From a phage, in sequence record PZ452596.1: 64,000 nucleotides of DNA; one strand, 5' to 3'. Made by a program: the position numbers and the translations under genes. Each line of letters begins with the position of its first letter. The first letter of the stretch is position 1. Below the pieces are notes generated by a model, which saw only the letters and a list, made by a program, of their open reading frames with translations, was not told where the DNA came from and searched no databases. Shown here one piece after another: positions 1 through 64,000 of the stretch.

Positions 1-605
1 CCTTTTGCCCAGAGCAGAAGTTTATAATTTCCTGGTTGCATTTTCATATTTGCCATATTGATAATGAAATTAAATGTATTTTCACCATCATAATCACCAA
101 GAGTCAAAGAATATTTAACACGGGTCAGAGCAGAATCTTCTACTTTATTAAAACCGTTAATTACGATTTTACCTTCTTTTACTGTGATAGCAATTGTATC
201 AATTTGCAGACCACGAGATACACGCAACAGTTGTTGAAGGTCTTCAGCTTTAATTTCAGTAACAACAGATGCTACCGGGAATGGAATTGGTTTATTAGGA
301 GCAACTACTGTACTCGGATCGGCTGCTGGCCAAAAAATTGTTGAACGAGCATCAGCAATTTTAATATTTCCATCTTCTGACTGGGAAATTTCTGCATCAT
401 CATTAACTAGAGACAGAATACCGAGAAAACCGTTCAAATCGTAAATTGCTACATCAAAATCAATAACGTCAGAAATATTTGCTTCCGCGTAAGTTGTACC
501 ATTAACTGCGCGAGTCATAATAAATTGACCGGATTTAAGCATAATGCCAGAGTTAATAGTAGCGAAATTTTTAAGCAGAGCAGTAGTATCTTTAGACAGT
601 TTCAT
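1..605 (-). CDS. 45: gp45 sliding clamp (partial; C-terminus runs off window start)
   Basis: Hand translation from ATG at 605: MKLSKDTTALLKNFATINSGIML..., matches T4 gp45 N-terminus from memory; no stop in window. Confidence 0.9.
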   Translation of the reverse strand, partial: MKLSKDTTALLKNFATINSGIMLKSGQFIMTRAVNGTTYAEANISDVIDFDVAIYDLNGFLGILSLVNDDAEISQSEDGNIKIADARSTIFWPAADPSTVVAPNKPIPFPVASVVTEIKAEDLQQLLRVSRGLQIDTIAITVKEGKIVINGFNKVEDSALTRVKYSLTLGDYDGENTFNFIINMANMKMQPGNYKLLLWAK

Positions 606-660
606 GTAATTTCCTTCAATTCAAATGAGATTTAATTTTATAACTAATTTAATAAAGCAA

Positions 661-1050
661 TTAACGATTAAAATCAGCCACAATTGTTTCCGCAACAATT
701 TGAGCAGCAACAATTAGACGTTCATCTGCATTACCACAATAATCATCTTCAAGACGTTCACCACATGAAGTCATAATAAATTTAGCACCGGCGTTTAGAG
801 ATTCTGTAGTATGTTTGCGCATTAGTTCAATCCATTTATTACTTACTTCACGATCGATAGCTTCATAATACGCATGACGAGCAGGTGCAGATTTAATTTT
901 GTTCTGAATAACTTCCATTGCGTTATCAGAAAGAGACAAAACCCATGCTCGACGAATTTTATTTTGGTTTTGTGGATTTGATTCAGAACGCACGTGTTTT
1001 GGCTGAATATCTTTTACATCAACAGTATAATTCACAGTAATTTTAGTCAT
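661..1050 (-). CDS. rpbA: RNA polymerase-binding protein RpbA
   Basis: 129-aa ORF between 45 and 46, size and position as in T4 rpbA. Confidence 0.75.
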
Positions 1051-1059
1051 AATACACCT

Positions 1060-1248
1060 TTAGTCATAATAATCAGTAACAGTCCAAGCTTCATTTCTAT
1101 TGGACATTATTTTTGTATATTCTGCTTTAAATGCATTCCTAAGCATAGATTCAGTAACTATATGCTCTTCATTAGAAAAATTATTTCTCAGAATATATCG
1201 TTTTATTTCAGGAATAGTTAATAGATGTTGTCCAGTTGAATATTCCAT
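1060..1248 (-). CDS. small hypothetical protein (45.2-like by position)
   Basis: 62-aa ORF in operon orientation between rpbA and 46. Confidence 0.5.
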   Translation of the reverse strand: MEYSTGQHLLTIPEIKRYILRNNFSNEEHIVTESMLRNAFKAEYTKIMSNRNEAWTVTDYYD

Positions 1249-1303
1249 GTTTTTCCTCCACAGAGATTATACTCTAATAAATTAAAGCATAATCTCTTAT
1301 AAA

Positions 1304-2986
1304 TTAAACCATTACAGTAAATCGACCAACTTTCTTCATTTGAAGATGCTGACCATATGCTTGCGGGTCATGGTCTCTATGTGAAATAACAAAAACATTA
1401 GTATTTTTTAAACTATCTAAAATAGTTGAAATAGCTTTTACACCTTCAACGTCGGTCGCTGAATCAAAAACTTCATCAAGAATTAGTGTGTTTATTTTAA
1501 CACCTGAAACTTTTTCAGCAATATCACGCCAAGTAAATAAAAGAGCAATATCAATTCGTGCTTTTTCACCTTGACTGAATGAAGCATAACTAAAATCTTC
1601 ACGACCACGGGATTTAATTGTCTCATTAAATTCTTCATCTAATGTAAACACATAATCCGCTTCCATTATTTTAAGATAATGGTTAATCTGCTTATTAAAT
1701 AATGGAATGTACTTTTTAATAATAGCACCTTTAATACCAGAATCTTTGAGCATATCAGTCAAAATTCCTCGGTGGTATTTTTCCATTACTAAATTAGTTT
1801 TTGTCTTAACAATTTTATCAAGTTCTTCTTGAAGCAATGCTATTTCATCAGCGTGGTCAATAAACTCAGAAGATGCTTTTTCTATAGCCGCTTTAACTTT
1901 TTTAGCTTTATCTACCGTCGTGATTAGAGATTGCTTTTTATTGCGAATATCATTTGCCAACGACTGTTGGGTTTTAATATTATCTCGGTATTCATCAACA
2001 AGAACTTTTAAATTATCACGATGCGTTGAAAGCTGTTCAAATGAATGTGTGCATTCAGAAACTTTATCTTTAATTTTAGAAACAACTTTATCACCGGAAC
2101 TTAATTGTGACAAACAGGTTGGGCATAATCCACCTTCGTGATACATATTAATGACTTTATTATACGAGTCAATTTTTGATTTAATTAAAACTGCTTCTTG
2201 ACCGATTTTATTAAATGCATCAGTCGGGTCTTCATCCAAAACAATATTAACTAATCTTTCATTAGCTTCTTCTATTTCCGATTTTAGCGTTCTAGCTTCT
2301 TTTGCCAAATCATCATACATATTTTGAAGACGTGTAAGGTTGTCACCCGTTAATTTTTTCTGGCGTTCAACGTTATCATTATATATTTTAATTTGTTGGA
2401 TAATACTATCTTTTTTAACATCAAGCACTTGGTTTTGTGAATTTAATTCACGTATTAGTGCTTTATTAAGCTTATCCATTTCAGCTAATGTTCCTACCTC
2501 GAGCAGGTCTTCCACAAGCTTTCTTCGCGCAGGGGTCGACAAACCCATGAAAGGGGTATACCCTGCTGTACCAAGGACAACAATCTGCTTGAAACTGGCA
2601 TATGACATTCCGATAAGCTGTTCAAATTCTGCTTGGAAATCTTTACTGCTGGCAGATTCATTAAGACGTGTACCGTTAACGGTGATTTCGAAAACGTTCG
2701 GTTTTTGTCCTCTTTTGATATAGTACTTTTTCTCATCATATTCCATCCACAGTTCAACTAAAAGTTCTTTCTTATTTGTGCTGTTTATTAATTGGCCTTT
2801 CTTTACGTCACGAAATGGTTTGCCAAAAAGCCCAAATGTGATGGCTTCTAACATAGTAGACTTACCACCGCCATTTCGGCCAGTAATAAGAGTTTTTTGA
2901 ACCTTATCTAATTGAATGTCAATAGGATTTCCACCTACTGACATTATATTTTGATACCTAACTCGGTTTAGTTTAAAATTCTTCAC
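1304..2986 (-). CDS. 46: gp46 recombination endonuclease subunit (Rad50/SbcC-like ATPase)
   Basis: 560 aa; Walker A GRNGGGKSTMLEAI; C-terminal LILDEVFDS signature/Walker B; long coiled-coil middle. Confidence 0.92.
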   Translation of the reverse strand: MKNFKLNRVRYQNIMSVGGNPIDIQLDKVQKTLITGRNGGGKSTMLEAITFGLFGKPFRDVKKGQLINSTNKKELLVELWMEYDEKKYYIKRGQKPNVFEITVNGTRLNESASSKDFQAEFEQLIGMSYASFKQIVVLGTAGYTPFMGLSTPARRKLVEDLLEVGTLAEMDKLNKALIRELNSQNQVLDVKKDSIIQQIKIYNDNVERQKKLTGDNLTRLQNMYDDLAKEARTLKSEIEEANERLVNIVLDEDPTDAFNKIGQEAVLIKSKIDSYNKVINMYHEGGLCPTCLSQLSSGDKVVSKIKDKVSECTHSFEQLSTHRDNLKVLVDEYRDNIKTQQSLANDIRNKKQSLITTVDKAKKVKAAIEKASSEFIDHADEIALLQEELDKIVKTKTNLVMEKYHRGILTDMLKDSGIKGAIIKKYIPLFNKQINHYLKIMEADYVFTLDEEFNETIKSRGREDFSYASFSQGEKARIDIALLFTWRDIAEKVSGVKINTLILDEVFDSATDVEGVKAISTILDSLKNTNVFVISHRDHDPQAYGQHLQMKKVGRFTVMV

Positions 2987-3195
2987 AAAAGATTCCTTTT
3001 AATGTATCTTTTAGACCATTCTATCATATCATCATAATCTAAAAAGTATTCATCAAATTCAGCCATGCAAACAACGCCTTGTGCTGTTTTTGATGTAATG
3101 TAAATTATTCCAACATATCTAGAATCTTCTTCGATATAATCAATATTTGCTATGAATTCATCATTAATGTCAAATGTCGAAAACTTCACAGTATG
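2983..3195 (-). CDS. hypothetical protein (46.1-like by position)
   Basis: ORF between 46 and 47; start moved to ATG 3195 behind AAGGA RBS (track ORF starts at an upstream alternative codon). Confidence 0.45.
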   Translation of the reverse strand, partial: HTVKFSTFDINDEFIANIDYIEEDSRYVGIIYITSKTAQGVVCMAEFDEYFLDYDDMIEWSKRYIKRNLL

Positions 3196-3433
3196 CATCC
3201 TTAATACAAGATACAGCCATATCTCGCAATGATTTAGGTGTGTCATTATCTAAAATGTTGAAGTTAAAAGATACAGCCCAGTCAGTGCAGACCGTAACCT
3301 TTTTAATACAATTATCTTCAACCTCTAACGGTTCAAACCAATATTCAATAATTTCTTTATGCCCAATATCATCCTTTACTTCGCATTCAAAATGCTGACT
3401 CATCATAACATTTTTAAATTCATCAAAAGTCAT
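3170..3433 (-). CDS. hypothetical protein (46.2-like by position)
   Basis: 87-aa ORF, overlapping stop/start with gene 47. Confidence 0.5.
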   Translation of the reverse strand: MTFDEFKNVMMSQHFECEVKDDIGHKEIIEYWFEPLEVEDNCIKKVTVCTDWAVSFNFNILDNDTPKSLRDMAVSCIKDAYCEVFDI

Positions 3434-4449
3434 TGTGTTGCCTCTACATATAGCTGATTTGCATATTGAATAAGTGCTTCACGATCAGAATCAGTGATGT
3501 CTGGAATTGCATTAATATACTCTTCCATTAATGTCTGAAGCGATTGAACTTCAACTTCTTCACTGTCATCTGACTCAACAGAGTTATCAATCTTTGACAC
3601 AACTCGTAATGAATGCACAACTTTTTCTAGTTCAGATTCGAACTTCGTCAGATTTTTGTCTACTTCAGTTACTATAACACGTACTGATAGATTTGTAAAA
3701 TCTTTATAGTCAATTTTTCCCTTAAATGGATAATGAATTCGACGATGCCAGGTAGTGTTGTTTGGAATAAATTCCATTCGTTCTGTTTCTGTATCAAACA
3801 TCCAGAACCCACGAGGGTCATTCTCGTCACCTGCAGTTAGTGTCCATGGTGTCCCAATATATCTGACGTTAGCAGCCTCAGAGATAGTATGGAAGTGACC
3901 AGACCACACCTCTTTATAAGTCTTAAGGAAATCAGGTTCAAGACCGTGAGATTTCATTCCTTTATAAAAATAAAATCCATTCAGTTCCCAATGACCAACA
4001 CAAAAAGAAGCAGATGAAGTTTTGATATGCTCAAGAATTTCACCAGTATTTTCTTCGCACATCCAAGGAATCAAATCAATCAAACACCCGTCAAAATCTA
4101 CTGTAGTAGGCTTATCATATACTTTAACATTAGGATATTTAGCCAAAAGCTCAGTAGAGGCATTTGGATGCATTACATTTTTATAGTGGAGATCGTGATT
4201 TCCTACAATAGTATGTAATGTAATTCCAGCATCATCAAGCGTTTGAACTATTTCACGGGCGAACTCCATAGTTTTGTGTGTGATTGCTTTTCGCACATCA
4301 AAAATATCACCGTATTGAATCCAGGTAGTAATTCCATTTTTCTTAGAATATTCTATTGCTTGTTTAATTCCATCAATTTGAATACCGCGAATCCACTCAT
4401 CATCAGCTTTAACGCCTAAATGCCAATCACCTAAATTTAAAATTTTCAT
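3430..4449 (-). CDS. 47: gp47 recombination exonuclease subunit (Mre11/SbcD-like phosphoesterase)
   Basis: 339 aa; metallophosphoesterase motifs (GDWHLG, GNHD, GHWE). Confidence 0.92.
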   Translation of the reverse strand: MKILNLGDWHLGVKADDEWIRGIQIDGIKQAIEYSKKNGITTWIQYGDIFDVRKAITHKTMEFAREIVQTLDDAGITLHTIVGNHDLHYKNVMHPNASTELLAKYPNVKVYDKPTTVDFDGCLIDLIPWMCEENTGEILEHIKTSSASFCVGHWELNGFYFYKGMKSHGLEPDFLKTYKEVWSGHFHTISEAANVRYIGTPWTLTAGDENDPRGFWMFDTETERMEFIPNNTTWHRRIHYPFKGKIDYKDFTNLSVRVIVTEVDKNLTKFESELEKVVHSLRVVSKIDNSVESDDSEEVEVQSLQTLMEEYINAIPDITDSDREALIQYANQLYVEATQ

Positions 4450-4586
4450 ATATCAAGAACCGTCATTGAAATGCAAAATAAAATTATTGAAATAAATCCA
4501 TCTGGAGTACTAAAGAACCCAATCCAACATGCTCTAGTGAATAGATAAAATGCAAGAAAAAGTATCACATATCCAAGAAATATCAT
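4446..4586 (-). CDS. small hydrophobic protein (47.1-like)
   Basis: 46-aa ORF MIFLGYVILFLAFYLF..., stop overlaps gene 47 ATG (ATGA); below ORF-track size cutoff. Confidence 0.4.
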   Translation of the reverse strand: MIFLGYVILFLAFYLFTRACWIGFFSTPDGFISIILFCISMTVLDI

Positions 4587-4612
4587 TATATCAAACTCCG
4601 TATAAAGCTAAA

Positions 4613-4624
4613 GGGCCGAAGCCC
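4613..4624 (-). terminator. GC-rich tetraloop hairpin GGGCCGAAGCCC directly after a-gt
   Basis: Perfect 4-bp GC stem with 4-nt loop then T-rich tract on minus strand. Confidence 0.4.
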
Positions 4625-4625
4625 T

Positions 4626-5828
4626 TTATTTTGTAATAATGTCAAACTGTTCTTTAAAACAGAAGCTTGAATCTTGATGCTGATACAAAAATTCATATGC
4701 TTTTTCTCGCTCACGGTCATAAAGAGCTCGGTCAGATGACAGTTCTTTAATACGCTCGAATGTTGATTCCATATCATTTTCATCAAACCAAACGATACCG
4801 CTATCATGCGAGGTCAAAGGAGTATTATCAACACGGAATTTTAAATTTTCGCCAGTAGATTTCCAAAATACCGGAATTGTTCCACATGCACCAAGCTCGA
4901 GATGAGTATATTCTAAAGAACGTTGTAGATATTTTTTATCCAACTTACTCAACTGATAACCAAATCCGGATTTACTCATACGTTCAAGCATTTCGCTATT
5001 TACATAACGGTCAAGAATTTGCGTTGGCAAATTAGGAGCAATTTTAATTTGGTCTACTTGATGAAGACGATAATACTCGTATGGAATTCCTTTTTCTTTA
5101 ATAGGAATGAACGCTGGAGAACGTTCCAGACCTTCCATAATAGTACTTAGTCCTGCAGGTTTAAGATGTTTTTCGTGAAAATCAAACATCTGATAAAAAC
5201 CTTTCCATGTAGTCGTACGACCAATCCAACGGTTGATATTCATGTTAATTTCAGAAACATCTTTCCAGTAGGTTGATCGAACCTTTGCAATATCCATCGG
5301 AGGCTGAAAGTTATATACGGTCGGTGCTTCTTCAATATCATCAAACAGAGAAACAGTTTCTGGATACCATTCTTTCATCAGAACTTTATTAAAATCACCA
5401 TTATCAGAATGGCTAAAAATAACATCAGCTCGACGAACAGTTTCTTCTAATCCCAAATTTCGGCGCAAAGAAAGAGAAGAATGGTCATGTTGATAAACTA
5501 CAACACGAACCGAAGGTTTAATGTTATCAATAATTTTTTTATAGTTATTAATAGTGTCTTCTTCAACTGAAGTAGCAGGAACTGAATTGATAATTAGAAT
5601 ATCACAATCATTTACCAGCTTAAGTGTTTTATCGTATTCTTTTGCCAATAAAACCGGAATTGAAAATGATTTATAATCATGCGCGCAATTACGAGTAAAT
5701 GATTTATCTTTAGCATAAACCAAAGTTACTTCATGACCATTTTTAATAAACCAATCACGTTGCTCAAGAGAAAATTTAGTTACACCGCAACCTTCAAGAC
5801 CTCGAGCCATAAAAATACATACTTTCAT
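4626..5828 (-). CDS. a-gt: DNA alpha-glucosyltransferase
   Basis: 400 aa; N-terminus M.VCIFMARGLEGCGVTKFSLEQRDWF matches T4 alpha-gt as recalled. Confidence 0.9.
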   Translation of the reverse strand: MKVCIFMARGLEGCGVTKFSLEQRDWFIKNGHEVTLVYAKDKSFTRNCAHDYKSFSIPVLLAKEYDKTLKLVNDCDILIINSVPATSVEEDTINNYKKIIDNIKPSVRVVVYQHDHSSLSLRRNLGLEETVRRADVIFSHSDNGDFNKVLMKEWYPETVSLFDDIEEAPTVYNFQPPMDIAKVRSTYWKDVSEINMNINRWIGRTTTWKGFYQMFDFHEKHLKPAGLSTIMEGLERSPAFIPIKEKGIPYEYYRLHQVDQIKIAPNLPTQILDRYVNSEMLERMSKSGFGYQLSKLDKKYLQRSLEYTHLELGACGTIPVFWKSTGENLKFRVDNTPLTSHDSGIVWFDENDMESTFERIKELSSDRALYDREREKAYEFLYQHQDSSFCFKEQFDIITK

Positions 5829-5881
5829 TTAATATCCTCTTTGTTTTGGTTTATTTTACCAAAAATTTATAAAGCAATATA

Positions 5882-5895
5882 GGAGCCGAAGCTCC
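5882..5895 (-). terminator. hairpin GGAGCCGAAGCTCC upstream of a-gt
   Basis: Perfect inverted repeat with GAAG-type loop. Confidence 0.35.
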
Positions 5896-6071
5896 TATCC
5901 GCATAATACGCCATACAGAGGCTCATTAGAGCTTCTAAATTTTATGCGCTTATATGTTATAGTTCCTTCTGCTTTAGCTTTATCATGAGACTCTTTAAAG
6001 CGTCTCATCATTTCCTCTTTAGAGGAACGAATTTTATTATAATCTATTTCAGAAGTCTGGGTGTTCATCTT

Positions 6072-6278
6072 TCATAACTGCCACCATTTTTTGACTTGAT
6101 AAGAATCAACCCACACTTTCATATTAGGGTCTGCTCTTACAATAGGAGGATTAACTTCTTTAATTGAACTATCATGGTATTCTTTTTCAGAAATTTTCAC
6201 ACAAAGATGACCATTCAAAGATTCAGTAAATCCTGCATTAATTTTAAGACGCTTGAATTTTACGTGTGTAAGCATCAA
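6072..6278 (-). CDS. hypothetical protein
   Basis: 68-aa ORF in operon orientation between a-gt and 55. Confidence 0.45.
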   Translation of the reverse strand: MMLTHVKFKRLKINAGFTESLNGHLCVKISEKEYHDSSIKEVNPPIVRADPNMKVWVDSYQVKKWWQL

Positions 6279-6561
6279 TCATATCCTCAATCTGCGATCT
6301 AGTAGTCTTCCAAAGAATACTGATGAGTTCATCGTTATATGGCTGTTTTAGAATATCCCGACTTTTCTTGATAGCATATTCGTATTGAGCAAAATTATTA
6401 TTTTCAGCTGCAATCTGAGCGTGCTTATAAAGACGATTCAGTTCACGTTTGTTTTTAGACAATAACTTATTTGCTTTTCTTTCTGCTTCAAGACGGTTCT
6501 TTTCTTCAATAGAAGAAATAAGCTTTTCCACTTCATCATTAATTTCGGGTTTATCAGTCAT
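6244..6561 (-). CDS. hypothetical protein
   Basis: 105-aa ORF, charged helical composition. Confidence 0.5.
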   Translation of the reverse strand: MTDKPEINDEVEKLISSIEEKNRLEAERKANKLLSKNKRELNRLYKHAQIAAENNNFAQYEYAIKKSRDILKQPYNDELISILWKTTRSQIEDMIDAYTRKIQAS

Positions 6562-6562
6562 A

Positions 6563-6781
6563 TTATTTCTCTAATATAAAATAAAAATCATCATCTGTTA
6601 AATGATACCGATAGTTTAATTCTACACCATTAGATTTAAAAGCGGTATCATACGGATTTTCTGGATCAATATCAATGTCAAGAGCTAAAACTTCCCTGAG
6701 ATACATTTTAAGTAAATAGGGAATAGCTTCAACTTCAGGTATTTCTTCCAAGAATCCGGAGAGGTTAATCGTTAGCCTCAT
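6563..6781 (-). CDS. hypothetical protein
   Basis: 72-aa ORF immediately downstream of 55. Confidence 0.5.
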
Positions 6782-7322
6782 ATAAAAAATCCAAACTAGG
6801 AGAATCGTCTACAACACTTTTCTTTTCAGCCCCCGGTGTTCTATAGGTTGATTCTTCGTAATGCGTCATTTTATCATAGATGTCTTGAATAAAAGTTTCA
6901 TCTACTAACGCAACCATATCGTCGTCACGACTGTCATAGACATTGTGAACGAAGTAACTATATTTCTTTGCAACTTCCTTACGTTCTTTTTTAATACGTT
7001 GGACAAATGCATTAAAACAAGCTTGAGTTATATACGCATGTGGGTTTTTATATTTCGTTTCATCAAAATTGTGAAGCCCCTTAATAGAAGCTTCTATACC
7101 ATCTGCAATCATTTCTTGTTTCCAAGACTGGGTGTATCCTGAAAAGTTGAAACGTTTAGATAAGCCTTCTGCAATAAGCATAATGGCTAATCCGATAGTA
7201 TCATTCTGACGAACTACTTTATTTGGGTCTTTATTATTTGCTAATTCTGTTTTCCAATCAATAATAGCTTGTAAAAGCTCTTTATTGTTTACGTAATTAT
7301 ATTTAGGCTTAGTTTCTGACAT
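6765..7322 (-). CDS. 55: gp55 late-transcription sigma factor
   Basis: [23 protein letters not shown]... from ATG 7322 with AGAGGTG RBS; track ORF begins at upstream GTG. Confidence 0.9.
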
Positions 7323-7351
7323 TTTCACCTCTTAGCTCAATTCATAGATCT

Positions 7352-7387
7352 ATTATATCATAATATTTGAAGATCTATCTTAAAGCA
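7352..7387 (-). promoter_or_regulatory. possible middle promoter for gene 55 (MotA-box-like TGCTTTA plus -10)
   Basis: Minus strand reads GTGCTTTAAGATAGATCTTCAAATATTATGATATAAT upstream of 55; spacing is not ideal. Confidence 0.25.
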
Positions 7388-7402
7388 CAGAGGATGAATC
7401 AG

Positions 7403-7672
7403 TTATCTAAGTAAACAGTATGCTTGGAACACTTTCTCCATCATCTTTTTAAATTCATGAATATCTATATAATGACTAGTTAAATCAGCATGATATAAAA
7501 AGTCTAAAAACTTTTCATGTGTGCTAACATATTCACTTTCATTTAATTCAGAAACATGACTTTCCCAATATCCAACACCAGTCTTATTTGGGAAAAATGA
7601 AATTTTCATGTATTGGTCAACATAGAAAATGCCATAATTTTCAATAGTAATAGAAATATTAATAAATTTCAT
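7403..7672 (-). CDS. hypothetical protein
   Basis: 89-aa ORF, operon orientation. Confidence 0.5.
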   Translation of the reverse strand: MKFINISITIENYGIFYVDQYMKISFFPNKTGVGYWESHVSELNESEYVSTHEKFLDFLYHADLTSHYIDIHEFKKMMEKVFQAYCLLR

Positions 7673-7884
7673 ACATTCATCAACTTAGCCGCTTCAAGAG
7701 CTGCATCTAGTGAATCAAATTGGTCAACATATTCAATCAATTCGCCATAATTGGCATATAACCACCATTGGCTAAATTCATACTCAAGGATGAATCCGTT
7801 TCCTTCAATTTGAGTTAAACCAATGCCATTTGTATTTACTTCATACCCAGCAAGACGTAAATCGTTAATAAGAGCTTCGTTCAT
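7669..7884 (-). CDS. hypothetical protein
   Basis: 71-aa ORF, overlapping stop/start with neighbour. Confidence 0.5.
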   Translation of the reverse strand: MNEALINDLRLAGYEVNTNGIGLTQIEGNGFILEYEFSQWWLYANYGELIEYVDQFDSLDAALEAAKLMNV

Positions 7885-7886
7885 AA

Positions 7887-8213
7887 TTATACCTTAGTAA
7901 TTTTCAGGTCTGCAAATTTTTTCTTGCGTTGATTTTTCATGCGACGAATAGTTTTATCGGAAATTTCATGCTTTTGATAAGCTTTAGATTCTACACCAAA
8001 AGCTTTAACATCAAATTCTGACAAGATATATTGAACTAACAATTCACGGATAGTATTACGTCCAATCTTCTGTTCATTCTGTTTCATCGTCTGATGAAGC
8101 TCTTTTTCCCATTTATCCAAAATTTGAGGAGTTACAATATCGCCTTTTTCTAGCAAAGAAACTACTTTATCATATGCGAAATTATTGATGGCGTTTTTAA
8201 TTTGAATAGTCAT
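7887..8213 (-). CDS. hypothetical protein
   Basis: 108-aa ORF with basic C-terminus. Confidence 0.5.
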   Translation of the reverse strand: MTIQIKNAINNFAYDKVVSLLEKGDIVTPQILDKWEKELHQTMKQNEQKIGRNTIRELLVQYILSEFDVKAFGVESKAYQKHEISDKTIRRMKNQRKKKFADLKITKV

Positions 8214-8254
8214 ACATTATCCTCAATTACGTTAAAATTTTATTATCCAAAAAA

Positions 8255-8266
8255 GGGCCGAAGCCC
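8255..8266 (-). terminator. hairpin GGGCCGAAGCCC
   Basis: Same tetraloop hairpin as at 4613; intergenic. Confidence 0.4.
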
Positions 8267-8467
8267 TTAGCTAAACTTTTTGGCACCCTTCCAGCCTTCA
8301 TACATCATTGCGACTGACAATGACAAAGCTCCTTCACATGCTGCATACTTATTATTCCAGAACCAATTTAGAAAAACTTCATCCTCAATACCATTGTGTT
8401 TCATGTTCTGGAAAAATTTGGCGCGTTCTTCACGAAGCTTTTGCGATAACATAGATTCAGGATTCAT
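8267..8467 (-). CDS. hypothetical protein
   Basis: 66-aa ORF; start abuts upstream stop (TAAATG). Confidence 0.5.
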   Translation of the reverse strand: MNPESMLSQKLREERAKFFQNMKHNGIEDEVFLNWFWNNKYAACEGALSLSVAMMYEGWKGAKKFS

Positions 8468-8599
8468 TTAAATTTTCCAATTACCGTTTTCATCAATGAA
8501 TTTAATCCAGTCATTTACTGACCACTTAGTTGTATCACCTTTTGGAGTAACATTTAAAGTGTATAGCCCTTGCTTAAAAAGCATTCGTTTGATATTCAT
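8468..8599 (-). CDS. small hypothetical protein
   Basis: ORF trimmed to internal ATG (MNIKRMLF...) to avoid overlap with upstream gene; uncertain. Confidence 0.3.
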   Translation of the reverse strand: MNIKRMLFKQGLYTLNVTPKGDTTKWSVNDWIKFIDENGNWKI

Positions 8600-8606
8600 A
8601 ATTTCC

Positions 8607-8900
8607 TCAGCTATAACGATAACACTCGTTTGATTTACGTTTAGCAACTCGTTGAGAAGTATTATAATCAAAATCATCGTCAATGTAAACTGATTTTTTC
8701 AACTTTCTTACTTCACCACGTAATTGGCGATTTAGCTCATCTTTAACTTCTGAATCAATACCTTTCATTCTACGCCATTTATCTGAGCGAAAAATGTTTT
8801 CAACCATATCTTTATGACTTACACCGTCTGGAGCTTTACGCTTTCCAAAATAGTCATAATCACGCACTTTTAAGTCTTTACGACGATACGTTTTACCCAT
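8607..8900 (-). CDS. basic (Arg/Lys-rich) hypothetical protein
   Basis: ORF trimmed to ATG 8900 (MGKTYRRKDLKVRDY...). Confidence 0.45.
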   Translation of the reverse strand: MGKTYRRKDLKVRDYDYFGKRKAPDGVSHKDMVENIFRSDKWRRMKGIDSEVKDELNRQLRGEVRKLKKSVYIDDDFDYNTSQRVAKRKSNECYRYS

Positions 8901-9069
8901 GGAGTTTAATTTCCTTAGCAACTGAACTAAATACAGCACGATCACAAATCATACGTTTGTTCCATTTAATCACAGTATAATGAACATCTAAATCATCGAC
9001 TGCTGTAACAATAACGATATGTCCGTTAACACGATAGTACTGGTCAATTTTAATCTCTTTATCAACCAT
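8893..9069 (-). CDS. small hypothetical protein
   Basis: 58-aa ORF MVDKEIKIDQYYRVNGH... with GAGGAA RBS, downstream of promoter 9100-9129; below track cutoff. Confidence 0.4.
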   Translation of the reverse strand: MVDKEIKIDQYYRVNGHIVIVTAVDDLDVHYTVIKWNKRMICDRAVFSSVAKEIKLHG

Positions 9070-9099
9070 ATCAATTCCTCAAAGGTAATTCATATGTTA

Positions 9100-9129
9100 A
9101 TAATACCACGGTTTGAACTTGTTGTAAAC
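9100..9129 (-). promoter_or_regulatory. early promoter (sigma70-type)
   Basis: Minus strand GTTTAC, 18-nt spacer, TATTAT preceded by TGG; upstream TTTTTCACAAAGTT. Confidence 0.55.
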
Positions 9130-9210
9130 AACTTTGTGAAAAATATTTTAGGGAATGACAAGAAGGGAACGATAGCTTAGAATGGTAATATACAGAATGC
9201 GAGAAAGAAA

Positions 9211-9224
9211 GGCCCAGAGGGCCC
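9211..9224 (-). terminator. hairpin GGCCCAGAGGGCCC after nrdH
   Basis: 5-bp GC stem and 4-nt loop directly 3' of nrdH stop, then T-rich run. Confidence 0.45.
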
Positions 9225-9227
9225 GTC

Positions 9228-9536
9228 TTAATCTTCTATGATATCTCTATCATATCCAAGTGAAATGAGAGTTTCTTTGAAGTGTTTAATGTTCTTTTGT
9301 CTAGAATCATTAATGAAAATGACTGGATAACGAATGTTAAGAGATGTGAATCCAGCGCGTTTAGCAAGAGATACAATCAGTGGACGATCATACTCAATCT
9401 TACCGTTATTTGTAAGAACTTTATAGAAAGTAAAAGGAGCATTGAGCTCCTTTAGAAGTTTTGTAACTGATTGACATCCAGGACAACGACCTACTTCATC
9501 TGGAATTCCATAGACTTCAATCTTATTTTGTTTCAC
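9228..9536 (-). CDS. nrdH: glutaredoxin-like protein NrdH
   Basis: 102 aa; CPGC redox motif; position beside nrdG/nrdD. Confidence 0.75.
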   Translation of the reverse strand: MKQNKIEVYGIPDEVGRCPGCQSVTKLLKELNAPFTFYKVLTNNGKIEYDRPLIVSLAKRAGFTSLNIRYPVIFINDSRQKNIKHFKETLISLGYDRDIIED

Positions 9537-9538
9537 AA

Positions 9539-9751
9539 CTATTCCTTACTAAGAGCAGCATTCAGCTTGTTAGTAATTTTATCCAGACGCTCATTAAACT
9601 CACTAGAAGATAAGCCCTTTTCTGGAGAAATTAAACTAATCACGAAAAATATAGCAATAAAAGGAATAAGGAAAATAGCTCCAACTGCCATAAACAGAAA
9701 GAATGTTACAGTTGTAAGAAAATCAGCTAAACCTTTACGAAATTTATACAT
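9539..9751 (-). CDS. small membrane protein
   Basis: 70 aa with one long hydrophobic segment. Confidence 0.5.
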   Translation of the reverse strand: MYKFRKGLADFLTTVTFFLFMAVGAIFLIPFIAIFFVISLISPEKGLSSSEFNERLDKITNKLNAALSKE

Positions 9752-9866
9752 ATTTTACCCTTAATTGATTAACCAAGCATTGATAAGCACTAAACTATAT
9801 TGGGAATAAAATTCTGGACCAAAATGAAAAATCATATCATTTATAGTATCCATAATATAATTCAAT

Positions 9867-10337
9867 TTAATCATGTTTCCACACCCCATCGGTATTTGAC
9901 CAAAGTCGCTGATTGTCTGATCCTCGCCACAGCTTTTTGGTCGGAAGATTTTTCTCATACTTCCCATCAATAATAACATCAACATATTTAAGCATTTCTA
10001 GTTGTTTAATATCTTCAAACTTATATCCTGTCCACAACCAAATGCTTTTATTGGGATAAAGATTTTTTACTGTTTGAACGATGCAATGAATAACATCTCG
10101 GTTATCAGGATAGAGAGGGTCACCTCCGGTTATAGTCAATCCTTCTATATAATCATTATTCAAACATTCAATTAATTGTTCTAGTGTCTCTCCAGTGAAT
10201 GGAACACCATTTCTAGCATTCCATGTTGATTTATTATAACACCCTTCGCATTTATGCAAACAACCTGTAACGAAAAGAACGACCCTGCAACCAGGGCCAT
10301 TAACAAAATCGCAAGGATAAAATCTATCATAATTCAT
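9867..10337 (-). CDS. nrdG: anaerobic ribonucleotide reductase activating protein (radical SAM)
   Basis: 156 aa; Cys cluster CRVVLFVTGCLHKCEGC near N-terminus. Confidence 0.9.
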   Translation of the reverse strand: MNYDRFYPCDFVNGPGCRVVLFVTGCLHKCEGCYNKSTWNARNGVPFTGETLEQLIECLNNDYIEGLTITGGDPLYPDNRDVIHCIVQTVKNLYPNKSIWLWTGYKFEDIKQLEMLKYVDVIIDGKYEKNLPTKKLWRGSDNQRLWSNTDGVWKHD

Positions 10338-12151
10338 TGGTGCTTAACCCTATGCATGATTTCTTTATTTTTACCGAGATTAAATCCGCGTTCGTTCGGA
10401 TTTCCCAAATAACCACATGTTCTTCTTATGGTATTCATCTTTTTAGGATCAGTTTCTCCACAAATAGAACAAACAAATCCGTTTTCAGTAGGAGTCATTT
10501 CATGGGTACTTCCGCATGTAAAACATTTATCTACCGGCATGTTAACACCAAAATAATCTAAATGTTGTGCAGCATAATCCCATACGGCCTCAAGGCCTTT
10601 CAAGTTATTTTTCATATCAGGAAGTTCAACATAAGAAATGTGACCACCTGTCGCAATGAAATGATATGGCGCTTCACGAGAAATCTTTTCAAACGGAGTA
10701 ATATTTTCTTCTACTGAAACATGGAAACTGTTAGTGTACCAGCCTTTATCGGTAACATCTTTTACGCTTCCATATTTTTCTGTATCGAGTTTACAGAAGC
10801 GATAACAAAGGTTTTCAGCAGGAGTCGAATATAAACTAAAAGCAAATCCAGTTCTTTCAGTCCACTGTTTAAGATGAGCATTCATTTTAGTTAAAATTTC
10901 TTGTCCAATATCACGACCGACAAGAATATTCAATTCGTGAATACCAATGTATCCCAAAGACACTGAACTTCTGCCGTTTTTAAATAACTCAATTATATCG
11001 TCATCAGGTTTAAGACGAACCCCAAATGCACCTTCTTGGTAAAGAATAGGAGCAACAGTAGCTTTAACTCCTTTTAAGGAACTAATTCTACACATCAAAG
11101 CTTCAAAACACAGATCCATTCGTTCATTGAATAATTCAACAAATTTCTGTTCATTGAACTGTGTTCCAATATAAGAATCTAACGCGATGCGAGGAAGATT
11201 CAGTGTTACAACACCAAGATTATTACGTCCATCAAGAATTTCATTACCAGTCGAATCTTTCCATACGCTCAAGAAACTACGGCATCCCATCGGAGAAACA
11301 GGAACAGATGAACCAGTGATAGCTTTATTGTTCTTAGCTGAAATAATATCAGGATACATCCTTTTGCTTGCACACTCTAGAGCAAGCTGCTTAATATCAT
11401 AGTTCGGATCGTCTTTGTAAAGATTAACGCCTTCTTCGACGAACATAACAAGCTTAGGAAAAATAGGAGTTATCCCATCACGACCAAGACCTTTAATACG
11501 ATTTTTCAGAATTGCTTTCTGAATCATTCGTTCAGTCCAGTCAGTTCCCGTACCAAATGTAATTGTTACAAAAGGTGTTTGTCCGTTTGAACTAAAGAGA
11601 GTATTTACTTCATATTCATAAGCTTGGAATGCATCGTATACGTCTTTTTCTGTTTTAGATTGAGCATAATTCAACGCATCAGCGATTTGCCATTTTTCTG
11701 CATCCTCAATATGTTTTGCATAGGTGCGTTTAACATAAGGAGAAAGTACTTTATCTACATTCGCAAAAGTCGTTCCGCCATATTGATGGGAAGCAACTTG
11801 CGCAGTAATTTGTGCCATAATTGCAGTAGCAACACCGATTGATTTAGGAGTTTCAATCTGCGCATTACCAAGCTTAAATCCGTTCTCAAGCATTCCTTTT
11901 AAATCTACTAAACAACAATTAGTAAATGGAAGAGCAGGGGAATAATCAATATCATGGAAATGAATAATTCCGCTTTCATGCGCTTTCATAATAAAAGACG
12001 GGACCATATTTTTGGCAATGTGTTTAGACACAATACCAGCCATAAGGTCCCGTTGAGTTGGAAAAACACGAGAATCTTTATTAGCATTCTCGTTTAAAAG
12101 GTCTTTATTAGTTTTATGAATCAATCCTTCAATTTCTTTTTCAATTGTCAT
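10334..12151 (-). CDS. nrdD: anaerobic ribonucleoside-triphosphate reductase, uninterrupted
   Basis: 605 aa in one ORF; C-terminal glycyl-radical motif RRTCGYLG; Cys-rich Zn site. Confidence 0.95.
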   Translation of the reverse strand: MTIEKEIEGLIHKTNKDLLNENANKDSRVFPTQRDLMAGIVSKHIAKNMVPSFIMKAHESGIIHFHDIDYSPALPFTNCCLVDLKGMLENGFKLGNAQIETPKSIGVATAIMAQITAQVASHQYGGTTFANVDKVLSPYVKRTYAKHIEDAEKWQIADALNYAQSKTEKDVYDAFQAYEYEVNTLFSSNGQTPFVTITFGTGTDWTERMIQKAILKNRIKGLGRDGITPIFPKLVMFVEEGVNLYKDDPNYDIKQLALECASKRMYPDIISAKNNKAITGSSVPVSPMGCRSFLSVWKDSTGNEILDGRNNLGVVTLNLPRIALDSYIGTQFNEQKFVELFNERMDLCFEALMCRISSLKGVKATVAPILYQEGAFGVRLKPDDDIIELFKNGRSSVSLGYIGIHELNILVGRDIGQEILTKMNAHLKQWTERTGFAFSLYSTPAENLCYRFCKLDTEKYGSVKDVTDKGWYTNSFHVSVEENITPFEKISREAPYHFIATGGHISYVELPDMKNNLKGLEAVWDYAAQHLDYFGVNMPVDKCFTCGSTHEMTPTENGFVCSICGETDPKKMNTIRRTCGYLGNPNERGFNLGKNKEIMHRVKHQ

Positions 12152-12621
12152 TTTAAACTCTTTCTAAGCTGCTTCTTAAATGAAGCTATTAACTGTGTTT
12201 TGGTGTCAGATTCATTATATTCAAATCCTCTTTGAAGCATCTCGGCCATCATTTCCTCTTTTCCTAAACGAGAAAATTCCTTTGATTTATCTCCAACAAA
12301 GTTAGGGTGAATATTATTTTGGGTGTAATCGGATTTTAAATAAGTAAGTAAATTTTCTAACCATTCAAGATAATCAACACCCTGTCCCTTTAAGCCAGAA
12401 CGATTAAATTTATGCTTCATTTGACCTTCTGCGGCATTGCAGAGATTACAAAGCAATCCACGTACCTTTCCTGCTTTTGGTCCATTTAATTCATGGTCAT
12501 GGTCGAGGTGATTAGCTTGAACATCAGGATTTAGTTCTCGTTGGCAAATTAAGCATTTACCGTTTTGTGCATTATAAAATTTTTGTTTTTCTTCTTTGTA
12601 TAATTTGCCAGTCAATAACAT
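12148..12621 (-). CDS. 49: endonuclease VII (Holliday junction resolvase)
   Basis: 157 aa, MLLTGKLYKEEKQKFY... essentially identical to T4 gp49 as recalled. Confidence 0.95.
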   Translation of the reverse strand: MLLTGKLYKEEKQKFYNAQNGKCLICQRELNPDVQANHLDHDHELNGPKAGKVRGLLCNLCNAAEGQMKHKFNRSGLKGQGVDYLEWLENLLTYLKSDYTQNNIHPNFVGDKSKEFSRLGKEEMMAEMLQRGFEYNESDTKTQLIASFKKQLRKSLK

Positions 12622-12627
12622 AATAAA

Positions 12628-12650
12628 CCCTTACCTTAAATAGATAAGGG
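12628..12650 (-). promoter_or_regulatory. hairpin in gene 49 leader overlapping its ribosome-binding site
   Basis: Inverted repeat CCCTTA...TAAGGG immediately 5' of the gene 49 ATG. Confidence 0.3.
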
Positions 12651-12662
12651 TATTTATTATTT

Positions 12663-13148
12663 TCAAGTATTGTAAAACATTTGATGCAATCGCTTATATT
12701 GCCGAATCTTTTGGTCAGAAAAAGAAATTTGAGTTTCAAGCCATTCAATGTACTCTGCGGCAGCTTGCATTAAATTTCCTTCATAGCCATCGTTATTTTC
12801 TTGTGCAGCTAATTTAGCTAATGCGTATGAAATACGTTCACCTTGAAAATCGGCTTTAGGCTTCTGAACAACTTGATTAGTTCGCTCTACAACTTCTTCA
12901 ATTTCGCCGTTTTCGACTGATTCAGTATTCCACAAACACCAATACGTAATTGGCTTATCGTAGATGTTAATAATCTTTCCGTCGGAAAGTTCAATTTCAA
13001 TAATTCCAGTATCAGGTTCTATATCATCTTCACATTCTTTTGCAAGTTCACGAACTTTAAAGACAGTACCTGCACTAAGTTCCGGCCAGTAATTACACAG
13101 CCCTGTATCAACACGATTAATTCTAAACCACTTATCTACTGTAATCAT
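12663..13148 (-). CDS. pin: Pin, protease inhibitor-like protein
   Basis: 161 aa from ATG 13148 behind GGAG RBS (track ORF starts at TTG); size and position match T4 pin. Confidence 0.7.
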   Translation of the reverse strand: MITVDKWFRINRVDTGLCNYWPELSAGTVFKVRELAKECEDDIEPDTGIIEIELSDGKIINIYDKPITYWCLWNTESVENGEIEEVVERTNQVVQKPKADFQGERISYALAKLAAQENNDGYEGNLMQAAAEYIEWLETQISFSDQKIRQYKRLHQMFYNT

Positions 13149-13189
13149 GTCCCATCTCCATATCAATTATGTCATTTATTGTAGGTTCA

Positions 13190-13219
13190 TTATATACTGT
13201 TTCTTCATCAGTGTAAACC
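13190..13219 (-). promoter_or_regulatory. early promoter
   Basis: Minus strand GTTTAC, 18 nt, TATAAT. Confidence 0.55.
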
Positions 13220-13271
13220 GGTTCTTCCGGCTCTGGCTCTACAGTTTCCCATCTAGCCGCCCACCAGGGTT

Positions 13272-13592
13272 TTATAGCGTAATCCATTCTCGTACTGTCT
13301 GAGTTACTACACGTTCTCGAGGTTCGACTAGTTCAACAGTCGGAACTGCATAATACCAGTCAGAATGATAAGAACCTGAACGGCATTCATTTACGGAAAC
13401 ATGTACATTATGTTTTGGACTAAAATAAACACACTGACGATATTGGCATTTACCGTCTTGCACCCAGTCTTCTATTTCGACAGGTTTAAGATAATCGGAA
13501 AAATCGAAATCATAGTTTTCTGAAAATGCATCATGGTCTTCAATGATTTCACTCAGAACTGCATCAACATCTAATTTATTTTCAATAGTCAT
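13272..13592 (-). CDS. hypothetical protein
   Basis: 106-aa ORF, acidic N-terminal half. Confidence 0.5.
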   Translation of the reverse strand: MTIENKLDVDAVLSEIIEDHDAFSENYDFDFSDYLKPVEIEDWVQDGKCQYRQCVYFSPKHNVHVSVNECRSGSYHSDWYYAVPTVELVEPRERVVTQTVREWITL

Positions 13593-13602
13593 TTTTCACC
13601 AA

Positions 13603-13773
13603 TTAATTTCGCAATTTATTAAGTTCTTCATCATCAATCCAGGATTCTAGTCCTGATGGCAGGTCACATTCAATTTCCCAAAGAAGTTCTTCAATTTTCT
13701 GAAGACGTTCTAGTTCTTCGGCTGGAATAGTAACCATTGACGGAGCTCGTGATACATTAATATCGTAAATCAT
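13603..13773 (-). CDS. small hypothetical protein
   Basis: 56-aa ORF MIYDINVSRAPSMVT...; below track cutoff. Confidence 0.35.
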   Translation of the reverse strand: MIYDINVSRAPSMVTIPAEELERLQKIEELLWEIECDLPSGLESWIDDEELNKLRN

Positions 13774-13775
13774 AT

Positions 13776-13991
13776 TTACCCCAATTTAACCATACAATCG
13801 CCGTATTTCCACTTAGAAATAGACTTTTCACCATTAGAATAATAAACTTCGAGTTTAGCACGATTATTTTTAATTTGAATAACCTTTGCTGTCATCAAAG
13901 TTCCATACCCATAATAAACTGCAACTTCATCACCTACATATACCGCGCTTCCGCGGTAATCGTGAATATAGTCAGTTCCTTCGAGCATCAT
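13776..13991 (-). CDS. hypothetical protein
   Basis: 71-aa ORF, overlaps nrdC stop by 4 nt. Confidence 0.45.
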   Translation of the reverse strand: MMLEGTDYIHDYRGSAVYVGDEVAVYYGYGTLMTAKVIQIKNNRAKLEVYYSNGEKSISKWKYGDCMVKLG

Positions 13992-14251
13992 TTAAAATAT
14001 TCTCGCAGTTGGTCAAATCCACCAATATGACTTCCATCAGGAGCAAATACCTGGGGCATTGTCAAGCCGATTTGAGTATCACGACCTAGTTTAGTCAGAA
14101 GCTCAGCGATTTTCTCATCATCAAAAACACCTTTTTCCGGCATAATGTTGATAAATTCAAACGGCTGTTTCTTCACGGTCAAAAGACGTTTTGCATTATC
14201 GCAATACACACATTTATGGATGTTGCTATCATAACCATATACTTTAAACAT
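13988..14251 (-). CDS. nrdC: thioredoxin/glutaredoxin NrdC
   Basis: 87 aa with CVYC active site; sequence matches T4 NrdC as recalled. Confidence 0.95.
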   Translation of the reverse strand: MFKVYGYDSNIHKCVYCDNAKRLLTVKKQPFEFINIMPEKGVFDDEKIAELLTKLGRDTQIGLTMPQVFAPDGSHIGGFDQLREYFK

Positions 14252-14252
14252 A

Positions 14253-14495
14253 TTATTCCTTAATTCCTAGTACTTGTTTAAAAGTCTCGTCGTAATCAAG
14301 ACTTTGGCCCGTTTGTTCTTTATGTTTGTATATAATATCACTTACTTCTGATAGCATATTTTTATATGAACGAGTTAAAGCTGATTTAAGCACGCTGTAT
14401 CTATCAGGAAATTTACCATGTTCATTATAATAAGCTATTGCTAATTCGCGGACTGCCTTTTCAGCAGTCTCCATATATTCTTTACGCTTTGTCAT
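14253..14495 (-). CDS. hypothetical protein
   Basis: ORF trimmed to ATG 14495 ([13 protein letters not shown]...); upstream part of track ORF overlaps neighbour. Confidence 0.45.
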
Positions 14496-14796
14496 TTTCT
14501 TCTTGGTCAAATCGGTGTTTACAATGGCGGCATTTATAACGAAGATTATTAGTCTGCCAATGGACCAATTGCACCTGTTCAGTTCCACATTCAGGGCAAT
14601 TAGGAACGTTTTTAGAAGCCCTTTCGCGACGTTCAACCATGACCATTACAGAATCCCAATTAATAGGGCTGCTATAATCATCACAACCGTGAATCTTTCC
14701 ACGCATTTCCAAATTGTCTTCTTCACCAGCCATAATAATTTTAATTAGACTAGAATTACTTGAAGCTGCAATGTCTTCTAATAGACGCTTTTTCAT
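14482..14796 (-). CDS. zinc-ribbon protein
   Basis: 104 aa; CPECG...CRHCKH four-Cys/His pattern. Confidence 0.5.
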
Positions 14797-15719
14797 TTCA
14801 ATACCTCAATAGCATTACGTAAACCATTTGCTTTTGCATTAAGAGCTTTTAACAATTTGGTGTGTTCTGCAATTTGGGCTTCAACTTCAATCAAACGAGC
14901 ATTGAGATATTCGCGTTCTTCTTTCATAGTATCATTCTCATGATTGGATTTTGGCGTAGGTTTAAATTCACTAGGGTCCTTTAATTTAATAACAAATTTA
15001 GTTTCAAACAGTGAAAGACCATAATTCGTATTATCATCAAAGGATTTGACTACATCCATATCAGATAATAACACGTGTAAATTATAAGCCAAAGAACTAA
15101 TAGTTTTATTGTGTTTATTAGCTTCGCGTGGTTTCATATACGGAAGATTTTTATATATCTCATGCGGAGCGCAAACGATAATTGACAATTCAAATTGTCC
15201 ATTCTGGGACGATGGAGTGAATTTAGCCGTAACCCAGTCTTTTACATTCACATTAATAGTACGGTTATCACCATGACAAAACAGTCTACGAGAATGCTTA
15301 AAAAGCATATTCACATTATTATTAAATTCGTGTGAAAACTCACTGGCAAATTTTTCTTTACTATTTTTAGAAAACCATTCTTCTAAATAAGTTCTTTTCA
15401 CGTCATTAATAATATTAAATGTAACAACACTAGCATTTGATACATTAGTCTCAATGTAGCTTGGATACATAAATTTTTTAACATTATTAACAGCTATCAC
15501 AGAAGATAGTAATCGGGAACGTTTGAACCACTCGAGCAAAGAACCAAGAGAATGTGAATACGCATTTTGTGTATCTTTACAAATATGGTTTTCCCATCCA
15601 ATATAGTCTAAAAAATCACGAAGAATATTATTGATTACTGCTCTGTGTCCTATCTGATAATTACGATATTTAGTAATAAGACTGTCAAAATAATCAATAT
15701 AATGTTTACGAGTTTTCAT
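14793..15719 (-). CDS. hypothetical protein, member 1 of 4-gene tandem paralog family (C-terminal coiled coil)
   Basis: 308 aa; FKRSRLLSSV motif shared with 15772 ORF; heptad-rich last ~50 aa. Confidence 0.6.
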   Translation of the reverse strand: MKTRKHYIDYFDSLITKYRNYQIGHRAVINNILRDFLDYIGWENHICKDTQNAYSHSLGSLLEWFKRSRLLSSVIAVNNVKKFMYPSYIETNVSNASVVTFNIINDVKRTYLEEWFSKNSKEKFASEFSHEFNNNVNMLFKHSRRLFCHGDNRTINVNVKDWVTAKFTPSSQNGQFELSIIVCAPHEIYKNLPYMKPREANKHNKTISSLAYNLHVLLSDMDVVKSFDDNTNYGLSLFETKFVIKLKDPSEFKPTPKSNHENDTMKEEREYLNARLIEVEAQIAEHTKLLKALNAKANGLRNAIEVLK

Positions 15720-15771
15720 GTTCTTCTCACTTGGTTAATGATTTATACTCCGAGCCATCCTTGGCTTTAAA

Positions 15772-16773
15772 TTACTTAATTAACTGTAAAGCTTGTTCCA
15801 GACGATCAAGACGATTAACAGATTCTTCCCAAATCTTTTTAGCCTGCTCATATTCTTTCTGCGCTTTATTAGAAATTTCTAGAACTTCTTTATAAGCTTT
15901 TTCTAGTGCAATAACTTCTGGACGAATTTCTATCGGTTCAGGTGAATCGTCAAGACATTCCATTAGTTCCTCAAGGGTAGTTTCTTCTTTAGGAGTATTC
16001 ACAATTTCATCACATTTTTGTTGATAAATTTCTTTATCAGTAGGTGAGTACGCGCACTTTACTTCACGAAGACTAATTACAATTTTATATCCTTCCCAGC
16101 CGCATATATTCTTAAAAGGATATGTATGAATATTTTCTACTGTTTCCATACAAAGTAATGCGGTCTCTAATTGACGAGTTATAGTGCTAGCAATTGAGAA
16201 AAATTTATTAATGTTCTTTTGGTTAGTTTCTGGTGTAAAAAATCCATAATTCACAAAAATAGCTGCTTTATTTTTATCAAGTTCATATTCTTTTATGATA
16301 ATCATATCAGAAGCCCAAGGATGAATTTGACGATAATCGCCATAGCATAATTTAGAAGCTGATTTTAAAATTTGCTTTTTGAAAAGTCTGAAATTACTGA
16401 TCCAACGACGAGTAAAAATATTCTCAGGGTCTTCTTTATTATTAAGATGATAAGAATTAACATCACCGAACCAATTATATCCTACTACATCTTTAGTTCG
16501 TTTAATTTCTTTCCCAAAATTACCAAGAATATCCCGATTAACCAAATATGAAAGAAGACGAGACTCTTTAAAGGTTTTCTTGATAACATCTTTATCTACA
16601 CGGCTAGAAATTTTATGAATTTCATGAATAAATTTAGTAGAAGAAACAATACTTGCATCAACACTATTGAGCCATTGATTGATAATAGAAAGAACGACAT
16701 TTTGACCAAACATCGGTATAGCTTTATCATCAATAACGCTATTGAATGATTTGATATATTCGTTACGAGTCAT
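15772..16773 (-). CDS. hypothetical protein, paralog family member 2
   Basis: Start at ATG 16773 behind GAGGAG RBS; NIFTRRWISNFRLFKKQILKSASKL aligns with member 3. Confidence 0.6.
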   Translation of the reverse strand: MTRNEYIKSFNSVIDDKAIPMFGQNVVLSIINQWLNSVDASIVSSTKFIHEIHKISSRVDKDVIKKTFKESRLLSYLVNRDILGNFGKEIKRTKDVVGYNWFGDVNSYHLNNKEDPENIFTRRWISNFRLFKKQILKSASKLCYGDYRQIHPWASDMIIIKEYELDKNKAAIFVNYGFFTPETNQKNINKFFSIASTITRQLETALLCMETVENIHTYPFKNICGWEGYKIVISLREVKCAYSPTDKEIYQQKCDEIVNTPKEETTLEELMECLDDSPEPIEIRPEVIALEKAYKEVLEISNKAQKEYEQAKKIWEESVNRLDRLEQALQLIK

Positions 16774-16801
16774 ATTAATCTCCTCAGTAGAAAGTAAGAA
16801 C

Positions 16802-16831
16802 ATTATACCACATCCTTGTGGCAAAGTAAAC
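16802..16831 (-). promoter_or_regulatory. early promoter
   Basis: Minus strand GTTTAC, 18 nt, TGGTATAAT. Confidence 0.55.
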
Positions 16832-17850
16832 TAGTTCAGTGCATTTAGTGCATTGTTCAGTTTAGAACGTTGCTTTGTCAGATTTTGAACCCTTGACTGA
16901 GCTTGTTCTAACGCCTTTTCAGCTTCTAGCACTTCATTGGTCGCTTTAATGAGTTCATCATCTACTGCCTTAAGAGACTTCTCAATCGCGTCAGCGTGCC
17001 ATTTTTCTACAGGTTTAAAATTTGAATTTTCAGTAGGAAGAAAACTCACTTTATTAAGTTTACATGCATCTATATTGCTTGAGCTATACATCCAAAATTT
17101 AGGATCGTTTGATAAGTAATTGGATAAATTTAAGTTATCTTGCACTTCCTGCTTTTTCTCTTGCGGGACTTCGTCCTTTCTCAAAAAATCGTATTTAAAT
17201 GAAACGATCATATCAAGTTCATATGATGTTGTATCTAACTTAAATCGTTCAAAACGAGGTAAAATCTTAGATTGAACAGCAGCAACAACATCCATATACT
17301 TAAATGCTTCTGTCAACTGTGATTTAAGGCATTCACAAATTGAAAGAGAATTTTTTGTATTAGGTTTAAAGCTAATTCGTGCAGTTCTATTATTTTCTTT
17401 TAATGGTCTTACTTCCATTTGAAGAGTATAACAATCAAATTTCAGATTCTTTAAGTTAATATCAGAACCTTTTAATCGACTAGCCGTCGACAAAATTTGC
17501 TTCAATTGTTTACGGAATAGAGCAATAAATCTCCATTCAATACGATAATGATTTGGATTAAAAAATCCAGATGATAAATCGACCTTACTCTGACCAACGC
17601 CTTGAACAAATAGAGGATTTTTATAATCAATAGTTTTACAGAAATCGGTGAGCTGCTCACGAGCAGTCATTTGTGTAATATACCCCGCTTTACTAAAATG
17701 ACGTAACAATTCACTGCTATTTAGATATTTAAAGTGAATAGCACGATTAACTTTATCAGGGTCTAAATTATTTTCACACAAAAATGTCATAACATTACGA
17801 GTATCGCTGGCAGTACGAACCATATCTTCAATTTGAGAACGAGTTTTCAT
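16831..17850 (-). CDS. hypothetical protein, paralog family member 3
   Basis: 339 aa; NHYRIEWRFIALFRKQLKQILSTASRL; C-terminal coiled coil. Confidence 0.6.
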   Translation of the reverse strand: MKTRSQIEDMVRTASDTRNVMTFLCENNLDPDKVNRAIHFKYLNSSELLRHFSKAGYITQMTAREQLTDFCKTIDYKNPLFVQGVGQSKVDLSSGFFNPNHYRIEWRFIALFRKQLKQILSTASRLKGSDINLKNLKFDCYTLQMEVRPLKENNRTARISFKPNTKNSLSICECLKSQLTEAFKYMDVVAAVQSKILPRFERFKLDTTSYELDMIVSFKYDFLRKDEVPQEKKQEVQDNLNLSNYLSNDPKFWMYSSSNIDACKLNKVSFLPTENSNFKPVEKWHADAIEKSLKAVDDELIKATNEVLEAEKALEQAQSRVQNLTKQRSKLNNALNALN

Positions 17851-17858
17851 GGTGTTCC

Positions 17859-18761
17859 TTAAGATTTAAGTAAATCAACAATTTTAATTAACTTTTCACG
17901 CTCAGATTTAGCTTTACTACTCAATCCGGATAGTCTAAAGATTTCATCGTCATATTGTTGAATAGAAATATTCAGCTCTTCAATTTGCTTATTAAAATAA
18001 TCAATTTGCTCAGAATGTTTTTCGTTACTACGAACTGGTACAGGTTTTGTAGGCAATTTAGTTGAACTGGATTCATTCGGGCGATAAATTAAAATGCAAT
18101 TTGAACCAATCGGGCATTTAGCACCAGATGAATATTCTAATGTTCCGGCTTCTTTTAAAACTTCAAAAGCTAAACAGAGATGATACCCCATATTAACATA
18201 ATCTGTAGAGTGAGCTCTGATATAATAATCATCGCCGCGAATACTAAATTTAAAGCATTTAAGGTCTTCTGTATTATTGGTCTTAAAAATCATTTGTTTA
18301 TCTAGACCTTTAGCTAATCGAGCGCCTAATGCTAATAATCGTCGTTGATTTTCCCACAAATCCGCAATCATTTGGTCAAATGATAATTTTGGCATTAGTC
18401 GACCATAAAGGTCATATCCTTTATTATAATTACGAAGGATTTCACTCGCATTAATACGAGACAACGCTCCAATTTTATTAAGGGCTTTCATGATGCGATT
18501 AGATAAACCCATTCCAGACCCGTTTGTTCGTTGTAAATGTTTATCTAATCCAAACCCAATATCAACTTTAAATTTATCTAAAATTTCAGCATGAACATCT
18601 CTGTCAATAACATTCAAATCCAAAGTTGGGTTAAATCTATGAAAAAATTTATCTGGCTCTCCACGACGAAGTACAGTCCATTCATTCAATTTTTTATTAA
18701 CTAAAGATTTAATTACTGCATTGACATTATTAATTACTACTGACATATTTTTCTCACTCAA
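17859..18761 (-). CDS. hypothetical protein, paralog family member 4
   Basis: 300 aa; same architecture with C-terminal coiled coil; weaker similarity. Confidence 0.55.
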   Translation of the reverse strand: MSEKNMSVVINNVNAVIKSLVNKKLNEWTVLRRGEPDKFFHRFNPTLDLNVIDRDVHAEILDKFKVDIGFGLDKHLQRTNGSGMGLSNRIMKALNKIGALSRINASEILRNYNKGYDLYGRLMPKLSFDQMIADLWENQRRLLALGARLAKGLDKQMIFKTNNTEDLKCFKFSIRGDDYYIRAHSTDYVNMGYHLCLAFEVLKEAGTLEYSSGAKCPIGSNCILIYRPNESSSTKLPTKPVPVRSNEKHSEQIDYFNKQIEELNISIQQYDDEIFRLSGLSSKAKSEREKLIKIVDLLKS

Positions 18762-18872
18762 TTTTCAATTTTACTAAATACACAGAATATGATTGAAAAG
18801 ACTATATAAGCACCGCACACAGATTGAACTAATACCATTCCAAAGAACCAAATAATATTATCAAACAGTGTC

Positions 18873-18898
18873 TGTTTTACGTCGAAAGGACGTAAACT
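18873..18898 (-). terminator. hairpin GTTTTACGTC-GAAAG-GACGTAAAC
   Basis: 9-bp inverted repeat just downstream of 18922 ORF. Confidence 0.3.
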
Positions 18899-18921
18899 TA
18901 CAGTAATATTATCACCTTTTT

Positions 18922-19164
18922 CTATTGAAGAATACATCTCTGGTGAAATATATTCACTAAATCTATAACCGTCTTTGAGTTCATATACAGAGCAATAAAC
19001 GATAAACTAGACCCCTTTCCTTGAGTTCCTGTAAGGGTATTAACTACAGTAACATCATAATCTTTATAATGCATATAATCATTAATTGCGTAATAACCAT
19101 ATGCAACTACTACACATAAACAACATATCAATAAATTCAATCTTTTAATTATCAACTGTTTCAT
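18922..19164 (-). CDS. small secreted or membrane protein
   Basis: 80 aa with hydrophobic N-terminus (LLICCLCVVVAYGYYAI). Confidence 0.45.
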   Translation of the reverse strand: MKQLIIKRLNLLICCLCVVVAYGYYAINDYMHYKDYDVTVVNTLTGTQGKGSSLSFIALYMNSKTVIDLVNIFHQRCILQ

Positions 19165-19219
19165 AATAATCTCAATTAAAAGGGCTTAGAACCATTATAC
19201 CATCCTTGGTATAAAGCGG

Positions 19220-19747
19220 TTATGCGAGTACCGTCTTTAACCGTTCTTCAAACTTCCGAAGAGTATTCTGGCGTTCAGCTCTTTGCTTTTTGTAAGTTTC
19301 AATACGCTCTGAAATGAGAGTGTATCGTTCATTTACTGATTCTTTCATAAAATCAGGAATTTCACGAGAAGCTTTAATCTCGTCAAATTTATCAATAACA
19401 GCTTGCTCTTCAGCAATTAAATTATCATACATCAAAATATCTTTCTTGATGAACTCAATATCTTCTTGAGTTACACGAGATAATTTAGATGCTTTATCCT
19501 TTTTGTACTGTTCGTTAGTATCACGAGACCAGTGTAATGTACGATTTTTATTCGTATTCTTATAAATTTCTACAATACCGATCTCGTCAATAATAACGAT
19601 CCAATTCCAACAGGATTTGTAAATTTGTCCTCCATCAACTGTGATTTCACCACCAATTGAGACATCATTAAAGAACTTGCTTTGAGCTTCAGATTTAAAT
19701 TTACCATCGTTATAATTTACCAGGTTGAAAATATCTTTAGCGTTCAT
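19220..19747 (-). CDS. hypothetical protein
   Basis: 175 aa; helical charged C-terminal half; downstream of promoter 19775-19804. Confidence 0.55.
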   Translation of the reverse strand: MNAKDIFNLVNYNDGKFKSEAQSKFFNDVSIGGEITVDGGQIYKSCWNWIVIIDEIGIVEIYKNTNKNRTLHWSRDTNEQYKKDKASKLSRVTQEDIEFIKKDILMYDNLIAEEQAVIDKFDEIKASREIPDFMKESVNERYTLISERIETYKKQRAERQNTLRKFEERLKTVLA

Positions 19748-19774
19748 TTTTGTTCCTCCGCAGTTGATAGTTGT

Positions 19775-19804
19775 ATAGTACCACAGAGGAACGGTCTTGT
19801 AAAC
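19775..19804 (-). promoter_or_regulatory. early promoter
   Basis: Minus strand GTTTAC, 18 nt, TGGTACTAT, then CAACTATCAACT box. Confidence 0.55.
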
Positions 19805-19806
19805 AA

Positions 19807-20121
19807 CTAAAAGAAACTTCTTTCACAATTTTTTCCACTGAACCAAGCGCTCACTGCTTTCTTAGTCTCAGGAGCAGTGTTATCCATAAACCATTCAAAG
19901 GCAGCCTTTTTATGATTCTGGAGGGCTTCTCGGGCTTTAATCTGCTCACGGTCTATTAACACTAACATATGAGCCTTTCTTGTCACCAAGGGCTTCTTAT
20001 GATTTTTTGAATACTCCCAGTCATTTGTCCAACGCATTGTCGTTGCGAACTGATGAACCGCGTCTTTAATTTTAGTTTCATAAATTTCACGAGCCTTTGA
20101 GTATAACATCATTACCTCCAT
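19807..20121 (-). CDS. hypothetical protein
   Basis: 104-aa ORF. Confidence 0.5.
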   Translation of the reverse strand: MEVMMLYSKAREIYETKIKDAVHQFATTMRWTNDWEYSKNHKKPLVTRKAHMLVLIDREQIKAREALQNHKKAAFEWFMDNTAPETKKAVSAWFSGKNCERSFF

Positions 20122-20210
20122 CTACCAGTTTAATTCTAGTCATCTTTTTGATGGCAGTCCATATAATCTATTTCTGAACTGCCTTTTTATCTTAGAAGGC
20201 CTCTTATGAA

Positions 20211-21179
20211 TTATTTCAGAAGAGTAACCTCAGCGATTTCTTCCCAACCGTTTTTGTCGGTCATAATAAAGTCAGCAAGATAAAGAGCAGTACGCAGTGA
20301 AACATTGCGTAAACGATTAACATTGACTTTCATCCATGATAATGCTTTATAAGTTTCTTCATCAGAAAGACCGCGCTTTTGCATCATGTCAGTTGAAAGA
20401 ATAACATCTTCAACCCTGACCATAATTTCTTCATTAGTGTGAACACCCAAATCCAAATAAACCGAGCGGGACACTAATGCTTGTAAATGTGGAGCAAGTT
20501 TAGTACCACGGTCTAATTCGCGGTCAATGTCAACGTTTGTGATAAAAACAATCGTTCCTTTAAATTCAAACTCACGCTCAATGCCTTTTTCTTCTAAGTA
20601 AGAAGATGCAGTGCTCCAGCAGACTTTACGGGTCTCTCCAGTGTCCAGAGCAGCTTTCAGAAGATTAAGAATGTCCATATCAGAGAAAACATCCACATCG
20701 TCAATCAAAAGGACAGAATTCTCTTCACGATTATTCCAAAGCTGCTCATAAAGACCAATACCAGAGATTTTACCATTAATACTTTTATATTCAATGTATC
20801 CAACATCATTTGCTTTATTTAAAGCTTTATCTAAAGAATATGTTTTACCTATACCTGCCGCACCAGAGATAATTAATGAACGAATGTTTCCGTTAATAAT
20901 ACCATTCGTCATCATTCCCATAACATTAAATCTTTTATTAATGCGGGTTTTCATATCTTCATATGATTCTTTAACTTCTTCAACTTTTACACCATCATAT
21001 GAAATGTCTGATTTGTAAACCCAAACACCGCGACGTTTACCGTCAATTTCAACAAAAACTTTACCATCTCCTTGTGCATCTACCGGAGCATTATCCGGGA
21101 ACCATTCGCCTAAGAGCTCAAAAGTTCCAGAGATTTCTTTACCGAAGTAGATACCCTTATTGATAGTTACAGTTTTCAT
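20211..21179 (-). CDS. P-loop NTPase (AAA+-like ATPase)
   Basis: Start at ATG 21179 behind GGAG RBS; Walker A GAAGIGKT and Walker B VLLIDDVD. Confidence 0.65.
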   Translation of the reverse strand: MKTVTINKGIYFGKEISGTFELLGEWFPDNAPVDAQGDGKVFVEIDGKRRGVWVYKSDISYDGVKVEEVKESYEDMKTRINKRFNVMGMMTNGIINGNIRSLIISGAAGIGKTYSLDKALNKANDVGYIEYKSINGKISGIGLYEQLWNNREENSVLLIDDVDVFSDMDILNLLKAALDTGETRKVCWSTASSYLEEKGIEREFEFKGTIVFITNVDIDRELDRGTKLAPHLQALVSRSVYLDLGVHTNEEIMVRVEDVILSTDMMQKRGLSDEETYKALSWMKVNVNRLRNVSLRTALYLADFIMTDKNGWEEIAEVTLLK

Positions 21180-21216
21180 TTTATTCTCCAAATCTGTATC
21201 AGTAGTTGATAGTTGT

Positions 21217-21246
21217 ATAGTACCATAAAGCTTTATGCTTGTAAAC
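21217..21246 (-). promoter_or_regulatory. early promoter
   Basis: Minus strand TTTTTCACAAAGTT-GTTTAC, 18 nt, TGGTACTAT. Confidence 0.55.
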
Positions 21247-21276
21247 AACTTTGTGAAAAATTTTTGAAATAAAAAA

Positions 21277-21294
21277 GGGAGCCCGAAGGCTCCC
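21277..21294 (-). terminator. hairpin GGGAGCCCGAAGGCTCCC
   Basis: 7-bp GC-rich stem with 4-nt loop, 3' of the 21297 gene. Confidence 0.45.
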
Positions 21295-21296
21295 TA

Positions 21297-22310
21297 TCAT
21301 TTATAATAACTTCGATGGTTTTCAAGATAGACCTTCTCAAGGAAGTCATCCCAGAAACTCATGTCTACTTTTTGCTGCATACCGTTCTTAGAAGCTTCAG
21401 TAGATGCTGCTTCTACTTGATCGACCACATCTTCCAAAAACTCTTGAACTGTTTTAAATGGATGCTTACCCAACTTCACGTCGAGAATAAATGGAGCGTC
21501 TTGAAGTGGATAAACCAAGTCGCCAGTTTTGTAAATTTCCAATAGTTGAAGTCCACCACGACAGGCATGGCTCAGAGCTTTCCAGTCAATGCCTTCGTTG
21601 GCTTCGGCCTTACGAGCGCGTTCACCATATTCAGCATCTAATTTGTTCAGTGACTGCTTAAGCTCAATAAGAGAAAGAGTTGTCTGATATTTACGACCCA
21701 ACACAGTGTAGAACGTTTGTGGGCCTGTTTTCTCATGATTATGGAACACCCATTCACAGAATTCGTTTTCTGGAAGACGATGCTTAATATCTTCAACTTT
21801 AGTGCGACGCTGCTTAATAGAACCATCTTCTTGGTAATCAACCCATTGCTCAGGGATTTGATTAACTACTTTCAATACATCGCGTAATGCAGCCAAACGA
21901 GAACCCTTGACACCGTATTTAGAAGCTTGCTTGCGAACATATCCTAAATAGGATTTCATGTTAGTCGTATAAAAACGAGAACGGTTGTCTTGAATAAACT
22001 TCCACACATCAGGCAAATCAGATTTAACCACTAGTTCAGGTGGAGTGTGAAGCATATCCAATGCTACAGTTTCACCATCTGCTGCTAATTTAAAGAAATA
22101 TTTAAGACTGTATAGTTCATGGTCAATATCATCTTTAGTGTTTTTAGATGATGTGTTGTTAGTGTTTTTACTCATATGCTCTTTAACATTTCCGATAAGA
22201 ATATCGCGAGCAGGAGGAACAAAAATTTCTTTAAAATCTACATCAGATTCTGGGGTAGAAGTTCCATAAAGATGACTACCAAAATAGCTTTTCATTACTG
22301 TTTTCATCAT
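21297..22310 (-). CDS. predicted nucleotidyltransferase (Pol-beta-like fold)
   Basis: 337 aa; N-terminal FGSHLYGTSTPESDVDF fits the GS...[DE]h[DE]h NTase signature; ATGA overlap with upstream gene. Confidence 0.55.
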   Translation of the reverse strand: MMKTVMKSYFGSHLYGTSTPESDVDFKEIFVPPARDILIGNVKEHMSKNTNNTSSKNTKDDIDHELYSLKYFFKLAADGETVALDMLHTPPELVVKSDLPDVWKFIQDNRSRFYTTNMKSYLGYVRKQASKYGVKGSRLAALRDVLKVVNQIPEQWVDYQEDGSIKQRRTKVEDIKHRLPENEFCEWVFHNHEKTGPQTFYTVLGRKYQTTLSLIELKQSLNKLDAEYGERARKAEANEGIDWKALSHACRGGLQLLEIYKTGDLVYPLQDAPFILDVKLGKHPFKTVQEFLEDVVDQVEAASTEASKNGMQQKVDMSFWDDFLEKVYLENHRSYYK

Positions 22311-22768
22311 TCAGCCTTATATTCAATAACAGGACACACTTTAGCTTTACGAGCCTTTAAAAATTCAACGATAATCGATTTCTTGGGTTGAATAGGAGGT
22401 AAACCTTTATACGCTCTATCAATATTTTCTACGTGTAAAGCATAATCCTTTTTCCATTTATAATCTTTATATTTTTCACGCAAATGTGCAGGAATAACAA
22501 ATGAACCGATAATAAGTAAAACAACCAAAAGCGCAAGTATAAATGCCGATGGAAGAAGAGTCCATAAACTACCGAAAATAAGCCAACGTTGTAGGCTTTC
22601 TGCACAAATAATTGTTAGCCCTACGAGTATAGTACATCCAAAAATAGAAACGAAAAATGTAGGAATGGCAATAGACCAAAAATATGCGCATAGTGTCTTA
22701 GGTCGTTGCCATTCATCGTTAAACAATTTGAATAATTTATAATGCCAAGAGTTTTCATTAATAATCAT
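22307..22768 (-). CDS. integral membrane protein
   Basis: 153 aa with two or more hydrophobic helices. Confidence 0.55.
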   Translation of the reverse strand: MIINENSWHYKLFKLFNDEWQRPKTLCAYFWSIAIPTFFVSIFGCTILVGLTIICAESLQRWLIFGSLWTLLPSAFILALLVVLLIIGSFVIPAHLREKYKDYKWKKDYALHVENIDRAYKGLPPIQPKKSIIVEFLKARKAKVCPVIEYKAE

Positions 22769-22770
22769 AA

Positions 22771-23292
22771 TTATCCTTTCATTGAAGGCGTAACAGTTGT
22801 TAAATACTTAATCATAGCTTCAGCTTCTGATTTTGATAATGAAATTTCTCCATTGTTTTGACGAATAGAAATAAAATCCGGATGACGGTCACCACCAGCT
22901 TTTAAAACACACATATAAGTATCAACTTCGCCTTCAATATTTGAAATGATTGAAGCAGTTCCACATGAATGTGGTTTTTGATAAATCAATACAGCTTTTC
23001 TTCCGCCATTTGACTGCTCATAGGCTTTTAATACATCAAGCAAATCAGTTCTTTTATCAATAGCTAAAATGTTATTTTCATCTTCAATGTTAAATCCTTC
23101 GGATACTTCATAAAGTGTCACCCATAAATCGCCAATATCAATAACAGCATTTACGTTTCCACGGCTTTCAAGAGCATGACAAATTTTCTTGATTTCGTCA
23201 TAACTCATTTTAATAATATCATCTCCTTGAATAAGAAAGATGTCATTTTTAAATTCAACACGAATTAAACCACTTCCACTTGAAATAAACAT
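22771..23292 (-). CDS. hypothetical protein (paralog of 23299 ORF)
   Basis: 173 aa; C-terminal EAEAMIKYLTTVTPSM resembles neighbour. Confidence 0.55.
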   Translation of the reverse strand: MFISSGSGLIRVEFKNDIFLIQGDDIIKMSYDEIKKICHALESRGNVNAVIDIGDLWVTLYEVSEGFNIEDENNILAIDKRTDLLDVLKAYEQSNGGRKAVLIYQKPHSCGTASIISNIEGEVDTYMCVLKAGGDRHPDFISIRQNNGEISLSKSEAEAMIKYLTTVTPSMKG

Positions 23293-23298
23293 ATTTCC

Positions 23299-23841
23299 TC
23301 ACTTTGAAATCATAGTTGGAATGACAGAATCAAGATAAGTCTTTAGCGCAATAGCTTCGTCTTTGGTAAATGTGACAATATGCGCTCGAGAATCATCAAT
23401 TTGGCGAACAAGTACGACATCGCCATCTTCATAAGAAGTCTTGACATCCAAAGTCGTAGTATAATTTGCAGCTACTGGATTAATAATGTTAGCGCCGCGG
23501 TCTTTAGCCCATTGAAGTTTAGCCTTTTCGGATGTTTCGACTGTTTCAGATTCCAAGAATTCTTTCACCTTGACAACGAATGTTGCCCAATTGTTGATAG
23601 AAAGACACATAAATTCAGTTTCAATATTACCGCCGTAAAGGCCACGATAAAAACGAACTTGGAGGTCGTCTGTAATATTAGTTACACCGGTAACTCCTGA
23701 GGGAGCATAAGATAAAATCGCAGCCAGTTCCATAGGAAGAATAGTAATACTATCGTCTTCCTGCGTCAGAACGTATACATTACCACGTTTTTCGATAACC
23801 AGGTCACCGAACAAATCAGTTGTTTCAATTACAGCTTTCAT
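23299..23841 (-). CDS. hypothetical protein (paralog of 22771 ORF)
   Basis: Start at ATG 23841 (MKAVIETT...; track starts at TTG); C-terminal KDEAIALKTYLDSVIPTM. Confidence 0.55.
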   Translation of the reverse strand: MKAVIETTDLFGDLVIEKRGNVYVLTQEDDSITILPMELAAILSYAPSGVTGVTNITDDLQVRFYRGLYGGNIETEFMCLSINNWATFVVKVKEFLESETVETSEKAKLQWAKDRGANIINPVAANYTTTLDVKTSYEDGDVVLVRQIDDSRAHIVTFTKDEAIALKTYLDSVIPTMISK

Positions 23842-23842
23842 A

Positions 23843-24028
23843 TTATTTACCAATTAAAGTTTCAATATAAGAATCAAGATTTACTTTAGCTTCTTCCATA
23901 AGAGTTTTGTATTTAATCTTGTTAGCATGTCCGGAGAAAGCTGATTCATCAATAACTGTTGCTGTATGAACAGCTTTGCTATATGTTTCAATTAATTCTC
24001 TTAATTTAAAAGCCTGCTCACTTGTCAT
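23843..24028 (-). CDS. small helical protein, family member
   Basis: About 61 aa from ATG (MTSEQAFKLRELIETY...); N-terminal EQ..K(L/I) pattern shared by about 6 small ORFs. Confidence 0.5.
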   Translation of the reverse strand: MTSEQAFKLRELIETYSKAVHTATVIDESAFSGHANKIKYKTLMEEAKVNLDSYIETLIGK

Positions 24029-24160
24029 CACATACTCCTCTGAATCATATCAATAATGTTGTTCACCAGATTATAAGTAAACATTGGGTAATTATATTGA
24101 ATCATCACATACACAACAAACAAAACTTTCATTCTCTTCTCCTTGGCAGCTGACAAGATT

Positions 24161-24190
24161 ACTATACCATAACCTTGCCAACTTGTAAAC
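24161..24190 (-). promoter_or_regulatory. early promoter
   Basis: Minus strand GTTTAC, 18 nt, TGGTATAGT. Confidence 0.5.
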
Positions 24191-24192
24191 CA

Positions 24193-24366
24193 TTAAATGA
24201 TGTTTTCAATAAAATTCTGAAGCTTTGTGTGAGCATCAACCATGATTTTCAATTCTTCTTTAGCGAAAGCTGTACCTCTTTCCCGAGAAGAACACTCATA
24301 GTCAGAAACTGCATTAGCATATTCTTCAATTAGTTTCATTAAAAACATCTGCTTTTCAGTTTTCAT
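24193..24366 (-). CDS. small helical protein, family member
   Basis: 57-aa ORF MKTEKQMFLMKLIEEYANAV... behind AGGTGG RBS; below track cutoff. Confidence 0.4.
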   Translation of the reverse strand: MKTEKQMFLMKLIEEYANAVSDYECSSRERGTAFAKEELKIMVDAHTKLQNFIENII

Positions 24367-24550
24367 TATTCCACCTAATCATTTCAAGATATTGAACTAA
24401 CTTAGCTTTAGATTTATCCAAATCCTTTTTAGCTGCTTCTATACCGTCGTATGAATATCCTTCACAATGCTCAACTGCTAATTGATATGAATCTATTTCA
24501 ACATCACGTGCTAATTTAATGATTTTTTCAAACTGTTCACATGTTAGCAT
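24356..24550 (-). CDS. small helical protein, family member
   Basis: 64 aa MLTCEQFEKIIKLARDVE... Confidence 0.5.
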   Translation of the reverse strand: MLTCEQFEKIIKLARDVEIDSYQLAVEHCEGYSYDGIEAAKKDLDKSKAKLVQYLEMIRWNNEN

Positions 24551-24552
24551 AC

Positions 24553-24756
24553 TTAAACTCTCGTATTATGATCGATAATTTCATCAAGAAACATATCTAA
24601 CGCTTCTATAGCATTATCAACTTTAGCTTCAAGTTCATCAATACCTTTATTTGCAATGCCTGACGAAAACCAAGCAAAGTCACTAAGTTCCTCGTCTGCT
24701 TTACGAATTAAAGCTACTAATTCCTTAATTTTATCCGCTTGTTCGATACTAATCAT
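24553..24756 (-). CDS. small helical protein, family member
   Basis: Start at ATG 24756 ([16 protein letters not shown]...) behind GGTGG RBS. Confidence 0.5.
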   Translation of the reverse strand: MISIEQADKIKELVALIRKADEELSDFAWFSSGIANKGIDELEAKVDNAIEALDMFLDEIIDHNTRV

Positions 24757-24944
24757 TATTCCACCACATATGAAAGAGAGAATATTGCACACGCCATGTG
24801 AGTTGCAACTTCATCACACATATTATAACGTTTCTTAAGAAGTTCTACAAGTTCTTCACTAGTAACTTCATCCATGTCGACGAAAAAATCACCATTAATG
24901 ATGACGTAAATATTTCCTTCTTGATTGAGTGCTTCAATTTTCAT
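24756..24944 (-). CDS. small acidic hypothetical protein
   Basis: Start at ATG 24944 behind GAGGAG RBS, downstream of promoter 24973-25002. Confidence 0.45.
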
Positions 24945-24972
24945 GATGTTCTCCTCTTTATCCGATAGTTGT

Positions 24973-25002
24973 ATAGTATCACAGCTCAAACGGAAAGTAA
25001 AC
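24973..25002 (-). promoter_or_regulatory. early promoter
   Basis: Minus strand GTTTAC, 18 nt, TGTGATACTAT. Confidence 0.55.
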
Positions 25003-25018
25003 CGGTAAAATGAAAAAA

Positions 25019-25034
25019 GTCTCCCGAAGGAGAC
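25019..25034 (-). terminator. hairpin GTCTCCCGAAGGAGAC
   Basis: 6-bp stem with CGAA loop, 3' of the 25040 gene. Confidence 0.4.
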
Positions 25035-25039
25035 TAATG

Positions 25040-25426
25040 TTATTCGAGGGAAAGAAGATACTTACTCTGGTAAAACATCCCAGTAATATCATCTATCGTG
25101 CTTTGAATGGCTGGAGGCATTTCTTTATAAATGCTGTTAGATTGGTCTAGTATGCGATCAATCATTTTAATTGTGTCGGTAGGAAGTTTACTGGCATCTG
25201 GAATTGAAGGTGTGTATTTTCTACCAGAATACCCCAAATATTGCTCACCAAATTTATCAATCAAATCTGGTAACTCGGAGAAAATAAAATCGTATGCTTT
25301 GTGTCTAGCATAACTTTTAGTTTCAAAATGTGCAGAATGAAAATAAGCTTGTGCAGCCATTAATAAACCTAAGTATTCATCTGCCTTTGAAGGTTTTCCA
25401 CTTTGTGAAAAGTCGCTGAATTTCAT
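25040..25426 (-). CDS. hypothetical protein downstream of rI (rI.1-like by position)
   Basis: 128-aa ORF, stop/start overlap with rI. Confidence 0.6.
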
Positions 25427-25716
25427 TCAGTCTCCAATTTAATGTTCATAATTCTAGCGTATGATTGTGCCATCTCCGCGCCTCGTTCTATACATTCAAA
25501 ATCAGAAGAGCACGGGTCATTTTTATAGGTCGTTCTCATAAAACTATAGAATTGTTCAGACGATTCTACGCTTTTATTTTCAAAAAGCATATAAACGTGC
25601 CTAATACCAGATTCCATAAATTTATCAAAATGAGGATCGACATTCGCTTCAATTGGTGGAGATAAAGCAAATGACAATCCTAGCATGGCAAATAGTGCCG
25701 TTGCTTTTAAGGCCAT
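25423..25716 (-). CDS. rI: RI lysis-inhibition regulator (antiholin)
   Basis: 97 aa, MALKATALFAMLGLSF...NVDPHFDKFMESGIRHVYMLFENKS matches T4 RI as recalled. Confidence 0.92.
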   Translation of the reverse strand: MALKATALFAMLGLSFALSPPIEANVDPHFDKFMESGIRHVYMLFENKSVESSEQFYSFMRTTYKNDPCSSDFECIERGAEMAQSYARIMNIKLETE

Positions 25717-25728
25717 AAAGGCCTCCTA

Positions 25729-25941
25729 TCATTTTTGTCCTGTATTTACTTTATGCCGATGCACGGCCTTAACTTTATCAAGGTATTTTTCAAAATTTCG
25801 CAATCTAGTATAGTCTGCCGGAGATTGGTTGAGTGATACTTCTCGACGCAAAGCTGAAATGATATTTCCAACTTCCCTACGAATTTCATCTAATTGAAGA
25901 ACAGTAAGATTGCGAAGTTGCTTTTCAGTTAATTGTAGCAT
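25729..25941 (-). CDS. hypothetical protein upstream of rI (rI.-1-like by position)
   Basis: 70-aa ORF. Confidence 0.55.
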
Positions 25942-25966
25942 ATATACCCCTTTAGTTAGATAAACC

Positions 25967-25974
25967 TATTTATA
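25967..25974 (-). promoter_or_regulatory. late promoter TATAAATA
   Basis: Exact TATAAATA on minus strand about 26 nt upstream of the 25941 start. Confidence 0.45.
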
Positions 25975-25983
25975 ACTTTTGCA

Positions 25984-26565
25984 CTAACCGAGCTTTTTAG
26001 TTAATTCATTCCAATGTTTTCTACACAAAGAAACATAAATTTCATCGCCAATACAGATTTGATTACCCTCTTTAACTGGTGTTCCATCTTCCATTAATCG
26101 AGCTGTCATAATCGCTTTTTTACCACAGTGACAAACTGCTTTTAGTTCAATAAGTTTATCTGCAATCGCCAAAAGTTCTTTAGAACCTTCAAATAATTTT
26201 CCAGCGAAATCAGTCCTTAATCCATAAGCCATAACAGGAACATTATATGTATCAACAATTCGGCTCAATTGATGCACTTGTTCAGTTTTTAAAAACTGAG
26301 CTTCATCTACAAATACACAATGAATATCTTTTTGTGCTTCAGCCCATTTATAGAACTCGAAAATATCCATATCATCTGTAATAATATTCGCTTCCTGCTT
26401 AATTCCAATGCGAGAAACGACTTCACAGACAGAATCGCGAGTATCAATAGCAGGCTTAAGAACTAATACGCTCATTCCACGTTCTTTATAATTATGTGCA
26501 GCAGTCAAAAGAGAAGCAGATTTTCCAGCATTCATTGCTGCATAAGTAAAAATTAAACTCGCCAT
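25984..26565 (-). CDS. tk: thymidine kinase
   Basis: 193 aa; P-loop AAMNAGKSASLL; C-terminal Zn-ribbon cysteines typical of TK. Confidence 0.92.
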   Translation of the reverse strand: MASLIFTYAAMNAGKSASLLTAAHNYKERGMSVLVLKPAIDTRDSVCEVVSRIGIKQEANIITDDMDIFEFYKWAEAQKDIHCVFVDEAQFLKTEQVHQLSRIVDTYNVPVMAYGLRTDFAGKLFEGSKELLAIADKLIELKAVCHCGKKAIMTARLMEDGTPVKEGNQICIGDEIYVSLCRKHWNELTKKLG

Positions 26566-26566
26566 C

Positions 26567-26755
26567 TTAGTCCTTAGTTAAATTTTCTAAATATGTTTCT
26601 AAATCATTTTCAGCTTTATCGATAGATTTTACTAATTCGTAATATGTTTCGGCATCTCCATAATCAGAAGATAATTCAAAAGACAAATCCTTTTCTAAAC
26701 TAATAATTTCACCAACTAAAAATAATATTTCGTTCTTTTGTTCGCGAGTAATCAT
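26567..26755 (-). CDS. small helical protein, family member
   Basis: 62 aa MITREQKNEILFLVGEI... Confidence 0.5.
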   Translation of the reverse strand: MITREQKNEILFLVGEIISLEKDLSFELSSDYGDAETYYELVKSIDKAENDLETYLENLTKD

Positions 26756-26937
26756 AAGGAATTTATATAATTAATAAGTTCTTGTTCTTTATTATCGAAT
26801 TCTTTAGAAAGTTCTTCGTACTCGTTTGCATTAAAAGGACCGCATTCATCACAAACTTTTTCCAATTCACTGTTTTTATCCATAACTTCGTGGATAAGAG
26901 AAAAGAGTTTGTCTTTTTGTTCTTTGCTTAGGCTCAT
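26752..26937 (-). CDS. small helical protein, family member
   Basis: 61 aa MSLSKEQKDKLFSLIHEV... Confidence 0.5.
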   Translation of the reverse strand: MSLSKEQKDKLFSLIHEVMDKNSELEKVCDECGPFNANEYEELSKEFDNKEQELINYINSL

Positions 26938-27107
26938 ATATTAATTTCCAGAAGTTTTAAAATAATTCGCTTTTGCTTAAATATTTCAATAGTTAAATGA
27001 TCAGTATCTTTTTGACCAATTCCAATGGCAAAACCTTTATTAGCAGCGAGTTCAATTAAATTATCAAGTTCACGTAACACTTCGTACTGTAACTCATAAC
27101 TATTCAT
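26934..27107 (-). CDS. small hypothetical protein
   Basis: 57-aa ORF MNSYELQYEVLREL..., ATGA overlaps on both sides; below track cutoff. Confidence 0.4.
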   Translation of the reverse strand: MNSYELQYEVLRELDNLIELAANKGFAIGIGQKDTDHLTIEIFKQKRIILKLLEINI

Positions 27108-27310
27108 TTCGGTTTACCTTCTTTAACGAAATCTGGATAAGGATAAAATCCCGAATAAAATCCTTCACCTTTATGATTGATGCATCCTTTATTAGAACAA
27201 TAGCACCAATAATCGAAATCACAAGCCATTTCATCGTTGCATAAAGCAAAAACAACCGGCCACTTACACTTTTCGCAGTGGGCATTTTTAAGAATACTAG
27301 TTTGGCTCAT
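27104..27310 (-). CDS. small Cys-rich protein (possible zinc-binding)
   Basis: Start taken at the ATG overlapping upstream stop (ATGA); sequence has CEKC...C...C..C..C. Confidence 0.45.
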   Translation of the reverse strand: MSQTSILKNAHCEKCKWPVVFALCNDEMACDFDYWCYCSNKGCINHKGEGFYSGFYPYPDFVKEGKPK

Positions 27311-27519
27311 AACCATGTAACCTTTAAGCAATATTCTTCTACATGTTGTTTACGACCTTTCTTATCAATAAAGGTATATTCAACGAATGTTCCAATGTAG
27401 TCTTTATCTACATCATGTGGACTATTAATTGGACATTTAGTACGGCAAATGCGTTCCCATTGACGAATAATTACTGCCTTATTCTTTGGGTCATACGGAT
27501 GTGGATAATGTATATTCAT
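27307..27519 (-). CDS. small hypothetical protein
   Basis: Start at ATG 27519 overlapping upstream stop (ATGA): MNIHYPHPYD... Confidence 0.45.
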   Translation of the reverse strand: MNIHYPHPYDPKNKAVIIRQWERICRTKCPINSPHDVDKDYIGTFVEYTFIDKKGRKQHVEEYCLKVTWL

Positions 27520-27983
27520 AATAACGGTTCCCAATCAACAATCACAATTTCTAATTTAGAAGAATATGTATCTAAAATCCCCTCAATAATATCCCAGTTC
27601 CCTTTACCTATGCCTGCACCAATCCTAGGCATATAGATTGTGGGTTTAATCAGTTTATTTTCACCAAACTCATTTAATTCTAACATACAATTCATTAAAG
27701 CGGAATACTCAAAATTTGGCCCTGGTTGAAATTGAGTATAAAGGTTGAAGCAATACGCTTTATGAGTCCTAAAGTATTTTTCATAGACTGAGTAAGAACC
27801 GAGTTTAGTTACATCACCCCATTCAGTCTGTAATTTATCAGCTTCCAAAATTTTAGGGAAAGCTTTGGTTAATTGACCCGCTACGCCTGAACCCATAGTA
27901 TGAAAACAATTGCATCCATGCGCAATATTTTTACCTTCAGCGAAAAGGGCGACAATATCGCCCTTGATATATTTTACAATCAT
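27516..27983 (-). CDS. macro-domain-like protein (putative ADP-ribose binding/processing)
   Basis: 155 aa; GDIVAL...IAHGCNCFHTMGSGVAG and PRIGAGIGKG parallel the macro-domain motifs (VNAAN...GGGV; ISTG.YG). Confidence 0.5.
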   Translation of the reverse strand: MIVKYIKGDIVALFAEGKNIAHGCNCFHTMGSGVAGQLTKAFPKILEADKLQTEWGDVTKLGSYSVYEKYFRTHKAYCFNLYTQFQPGPNFEYSALMNCMLELNEFGENKLIKPTIYMPRIGAGIGKGNWDIIEGILDTYSSKLEIVIVDWEPLL

Positions 27984-28327
27984 CTAGTACTCAATCCTCG
28001 ATTATAAGAATCTACCAAACGGTCAACCATTGAATGACAAGCGGCTTTATCTTTCTCCTCCGCAACTGAGCATTCTAAGGTATTCCACTTTTTAGCATAT
28101 CGTTTTAATAATGTATCGTTTTTGTATCTGCTTGATTTATCTCTTTCTCCGTCTTTATATGCATATATTAATTTCTGTGCAAATTCAGCTTGGCATGCTT
28201 TATTTTTCCCACAATAATCTGCCGCAGTGCGGTTTACATATTCTCTAATTTCAGTATATGATGTATCTGCTGATGCAGAAGCAGAAAATGAAATTAATCC
28301 TATACATAAAACCAAAATTTTAGTCAT
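27980..28327 (-). CDS. vs: Vs-like secreted protein (valyl-tRNA synthetase modifier homolog by position and size)
   Basis: 115 aa with signal peptide; position between tk block and regB as in T4. Confidence 0.55.
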   Translation of the reverse strand: MTKILVLCIGLISFSASASADTSYTEIREYVNRTAADYCGKNKACQAEFAQKLIYAYKDGERDKSSRYKNDTLLKRYAKKWNTLECSVAEEKDKAACHSMVDRLVDSYNRGLSTR

Positions 28328-28865
28328 TTACTATTTCCAAAAGTTTATTATTTTTAAGGTAATTAGCCTTTTCTAGGACTTCAGAAGCATATTTAGAACC
28401 TGCTTTAACATTCCATCCCGAATTATAAGAGGATATTGCTTTTCTTATATCGCCCTTATGTATATTTAACCAATAAGAAAGTTCAATGTACGCCCAGGAA
28501 GCTGAATTGGATCGTTTATTCAACATTCTTTTTATTTCAGCATCAGTCATATTATAACCAAGTTCCTTAACTCTCGCTCGCATAGTAGGCAAATAATTTT
28601 GGAACATTCCATAAGCGTGATGCTTTGGTTTAGATTTTAAATTAACTCCGCCAGAGCTTTCTTGCCATAAAATGGCTGCCATTATATGACCTAATCCGCT
28701 CTTGTGGATATTTTTATGTGTTTTATATTTTCCATCCTTAGAAAATTGTTCCCCGAATTGATACGCGTAACGCATGTTATCGAGTTGGACATTACTGAAA
28801 GTATGCTCGGAGCTATGTGCCATCATTGAAATGGCCAATAGACCAGCGAGTAGTGCTTTTCTCAT
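28320..28865 (-). CDS. periplasmic lytic transglycosylase-like protein (vs.1-like)
   Basis: 181 aa; signal peptide; SLT-type motifs WQESSGG and AYGMFQ. Confidence 0.6.
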   Translation of the reverse strand: MRKALLAGLLAISMMAHSSEHTFSNVQLDNMRYAYQFGEQFSKDGKYKTHKNIHKSGLGHIMAAILWQESSGGVNLKSKPKHHAYGMFQNYLPTMRARVKELGYNMTDAEIKRMLNKRSNSASWAYIELSYWLNIHKGDIRKAISSYNSGWNVKAGSKYASEVLEKANYLKNNKLLEIVND

Positions 28866-28872
28866 GCTTACC

Positions 28873-29334
28873 TCATTGAGTTTTAATTACTGCTTTAGAA
28901 GCCTTTCCTGGTAAACGACGACTGTTAATAATTGCCATCCTACATTGAAGTGACGGGTCTTTGAACTTCTCGTTAGGTTTACAAACTGTAAATCCAAGCC
29001 AAAGATTTCCATCTGTGATTTCTAAACGTCCAGGACGATATTCAACCCCATCAATAAAATCCTCGTCAATGTCAGGACGCGGAGGCATACTCAGGAATTC
29101 ATTAACTTCTAAAACATGGTCTTTTATTTTATGGAATAATTCAAAAACGTATGTCTCATCAATCTCCCGTTGAATTGCGCGATCAAGAAGATGTTGAGAA
29201 TATTTTAGATGAAACGATGAGACCCCTGCTGCTTTTGATGCCTCACGAATCTCATTGTTAATTTGACGAAACTCCGACTCAAAGTGACGACGGAGCTTAT
29301 TTCGACGGATAAAAACTTCTGTGTTGATAGTCAT
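28873..29334 (-). CDS. regB: RegB site-specific endoribonuclease
   Basis: 153 aa, MTINTEVFIRRNKLRRHFESEFRQINNEIRE... matches T4 RegB as recalled. Confidence 0.92.
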   Translation of the reverse strand: MTINTEVFIRRNKLRRHFESEFRQINNEIREASKAAGVSSFHLKYSQHLLDRAIQREIDETYVFELFHKIKDHVLEVNEFLSMPPRPDIDEDFIDGVEYRPGRLEITDGNLWLGFTVCKPNEKFKDPSLQCRMAIINSRRLPGKASKAVIKTQ

Positions 29335-29361
29335 GTTATTCTCCTCTTAACTGATAGAAAA

Positions 29362-29391
29362 ATTATACCACAGTCAAGAGGAAAAGTAAAC
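29362..29391 (-). promoter_or_regulatory. early promoter upstream of regB
   Basis: Minus strand GTTTAC, 18 nt, TGGTATAAT, then GAGGAG RBS and regB ATG. Confidence 0.6.
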
Positions 29392-29393
29392 AG

Positions 29394-29672
29394 TTATTCT
29401 TTAAATCTGATCAATTTATTCATAGACTTTGAAACTTCTGCACGAACCTCATGTAGATTTTTGAGCTGTTCAAGACGCTGCGTATAGTAAGCAATTTCAT
29501 CTTCTTCGAGACAGTCCTGCGAATCTTCTTTAAGATAACGTGCATAGTCCTGAAAAGCGTTACGGATTACTTCCTGGAAGTCATCAAGACTTTGAATTTT
29601 CTTAGGAGCAGCAGATACACGACGAGGGGCAGTATAATACTCATAACCAAACCCTGCGCTTAATTGAGCCAT
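29394..29672 (-). CDS. hypothetical protein
   Basis: Start at ATG 29672 ([13 protein letters not shown]...), TAATG overlap with upstream gene. Confidence 0.45.
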
Positions 29673-29938
29673 TAGTATTTTTCCTCTGGTTGGAACACTG
29701 CACGACAAGCCCACATACTGGCTTCTTTGAGTTTCGTTTTAGCAATAGTTAACTGATCGAGGCTTTCGGAGTAATTCTTCGCGAGTTCATCATCTTCACA
29801 GCTATCAAATGCTTCCCAAAATTCATCGTATAAAGCATCAAAGATAAGTCCTAAACGAACTTCAGCGTCTTTAATAGCATTTACTTTACCGATTTTTTCG
29901 TCGGTATGTGGCTTATAACCTTTAATATCTTCAATCAT
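29672..29938 (-). CDS. small hypothetical protein in the vs.4 map position (possible Acb2-type sponge; positional guess only)
   Basis: 88 aa from ATG 29938 behind GAGGAAG RBS; no motif-level support. Confidence 0.35.
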
Positions 29939-30152
29939 ATTTGACTTCCTCACCAGTACATAAATCGTATTCAACTAAACGAATAGGTTCATGAATGCCA
30001 TATCCCTGAACAGAAATTTCTGTCGTAGGATAAATTCCACTAATATCACCCATGTTCCACGCTTCATTAAATTGCTGTTCGCCTGAATTACTAAACCATT
30101 CTGCGAAAGCATTTAGCACATCTTTAGAACCTTCAATAATTATCTTTGCCAT
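29931..30152 (-). CDS. hypothetical protein
   Basis: 73-aa ORF. Confidence 0.45.
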   Translation of the reverse strand: MAKIIIEGSKDVLNAFAEWFSNSGEQQFNEAWNMGDISGIYPTTEISVQGYGIHEPIRLVEYDLCTGEEVKYD

Positions 30153-30514
30153 TACAGACTCTCAGTAAAGGTACGAGCGATAACGTCGCGCTGCTGTTCC
30201 GGAGTCAGAGAGTTAAAGCGAACTGCATAACCGGATACACGGATGGTCAGCTGCGGATATTTTTCCGGATGCTTAACTGCATCTTCCAGAGTTTCACGAC
30301 GCAGAACGTTAACGTTCAGATGTTGACCACCTTCAATTTTAACTGTAGGCTGTGGCTCAATTTCAATTTCACGGGCATGCAAACCGTAGAAAATTTCTGG
30401 GTCTACAAAAGAGTCCTCTTTAAAGGTTTTAGAGACAATAATTCGTGCTTGAATACCATCTTCAAAATAAATAGTGCCTTTGTGTGTGCCTTCAAGAATT
30501 TGATATGCTTTCAT
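30152..30514 (-). CDS. autonomous glycyl radical cofactor (GrcA/YfiD-like)
   Basis: 120 aa; C-terminal about 70 aa [41 protein letters not shown]... matches E. coli GrcA with glycyl-radical RVSGYAV; 3' half GC-rich. Confidence 0.85.
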
Positions 30515-30521
30515 ATAAACC

Positions 30522-30851
30522 TCAATTAGAAAATAAATTTATCCAAGATTGTTCTTTAATTAAAAATGGCTCAGAATCATATGCCATTAAACTTTGCGTA
30601 ATTAATCCTTTAAAAGGTCCATCAATAAATTCCATGGTAAAATATGGAATTTTATTCATTAGCCGTGCATTAGGAGCAGTACACAAAACTCTGCATCCTT
30701 TGAATACGCCTTTTTGTAATTTGTATTGCTTAGGATAAAATTCGCTCAAGACGTTGTTATTTGCCAAAATTTCAAAATGATTCACCAATTTATTTTTAAT
30801 AGTTTTTGGCGAAAAATAAAGATATTCGAAAAGCTGAGTGTCTGTCATCAT
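30522..30851 (-). CDS. hypothetical protein
   Basis: Start at ATGATG 30851 overlapping upstream stop. Confidence 0.45.
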
Positions 30852-31387
30852 TGCATTCCGATTACGAAAAACTGTGGACGAGTAATACCACCAATACAAC
30901 ATTTAATATTACAGCAGCAGTGTACAGTGTCAATATGGACACTATAAATCTTATCCATATCAGGAGATTTGACAGGCTCATCAATTATATACAAAATTCG
31001 CGAAAGCGATAAACCTCTGAACTTGCTTCCTTTATTACCAATAAAACTGCGCACAGAATCAGTAAATAAACGAAAACGTATATCATCATTAGAATAACGC
31101 GAAAATTCCTTTTTAATGTTATTTGCAGAAATTTTAGCGTAAGCTGAAGTATTAGAAAGAACAATAACTGTTCCGCCATCATACAACCAATTAGCAGCAA
31201 AATTAGTTACTGCAGTTGATTTACCGGATTGACGTCCACCATCTAGTCGAAGTGTGCAGTACTGTTTAAGTAATTCTTCAAATGGCGGGATATATTCGTT
31301 TTTACAAATTTCTTCTACTCTAGCATCAGAATGGTGTGTAAAAGCATTCATCAGGGATAGATAAGGACCAGTTAAAAATGTTCTCAT
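30848..31387 (-). CDS. stand-alone P-loop ATPase with terminase-like Walker motifs
   Basis: 179 aa from ATG 31387 behind GAGAGAATAAA; Walker A LDGGRQSGKST and Walker B ILYIIDEP resemble gp17 LSRQLGKTT / MIYIDEC in this window. Confidence 0.5.
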   Translation of the reverse strand: MRTFLTGPYLSLMNAFTHHSDARVEEICKNEYIPPFEELLKQYCTLRLDGGRQSGKSTAVTNFAANWLYDGGTVIVLSNTSAYAKISANNIKKEFSRYSNDDIRFRLFTDSVRSFIGNKGSKFRGLSLSRILYIIDEPVKSPDMDKIYSVHIDTVHCCCNIKCCIGGITRPQFFVIGMQ

Positions 31388-31527
31388 TTTATTCTCTCTA
31401 AATTTGGGCCATTCCATGGCGCATGAATTGTCCATTTCTGTATTTATCCATTACCGCACTCAGGCTCGACCTTATTACAGGTTGGCGGAATCCCTCATAG
31501 AATCATGAGGTCCAGGTTGTTCCCATA

Positions 31528-32001
31528 TTATTTGAACGATTTAACGTACTGAATAGAACCTTTACTATTCACAAAGGCAATTTTACCATTTTTGTTATAC
31601 ATGGTAGCAGTACGTTGATAGCCATAAGTTTGTTTACCAGATTGATAACCAACTAATGCAAAATTATCTTCACCCATTTTATTCTGTTTAGCGCGAATAC
31701 GTTCATGACCATGTGCCATAAGAACCTTAGCATCACCAGTTGCAATGGATCGACGAGTTTTTTCATCTTCAACTGTATTAACAAAGTCGTCAAATGAATC
31801 AAATTTAGCATGAGATTTATTATATAGTTTTCCATCTACTGCATAATTATATCCTTGTACATCCATCTCAACTTCTGTACCATCATCCAGTACAGCAGTG
31901 ATTTTCTGTCCTTTTTTAAATTTCAAAAGATCAGTAAAAGATTCAGCAATAATTTGAGAACTAATAGCTGCTTCAGTAATAAATTCTTGATATGTTTTCA
32001 T
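31528..32001 (-). CDS. internal protein (IPIII/IPII-like) with capsid targeting sequence
   Basis: 157 aa; N-terminus MKTYQEFITEA is the T4 internal-protein CTS with a gp21-type LxE cleavage context. Confidence 0.65.
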   Translation of the reverse strand: MKTYQEFITEAAISSQIIAESFTDLLKFKKGQKITAVLDDGTEVEMDVQGYNYAVDGKLYNKSHAKFDSFDDFVNTVEDEKTRRSIATGDAKVLMAHGHERIRAKQNKMGEDNFALVGYQSGKQTYGYQRTATMYNKNGKIAFVNSKGSIQYVKSFK

Positions 32002-32061
32002 GTGTATCCTTTAAATGTAAATATTTTAATTAATAATTTATCTCTTCAAGTAACTGTGAAT

Positions 32062-32091
32062 ATACTATCACAATTCTAGGAGAAAGTAAAT
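32062..32091 (-). promoter_or_regulatory. early promoter upstream of internal protein gene
   Basis: Minus strand ATTTAC, 18 nt, TGATAGTAT. Confidence 0.45.
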
Positions 32092-32095
32092 AACT

Positions 32096-33064
<969 letters not shown>

Positions 33065-33083
<19 letters not shown>

Positions 33084-33553
33084 TCAGTGATAAAGTTATT
33101 TAAATTTTGAGTATATTTCTTTTCATCAAAAATCTTTTGCTGTCTGCGTAACCGCCATGGCATTTCAATGAACGCGCACCATATCCCAGATAATATTGCT
33201 GCTGTCAAAATATTAACAAGCATAATTAAAAGAATCCAATCTCCTATTCTGTCTATTGGATTTTTTATAAAAAAGTAAAATACGAATGATGTCACAGGAA
33301 GACTAATAATATACCACAGAATCATAATTTTATCTGTGAACCAATCAGCGTTCGTTAACTTAGCGCGACCATTATGAATACACACGAATTTATCATCTGT
33401 TATAATAGATGGCTTAGCTGCTTGATATCCCATTCTAAACTCCCTAATCAACAAATTTTTCATATCTTCGGAACAACCATTCCAGTCAACTCTATCAACT
33501 GAAATGCCATCATCCCCATCATCTAAATCATACCAGCGAGTTTTTAAAATCAT
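33065..33553 (-). CDS. membrane protein, family with conserved C-terminal motif
   Basis: 162 aa; two hydrophobic helices; ends NNFITECRKLK. Confidence 0.5.
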
Positions 33554-33912
33554 TTAATTTTCCTACAATCACTCACAAACTCTTCCATTGATTCTTTTTC
33601 AATATAAGACATGTAGCTATTATATTCTTTTAATTGTATTTTGTAATCTTTTTTTCTTTGCCAATTTATTTTAAAATTATCATAATGAAAATATAACATG
33701 GTACCAAAGAATGAAAATAATGAAATAATTTTAGTATAGTGAAGTTCACTCCAAACTTCTATTATATTTACTGTGCCGTCAATGTTTAAAATAAGACAGT
33801 CAATTAACAATCCAAAAAGACTACCCGCAAGAGCTGCAGCCAACGCCACAGCAAAAATTAAAAATGACTCAGGAAGCGAATATTTGACTTTATTTAGTTT
33901 TGGCTTTTGCAT
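33550..33912 (-). CDS. membrane protein, family with conserved C-terminal motif
   Basis: 120 aa; hydrophobic helices; ends EEFVSDCRKIK. Confidence 0.5.
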   Translation of the reverse strand: MQKPKLNKVKYSLPESFLIFAVALAAALAGSLFGLLIDCLILNIDGTVNIIEVWSELHYTKIISLFSFFGTMLYFHYDNFKINWQRKKDYKIQLKEYNSYMSYIEKESMEEFVSDCRKIK

Positions 33913-34286
33913 CGTGATTCCTTAACAAATTTCATAATTTCATCAAATTCATACGCAGCAAGTTTAAGCTGATGTTCCTTTTTAATCTTTTTACACTGTG
34001 CTTTCCAATCACGTACGCGTTTACGATAATGCCTTCCTTGATACCAGTATCCTACCCAATTTACAGGTACTAATAAAAATGGAACTATCATTGGAAGAAT
34101 TAGTGTTGACGCAAATATTATATTAGATTCAATATTAGTCATAACATCTATAACTATTCCAACCCCCAGTAGAATTACAAATGATACAGCTATTACAGGA
34201 CCTATTAATACATCAGTAGAAATTATCTGACGCTTTAATTCATACTTTAAGGGTTTACTTGGAAGATACATTGATGGCTTTGACAT
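33894..34286 (-). CDS. membrane protein, family with conserved C-terminal motif
   Basis: 130 aa; hydrophobic helices; ends MKFVKESRCKSQN. Confidence 0.5.
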   Translation of the reverse strand: MSKPSMYLPSKPLKYELKRQIISTDVLIGPVIAVSFVILLGVGIVIDVMTNIESNIIFASTLILPMIVPFLLVPVNWVGYWYQGRHYRKRVRDWKAQCKKIKKEHQLKLAAYEFDEIMKFVKESRCKSQN

Positions 34287-34863
34287 ATTCTCTGCATTCC
34301 TTCACAAATTTTTCTAGTAATAAATCGCTTTCAAAATTGGGATTTTCTACGAATTTATCAAAAAGATCATCAACAATAGTTAAGATATTCTTTTTACTAA
34401 GAATACGTTTATTTTCATGCTTCGTTTCAGAATCAACTATAAGAGTAAAGAAATATTTCTTTCCCTGAAATTTTACCGTAGTATCAATATAGAATAAATT
34501 TGACTTTTGTAAGTTACGTTTAAACCATGCGTCACTTAAACTATAAACGCCAAGATAATCATAATCGTCGTTTAAATAACAAACTGTCCATTCAGGAGAA
34601 ATGAAATCAGTAAATTCAACATCAAAATCACATGTTAATAAATGAATTGATTCAATACTGTTAATAAGTATTCCAGGACGTATTAAAGACTTTTTACCTC
34701 TAGAAAATCTTCCAGAAAGACTTTCATCAGTTTCATATGAAGAACCCCAATAATAATTACGCCCTTCTGCCATACGTTTAAGAGCATTTAATAATTGGTC
34801 TGGAACATCAACCTGTCTTTGGAACTCTTCAAACATTGAATTGAAATCACTTTGCATTTTCAT
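34255..34863 (-). CDS. hypothetical soluble protein with the same C-terminal motif
   Basis: 202 aa; C-terminus EKFVKECREYVKAIN. Confidence 0.5.
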   Translation of the reverse strand: MKMQSDFNSMFEEFQRQVDVPDQLLNALKRMAEGRNYYWGSSYETDESLSGRFSRGKKSLIRPGILINSIESIHLLTCDFDVEFTDFISPEWTVCYLNDDYDYLGVYSLSDAWFKRNLQKSNLFYIDTTVKFQGKKYFFTLIVDSETKHENKRILSKKNILTIVDDLFDKFVENPNFESDLLLEKFVKECREYVKAINVSSK

Positions 34864-34884
34864 TCCTACTTACTCCAAGTAATA

Positions 34885-34898
34885 GGGGCCGAAGCCCC
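34885..34898 (-). terminator. hairpin GGGGCCGAAGCCCC
   Basis: 5-bp GC stem with 4-nt loop then T-rich tract, 3' of the 34905 gene. Confidence 0.45.
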
Positions 34899-34904
34899 TT
34901 ATCA

Positions 34905-35498
34905 TTATTTCAGAGAATTAATATATTCCTGAACATCGGCAGAGGTAGTTTCAACCCCAGAAATATTACCATTAAAGGTTTCAACTCGAGCAAGAGTATC
35001 TTCAATATCAACCTTAGTCAGTGCTGCAATTTCAACTACATCATCAGCAGTACTAATTCCGAGAGCATTTGCTGCGCGAGTTTCACGGATATATTCCAAT
35101 TTAACTGCAAGTTCTTGACGAGCATCATCTAACTCAACTACTTTCTTGGCGATTTCAATTCGCATTTCAGCATACCCATCAGCTTTAGTAGTCAACTGCT
35201 CAGCTGTTCGACGATATAGCAAACCGAGCTTAGCGTGCATTGTTACATCTTGACCTTCAGAAAGGAGCTTGCGAATTTCGCGCTCTTTTGATTCGGCTTG
35301 TCGATTCTTTTCAATAACAAGTTCACGAATACGTTTTTCTTCATTAATAGATTTAACAGAAGCAGTTTTTAGGTCTTTAATTTTATCAAGTAATTTTGCT
35401 GCTGCAGCAGTGTACTGTTCTTCAACAGATAGATTTTTAGCCATAGCAGAACCAAGTTTAGTGCGAATAAACTCAACAATTTTCTTCAGCATGTTCAT
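34905..35498 (-). CDS. coiled-coil protein, PspA/IM30-like (tentative)
   Basis: 197 aa; heptad-rich helical sequence with DTLAR segment; resemblance to PspA family is by eye only. Confidence 0.4.
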
Positions 35499-35542
35499 AG
35501 CATTTCCTTTAGTTAATTAAGGGTTTTATAATCCGTGGGAGT

Positions 35543-35572
35543 ATTATACTCTACTCCCAAGAGTTTGTAAAC
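35543..35572 (-). promoter_or_regulatory. early promoter
   Basis: Minus strand GTTTAC, 18 nt, GAGTATAAT; -10 lies within palindrome GGGAGTA...TACTCCC. Confidence 0.55.
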
Positions 35573-35905
35573 TTATTCTTCGTCCAATTCATCAATAAAT
35601 TTATCGATACTACTAATAATAGACTCATCGATAATTAACAAAGCATCATCATCCATAATATTAATATTTTCTAAAGCATCAATATAAGCTTGATTGACTA
35701 TAGACCATGCCCTTTGAAAATATGGGGCTTCATCATCAGGACAAATATCCCGCACGCCTTCAAAGATACGTTTGGCATAATCTAACACCCATTGTACAGG
35801 CATGTTTTGAGAACGTTCGTTAAACTCTTTAAAGTCCTTAGATTCAAAAAGCTCTTCAGGATAATAATTTCTATTACAAAAAGCTTTACTAAAGTTACGT
35901 TTCAT
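35573..35905 (-). CDS. acidic hypothetical protein
   Basis: 110 aa with acidic C-terminal tail. Confidence 0.5.
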   Translation of the reverse strand: MKRNFSKAFCNRNYYPEELFESKDFKEFNERSQNMPVQWVLDYAKRIFEGVRDICPDDEAPYFQRAWSIVNQAYIDALENINIMDDDALLIIDESIISSIDKFIDELDEE

Positions 35906-35930
35906 AATGTTCTCCTCAAAGTTATAGGCT

Positions 35931-35961
35931 CATAATATCTCAATCATGAGCCTGTGTAAAC
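35931..35961 (-). promoter_or_regulatory. early promoter
   Basis: Minus strand GTTTAC, 19 nt, TATTAT inside palindrome GGCTCATGA...TATGAGCC. Confidence 0.5.
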
Positions 35962-36225
35962 TTATTTCATATTATTGAAATATTCTTCAGCAATTTCATC
36001 ATTATCATGATAAACTTTAGAAGACAGTTTAACATAACCTTCTGCTGCGAACATGTTAATCACAACCTTTACAGTATACCACTGACCGTCTTCATTACCC
36101 ATTACTGCATAGGTTTCAAACATCGGATGATCAGGACCGATAACTTTAATATCATTCACTGTACGACCAAAATCTTCTGAAACACATTTCATAAAGAAGT
36201 TGAACAGTTCGCCGTAATTATCCAT
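35962..36225 (-). CDS. hypothetical protein
   Basis: Start at ATG 36225 behind GGAG RBS (MDNYGELFNFFMK...); track ORF start lies inside the promoter. Confidence 0.45.
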   Translation of the reverse strand: MDNYGELFNFFMKCVSEDFGRTVNDIKVIGPDHPMFETYAVMGNEDGQWYTVKVVINMFAAEGYVKLSSKVYHDNDEIAEEYFNNMK

Positions 36226-36268
36226 TTCATTCTCCAAGTTGTTTTCTATATCAGTAGTTGATATTGAT

Positions 36269-36298
36269 ATAGTACCATGGAAGGACAAGGATGTAAAC
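36269..36298 (-). promoter_or_regulatory. early promoter
   Basis: Minus strand TTTTCACAAAACG-GTTTAC, 18 nt, TGGTACTAT. Confidence 0.55.
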
Positions 36299-36427
36299 CG
36301 TTTTGTGAAAAAATTTTTAAAAAGTTTTGGGGAATTCTAGGGCAGGGAGAGGAAATTAAAAGGTAGGATAATATATTATAAAGGGTATAAACTAAATGAT
36401 GCCTAGAGAGGCCCGGAAAGGCCTAGA

Positions 36428-36462
36428 TACCAAAAAGCCCCAACCTTTCGGCTAGGGCTAAG
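36428..36462 (-). repeat. 35-bp direct repeat copy A containing terminator hairpin
   Basis: TACCAAAAAGCCCCAACCTTTCGGCTAGGGCTAAG; differs from copy B at one stem position. Confidence 0.7.
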
Positions 36463-36466
36463 AATG

Positions 36467-36928
36467 TTATTTGATTTGTTTAGCAGACCAAATGCGGTCT
36501 TTGATGATTTTTTGGAGGTCTTCAACATACTCTAGGTCATGAGCATGTGGATTATCTTTGAAACTATGAGCTCGCGCAAGTTTCTGGCCTTCGGTCTTAA
36601 TTATCAAAAGTTCTTTAAGAATTGCTTCATACCTAGAGATAATTCCTTTAGCAATATTTTTTTCTTGTGCTGCTTTAGGGTCAGCCTTAGGAGCAGGTTT
36701 ACCAGAAGGTTTTTCGAAAGCCGCGCCAGTAGCAACCAGGCTTTTCCAGGCGGTGGTAACATAGTTACCCACAAAGCCTTCAGCTCTCATATCGTCGTAG
36801 AACTTGTACCGAGATTCGTCAGAAGCATCTTTATAAGAATATTTACCAGCTTTAATAGCAGCAGTTGCTACAGCGCGAACATCTGAAGCGGATGCTTCGG
36901 TCATTAAAAATTGAGCATAAGTTTTCAT
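36467..36928 (-). CDS. internal-protein-like gene with capsid targeting sequence, flanked by direct repeats
   Basis: 153 aa; N-terminus MKTYAQFLMTEA fits the internal-protein CTS; Ala/Lys/Pro-rich middle; sits between repeats A and B. Confidence 0.55.
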   Translation of the reverse strand: MKTYAQFLMTEASASDVRAVATAAIKAGKYSYKDASDESRYKFYDDMRAEGFVGNYVTTAWKSLVATGAAFEKPSGKPAPKADPKAAQEKNIAKGIISRYEAILKELLIIKTEGQKLARAHSFKDNPHAHDLEYVEDLQKIIKDRIWSAKQIK

Positions 36929-36962
36929 TGTTATTTCCTGTGTTAATTAACTCATCTATTTA

Positions 36963-36997
36963 TACCAAAAAGCCCCAACCTTTCGGCTGGGGCTAAG
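36963..36997 (-). repeat. 35-bp direct repeat copy B; rho-independent terminator of the tRNA/small-RNA transcript
   Basis: Minus strand AGCCCCAGCC-GAAA-GGTTGGGGCT followed by TTTTT. Confidence 0.7.
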
Positions 36998-37021
36998 CCT
37001 TGCGGCAACCTTGTCGGGGTT

Positions 37022-37310
37022 CCACCTGCTAAGGCAAGTGTTTGTACGAAACGCCGGGATTCGAACCCGGTTATTAAGCAGTTGACGCTACTCAATATTT
37101 TTAAAAGGCCATATCTCGACCATATCCGAACGTTCCGTCAAAAACGCTACTCGGCTTACGGCAAAGATATTTCCTCGAATCGATAATTCGGTGCGCCGTT
37201 TCTGCTGTGATATAAGAGGACATTAACAAAACATAAAGATTTATTAATGCCAGTCCTTAAACAGGGAACATCAGTCCGACGACTTGCCGGTAGCGACCCG
37301 GCTTCTTGTC
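37022..37310 (-). ncRNA. small stable RNA region (T4 species 1/2-like, tentative)
   Basis: About 290 nt with no ORF between tRNA-Arg and the terminator; has a tRNA-like T-arm (CCGGGTTCGAATCCCGG) and repeated GAGTAGCGT boxes; boundaries not resolved. Confidence 0.35.
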
Positions 37311-37386
37311 TGGTCGAGGCAGTAGGGATCGAACCTACGACCCAGGACTTAGAAGGTCCTTGCTCTTCCTTCTGAGCTATGCCTCG
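37311..37386 (-). tRNA. tRNA-Arg (anticodon UCU)
   Basis: Hand fold: acceptor CGAGGCA/TGCCTCG, anticodon loop CTTCTAA, T-arm GTAGGTTCGATCCCTAC, encoded CCA. Confidence 0.85.
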
Positions 37387-37390
37387 GATT

Positions 37391-37465
37391 TGGCGGACGT
37401 GATAGGATTCGAACCTATAACCAATCGCTTAACAGGCGATCGCTCTGCCATTGAGCTACACATCC
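37391..37465 (-). tRNA. tRNA-Asn (anticodon GUU)
   Basis: Hand fold: acceptor GGATGTG/CACGTCC, anticodon stem ATCGC/GCGAT with loop CTGTTAA, T-arm ATAGGTTCGAATCCTAT, CCA. Confidence 0.8.
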
Positions 37466-37469
37466 AAAT

Positions 37470-37556
37470 TGGTGGGGAGTGATGGAGTCGAACCACCCGA
37501 GTCGCAATGACAATGGATTTACAGTCCACACCGCTACCTCTACGGGATAACTCCCC
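37470..37556 (-). tRNA. tRNA-Tyr (anticodon GUA), long variable arm
   Basis: Hand fold: acceptor GGGGAGT/ACTCCCC, anticodon loop CTGTAAA, variable arm GTCATTGCGACTCG, T-arm GGTGGTTCGACTCCATC, CCA. Confidence 0.8.
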
Positions 37557-37565
37557 TAATTAATT

Positions 37566-37640
37566 TGGTGGCCCTGGGTGGAATTGAACCACCATCTGGC
37601 GATTATGAGTCGCTTGCTTGAACCTTCCAGCTACAGGGCC
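37566..37640 (-). tRNA. tRNA-Ile (anticodon CAU, lysidine-type reading AUA)
   Basis: Acceptor GGCCCTG/CAGGGCC; anticodon stem-loop GCGACTCATAATCGC as in E. coli tRNA-Ile2; T-arm GGTGGTTCAATTCCACC; CCA. Confidence 0.8.
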
Positions 37641-37641
37641 T

Positions 37642-37717
37642 TGGTGCTGATTGACGGAATCGAACCGCCGACCTTCTCATTACAAGTGAGTTGCTCTACC
37701 TACTGAGCTAAATCAGC
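37642..37717 (-). tRNA. tRNA-Thr (anticodon UGU)
   Basis: Acceptor GCTGATT/AATCAGC; anticodon loop CTTGTAA; T-arm GGCGGTTCGATTCCGTC; CCA. Confidence 0.85.
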
Positions 37718-37722
37718 AAAAC

Positions 37723-37812
37723 TGGCGGAGGCGATAGGATTTGAACCTATGAGTCGCCGGAGCGACTGCCGGTTTTCAAGACCGGTGCATTAAACCACTC
37801 TGCCACGCCTCC
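37723..37812 (-). tRNA. tRNA-Ser (anticodon UGA), long variable arm
   Basis: Acceptor GGAGGCG/CGCCTCC; anticodon stem CCGGT/ACCGG with loop CTTGAAA; T-arm ATAGGTTCAAATCCTAT; CCA. Confidence 0.85.
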
Positions 37813-37814
37813 AG

Positions 37815-37888
37815 TCTCCATACAAGGATTTGAACCTTGGACCTCCTGATCCCAAATCAGGCGCTCTACCAAACTGAGCTACACGGAG
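37815..37888 (-). tRNA. tRNA-Pro (anticodon UGG), no encoded CCA
   Basis: Acceptor CTCCGTG/TATGGAG (two G-U pairs); anticodon stem CCTGA/TCAGG with loop TTTGGGA; T-arm CAAGGTTCAAATCCTTG. Confidence 0.8.
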
Positions 37889-37898
37889 TAAATTAAAT

Positions 37899-37972
<74 letters not shown>

Positions 37973-37977
37973 AAATT

Positions 37978-38064
37978 TGGTGCGAGAAGTGGGACTCGAA
38001 CCCACAAGGAAATCATTCCGCAGCATTTTAAGTGCTGTGCCTTTACCAATTTGACCATTCTCGC
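37978..38064 (-). tRNA. tRNA-Leu (anticodon UAA), long variable arm
   Basis: Acceptor GCGAGAA/TTCTCGC; anticodon stem CAGCA/TGCTG with loop CTTAAAA; T-arm GGGTTCGAGTCCC; CCA. Confidence 0.85.
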
Positions 38065-38065
38065 G

Positions 38066-38138
38066 CTGGGAATAAAGGACTCGAACCTTTGCATCTAGCA
38101 GTCAAAGTGCTATGCCTTACCAACTTGGCTAATTCCCA
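38066..38138 (-). tRNA. tRNA-Gln (anticodon UUG), no encoded CCA
   Basis: Acceptor TGGGAAT/ATTCCCA; anticodon stem TAGCA/TGCTA with loop CTTTGAC; T-arm AAAGGTTCGAGTCCTTT; 1 nt from tRNA-Leu. Confidence 0.85.
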
Positions 38139-38224
38139 ATTATTAACAAAGGCTCTCTAACAAGAACCCTTGATGATAGAGGGTATTAATCAGTGCGGTA
38201 TGAGTTAATAATAACAAATATTTC

Positions 38225-38740
38225 TTAAAGCAAATCAACCATTTTAACAGTCGGCAAAACAATTTCTTCTTCGATATAAGCAAATTCTACATGTTCAACT
38301 ACACGCAAGAAATCATATTCATAGTATTCAGAAGCATGACCAAGAATATCAATGAGGCCTTCAGATATCTTATTACCATTCACAAAGAATAAATCAAATA
38401 CACGTTCTTCATCTTCTTCGGATTTATTACCAAGGTCAACTTCTATATCAAAGACCTTTTTAATGAATTCTGGATAAAGTTGGTCTGAGAACAGTCCTTC
38501 AACCAAATATTCATATATAAAAAGCTCTTGCTCGCTGAACAACCCATTACCACAATAACGGTCAGCTTTAGTACTAGAATGACGACTCTTAAACTTCTTC
38601 AAAAGATATTTAAATTGTTGGAGCTCATGCTCTTCTACGCCAAACAGTGTTTTGGTTTTATAGTTATCACCATCATTTTCCCAGGTAGTGACATCAATTA
38701 CGTAACCCTTAGGAATTGTGCTGCCTAAACGAATATACAT
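38225..38740 (-). CDS. hypothetical protein
   Basis: 171-aa acidic ORF upstream of tRNA cluster. Confidence 0.5.
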   Translation of the reverse strand: MYIRLGSTIPKGYVIDVTTWENDGDNYKTKTLFGVEEHELQQFKYLLKKFKSRHSSTKADRYCGNGLFSEQELFIYEYLVEGLFSDQLYPEFIKKVFDIEVDLGNKSEEDEERVFDLFFVNGNKISEGLIDILGHASEYYEYDFLRVVEHVEFAYIEEEIVLPTVKMVDLL

Positions 38741-39030
38741 TTGTTCACCATATTAATGTAAGTATATTTAATACATTCAAGACCCAAAGGATTCTTGAAA
38801 ATATCATATTCAAGAGGACCTTTTTCTGTTTCAATAAAGAAATCAAAATTTACTGTATTAAATTTACGGTCTTCCTTCACTAATTTAACTTGAGAAGATG
38901 AACGGTCAATGTAAACCTTTTCAACTTCAAAACATGTTAAAATGCCATAATCATCAATCAAGGCTTTAGCCGCATCTTGATCATATTTATATCCATTTTC
39001 AACGGACGATACTTTCGCATAAAGAATCAT
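38725..39030 (-). CDS. hypothetical protein
   Basis: 101-aa ORF. Confidence 0.5.
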   Translation of the reverse strand: MILYAKVSSVENGYKYDQDAAKALIDDYGILTCFEVEKVYIDRSSSQVKLVKEDRKFNTVNFDFFIETEKGPLEYDIFKNPLGLECIKYTYINMVNKCIFV

Positions 39031-39032
39031 TA

Positions 39033-39422
39033 TTAGCCTTCATCAACAATAGTATGAGTATGGGCATTTACAATTTGCCACCAATCAAAGCGATTGGAAC
39101 CATACATTGGTTTGTTTTCATTTTCTTTGATAATATCACGAAGTTCATCTTCGGTAGCGGCTTTCGCGATTAAATCAGCATATCCACCACGAGGATAATA
39201 ATTATCACCTGCAAAAAGTAAAAAATTTGGTTTAATATTATTAAACTCTTCAAGAGTAATAACTGTTCCACCAGGTTGAACAATATCTACATAACTATAT
39301 CCTAATTTTTGAGCAGCATCTACTGCTTCAAGCAGGGTATCATGAGCCCATCCAATTTGGCAATCTGGCTTTTCAGATGGATTAGCTTGATAATCTGCAT
39401 ACACTTTATACATTCTATTCAC
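39033..39422 (-). CDS. hypothetical protein
   Basis: 129-aa ORF. Confidence 0.5.
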   Translation of the reverse strand: MNRMYKVYADYQANPSEKPDCQIGWAHDTLLEAVDAAQKLGYSYVDIVQPGGTVITLEEFNNIKPNFLLFAGDNYYPRGGYADLIAKAATEDELRDIIKENENKPMYGSNRFDWWQIVNAHTHTIVDEG

Positions 39423-39600
39423 CTTTAGAAATTTTATCCATAACGATAGCGATTAAACCAATTAAAAATGCTACTACAAGTGAAAAAACATTTTCTGCTG
39501 TAGTCAATAATCCGCATATAAATCCAACAAACATTGAAAAACTAAAAGCAGAAGCAGAAATTGCAATAGCAACATTTCGAATTAATTCACAACGTTTCAT
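39415..39600 (-). CDS. small membrane protein
   Basis: 61 aa, two hydrophobic segments; directly downstream of promoter 39629-39658. Confidence 0.45.
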   Translation of the reverse strand: MKRCELIRNVAIAISASAFSFSMFVGFICGLLTTAENVFSLVVAFLIGLIAIVMDKISKGE

Positions 39601-39628
39601 TTTATTCTCCTCAGTAGTTGATAGGGTA

Positions 39629-39658
39629 ATAGTATCACTACTAAAACCCTATGTAAAC
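39629..39658 (-). promoter_or_regulatory. early promoter
   Basis: Minus strand TTTCACAAAGTT-GTTTAC, 18 nt, TGATACTAT within palindrome TAGGGT...ACCCTA. Confidence 0.55.
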
Positions 39659-39677
39659 AACTTTGTGAAATTGTTTA

Positions 39678-39968
39678 TTACAAAAGATTTTTAGCAATAA
39701 TCTTGAGATGTGCTGCAGAAATGTGTTTAGCTTTAAACAACGCAGTTTCTTCAGCAGGAGAGATAACGATTGTAGCACCATCCTTTTTAGCAGACCACCC
39801 ATCACCTAAGTAAACAGTACCTTTGATTTCTTCGCCATCAACCAGACTAATCATTGGTTTACCTTCTCGTCCTTTATTTGCTTTAATAACTTCAGAAGTA
39901 AGAGTAGCTTCGGTAATGGTAGAAACCGGGGTAGTTGTAGTAGAAGTAAATTCTTTAAATGTTTTCAT
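39678..39968 (-). CDS. internal protein I-like (CTS-bearing, injected protein)
   Basis: 96 aa; N-terminus MKTFKEFTS... with ITE-A cleavage context; position upstream of 57B as for T4 ipI. Confidence 0.6.
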   Translation of the reverse strand: MKTFKEFTSTTTTPVSTITEATLTSEVIKANKGREGKPMISLVDGEEIKGTVYLGDGWSAKKDGATIVISPAEETALFKAKHISAAHLKIIAKNLL

Positions 39969-39998
39969 TTTATTTTCCTAATTAATTTTGATGAGGTA

Positions 39999-40028
39999 AT
40001 AGTATCACTACCTCATCAACGTGTAAAC
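39999..40028 (-). promoter_or_regulatory. early promoter upstream of IPI-like gene
   Basis: Minus strand GTTTAC, 18 nt, TGATACTAT inside palindrome GATGAGGTA...TACCTCATC. Confidence 0.55.
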
Positions 40029-40040
40029 AACTTTGTGAAA

Positions 40041-40737
<697 letters not shown>

Positions 40738-40738
<1 letters not shown>

Positions 40739-41463
40739 TATAGTACCTTTAGTGTATTTTTAATTTTAGAAAAAAGTTCTTCAAGAGAACCATCGTTTGT
40801 AATTACTAAATCGCCATCACGAATTGGCAATCCAGCTTCTGTAATATGTGTATCATTGGATTTTTGACCAGGACGAACTACATGAATTACTGTAGCACCC
40901 ATCGCCCTAGCCGCATCCATTTCATGATCTTGACGGGTATCAGGAACGATATAATAATCATAACCTGAGTTAAATTTATCAAGATAATCTAAAGCAAATA
41001 ATTTTACCCAGTACATGCGGTCGAAGTTATTAACAATCAAATCCGTACCTAGGGCTTGCATCAGACGACGGACTGACCATTGATCTTCAATATTATTTAT
41101 AACGTCAATAATCTTGTTAAATGCTACGGAATTAACTGATTCTTGTCCTTCGTCATCAAAAACAAACACACCCTTAATTGGGCTTTTACCGTTAAGATAG
41201 CAAAATGCTTGTTCCATAATCGTGATTACTTCTGATTTAGTCAGATTTAAATTAGTCTCACGATCATAGTCAATTCCTTCAAACTCTTTACGAGTTAAGC
41301 AAGGATAGTCAGTGTTTGCTGCAAATACTCCCCATGCATAAGCCAATGCATCCTTAATAGGACCAGCAAGTTGATATTTAACTGCAGAATAATTATTCAT
41401 GATAAAATCTGCAGTAGTATCTTTTCCACTACGCTTTACACCACTTAAAAAGATTAGTTTCAT
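40738..41463 (-). CDS. 1: deoxynucleoside monophosphate kinase
   Basis: 241 aa; P-loop LSGVKRSGKDT. Confidence 0.92.
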
Positions 41464-41512
41464 ATGTTTCTCCTCAAATTTAGTTAAGATTATAACACAT
41501 GAAACTGAAGCA

Positions 41513-42043
41513 TTAAACTTCTGCTATAATTTTTCCATCTTTTTCTACTTGAAAATAGGTGTAAGGAATCGTTGCAGTACATACTAAAGCCGGGTCTGAA
41601 TCTTCTGTGTAGCTAAATTCTACTTCAGATAGGTCAGAAACCCAAGGCTTATAAAAATTTATTGACATCACGATTTCAGTTTTACTATTATCTAAAATGT
41701 AAAGCGTAATGTATTCAGGGCCTGTTTTTTGGGCAGTATTTTCACCTGTAAGATAGTTACTAGTTCCTAACATCCATTCATACATTCCTATCCACGACTT
41801 AAGTTCTTCATCAACTATAAATCTCACAATGAGTGGATCATACTCAAATGTAACACCTGGACGTTGTGCTCGACCCAGGCCAAATGGCCCAGTCACGGTA
41901 TCAGTAACAGGTATTCTAATTCCTGGAATAGGAACTGACTGAGCATTTAAAGTAAAAGCAGATGTAGTATTACTATGTGGTATTGATACTACAAAGTTAG
42001 TTGTATTTGCTTGGTTAAAAATTTGTTGCAGAGCTTGCGACAT
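41513..42043 (-). CDS. 3: gp3 tail completion / sheath stabiliser
   Basis: 176 aa from ATG 42043 behind GAGGAA RBS; position between 1 and 2. Confidence 0.75.
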   Translation of the reverse strand: MSQALQQIFNQANTTNFVVSIPHSNTTSAFTLNAQSVPIPGIRIPVTDTVTGPFGLGRAQRPGVTFEYDPLIVRFIVDEELKSWIGMYEWMLGTSNYLTGENTAQKTGPEYITLYILDNSKTEIVMSINFYKPWVSDLSEVEFSYTEDSDPALVCTATIPYTYFQVEKDGKIIAEV

Positions 42044-42149
42044 ATATTCCTCATAATGCTTTATAACTGTTGGTGGTATAATGGGTCTAAGTCCCTTCCA
42101 TTCAATTCCATTTAGAACAAACAACAGAAAAGAATGGAAGATAATAGAA

Positions 42150-42974
42150 TTAGATATTTGACCAGACTTTGTTTGCAGAGAAACGTTTTCCTTTTGAAAC
42201 GAACTGCTGAAGTGGCATCAACACAACGTTCGCCCAGTCTTTCGGGGCGATTTCAACAAGGCTACCCATAATATTACCAGGTATATATGCCTTAATCATT
42301 TGGTCTGCACCCCTAAATCCTTTCACTTGACTCCAATCAATTTTTAATTTCGTTTTATTAGTAATAGTAGGTGTATTTGCATATTGCTTTAAAAGCTCTT
42401 CTAGGAATTGCTGACGAGCTTTAGGTGGAATATAGTGCAAGTTTAATCCGTACATTAAATTATGCTTACCTAAACCAAGGTAAATTATCAAAGGAAATTT
42501 ATCCCAGTAAGGAAGAGTTTCCTTGTGTTTAGCATCATAAGCAAAAGCATATATTCGTCCCGGCTGCGGGCGAACAACTTTATGTCCTTTTACTTGCTTA
42601 ATAGTTTCAGCAAACCACTTTCTGGTTTTATTATTAATTGCTGCGCCTTCATTACGAATTTTATCACGCAATGTTTGTCTGAATGAATTTATCATAAGCA
42701 GTTGTCTTTCTTGCTTATTGAGTTTATTCATTGGTTTTGATTCAAGTTTTTGAATCTTTTCAGCCGTTTTAATTCCTGAAGCATATTTTGACATTGCTGA
42801 AGTAAACGTAGAGTATTTGATTCCTCTTTCTTCGGCAAATTGCTTTCCTGTCATTCCTTTTGCTTTGGCCTTTTTATACTCAAGACCTATCTGAATCCAT
42901 TTCTTTTCGTTTAATGATTGCTTAACCTTTGGAACTTGGGGAGTGCTTTCATTAATTATTTGAAAAATAGCCAT
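42150..42974 (-). CDS. 2: gp2 DNA end-protector protein
   Basis: 274 aa; size and position as T4 gp2. Confidence 0.85.
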
Positions 42975-43426
42975 TATGCCCCCTTAAAGCCAAGAGCTCG
43001 TAATCCATCTTCTGTTAGAATTCTAAATTTTATTCCACGCTTTTCAGCTAAAGATTGTGCTGCTTTCCATTTGTCAGTATTAACAGAATATGTATAAATT
43101 TCATTCATAAATCTTTTCTTCGCTGCGGTTGTTAGATGCGCCGGTTTAACTGGTGGTTGTGTTTCTTTTTTAGGTTTTATTTCAATAAAAAATTCTTGTC
43201 CAGAAGAATCTTTCATCCAAATATCCATGAAGTATCTACGTTTTTTCCCTTCTGCATTACAAAAATAAGGAATTACTGCTGTTTCACTACCCCATGCAAT
43301 AATTTCTGGATTTTTATCTAACCATTCAAAAAAGAATTTTTCCCAATTTGATCTATACGTAATTTTTTTAGGGTCACCTCTATACTTTGATATATTTTTA
43401 GGAACCCATTTTCCAGAATATGCCAT
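42974..43426 (-). CDS. 4: gp4 head completion protein
   Basis: 150 aa; size and position as T4 gp4. Confidence 0.85.
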
Positions 43427-43438
43427 TGGATTCTCCTT

Positions 43439-43464
43439 ATAAATAGATAATATATTTATAAACA
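43439..43464. promoter_or_regulatory. divergent late promoters (TATAAATA on both strands)
   Basis: TATAAATA at 43439-43446 on plus (gene 53) and at 43457-43464 on minus (gene 4). Confidence 0.5.
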
Positions 43465-43473
43465 GGAGGGCCC

Positions 43474-44064
43474 ATGCTCTTTACATTTTTTGATCCGATT
43501 GAATATGCGGCCAAAACGGTGAATAAAAACGCGCCGACTATTCCTATGACAGATATTTTTAGAAACTATAAAGACTATTTTAAACGCGCTCTTGCGGGAT
43601 ACCGCTTACGTACTTATTATATCAAAGGTTCACCACGCCCGGAAGAATTAGCAAATACTATATATGGAAATCCACAGTTGTATTGGGTTTTATTGATGTG
43701 TAATGATAATTATGACCCGTATTATGGATGGATTACTTCGCAAGAAGCTGCTTATCAAGCATCTATACAAAAATATAAAAACGTAGGTGGAGACCAAATA
43801 GTATATCATGTGAATGAGAACGGTGAAAAATTTTATAATTTAATATCATACGATGATAATCCATATGTTTGGTATGATAAAGGCGATAAAGCTAGAAAAT
43901 ATCCTCAATATGAAGGAGCACTTGCTGCGGTCGATACGTATGAAGCGGCTGTTCTTGAAAATGAAAAACTTCGTCAAATAAAAATAATAGCAAAATCCGA
44001 CATTAATTCATTTATGAACGACCTTATACGTATAATGGAGAAATCTTATGGAAATGATAAGTAA
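43474..44064 (+). CDS. 53: gp53 baseplate wedge protein
   Basis: 196 aa; first plus-strand late gene, precedes gene 5. Confidence 0.9.
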   Translation: MLFTFFDPIEYAAKTVNKNAPTIPMTDIFRNYKDYFKRALAGYRLRTYYIKGSPRPEELANTIYGNPQLYWVLLMCNDNYDPYYGWITSQEAAYQASIQKYKNVGGDQIVYHVNENGEKFYNLISYDDNPYVWYDKGDKARKYPQYEGALAAVDTYEAAVLENEKLRQIKIIAKSDINSFMNDLIRIMEKSYGNDK

Positions 44065-45775
44065 TAACCTTAATTGGTTTGTTGGTGTTGTTGAAGATAG
44101 AATGGACCCATTAAAATTAGGTCGTGTTCGTGTTCGTGTGGTTGGTCTGCATCCACCACAAAGAGCACAAGGTGATGTAATGGGTATTCCAACTGAAAAA
44201 TTACCATGGATGTCAGTTATTCAACCTATAACTTCTGCAGCAATGTCAGGAATTGGAGGTTCTGTTACAGGGCCAGTAGAAGGAACTAGAGTTTATGGTC
44301 ATTTTTTAGACAAATGGAAAACTAACGGAATTGTCCTTGGCACGTATGGTGGAATAGTTCGCGAAAAACCGAATAGACTTGAAGGATTTTCTGACCCAAC
44401 TGGGCAATATCCTAGACGTTTAGGAAATGATACTAACGTACTAAACCAAGGCGGAGAAGTAGGATATGATTCCTCTTCTAACATTATTCAAGATAGTAAC
44501 TTAGACACTGCAATAAATCCCGATGATAGACCACTATCAGAGATTCCAACCGATGATAATCCAAATATGTCAATGGCTGAAATGCTTCGCCGTGATGAAG
44601 GATTAAGATTAAAAGTTTATTGGGATACCGAAGGATATCCGACAATTGGTATTGGTCATCTTATCATGAAGCAGCCAGTTCGTGATATGGCTCAAATTAA
44701 TAAAGTTTTATCAAAACAAGTTGGTCGTGAAATTACAGGAAATCCAGGTTCTATTACAATGGAAGAGGCGACGACTTTATTTGAGCGTGATTTGGCTGAT
44801 ATGCAACGTGACATTAAATCGCATTCTAAAGTAGGACCAGTCTGGCAAGCTGTCAACCGTTCTCGTCAAATGGCATTAGAAAATATGGCATTTCAGATGG
44901 GTGTTGGTGGTGTAGCTAAATTTAACACAATGTTAACTGCTATGTTAGCAGGAGATTGGGAAAAAGCGTATAAAGCCGGTCGTGATTCATTATGGTATCA
45001 ACAAACAAAAGGCCGTGCATCCCGTGTTACCATGATTATTCTTACGGGAAATTTAGAATCATATGGCGTTGAAGTGAAAACCCCAGCTAGGTCTCTATCA
45101 GCAATGGCTGCTACTGTAGCTAAATCTTCTGACCCTGCTGACCCTCCTATTCCAAATGACTCGAGAATTTTATTCAAAGAACCAGTTTCTTCATATAAAG
45201 GTGAATATCCTTATGTGCATACAATGGAAACTGAAAGTGGACATATTCAGGAATTTGATGATACCCCTGGGCAAGAACGATACAGATTAGTTCATCCAAC
45301 TGGAACTTATGAAGAAGTATCACCGTCAGGAAGAAGAACAAGAAAAACTGTTGATAATTTGTATGATATAACCAACGCTGATGGTAATTTTTTGGTAGCC
45401 GGTGATAAAAAGACTAACGTCGGTGGATCAGAAATTTATTACAACATGGATAATCGTCTTCACCAGATAGATGGAAGCAATACAATATTTGTACGTGGCG
45501 ACGAAACGAAAACTGTTGAAGGTAATGGAACTATCCTAGTTAAAGGTAATGTTACTATTGTAGTTGAAGGCAATGCTGACATTACAGTTAAAGGAGATGC
45601 TACCACTTTAGTTGAAGGAAATCAAACTAATACAGTAAATGGAAATCTTTCTTGGAAAGTTGCTGGGACAGTTGATTGGGACGTTGGTGGTGATTGGACA
45701 GAAAAAATGGCATCTATGAGTTCTATTTCATCTGGTCAATACACAATTGATGGATCGAGGATTGACATTGGCTAA
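44048..45775 (+). CDS. 5: gp5 baseplate hub / tail lysozyme
   Basis: 575 aa; MEMISNNLNWFVGVVEDRMDPLKLGRVRVRV; internal lysozyme domain; C-terminal beta-helix repeats. Confidence 0.95.
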   Translation: MEMISNNLNWFVGVVEDRMDPLKLGRVRVRVVGLHPPQRAQGDVMGIPTEKLPWMSVIQPITSAAMSGIGGSVTGPVEGTRVYGHFLDKWKTNGIVLGTYGGIVREKPNRLEGFSDPTGQYPRRLGNDTNVLNQGGEVGYDSSSNIIQDSNLDTAINPDDRPLSEIPTDDNPNMSMAEMLRRDEGLRLKVYWDTEGYPTIGIGHLIMKQPVRDMAQINKVLSKQVGREITGNPGSITMEEATTLFERDLADMQRDIKSHSKVGPVWQAVNRSRQMALENMAFQMGVGGVAKFNTMLTAMLAGDWEKAYKAGRDSLWYQQTKGRASRVTMIILTGNLESYGVEVKTPARSLSAMAATVAKSSDPADPPIPNDSRILFKEPVSSYKGEYPYVHTMETESGHIQEFDDTPGQERYRLVHPTGTYEEVSPSGRRTRKTVDNLYDITNADGNFLVAGDKKTNVGGSEIYYNMDNRLHQIDGSNTIFVRGDETKTVEGNGTILVKGNVTIVVEGNADITVKGDATTLVEGNQTNTVNGNLSWKVAGTVDWDVGGDWTEKMASMSSISSGQYTIDGSRIDIG

Positions 45776-45809
45776 TATACTTCCAATGAGCGCTGATTTA
45801 GGAGAATCC

Positions 45810-46304
45810 ATGGAAGGTTCTTCTATCGACGTCACCTTTACCGCTCAATTAGAAACGGGTGAAACGTTAGTATCTATAAATATAACTAGTTACGAAGAAA
45901 CTCCTGGGGTTTTAGTAGAAGAAAATCGCTTATATGGAACATATGAATCTGTATTTGGTTTCGGAAATGACGCGTTGAAATATCGTTTAGGCGATGAATT
46001 TAAAACTGCTGCTTCATGGGAAGAACTTCCTACTGATTCTGATACTCAGTTGTATTTGTGGAAAGCTCCTCAAAATCTCCAGAAGACATTCACTTACGAA
46101 GTAACATTAATATATGACTACCAAGAACAAAGTGAATCTGGGGGTTCTGGCAGTAATTCTAGGTCATCTTCTGATACTACTGAACCGACGGATCCTCCTG
46201 CTCCAGTAAGAAAAACTCTCGTTAAAAATTATACTAAAACTATAGTTGGAAATTGGAGTCGTTGGGCTAATAAATTGAGAAGCTATGTGTATGAGAGGCC
46301 ATAA
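45810..46304 (+). CDS. gp5.1-like hypothetical protein
   Basis: Start placed at ATG 45810 behind AGGAGAA RBS; track ORF begins at upstream TTG. Confidence 0.5.
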
Positions 46305-46598
46305 ATGTCAGGATTAAGTTATGATAAGTGTGTTACTGCTGGCCATGAAGCGTGGCCTCCAACAGTTGTGAATGCTACACAAAGTAAAGTATTCACTGGA
46401 GGAATTGCTGTTCTAGTAGCAGGCGATCCAATTACAGAACATACAGAAATTAAAAAGCCATATGAAACACATGGCGGAGTGACACAACCCAGAACTTCTA
46501 AGGTATATGTCACTGGAAAGAAAGCTGTTCAAATGGCTGATCCAATATCATGCGGTGATACTGTGGCTCAGGCATCATCTAAAGTATTCATTAAATAG
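46305..46598 (+). CDS. 5.4: gp5.4 PAAR-repeat spike tip protein
   Basis: 97 aa, Gly/Thr-rich with paired Cys/His; size and position as T4 gp5.4. Confidence 0.8.
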
Positions 46599-46606
46599 GA
46601 TTTAAA

Positions 46607-48589
46607 ATGGCAAATACCCCTGTAAATTATCAATTAACAAGAACAGCAAATGCTATTCCCGAGATATTCGTCGGGGGTACATTTGCTGAAATAAAACAAA
46701 ACCTCATTGAATGGCTTAATGGCCAAAATGAATTTTTGGATTATGATTTTGAAGGCTCAAGATTAAACGTTCTGTGTGACCTTTTGGCTTATAATACGCT
46801 GTACATTCAACAGTTTGGTAATGCTGCTGTGTATGAAAGCTTTATGCGTACTGCTAACTTACGAAGTTCAGTTGTTCAAGCTGCACAAGATAACGGATAT
46901 TTACCTACTTCAAAATCCGCTGCACAGACCGAAATTATGTTAACGTGTACAGACGCATTGAATAGAAATTACATTACTATTCCTCGTGGTACTCGCTTTT
47001 TAGCATATGCAAAAGATACTTCTGTTAATCCATATAACTTCGTTTCTACCGAAGACGTTATTGCTATTCGTGATAAAAATAACCAATATTTTCCACGTTT
47101 AAAACTTGCTCAAGGACGTATCGTAAGAACTGAAATCATTTATGATAAATTGACACCTATTATCATTTATGATAAAAATATTGATAGAAACCAGGTTAAA
47201 TTATACGTTGATGGAGCGGAATGGATTAACTGGACAAGAAAGTCAATGGTTCATGCTGGTTCTACATCAACAATTTACTACATGCGTGAAACTATTGATG
47301 GAAACACTGAATTCTATTTTGGCGAAGGTGAAATTTCTGTTAATGCGGCAGAAGGAGCTCTAACTGCTAACTATATTGGAGGTCTTAAACCTACCCAGAA
47401 CTCTACTATTGTTATTGAGTACATCAGTACTAACGGCGCAGATGCGAACGGCGCAGTCGGATTTTCATATGCAGATACATTGACAAATATAACTGTCATC
47501 AATATTAATGAAAATCCAAACGATGACCCAGATTTTGTTGGTGCTGATGGTGGTGGTGATCCAGAAGATATTGAACGTATTCGTGAATTGGGTACTATTA
47601 AGCGTGAAACTCAGCAGCGATGTGTAACTGCGACAGATTATGATACATTTGTCTCAGAAAGATTTGGTTCTATTATTCAAGCCGTTCAGACTTTCACTGA
47701 TTCTACTAAACCTGGTTATGCATTTATTGCTGCTAAACCTAAATCAGGATTGTATTTAACTACTGTGCAGCGTGAAGATATTAAAAATTATCTCAAAGAT
47801 TATAATTTAGCACCTATTACACCATCAATTATTTCTCCTAATTATCTTTTCATTAAGACTAATTTAAAAGTCACATATGCTTTAAATAAACTGCAAGAAT
47901 CCGAGCAGTGGCTTGAAGGTCAAATAATTGATAAAATTGACCGCTATTATACCGAAGATGTAGAAATTTTTAACTCATCTTTCGCTAAGTCTAAGATGTT
48001 AACTTATGTAGATGATGCAGATCATTCTATCATTGGTTCATCAGCGACTATTCAAATGGTTCGTGAAGTACAAAACTTCTATAAAACTCCTGAAGCTGGT
48101 ATTAAATACAATAATCAAATAAAAGACCGTTCTATGGAATCTAATACGTTTTCATTTAATTCTGGACGAAAGGTTGTAAATCCTGATACTGGTTTAGAAG
48201 AAGATGTATTATATGACGTTCGTATAGTATCAACAGACCGAGATTCTAAAGGAATTGGCAAAGTTATTATTGGTCCATTTGCTTCTGGCGATGTTACAGA
48301 AAATGAAAACATTCAACCATATACAGGCAATGATTTTAATAAATTGGCAAGTTCCGATGGACGTGACAAATACTATGTTATCGGTGAAATAAATTATCCA
48401 GCTGACATGATTTATTGGAATATCGCTAAAATTAATTTAACATCCGATAAATTTGAGGTTCAGACTATTGAGTTATATTCTGATCCAATAGACGATGTTA
48501 TTTTCACACGCGATGGTTCACTGATTGTATTTGAAAATGATTTACGTCCACAATACTTAACTATCGATTTGGAGCCTATATCACAATGA
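46607..48589 (+). CDS. 6: gp6 baseplate wedge protein
   Basis: 660 aa; size and order. Confidence 0.9.
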   Translation: MANTPVNYQLTRTANAIPEIFVGGTFAEIKQNLIEWLNGQNEFLDYDFEGSRLNVLCDLLAYNTLYIQQFGNAAVYESFMRTANLRSSVVQAAQDNGYLPTSKSAAQTEIMLTCTDALNRNYITIPRGTRFLAYAKDTSVNPYNFVSTEDVIAIRDKNNQYFPRLKLAQGRIVRTEIIYDKLTPIIIYDKNIDRNQVKLYVDGAEWINWTRKSMVHAGSTSTIYYMRETIDGNTEFYFGEGEISVNAAEGALTANYIGGLKPTQNSTIVIEYISTNGADANGAVGFSYADTLTNITVININENPNDDPDFVGADGGGDPEDIERIRELGTIKRETQQRCVTATDYDTFVSERFGSIIQAVQTFTDSTKPGYAFIAAKPKSGLYLTTVQREDIKNYLKDYNLAPITPSIISPNYLFIKTNLKVTYALNKLQESEQWLEGQIIDKIDRYYTEDVEIFNSSFAKSKMLTYVDDADHSIIGSSATIQMVREVQNFYKTPEAGIKYNNQIKDRSMESNTFSFNSGRKVVNPDTGLEEDVLYDVRIVSTDRDSKGIGKVIIGPFASGDVTENENIQPYTGNDFNKLASSDGRDKYYVIGEINYPADMIYWNIAKINLTSDKFEVQTIELYSDPIDDVIFTRDGSLIVFENDLRPQYLTIDLEPISQ

Positions 48590-51500
48590 CAGTAAAAGCA
48601 CCTTCAGTCACTAGTCTCAGAATTTCCAAGTTATCCGCAAATCAGGTGCAAGTACGCTGGGATGACGTTGGTGCTAATTTCTACTATTTTGTAGAAATCG
48701 CTGAGACAAAAACAAACTCGGGAGAAAATCTCCCGAGCAATCAATACAGATGGATTAACTTAGGATATACTGCAAATAACAGCTTCTTTTTTGATAATGC
48801 TAATCCATTAACATCGTACATTATTAGAGTAGCTACAGCTGCGCAGGATTTTGAGCAGTCTGATTGGATTTATACTGAAGAGTTTGAAACTTTTGCTACA
48901 AACGCTTATACATTTCAAAACATGATTGAAATGCAATTAGCTAATAAATTCATTCAGGAAAAATTTACTCTTAATAATTCTGACTATGTCAATTTTAACA
49001 ATGACACTATAATGGCTGCATTGATGAATGAATCGTTTCAATTCAGCCCATCATATGTTGATGTTTCATCAATAAGTAATTTTATTATTGGTGAAAATGA
49101 GTATCATGAAATACAAGGTTCTATTCAGCAAGTATGTAAGGATATTAACCGCGTTTATTTGATGGAATCAGAAGGGATTCTATATCTTTTTGAGCGCTAT
49201 CAACCCGTAGTTAAAGTATCTAATGATAAAGGACAAACCTGGAAAGCTGTAAAGCTCTTCAATGACCGCGTAGGATATCCTTTATCTAAGACTGTATATT
49301 ACCAATCTGCAAACACAACATACGTTCTAGGATACGACAAGATTTTCTATGGCCGCAAATCTACTGATGTTAGATGGTCAGCTGATGATGTCAGATTTAG
49401 TTCGCAGGATATAACATTTGCTAAACTTGGCGACCAATTACATCTAGGATTTGATGTAGAAATTTTTGCCACTTACGCGACTTTGCCAGCTAATGTATAC
49501 CGCATTGCAGAAGCTATTACTTGCACCGATGATTACATTTACGTTGTCGCCAGAGACAAAGTTAGATACATAAAAACGAGTAATGCACCTATAGATTCTG
49601 ATCCATTATCTCCAACATATTCGGAAAGACTTTTTGAACCTGATACAATGACTATAACTGGAAATCCTAAAGCAGTATGCTATAAAATGGATTCTATCGG
49701 TGATAAAGTTTTTGCTCTTATTATTGGTGAAGTTGAAACATTAAATGCCAATCCGAGAACTTCAAAAATAATTGATTCTGCCGATAAAGGAATATATGTT
49801 TTAAATCATGCCACGAAAACATGGAAAAGAGTTTTTGGCAACACTGAAGAAGAAAGAAGACGTATTCAACCTGGATATGCAAATATGTCAACTGACGGTA
49901 AATTAGTTTCTCTATCTTCGAGTAATTTTAAATTTTTAAGTGATAACATTGTTAATGACCCTGAAACTGCAGCGAAATATCAGTTAATTGGTGCTGTTAA
50001 ATATGAATTTCCTCGTGAATGGCTAGCTGATAAGCATTATCATATGATGGCATTTATAGCAGATGAAAAATCTGATTGGGAAACTTTTACGCCTCAGCCG
50101 ATGAAATACTATGCAGAACCATTCTTTAACTGGTCTAAAAAATCTAACACACGCTGTTGGATAAACAACTCTGACAGAGCTGTAGTAGTTTATGCTGATT
50201 TAAAATACACCAAAGTTATAGAAAATATTCCGGAAACATCACCAGATAGATTAGTTCATGAATACTGGGATGATGGTGATTGTACGATAGTAATGCCAAA
50301 TGTTAAATTCACGGGATTTAAAAAATACGCGTCTGGGATGCTTTTTTATAAGTCTTCTGGTGAAATAATTTCTTACTATGATTTTAACTATCGAGTGAGA
50401 GACACAGTTGAAATAATTTGGAAGCCAACTGGAATATTTTTAAAAGCATTTTTACAAAACCAAGAGCGTGAAACTCCTTGGTCCCCGGAAGAAGAGCATG
50501 GATTAGCTGATCCTGATTTAAGACCATTGATTGGCACAATGATGCCTGATTCTTATTTGCTACAGGATTCTAATTTTGAGGCATTCTGCGAAGCATATAT
50601 TCAGTATCTTTCCGATGGATATGGAACTCAGTATAATAATTTACGAAATTTAATTCGTAATCAATATCCGCGAGAAGAGCACGCGTGGGAATATTTGTGG
50701 TCAGAGATATATAAAAGAAACATTTATTTAAATGCTGATAAACGTGATGCTGTTGCAAGATTTTTTGAATCACGTAGCTATGATTTTTATTCTACTAAAG
50801 GAATTGAAGCATCATACAAATTTCTTTTTAAAGTTCTTTATAATGAAGAAGTTGAAATTGAAATTGAATCTGGGGCTGGTACTGAATATGATATAATCGT
50901 TCAATCTGATTCTTTGACCGAAGACTTAGTAGGACAAACGATTTATACAGCTACAGGAAGATGTAATGTTACTTATATAGAAAGAAGCTATTCTAATGGT
51001 AAATTGCAATGGACCGTAACTATTCATAATCTTTTGGGAAGATTAATTGCCGGTCAAGAAGTTAAAGCAGAAAGACTCCCTAGTTTCGAAGGCGAAATTA
51101 TTCGCGGGGTTAAAGGAAAGGATTTGCTTCAAAATAATATAGACTATATTAATAGAAGTAGATCATATTATGTAATGAAAATTAAATCCAATTTACCTTC
51201 TTCCCGCTGGAAATCTGACGTTATTCGTTTTGTTCATCCAGTAGGATTTGGATTTATAGCAATTACCCTTTTAACAATGTTTATTAATGTTGGTTTAACT
51301 CTTAAACATACAGAGACTATAATTAATAAATACAAAAACTATAAATGGGATTCTGGATTGCCTACTGAATATGCTGATAGAGTAGCCAAATTGACTCCAA
51401 CCGGTGAAATTGAGCATGATTCAGTAACAGGCGAAGCAATTTATGAACCTGGCCCAATGGCTGGTGTAGAATATCCTCTTCCTGATGACTATAATGCTGA

Positions 51501-51684
51501 AAATAATAATTCAATATTTCAAGGTCAATTGCCATCTGAACGACGTAAATTAATGAGTCCTCTATTTGATGCATCTGGAACAACATTTGCACAATTTAGG
51601 GATTTAGTTAATAAACGTCTAAAAGATAATATAGGAAATCCAAGAGACCCTGAAAATCCAACACAGGTTAAAATAGATGAATGA
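48586..51684 (+). CDS. 7: gp7 baseplate wedge protein
   Basis: 1032 aa; size and order. Confidence 0.9.
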   Translation: MTVKAPSVTSLRISKLSANQVQVRWDDVGANFYYFVEIAETKTNSGENLPSNQYRWINLGYTANNSFFFDNANPLTSYIIRVATAAQDFEQSDWIYTEEFETFATNAYTFQNMIEMQLANKFIQEKFTLNNSDYVNFNNDTIMAALMNESFQFSPSYVDVSSISNFIIGENEYHEIQGSIQQVCKDINRVYLMESEGILYLFERYQPVVKVSNDKGQTWKAVKLFNDRVGYPLSKTVYYQSANTTYVLGYDKIFYGRKSTDVRWSADDVRFSSQDITFAKLGDQLHLGFDVEIFATYATLPANVYRIAEAITCTDDYIYVVARDKVRYIKTSNAPIDSDPLSPTYSERLFEPDTMTITGNPKAVCYKMDSIGDKVFALIIGEVETLNANPRTSKIIDSADKGIYVLNHATKTWKRVFGNTEEERRRIQPGYANMSTDGKLVSLSSSNFKFLSDNIVNDPETAAKYQLIGAVKYEFPREWLADKHYHMMAFIADEKSDWETFTPQPMKYYAEPFFNWSKKSNTRCWINNSDRAVVVYADLKYTKVIENIPETSPDRLVHEYWDDGDCTIVMPNVKFTGFKKYASGMLFYKSSGEIISYYDFNYRVRDTVEIIWKPTGIFLKAFLQNQERETPWSPEEEHGLADPDLRPLIGTMMPDSYLLQDSNFEAFCEAYIQYLSDGYGTQYNNLRNLIRNQYPREEHAWEYLWSEIYKRNIYLNADKRDAVARFFESRSYDFYSTKGIEASYKFLFKVLYNEEVEIEIESGAGTEYDIIVQSDSLTEDLVGQTIYTATGRCNVTYIERSYSNGKLQWTVTIHNLLGRLIAGQEVKAERLPSFEGEIIRGVKGKDLLQNNIDYINRSRSYYVMKIKSNLPSSRWKSDVIRFVHPVGFGFIAITLLTMFINVGLTLKHTETIINKYKNYKWDSGLPTEYADRVAKLTPTGEIEHDSVTGEAIYEPGPMAGVEYPLPDDYNAENNNSIFQGQLPSERRKLMSPLFDASGTTFAQFRDLVNKRLKDNIGNPRDPENPTQVKIDE

Positions 51685-52681
51685 TTCAAGTGTTATCTAT
51701 CGTGCGATAGTTACTTCAAAATTTAGAACAGAAAAAATGTTGAATTTTTATAATTCAATTGGAAGTGGTCCGGATAAAAACACTATCTTTATTACATTTG
51801 GAAGATCAGAACCGTGGTCATCAAACGAAAATGAGGTGGGATTTGCCCCACCTTATCCCACCGATTCTGTGTTAGGTGTAACTGACATGTGGACTCATAT
51901 GATGGGAACAGTGAAGGTTCTTCCATCTATGCTTGATGCAGTTATTCCTCGTCGAGATTGGGGAGATACTAGATATCCGGATCCATACACATTTAGAATT
52001 AACGATATTGTAGTGTGTAACTCAGCTCCTTACAACGCTACCGAATCAGGCGCAGGCTGGTTAGTATATCGTTGTTTAGATGTTCCTGATACTGGAATGT
52101 GCTCAATTGAGTCTTTAACTAATAAGGATGAATGCCTTAAGCTAGGTGGAAAATGGACTCCTTCTGTTAGGTCAATGACTCCTCCTGAAGGTCGAGGAGA
52201 CGCGGAAGGAACAATCGAATCTGGAGACGGGTATGTATGGGAATATCTATTTGAGATTCCGCCTGATGTATCTATAAATAGATGTACGAATGAATATATC
52301 GTAGTTCCTTGGCCTGAGGAATTAAAAGAAGACCCGACTAGATGGGGGTATGAAGATAATCTCACTTGGCAGCAAGATGATTTTGGATTAATTTACCGGG
52401 TTAAGGCAAATACTATTCGTTTTAAAGCATACTTAGATTCAGTTTATTTTCCTGAAGCTGCATTGCCAGGAAATAAAGGATTTAGACAAATATCGATAAT
52501 CACGAATCCTCTTGAAGCTAAAGTTCATCCAAATGACCCAAACGTTAAAGCTGAAAAGGATTACTATGATCCGGAAGATTTAATGAGGCATTCGGGCGAA
52601 ATGATTTATATGGAAAATAGGCCACCTATTATTATGGCAATGGATCAAACAGAAGAAATCAATATTCTGTTTACATTTTAA
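51677..52681 (+). CDS. 8: gp8 baseplate wedge protein
   Basis: 334 aa; size and order. Confidence 0.9.
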   Translation: MNDSSVIYRAIVTSKFRTEKMLNFYNSIGSGPDKNTIFITFGRSEPWSSNENEVGFAPPYPTDSVLGVTDMWTHMMGTVKVLPSMLDAVIPRRDWGDTRYPDPYTFRINDIVVCNSAPYNATESGAGWLVYRCLDVPDTGMCSIESLTNKDECLKLGGKWTPSVRSMTPPEGRGDAEGTIESGDGYVWEYLFEIPPDVSINRCTNEYIVVPWPEELKEDPTRWGYEDNLTWQQDDFGLIYRVKANTIRFKAYLDSVYFPEAALPGNKGFRQISIITNPLEAKVHPNDPNVKAEKDYYDPEDLMRHSGEMIYMENRPPIIMAMDQTEEINILFTF

Positions 52682-52686
52682 ATTAA

Positions 52687-52704
52687 GGGAGCCCATGGGC
52701 TCCC
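52687..52704 (+). terminator. hairpin GGGAGCCCATGGGCTCCC followed by T5
   Basis: 7-bp perfect stem plus TTTTT directly after the gene 8 stop. Confidence 0.55.
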
Positions 52705-52712
52705 TTTTTCTT

Positions 52713-52720
52713 TATAAATA
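52713..52720 (+). promoter_or_regulatory. late promoter TATAAATA upstream of gene 9
   Basis: Exact TATAAATA 25 nt upstream of the gene 9 ATG. Confidence 0.55.
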
Positions 52721-52744
52721 CTATAAACTCATAAGGAAACCGCT

Positions 52745-53611
52745 ATGTTCATTCAAGAACCAAAGAAATTGATTGATACCGGCGAAATTGGTAACGCTTC
52801 TACTGGTGATATCTTATTCGACGGTGGTAATAAAATTAATAGTGATTTTAACGCAATTTATAATGCGTTTGGCGATCAGCGTAAAATGGCAGTAGCAAAT
52901 GGTACTGGTGCTGACGGCCAAATTATCCATGCTACTGGATATTATCAAAAGCATTCTATCACAGAGTACGCAACTCCGGTGAAAGTTGGTACTAGGCATG
53001 ATATTGATACCTCTACTGTTGGTGTTAAAGTTATCATTGAAAGAGGAGAACTCGGTGACTGTGTTGAATTCATTAATTCTAATGGATCGATATCAGTTAC
53101 TAATCCTTTAACAATTCAAGCTATTGATTCAATTAAAGGTGTTTCGGGTAATTTGGTAGTAACTAGCCCATATAGTAAAGTAACTTTGCGCTGTATTTCA
53201 TCTGATAATTCTACGTCAGTTTGGAATTATTCTATTGAAAGTATGTTTGGCCAAAAGGAATCACCGGCCGAAGGTACATGGAATATTTCTACATCTGGAT
53301 CAGTTGACATTCCATTATTTCATCGTACTGAATACAATATGGCTAAATTGCTAGTTACTTGTCAATCGGTAGATGGAAGAAAAATTAAAACGGCAGAAAT
53401 AAATATTCTTGTAGATACTGTTAATTCAACGGTCATTTCTTCTGAATATGCTGTCATGCGGGTTGGGAATGAAACTGAAGAAGACGAAATCGCTAATATT
53501 GCATTTAGTATTAAAGAAAATTATGTAACGGCGACTATAAGTTCTTCAACTGTCGGTATGAGAGCAGCAGTTAAAGTTATCGCTACGCAGAAAATCGGGG
53601 TGGCTCAATAA
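52745..53611 (+). CDS. 9: gp9 baseplate protein (long tail fibre socket)
   Basis: 288 aa; MFIQEPKKLIDTGEIGNASTGDILFDGGNKINSDFNAIY matches T4 gp9 as recalled. Confidence 0.95.
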   Translation: MFIQEPKKLIDTGEIGNASTGDILFDGGNKINSDFNAIYNAFGDQRKMAVANGTGADGQIIHATGYYQKHSITEYATPVKVGTRHDIDTSTVGVKVIIERGELGDCVEFINSNGSISVTNPLTIQAIDSIKGVSGNLVVTSPYSKVTLRCISSDNSTSVWNYSIESMFGQKESPAEGTWNISTSGSVDIPLFHRTEYNMAKLLVTCQSVDGRKIKTAEINILVDTVNSTVISSEYAVMRVGNETEEDEIANIAFSIKENYVTATISSSTVGMRAAVKVIATQKIGVAQ

Positions 53612-55416
53612 TGAAACAAAATATTAATATCGGTAATGTTGTTGATGATGGTACCGGTGACTACCTGCGTAAAGGTGGTATAAAAATAAATGAAAACTTT
53701 GATGAACTTTATTATGAACTTGGTGATGGAGATGTTCCATATTCAGCCGGTGCCTGGAAAACTTATAATGCTTCATCTGGACAAACACTAACGGCAGAAT
53801 GGGGAAAATCATATGCCATTAATACTTCGTCTGGAAGAGTAACTCTACAACTTCCTAAAGGAACTGTTAATGATTACAACAAGGTAATTAGAGCTAGAGA
53901 CGTATTCGCTACATGGAACATCAATCCAGTTACTTTAGTAGCTGCTTCTGGAGATACAATTAAAGGGTCGTCATCGTCAGTTGAAATTAATATTCAATTT
54001 AGTGATTTAGAACTCGTTTATTGCGCTCCAGGACGCTGGGAGTATGTCAAAAATAAGCAAATTGATAAAATTATCAGTTCAGACATTAGTAATGTAGCTC
54101 GTAAAGAATTTTTAGTCGAAGTTCAAGGGCAAACAGACTTTTTAGATGTTTTTAATGGAACTAGTTATAATGTCAATAACATCAGAGTAAAACATCGTGG
54201 TAACGAATTGTATTACGGCGATGTATTTAGCGAAAACAGTGACTTTGGCTCTCCTGGAGAAAATGAAGGCGAATTAGTTCCTCTTGATGGATTTAACATT
54301 CGATTAAGACAGCCTTGTAATATTGGTGACACTGTTCAAATTGAAACATTTATGGATGGTGTATCACAATGGAGAAGTTCATATACAAGACGCCAAATAA
54401 AAGTACTGGATTCAAAACTAACATCAAAGACTTCTTTAGAAGGAAGCATTTATGTTACTGATTTATCAGCGATGAAATCAATTCCATTTTCTGCATTTGG
54501 ATTAATTCCTGGTGAACCCATTAATCCTAACTCTCTTGAGGTTCGTTTTAATGGAATTTTACAGCAGCAGGCTGGAACAGCTGGATATCCTCTGTTTTTG
54601 TGTGAAGGCGCTAATTCAGATACGCAAGAAGGATGTATATCTCTTGGTGGCGAATGGAAAGAATCAAACACCGATTATTCTATAGAATATGAAGACGGAA
54701 AACCTATCAGTCTTTTATTTGATAGAAAATTTGAATCCGGTGACATTATCGTTATAACATGGTTCAATAATGATTTAGGAACTCTTTTAGAAAAAGATGA
54801 CATCATTGAATTGACTGATGACCGTTATGTTAGTAAAGGATCATCTACTGAAGTTACTGGTGATGTGGCCTTAACAGATTTTGATAAAATCGGTTGGCCA
54901 AATGTTGAAAAAGTTGATTCTTATACTAGAACGTATAATTCAATATCATCTATTTTCGACAGCATTTATCCTGTTGGTTCAATTTATGAAAATGCTATAA
55001 ACCCAAATAATCCGGTGACTTATATGGGATTTGGTTCATGGAAATTATTTGGTAAAGGGCAGGTTTTAGTAGGATGGAATGATGATGTTACAGATCCAAA
55101 CTTTGCATTAAACAATAATGATTTAGATTCTAGCGGAAATCCTTCACATACCGCCGGTGGAACAGTTGGTACAACATCAGTAACGCTTGAAAACGCAAAT
55201 CTTCCTGCGACTAAAACTGATGAAAGAGTTTTAATTGAAGACGAAAATGGATCAGTTATTATTGGAGGATGTCAATATGACCCAGACGAAACTGGTCCTA
55301 TATATACAAAATATCGTGAAGACTACGCAACAACAAACTCTTCACATACTCCTCCTACTAATATTAGTAATATTCAACCGTCTATTACTGTATACCGTTG
55401 GATAAGGATTGCATAA
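53611..55416 (+). CDS. 10: gp10 baseplate wedge protein
   Basis: 601 aa; size and order. Confidence 0.9.
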
Positions 55417-56075
55417 TGAGTTTACTTAATAATAAAGCGGGAGTTATTTCCCGCTTAGCAGATTTTCTTGGTTTTAGAACTAAGAAAAATGATATTTCGG
55501 TTATGAATAATCAGCCGGTAGGCGCTGTAACAATTTCACAAATAGCAAAAGGTTTTTATGACCCAAATGTAGAATCTGCTATCAATGATGTTAGAAATAT
55601 GGCAGAGCAACAGGTTGGAGCTGTATTAATTAATATAAGTGGCGTATCTCCTACCGGAGTGCAACAAACAGACTATTGGTCATTTGAAGGAACTGTTACT
55701 GATACTTCAGCCAAACCAGGTGACCCAGTTATTGTTAACATGTTTGGTATTCCGGTTAAAGCTACTAACGGAATGACTTCAATTGAATTTACCAGTGCCG
55801 TTAGAATAGCTCTACAGGAAATGGTTGCAAAATTTATTGCAATTGATTCATTTGAAGACCATCCTACCATAGGAAATAAAATACAAGTTAAGTATTTAGA
55901 TAACCAAGAACATATCTTAGAGCAATACTCTGATAAAGGAATTACTTTCAAACAAGAAATAATTTCTCCTTCTAAACCCGGATACGGAACTTGGCAATTA
56001 TTAGGTGCGCAAACTGTTACGCTAGATAGTCACACACAACCTACGGTATTTTATTATTTTGAGAGAATAGCATGA
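55416..56075 (+). CDS. 11: gp11 baseplate wedge / short tail fibre attachment
   Basis: 219 aa from ATG 55416 ([20 protein letters not shown]...), TAATG overlap with gene 10; track ORF starts at upstream TTG. Confidence 0.95.
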
Positions 56076-57622
56076 GTAACAATACATATCAGCACGTATC
56101 AAATGAATCAAAATATGTTAAATTCGATCCTACTGGATCGAATTTTCCTGACACTGTCACGACAGTGCAGTCTGCATTATCAAAAATAAGTAATATCGGC
56201 GTAAATGGTATTCCTGATGCAACTATGGAAGTTAAAGGAATAGCAATGATTGCGTCAGAGCAAGAGGTTTTAGATGGAACTAATAATTCTAAAATCGTTA
56301 CACCAGCTACATTAGCAACAAGATTATTGTATCCAAATGCTACTGAAACTAAGTATGGTTTAACGCGCTATTCAACAAATGAAGAAACATTAGAAGGCTC
56401 AGATAATAATTCATCAATAACGCCGCAAAAACTGAAATACCATACTGACGATGTGTTCCAAAATAGATATTCGTCTGAGTCATCAAACGGGGTTATTAAA
56501 ATATCATCTACACCTGCAGCTTTAGCTGGAGTTGATGATACTACGGCAATGACTCCACTGAAAACACAAAAACTTGCAATAAAATTAATTTCACAAATAG
56601 CTCCTTCCGAAGATACTGCATCAGAATCTGTGAGAGGTGTAGTTCAATTATCTACTGTTGCGCAAACACGTCAAGGAACTCTCCGCGAAGGATATGCAAT
56701 TTCTCCGTATACATTTATGAATTCTGTTGCAACACAAGAATATAAGGGCGTTATACGTTTAGGAACACAATCGGAAATTAACAGTAATTTAGGAGATGTT
56801 GCAGTAACAGGTGAAACACTAAATGGTCGAGGAGCTACCGGTTCTATGCGTGGGGTAGTAAAATTAACGACGCAAGCCGGTATTGCCCCTGAAGGTGATA
56901 GCTCTGGAGCATTAGCATGGAACGCAGATGTAATTAATACTCGTGGTGGACAAACTATTAATGGTTCTTTAAATTTAGACCATCTTACAGCAAACGGAAT
57001 TTGGTCGCGCGGCGGAATGTGGAAAAATGGCGATCAACCTGTTGCCACTGAAAGATATGCGTCCGAAAGAGTTCCAGTTGGAACTATTATGATGTTTGCG
57101 GGTGATTCAGCACCTCCGGGTTGGATTATGTGCCACGGTGGAACAGTGTCAGGAGATCAATATCCTGATTATAGAAACACAGTTGGAACAAGATTTGGTG
57201 GTGATTGGAATAACCCTGGCATTCCTGATATGAGAGGTCTTTTTGTTAGAGGAGCTGGCACGGGCGGTCATATTTTAAATCAACGTGGACAAGATGGTTA
57301 TGGGAAGGATAGACTTGGTGTAGGATGTGACGGAATGCATGTTGGTGGCGTTCAAGCACAACAAATGTCATACCATAAACACGCTGGTGGTTGGGGGGAA
57401 TATAACAGAAGTGAAGGTCCATTTGGCGCGTCCGTTTATCAAGGATATCTTGGAACTAGAAAATATTCCGACTGGGATAATGCTTCATACTTCACTAATG
57501 ATGGATTTGAATTGGGTGGACCGAGAGATGCCCTTGGTACACTTAATCGTGAAGGATTAATTGGTTATGAAACTAGACCATGGAATATATCATTAAACTA
57601 TATTATTAAAATTCATTACTAA
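56072..57622 (+). CDS. 12: gp12 short tail fibre
   Basis: 516 aa; ATGA overlap with gene 11; position and composition. Confidence 0.9.
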
Positions 57623-57631
57623 GGATTACAA

Positions 57632-59089
57632 ATGATTGAATTAAAAGAGTTACCTTTTGTTGATAGCGTTCCTGGCGAAGGTCAGGAGCGTATTTCATGG
57701 ATTAAAAATGGTGAAGAAATATTAGGAGCTAGTACTAAGTATGGAAACGATGGATCAATGAATAGACCAACTGTTTCCGTGTTTAAAAATGTTGAGGTTC
57801 TTGACGAAAATATAGGAATTCTTAAAACAGCATTAGAAACATCCCAGGAAGATATTAAAACCATTCAGGGTATCTTAGATGTATCTGGTGATATAGAAGC
57901 TTTATCGCAAATAAGTATCAATAAAAAGGATATCACTGATCTTAAAACGCTTACGAGTGAACATACCGAAATATTAAATGGAACTAATAATACTGTCGAT
58001 AGCATTCTTGCTGACATTGGTCCATTTAATTCGCAAGCAAATTCAGTTTATAGAACGATTAGAAATGATTTGTTATGGATTAAAAGGGAATTAGGACAAT
58101 ATGCTGGGCAAGACATTAACGGTCTTCCTGTTGTAGGAAATAGCAGCACGGGTATGAAGCACCGTATCATTAATAATACAGATGCTATAACTTCCCAAGG
58201 AATACGTCTAAGTGATTTGGAAGAAAAATTTATTGAATCTGATGTAGGTTCACTGACAATTGAAGTCGGAAATCTTAGACAAGAACTTGGACAAAGACCA
58301 TCTTCATTTAGTGAAAGCATATATTCACGTGTGCATAATTTAGATCAATCACAGATTAATCTTAGTTCCGAAATTAAATCTATCAAAACTTCTATTGGAT
58401 ATCCAGGAAATACTTCAATAATCACAGATGTTAACACTAATACACGAGAAATTTCAGCTTTAAATGATGAACTAAATAAAAGCGGAGGTATTAAACAACG
58501 ATTGACTGTCATTGAAACATCAATTGGCTCAGATGATATTCCTTCTAGTATTAAAGGTCAAATTAAAGATAATACCACATCAATTGAGTTTTTAAATGGA
58601 ATTGTTGGTGAAAACACTTCATCTGGACTACGAGCAAATGTTTCATGGCTAAACCAAATCGTTGGAACTGATTCTAGTGGAGGTCAGCCTTCTCCTCCTG
58701 GGTCTCTTTTAAATAGGGTTTCAACTATTGAAACTTCCGTTAATAGATTGAACAATGATGTTCAAAACTTACAAGTTGAAATTGGTAATAACAATTCCGG
58801 AATTAAAGGACAAGTTGTAGCATTAAATAAATTAGTAAATGGAACAAATCCAAATGGTTCAACTGTCGAAGAACACGGATTGACTAATTCAATAAAAGCT
58901 AATGAGACTAACATTGCTTCAATTAATCAAGAAATGCGTAGTATTAAAAGTAATGTATCTTCATTACAGGGGGATGTTCAGACTTTGCAGGAAGCAGGTT
59001 ATATTCCTGAAGCTCCAAAAGATGGTCAAGCTTACGTTCGTAAAGACGGCGAATGGGTATTACTTTCTACCTTTTTATCACCAGCATAA
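57632..59089 (+). CDS. wac: fibritin (whisker antigen control)
   Basis: 485 aa with long coiled-coil heptad segments; C-terminus [27 protein letters not shown] is the foldon. Confidence 0.92.
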
Positions 59090-59092
59090 CAT

Positions 59093-59108
59093 GGGGCCGC
59101 AAGGCCCC
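59093..59108 (+). terminator. hairpin GGGGCCGCAAGGCCCC after wac
   Basis: 6-bp GC stem with 4-nt loop directly after the wac stop. Confidence 0.5.
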
Positions 59109-59120
59109 AAAGGATTTTAA

Positions 59121-60822
<1,702 letters not shown>

Positions 60823-60863
60823 TAAATATTATAAACTAATTAAAGCCCAGATTAGGAGAAATC

Positions 60864-64000
<3,137 letters not shown>

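Follow-up and report, generated by a model that had tools for sequence, protein, structure and literature searches.

RB27_136, a small gene of Enterobacteria phage RB27, probably encodes an unnamed internal head protein (Ip) of the T-even type. The gene would form a late cassette, and its product would carry a capsid-targeting tag, be injected into the host, and probably neutralize a host defense. This reading is given a probability of about 0.6, and packaging of the product in the head, taken by itself, is considered quite likely. The family is unnamed and uncharacterized. It is present in roughly two thirds of sequenced T4-like coliphages and in none of the three laboratory models, which is why it has neither a name nor an assigned function. 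Since T2, T4, and T6 are all without the gene, classical genetics never came across it.

The DNA analyzed, referred to here as the window, is a 64-kb stretch of the RB27 genome (KM607000.1), and each window coordinate is the record coordinate minus 30322. RB27_136 is a complete CDS on the minus strand (36467..36928) with an ATG start, encoding 153 amino acids plus a stop, and is annotated as a 'hypothetical protein'. Its translation opens MKTYAQFLMTEA (MKTYAQFLMTEASASDV...), exactly as in the original prediction, which also had the reading frame and length correct. PHROGs assigns the protein to phrog_2280, 'unknown function'. Its upstream neighbor is the small RNA gene rnaC (species 1 RNA; 37045..37183, minus, from the RB27 annotation), with which the tRNA cluster ends. 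Its downstream neighbor, e.8 (35962..36225, minus), has its own sigma-70-like promoter at 36297-36269. Homologs were found by tblastn in 512 of 50,697 phage records, with coverage of >= 80% in 470, and among the matches listed they are annotated as hypothetical or 'Phage protein', or carry no annotation. The family has a dN/dS of 0.04-0.19 over 15 pairwise comparisons and is under strong purifying selection. These values, together with the presence in 512 records, identify RB27_136 as a real gene.

The protein is composed of four parts. Codons 1-11, MKTYAQFLMTE (36896..36928, minus), make up a propeptide resembling a capsid targeting sequence, as judged by comparison with the T4 Ips and the rules in PMC9026906. 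Residues 12-70 (36719..36895, minus) form a small, helical N-domain with a GKYSYKD motif, the part that is conserved across genera. A Lys/Pro/Ala-rich linker, EKPSGKPAPKADPKAAQEKN, spans residues 71-91 (36656..36718, minus) and is predicted with low confidence. Residues 92-153 (36470..36655, minus) make up a C-terminal helical hairpin that is near-invariant in coliphage orthologs and has a different sequence in Klebsiella phages. The AlphaFold2 model has a mean pLDDT of 73. In this model, residues 1-11 are disordered, the N-domain helices are at 14-26, 37-49, and 55-67, the low-confidence linker covers about 71-91, and the long helical hairpin is formed by 84-120 and 129-150. The predicted mature product is 15.7 kDa, with a pI of 9.38 and 13.4% Lys, compared with a pI of 9.0-9.65 and 13-16% Lys for mature IpI-III.

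At the sequence level, the label 'internal-protein-like' is well supported for RB27_136. The gene has a targeting N-terminus with Y4 and F7 and encodes a small, basic, Lys-rich mature protein. Late expression is indicated by TATAAATA after a terminator, an arrangement conserved across genera, and the gene is dispensable and patchy among close relatives. The T4 N-termini, read directly, are MKTYQEFIAE/A for IpII and IpIII and MKTFKEF...ITE/A for IpI, where the slash marks the cleavage site. As summarized in PMC9026906, Mullaney & Black (1996) found the initial 10 residues of IPIII, MKTYQEFIAE, to be enough for packaging. The same source gives most weight to residues 4 and 7 for targeting and to residues 8 and 10 for processing. 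It also states that gp21 cleaves after the Glu of L/I-x-E and that a processing-defective tag can still target. In MKTYAQFLMTE, Y4, F7, and L8 are present and Glu is at position 11, so the match to the T4 targeting sequence claimed in the original prediction holds at the positions that matter. The putative cleavage context is L8-M9-T10-E11/A12, with Met at P3 and Leu at P4, which is non-canonical relative to L/I-x-E. Targeting of RB27_136 is predicted, and its cleavage by gp21 is uncertain because the canonical motif is missing.

Most orthologs have a canonical LNE, LTE, or LAE site. The commonest alleles begin MKSYAQFLNE(V/A)VLNE, giving the ortholog form MKSYAQFLNE..LNE/A, and one of the N-terminal alleles is MKSYAQFLNEAVLNEA. 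The RB27 allele seems to derive from the commoner form by the loss of four residues. More distant relatives also have N-termini ending in (L/I)xE, namely MKSYAQFLNEVVLNE/A, MKSYAEFLTE/Q, MKFKEFLAE/A, MLKFNEFLAE/G, and MISFNEFVDGNLITE/S. Within the window, three genuine genes have an N-terminus of this type: RB27_136, Ip4 (31528-32001), and IpI (39678-39968). The latter two are annotated and belong to PHROGs named 'internal virion protein'. If RB27_136 behaves like IPIII, its first ~11 residues would take it into the prohead core, and gp21, the prohead protease, would probably trim it after Glu11, leaving a basic protein of 15.7 kDa (pI 9.4, 13% Lys). The trimmed protein would be packaged with the DNA and then injected into the next host.

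Beyond the leader, RB27_136 stands apart from the other Ips. Its mature part showed no similarity to IpI, IpII, IpIII, Ip4, or the second cassette described below (cassette B), and Ips as a class share only the leader (PMC12373910). No family for it was found in Pfam or NCBIfam, and a sequence search of the PDB returned only noise (E > 1). Only T4-like phage relatives and chimeric fragments came out of two large protein searches, one word-indexed (5.8 billion proteins) and one an exhaustive profile search (1.84 billion representatives). The protein database search proposed in the original prediction gave no link to a known family. One weak match, to the 869-aa repeat protein P0019 (E = 4e-4), was set aside as compositional. 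No virion-proteomics report covering phages that carry the gene was found in the literature, including the fPS-2/fPS-65 paper, RB32ORF133c, and Tequatrovirus LC-MS.

RB27_136 is bracketed by direct repeats of 36 nt with one mismatch (36427-36462 and 36962-36997). The original prediction gave their length as 35, one base short, and was right in placing a terminator hairpin in each. The 28-nt core of the repeat occurs at only two sites in the 64-kb window, and 0/100 shuffles gave any match. On the minus strand, each copy contains AGCCC(C/T)AGCC-GAAA-GGTTGGGGCT followed by TTTTT, a hairpin with a 10-bp stem and a GAAA loop. The folding energies of the two copies are -19.3 and -21.9 kcal/mol (z = -2.5 and -3.0). 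Each copy has the appearance of a classic intrinsic terminator on the transcribed (minus) strand. The upstream copy (36962..36997, minus; GCCCCAGCC-GAAA-GGTTGGGGC plus TTTTT) is the predicted end of the tRNA/rnaD/rnaC transcription unit and is present as a single copy in T4. It is this rnaC terminator that is duplicated around RB27_136. The downstream copy (36427..36462, minus) is the predicted terminator of the cassette transcript and is followed by the e.8-side flank ..GGTAT/CTAGGCC (here and below, the slash marks the junction), like the T4 empty site. The stop codon of RB27_136 is 4 nt from the end of the lower repeat, and the ATG is 33 nt from the start of the upper repeat.

The octamer TATAAATA, the consensus of T4 late promoters, is located at 36957..36964 (minus), 28 nt upstream of the ATG. 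It straddles the junction between repeat and cassette, and its first three bases come from the end of the upstream terminator (..GGTAT). A Shine-Dalgarno-like AGGAAA (36934..36939, minus) is found 5 nt before the ATG, and aGGAAAtaa is kept in the homologous loci. In gene orientation, the layout is ...rnaC...CTTAGCCCCAGCCGAAAGGTTGGGGCTTTTTGG-TATAAATA-GATGAGTTAATTAACAC-AGGAAA-TAACA-ATG... in its 5' part and ...(153 codons)...TAA-CATT-CTTAGCCCTAGCCGAAAGGTTGGGGCTTTTTGGTAT-CTAGGCC...e.8 in its 3' part. The octamer is not enriched in the AT-rich 64-kb window (11 found vs 10.4 expected). Because the motif count is at the chance level, the evidence for this site is its position and conservation. It directly follows the terminator T-run in G8, teqhad, G50, Bas37, and Klebsiella phage Mineola as well. 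The Mineola hairpin has a different sequence (GCCCCGTCTTCGGACGGGGC), and TATAAATA is still kept after the T-run.

A promoter scan found no early, sigma-70-like promoter associated with RB27_136 or its repeat. Given this result and the order of terminator, TATAAATA, gene, and terminator, RB27_136 looks like an insulated, strictly late unit. Transcription of the tRNA genes and rnaC would stop at the upstream terminator copy. The octamer, starting in the last bases of that terminator, would drive the 153-codon gene late in infection, and the second terminator copy would end the RB27_136 transcript.

The main rival to an injected effector is a broader function in packing or ejecting the DNA. The protein would be packaged and have a structural or physical role, such as charge neutralization or organization of the DNA or help with ejection, without a specific defense target. 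This is unlikely, though several observations would suit it. The mature protein has a basic, Lys-rich composition (pI 9.4), a K/P/A-rich linker is typical of DNA-contacting tails, and by solid-state NMR the lysines of internal proteins touch DNA phosphates (PMC3012670). Strong purifying selection with conservation over three genera points the same way, as does the lack of a conditional phenotype for the Bas37 ortholog, bas37_0244, on three clinical strains. However, T2, T4, and T6 manage without the gene, the Bas37 ortholog is fully dispensable, and every T-even Ip of known function is a specific inhibitor.

It is decidedly improbable that RB27_136 is a late cytoplasmic protein that is never packaged, its tag being a non-functional relic of recombination at the 5' end, at least in the RB27 allele. 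The main targeting residues, 4 and 7, are unchanged, and targeting persists even when the sequence is defective in processing (PMC9026906). The tag-like N-terminus has been kept over a large divergence while the residues behind it change, and the chance of such an N-terminus in a random ORF is ~5e-6 by our own estimate. The RB27 allele itself favors the relic, as it is without the canonical L/I-x-E and has four residues fewer than the commonest alleles. A prohead-core accessory like gp67/gp68, targeted and then degraded or expelled so that nothing is injected, is very unlikely. Such a protein would share the targeting-type N-terminus and the predicted late expression, and the internal (L/I)xE triplets of RB27_136 (L104-K105-E106 and L132-E133 contexts) could act as gp21 sites. 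Yet RB27_136 is dispensable, heads assemble normally in T2, T4, and T6, which lack it, and its predicted folded helical domains appear more cargo-like than scaffold-peptide-like. The preferred reading is that of a packaged and injected internal head protein.

To our knowledge, all five of the T-even injected proteins studied (Ip1, Ip2, Ip3, Bas37_0260, and Alt) are specific inhibitors or modifiers of host systems. Three of them, Ip1, Ip2, and Ip3, act on GmrSD type IV restriction enzymes, each inhibiting a different one (PMC12373910). Bas37_0260, recognized by its tag alone, inhibits McrBC (bioRxiv 10.1101/2025.11.20.689424). By analogy, an anti-defense role of RB27_136 is plausible. This is the weakest step of the proposed mechanism, in which the job of the protein in the host would most likely be the neutralization of a host defense. 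No fold or sequence similarity to the characterized inhibitors IPI*, Ip2, and Ip3 was found, and the RB27_136 protein is not in the accessory-gene library of Silas et al.

The ortholog in Bas37, which is phage KarlGJung (MZ501089), is bas37_0244 (141717-142190). In the HIDEN-SEQ transposon screen, this gene was non-essential, with insertions at 29/34 TA sites (bioRxiv 10.1101/2025.11.20.689424). For insertions in bas37_0244, the comparison of K-12 BW25113 with CFT073, CFE299, and CFE303 gave log2FC values of -0.11, -0.30, and -0.14, each with an adjusted p = 1 (10.1101/2025.11.20.689424). These fitness values are those of the CFT073, CFE299, and CFE303 sheets, all for clinical E. coli strains, from a set that also includes CFE331, CFE336, and Mokosh. 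The screen is the only experimental evidence on function, and it is negative. It does not rule against an anti-defense role because Ip phenotypes are strongly strain-specific and masked by O-antigen (PMC12373910). The original prediction named the gene a strong candidate for an anti-defense effector. As worded, this went too far, being drawn by analogy only for a gene whose Bas37 ortholog is non-essential and without a phenotype on three isolates.

In T4 (NC_000866), e.8 and rnaC are in the same order, with one copy of the terminator and nothing between them. The original prediction was correct that T4 has no internal protein gene at this spot. The empty site reads ...GTTAGCCCCGACCGAAAGGTTGGGGCTTTTTGGTAT/CTAAGCC... 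RB27 and T4 have a clean 535-bp difference between e.8 and rnaC, T4 being the shorter, and the endpoints of the indel fall in the terminator repeats. The T4 sequence reads as exactly the remnant expected from recombination between the two RB27 terminator copies. The cassette unit of 535 bp would consist of the remainder of the promoter, the gene, and one terminator copy, and would come and go through homologous recombination of one terminator copy with the other, with T4, T2, and T6 as the empty product. No homolog of RB27_136 was found in T4, T2, T6, RB3, or PST.

Comparison of the locus across relatives, suggested with the original prediction, placed homologs at the same spot, just after the tRNA cluster and ahead of e.8...e.1, in Tequatrovirus, in Mosigvirus APCEc01, and in the Klebsiella Jiaodavirus Mineola, with T2, T4, and T6 empty. 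The phages that carry the family belong to at least three genera. The N-domains of RB27 and Mineola are 61% identical, and the neighboring gene e.6 is likewise 61% identical. From the shared locus across genera and the divergence matching that of e.6, we conclude that the gene appears to be old at this locus. T2, T4, and T6 are most likely deletion derivatives that lost it, and RB27 is probably not a recent recipient. The original description of an acquired, 'extra' member is probably backwards, given the 512 records, the same locus in at least three genera, and an N-domain divergence equal to that of e.6.

A second cassette occupies the same site in other phages. Cassette B contains an apparently unrelated 187-aa ORF opening MKTYAEFLTE/AAKL and is found in 165 records. 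It is present alone in WL-3, IME340, and Pu-Krd-SF6. In G50, ime09, and Bas37/KarlGJung, the RB27_136 cassette (cassette A) and cassette B are in tandem, with one terminator each. By BLASTP, the two products match in the first 13 residues only, and the hhalign comparison is not significant (E = 0.046, probability 1%). PHROGs puts both in phrog_2280. The junction into cassette A reads ..TTTTT(G/A)GTAT/AAATA (RB27 form ..GGTAT/AAATA), that into cassette B reads ..TTTTTAGTTT/GAATCAC (..AGTTT/GAATCAC), and that into the e.8 flank reads ..TTTTTGGTAT/CTAGGCC (..GGTAT/CTAGGCC). Some relatives of RB27 hold at this site a cassette with another tag-bearing gene, or the two cassettes side by side. The space between e.8 and rnaC is a cassette hotspot.

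Within one genome, the left arms of the two hairpin copies are identical or one base apart. The pair is CAGCC/TAGCC in RB27 and teqhad, CGACC twice in G8, G50, and Bas37, and CTTCC twice in APCEc01. This agreement would fit ongoing exchange between the copies or the transfer of whole cassettes with both terminators. The coliphage orthologs have two N-domain allele types (dN about 0.2) and a near-invariant C-domain. In teqhad, one N-domain type is joined to an RB27-type C-domain, which indicates recombination within the gene. In Klebsiella phages, the N-domain is retained and the C-domain is swapped for another.

RB27_136 resembles T4 IpI, IpII, and IpIII in its MKT(Y/F)xxF(I/L/T) N-terminus ending in Glu-Ala. 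Like them, it would yield a small, basic, Lys-rich mature protein, is dispensable and patchy among T-even phages, and is part of a repeat-bounded cassette. It differs from them in several respects. RB27_136 is found at a third locus, between e.8 and rnaC, whereas theirs are ipI or ipII/ipIII. It is apparently expressed late only, whereas ipI, ipII, and ipIII stand behind early-type GTTTAC...TATAAT-like promoters. Its cleavage context, L-M-T-E, is non-canonical, its mature part is without similarity to theirs, and its packaging is only predicted. The RB27_136 family is also far more conserved across genera. Bas37_0260 is a further parallel. It too is an unnamed T-even protein known by its targeting N-terminus, and the same phage carries the RB27_136 ortholog. 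Unlike bas37_0244, it is at the ipI locus and has a log2FC of about +5 between K-12 and strains without McrBC activity; bas37_0244 has no such effect.

The RB27_136 family is conserved in genera with different hmC sugars, unlike the usual fast turnover of arms-race Ip genes. This strong conservation across different hmC modifications makes it less likely that the target is a type IV enzyme specific for one sugar. A broader proposal is more tentative. The space between e.8 and rnaC would be a third T-even Ip hotspot, in which repeats of a terminator and a late promoter, a late counterpart of the PeSL (promoter-early stem-loop) element, shuffle strictly late, head-targeted cassettes, and the product of cassette A would be an effector that is injected and counters a host function independent of the hmC sugar type. 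The sugar independence is suggested by the retention of the family in glucosyl-hmC Tequatrovirus, in Mosigvirus, and in the Klebsiella Jiaodavirus. The odds are against this combined proposal. If true, the target class of cassette A would differ from the GmrSD and McrBC enzymes hit by Ip1-3 and Bas37_0260. The family is a widespread, tractable candidate injected protein and a ready candidate for finding a new host target. It is also relevant to phage-therapy cocktails made from such phages.

Polymorphic, tag-bearing internal proteins in repeat-bounded cassettes were reportedly described by Repoila et al. in 1994. Cassettes of this kind and their repeat-mediated shuffling (the PeSL model, PMC2839356, PMC4122927) are already known. 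What is new, apart from the family itself, is that the space between e.8 and rnaC is a third candidate Ip site beside ipI and ipII/ipIII, in a comparison from which Repoila et al. 1994 was absent, and that the repeat appears to be a terminator coupled to a late, not an early, promoter. PeSLs are mobile regulatory cassettes of T4-type phages (Arbiol et al. 2010, PMC2839356; Comeau et al. 2014, PMC4122927). As in PeSLs, direct repeats combining a stem-loop and a promoter surround variable ORFs and contain the endpoints of the indels, and alternative cassettes occur per site. In contrast to PeSLs, the promoter half of the RB27_136 repeat is the late TATAAATA rather than an early promoter, and the strong terminator of the tRNA/rnaC operon provides the stem-loop. 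The RB27_136 cassette should not be called a PeSL because the early promoter is missing, though it probably works like one. A terminator and late-promoter pair acting as a recombination module for candidate head-delivered cargo would extend the PeSL idea. Elsewhere in the window, RB27 ipI is flanked by 59-nt repeats (39618-39676 and 39988-40046) with 81% identity, and these contain early-type GTTTACA...TATCACT elements.

The e.8|rnaC site, which lies between gene e.8 and the end of the tRNA cluster and holds cassette A in RB27, has a second occupant in some phages. Cassette B encodes a 187-aa protein with a capsid targeting sequence-like N-terminus, starting MKTYAEFLTE|AAKL. At this site, some phages have cassette B by itself and others have both cassettes in tandem; 165 phage records carry cassette B. 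Examples are phage G50 (L008 666-1229), phage WL-3 (L007 656-1219), where it has no annotation, and Bas37, where it is bas37_0243 (L009 966-1529). In the HIDEN-SEQ transposon screen of Bas37, bas37_0243 is scored 'Essential', with insertions at 1/48 TA sites (10.1101/2025.11.20.689424). This score is odd, as cassette B is missing from T4 and absent from the RB27 window. The genes hoc, inh, and wac were likewise scored essential by HIDEN-SEQ (10.1101/2025.11.20.689424), and the call for bas37_0243 may therefore be an artefact of the method.

Two predicted proteins from metagenome assemblies are chimeras, in which pieces of the cassette A protein are joined to distant neighbour genes. P0009 is made up of the tRNA.3 N-terminus and the final 30 residues of the cassette A protein, and P0010 is composed of its residues 9-38 and NudE. 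Both look like natural multi-kb deletions that end inside the cassette A gene and remove the tRNA cluster or e.2-e.8.

The uncharacterised neighbours e.5 (window 34255-34863) and e.6 (window 34905-35498) correspond to bas37_0239 and bas37_0240 of Bas37. On uropathogenic CFT073, both counterparts were strongly depleted in HIDEN-SEQ (log2FC -3.6 and -6.5, respectively; q = 0). On CFE299 and CFE303, bas37_0239 was unchanged (log2FC -0.09 and +0.24), and bas37_0240 gave -0.39 and -1.37, respectively (not significant; 10.1101/2025.11.20.689424). This pattern points to a possible host-specific role of e.5 and e.6.

The tRNA cluster of RB27 is composed of 10 tRNAs, Asn, Tyr, and Met among them, without segB, and that of T4 of 8 tRNAs plus segB, a homing endonuclease. 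Between tRNA-Gln and tRNA.2, RB27 has an extra 171-aa ORF (RB27_137), which T2 shares and T4 lacks. The tRNA set and RB27_137 occupy window 37311-38138 and 38225-38740. A further indel within this tRNA/small-RNA region is a 116-aa ORF between rnaD and tRNA-Arg, present in several relatives, including T2 (L010 7003-7353), G8 (L002 4007-4357), and Bas37 (L009 2512-2862), and absent from RB27 and T4.

Between vs.8 and e, the single tag-bearing RB27 gene is annotated as Ip4 (window 31528-32001; 157 aa) and starts MKTYQEFITE|AA. The T4 interval holds denV, ipII, and ipIII, all missing from RB27 at this position. RB27 ipI (window 39678-39968) sits between two 59-nt direct repeats of 81% identity (window 39618-39676 and 39988-40046), each with T4 early-promoter-like elements (GTTTACA ... 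TATCACT) and a stem-loop. By these sequence features, the repeats are PeSL-like elements, resembling the promoter-early stem-loop mobile cassettes of T4-type phages. The surroundings of T4 ipI show the same repeat arrangement.
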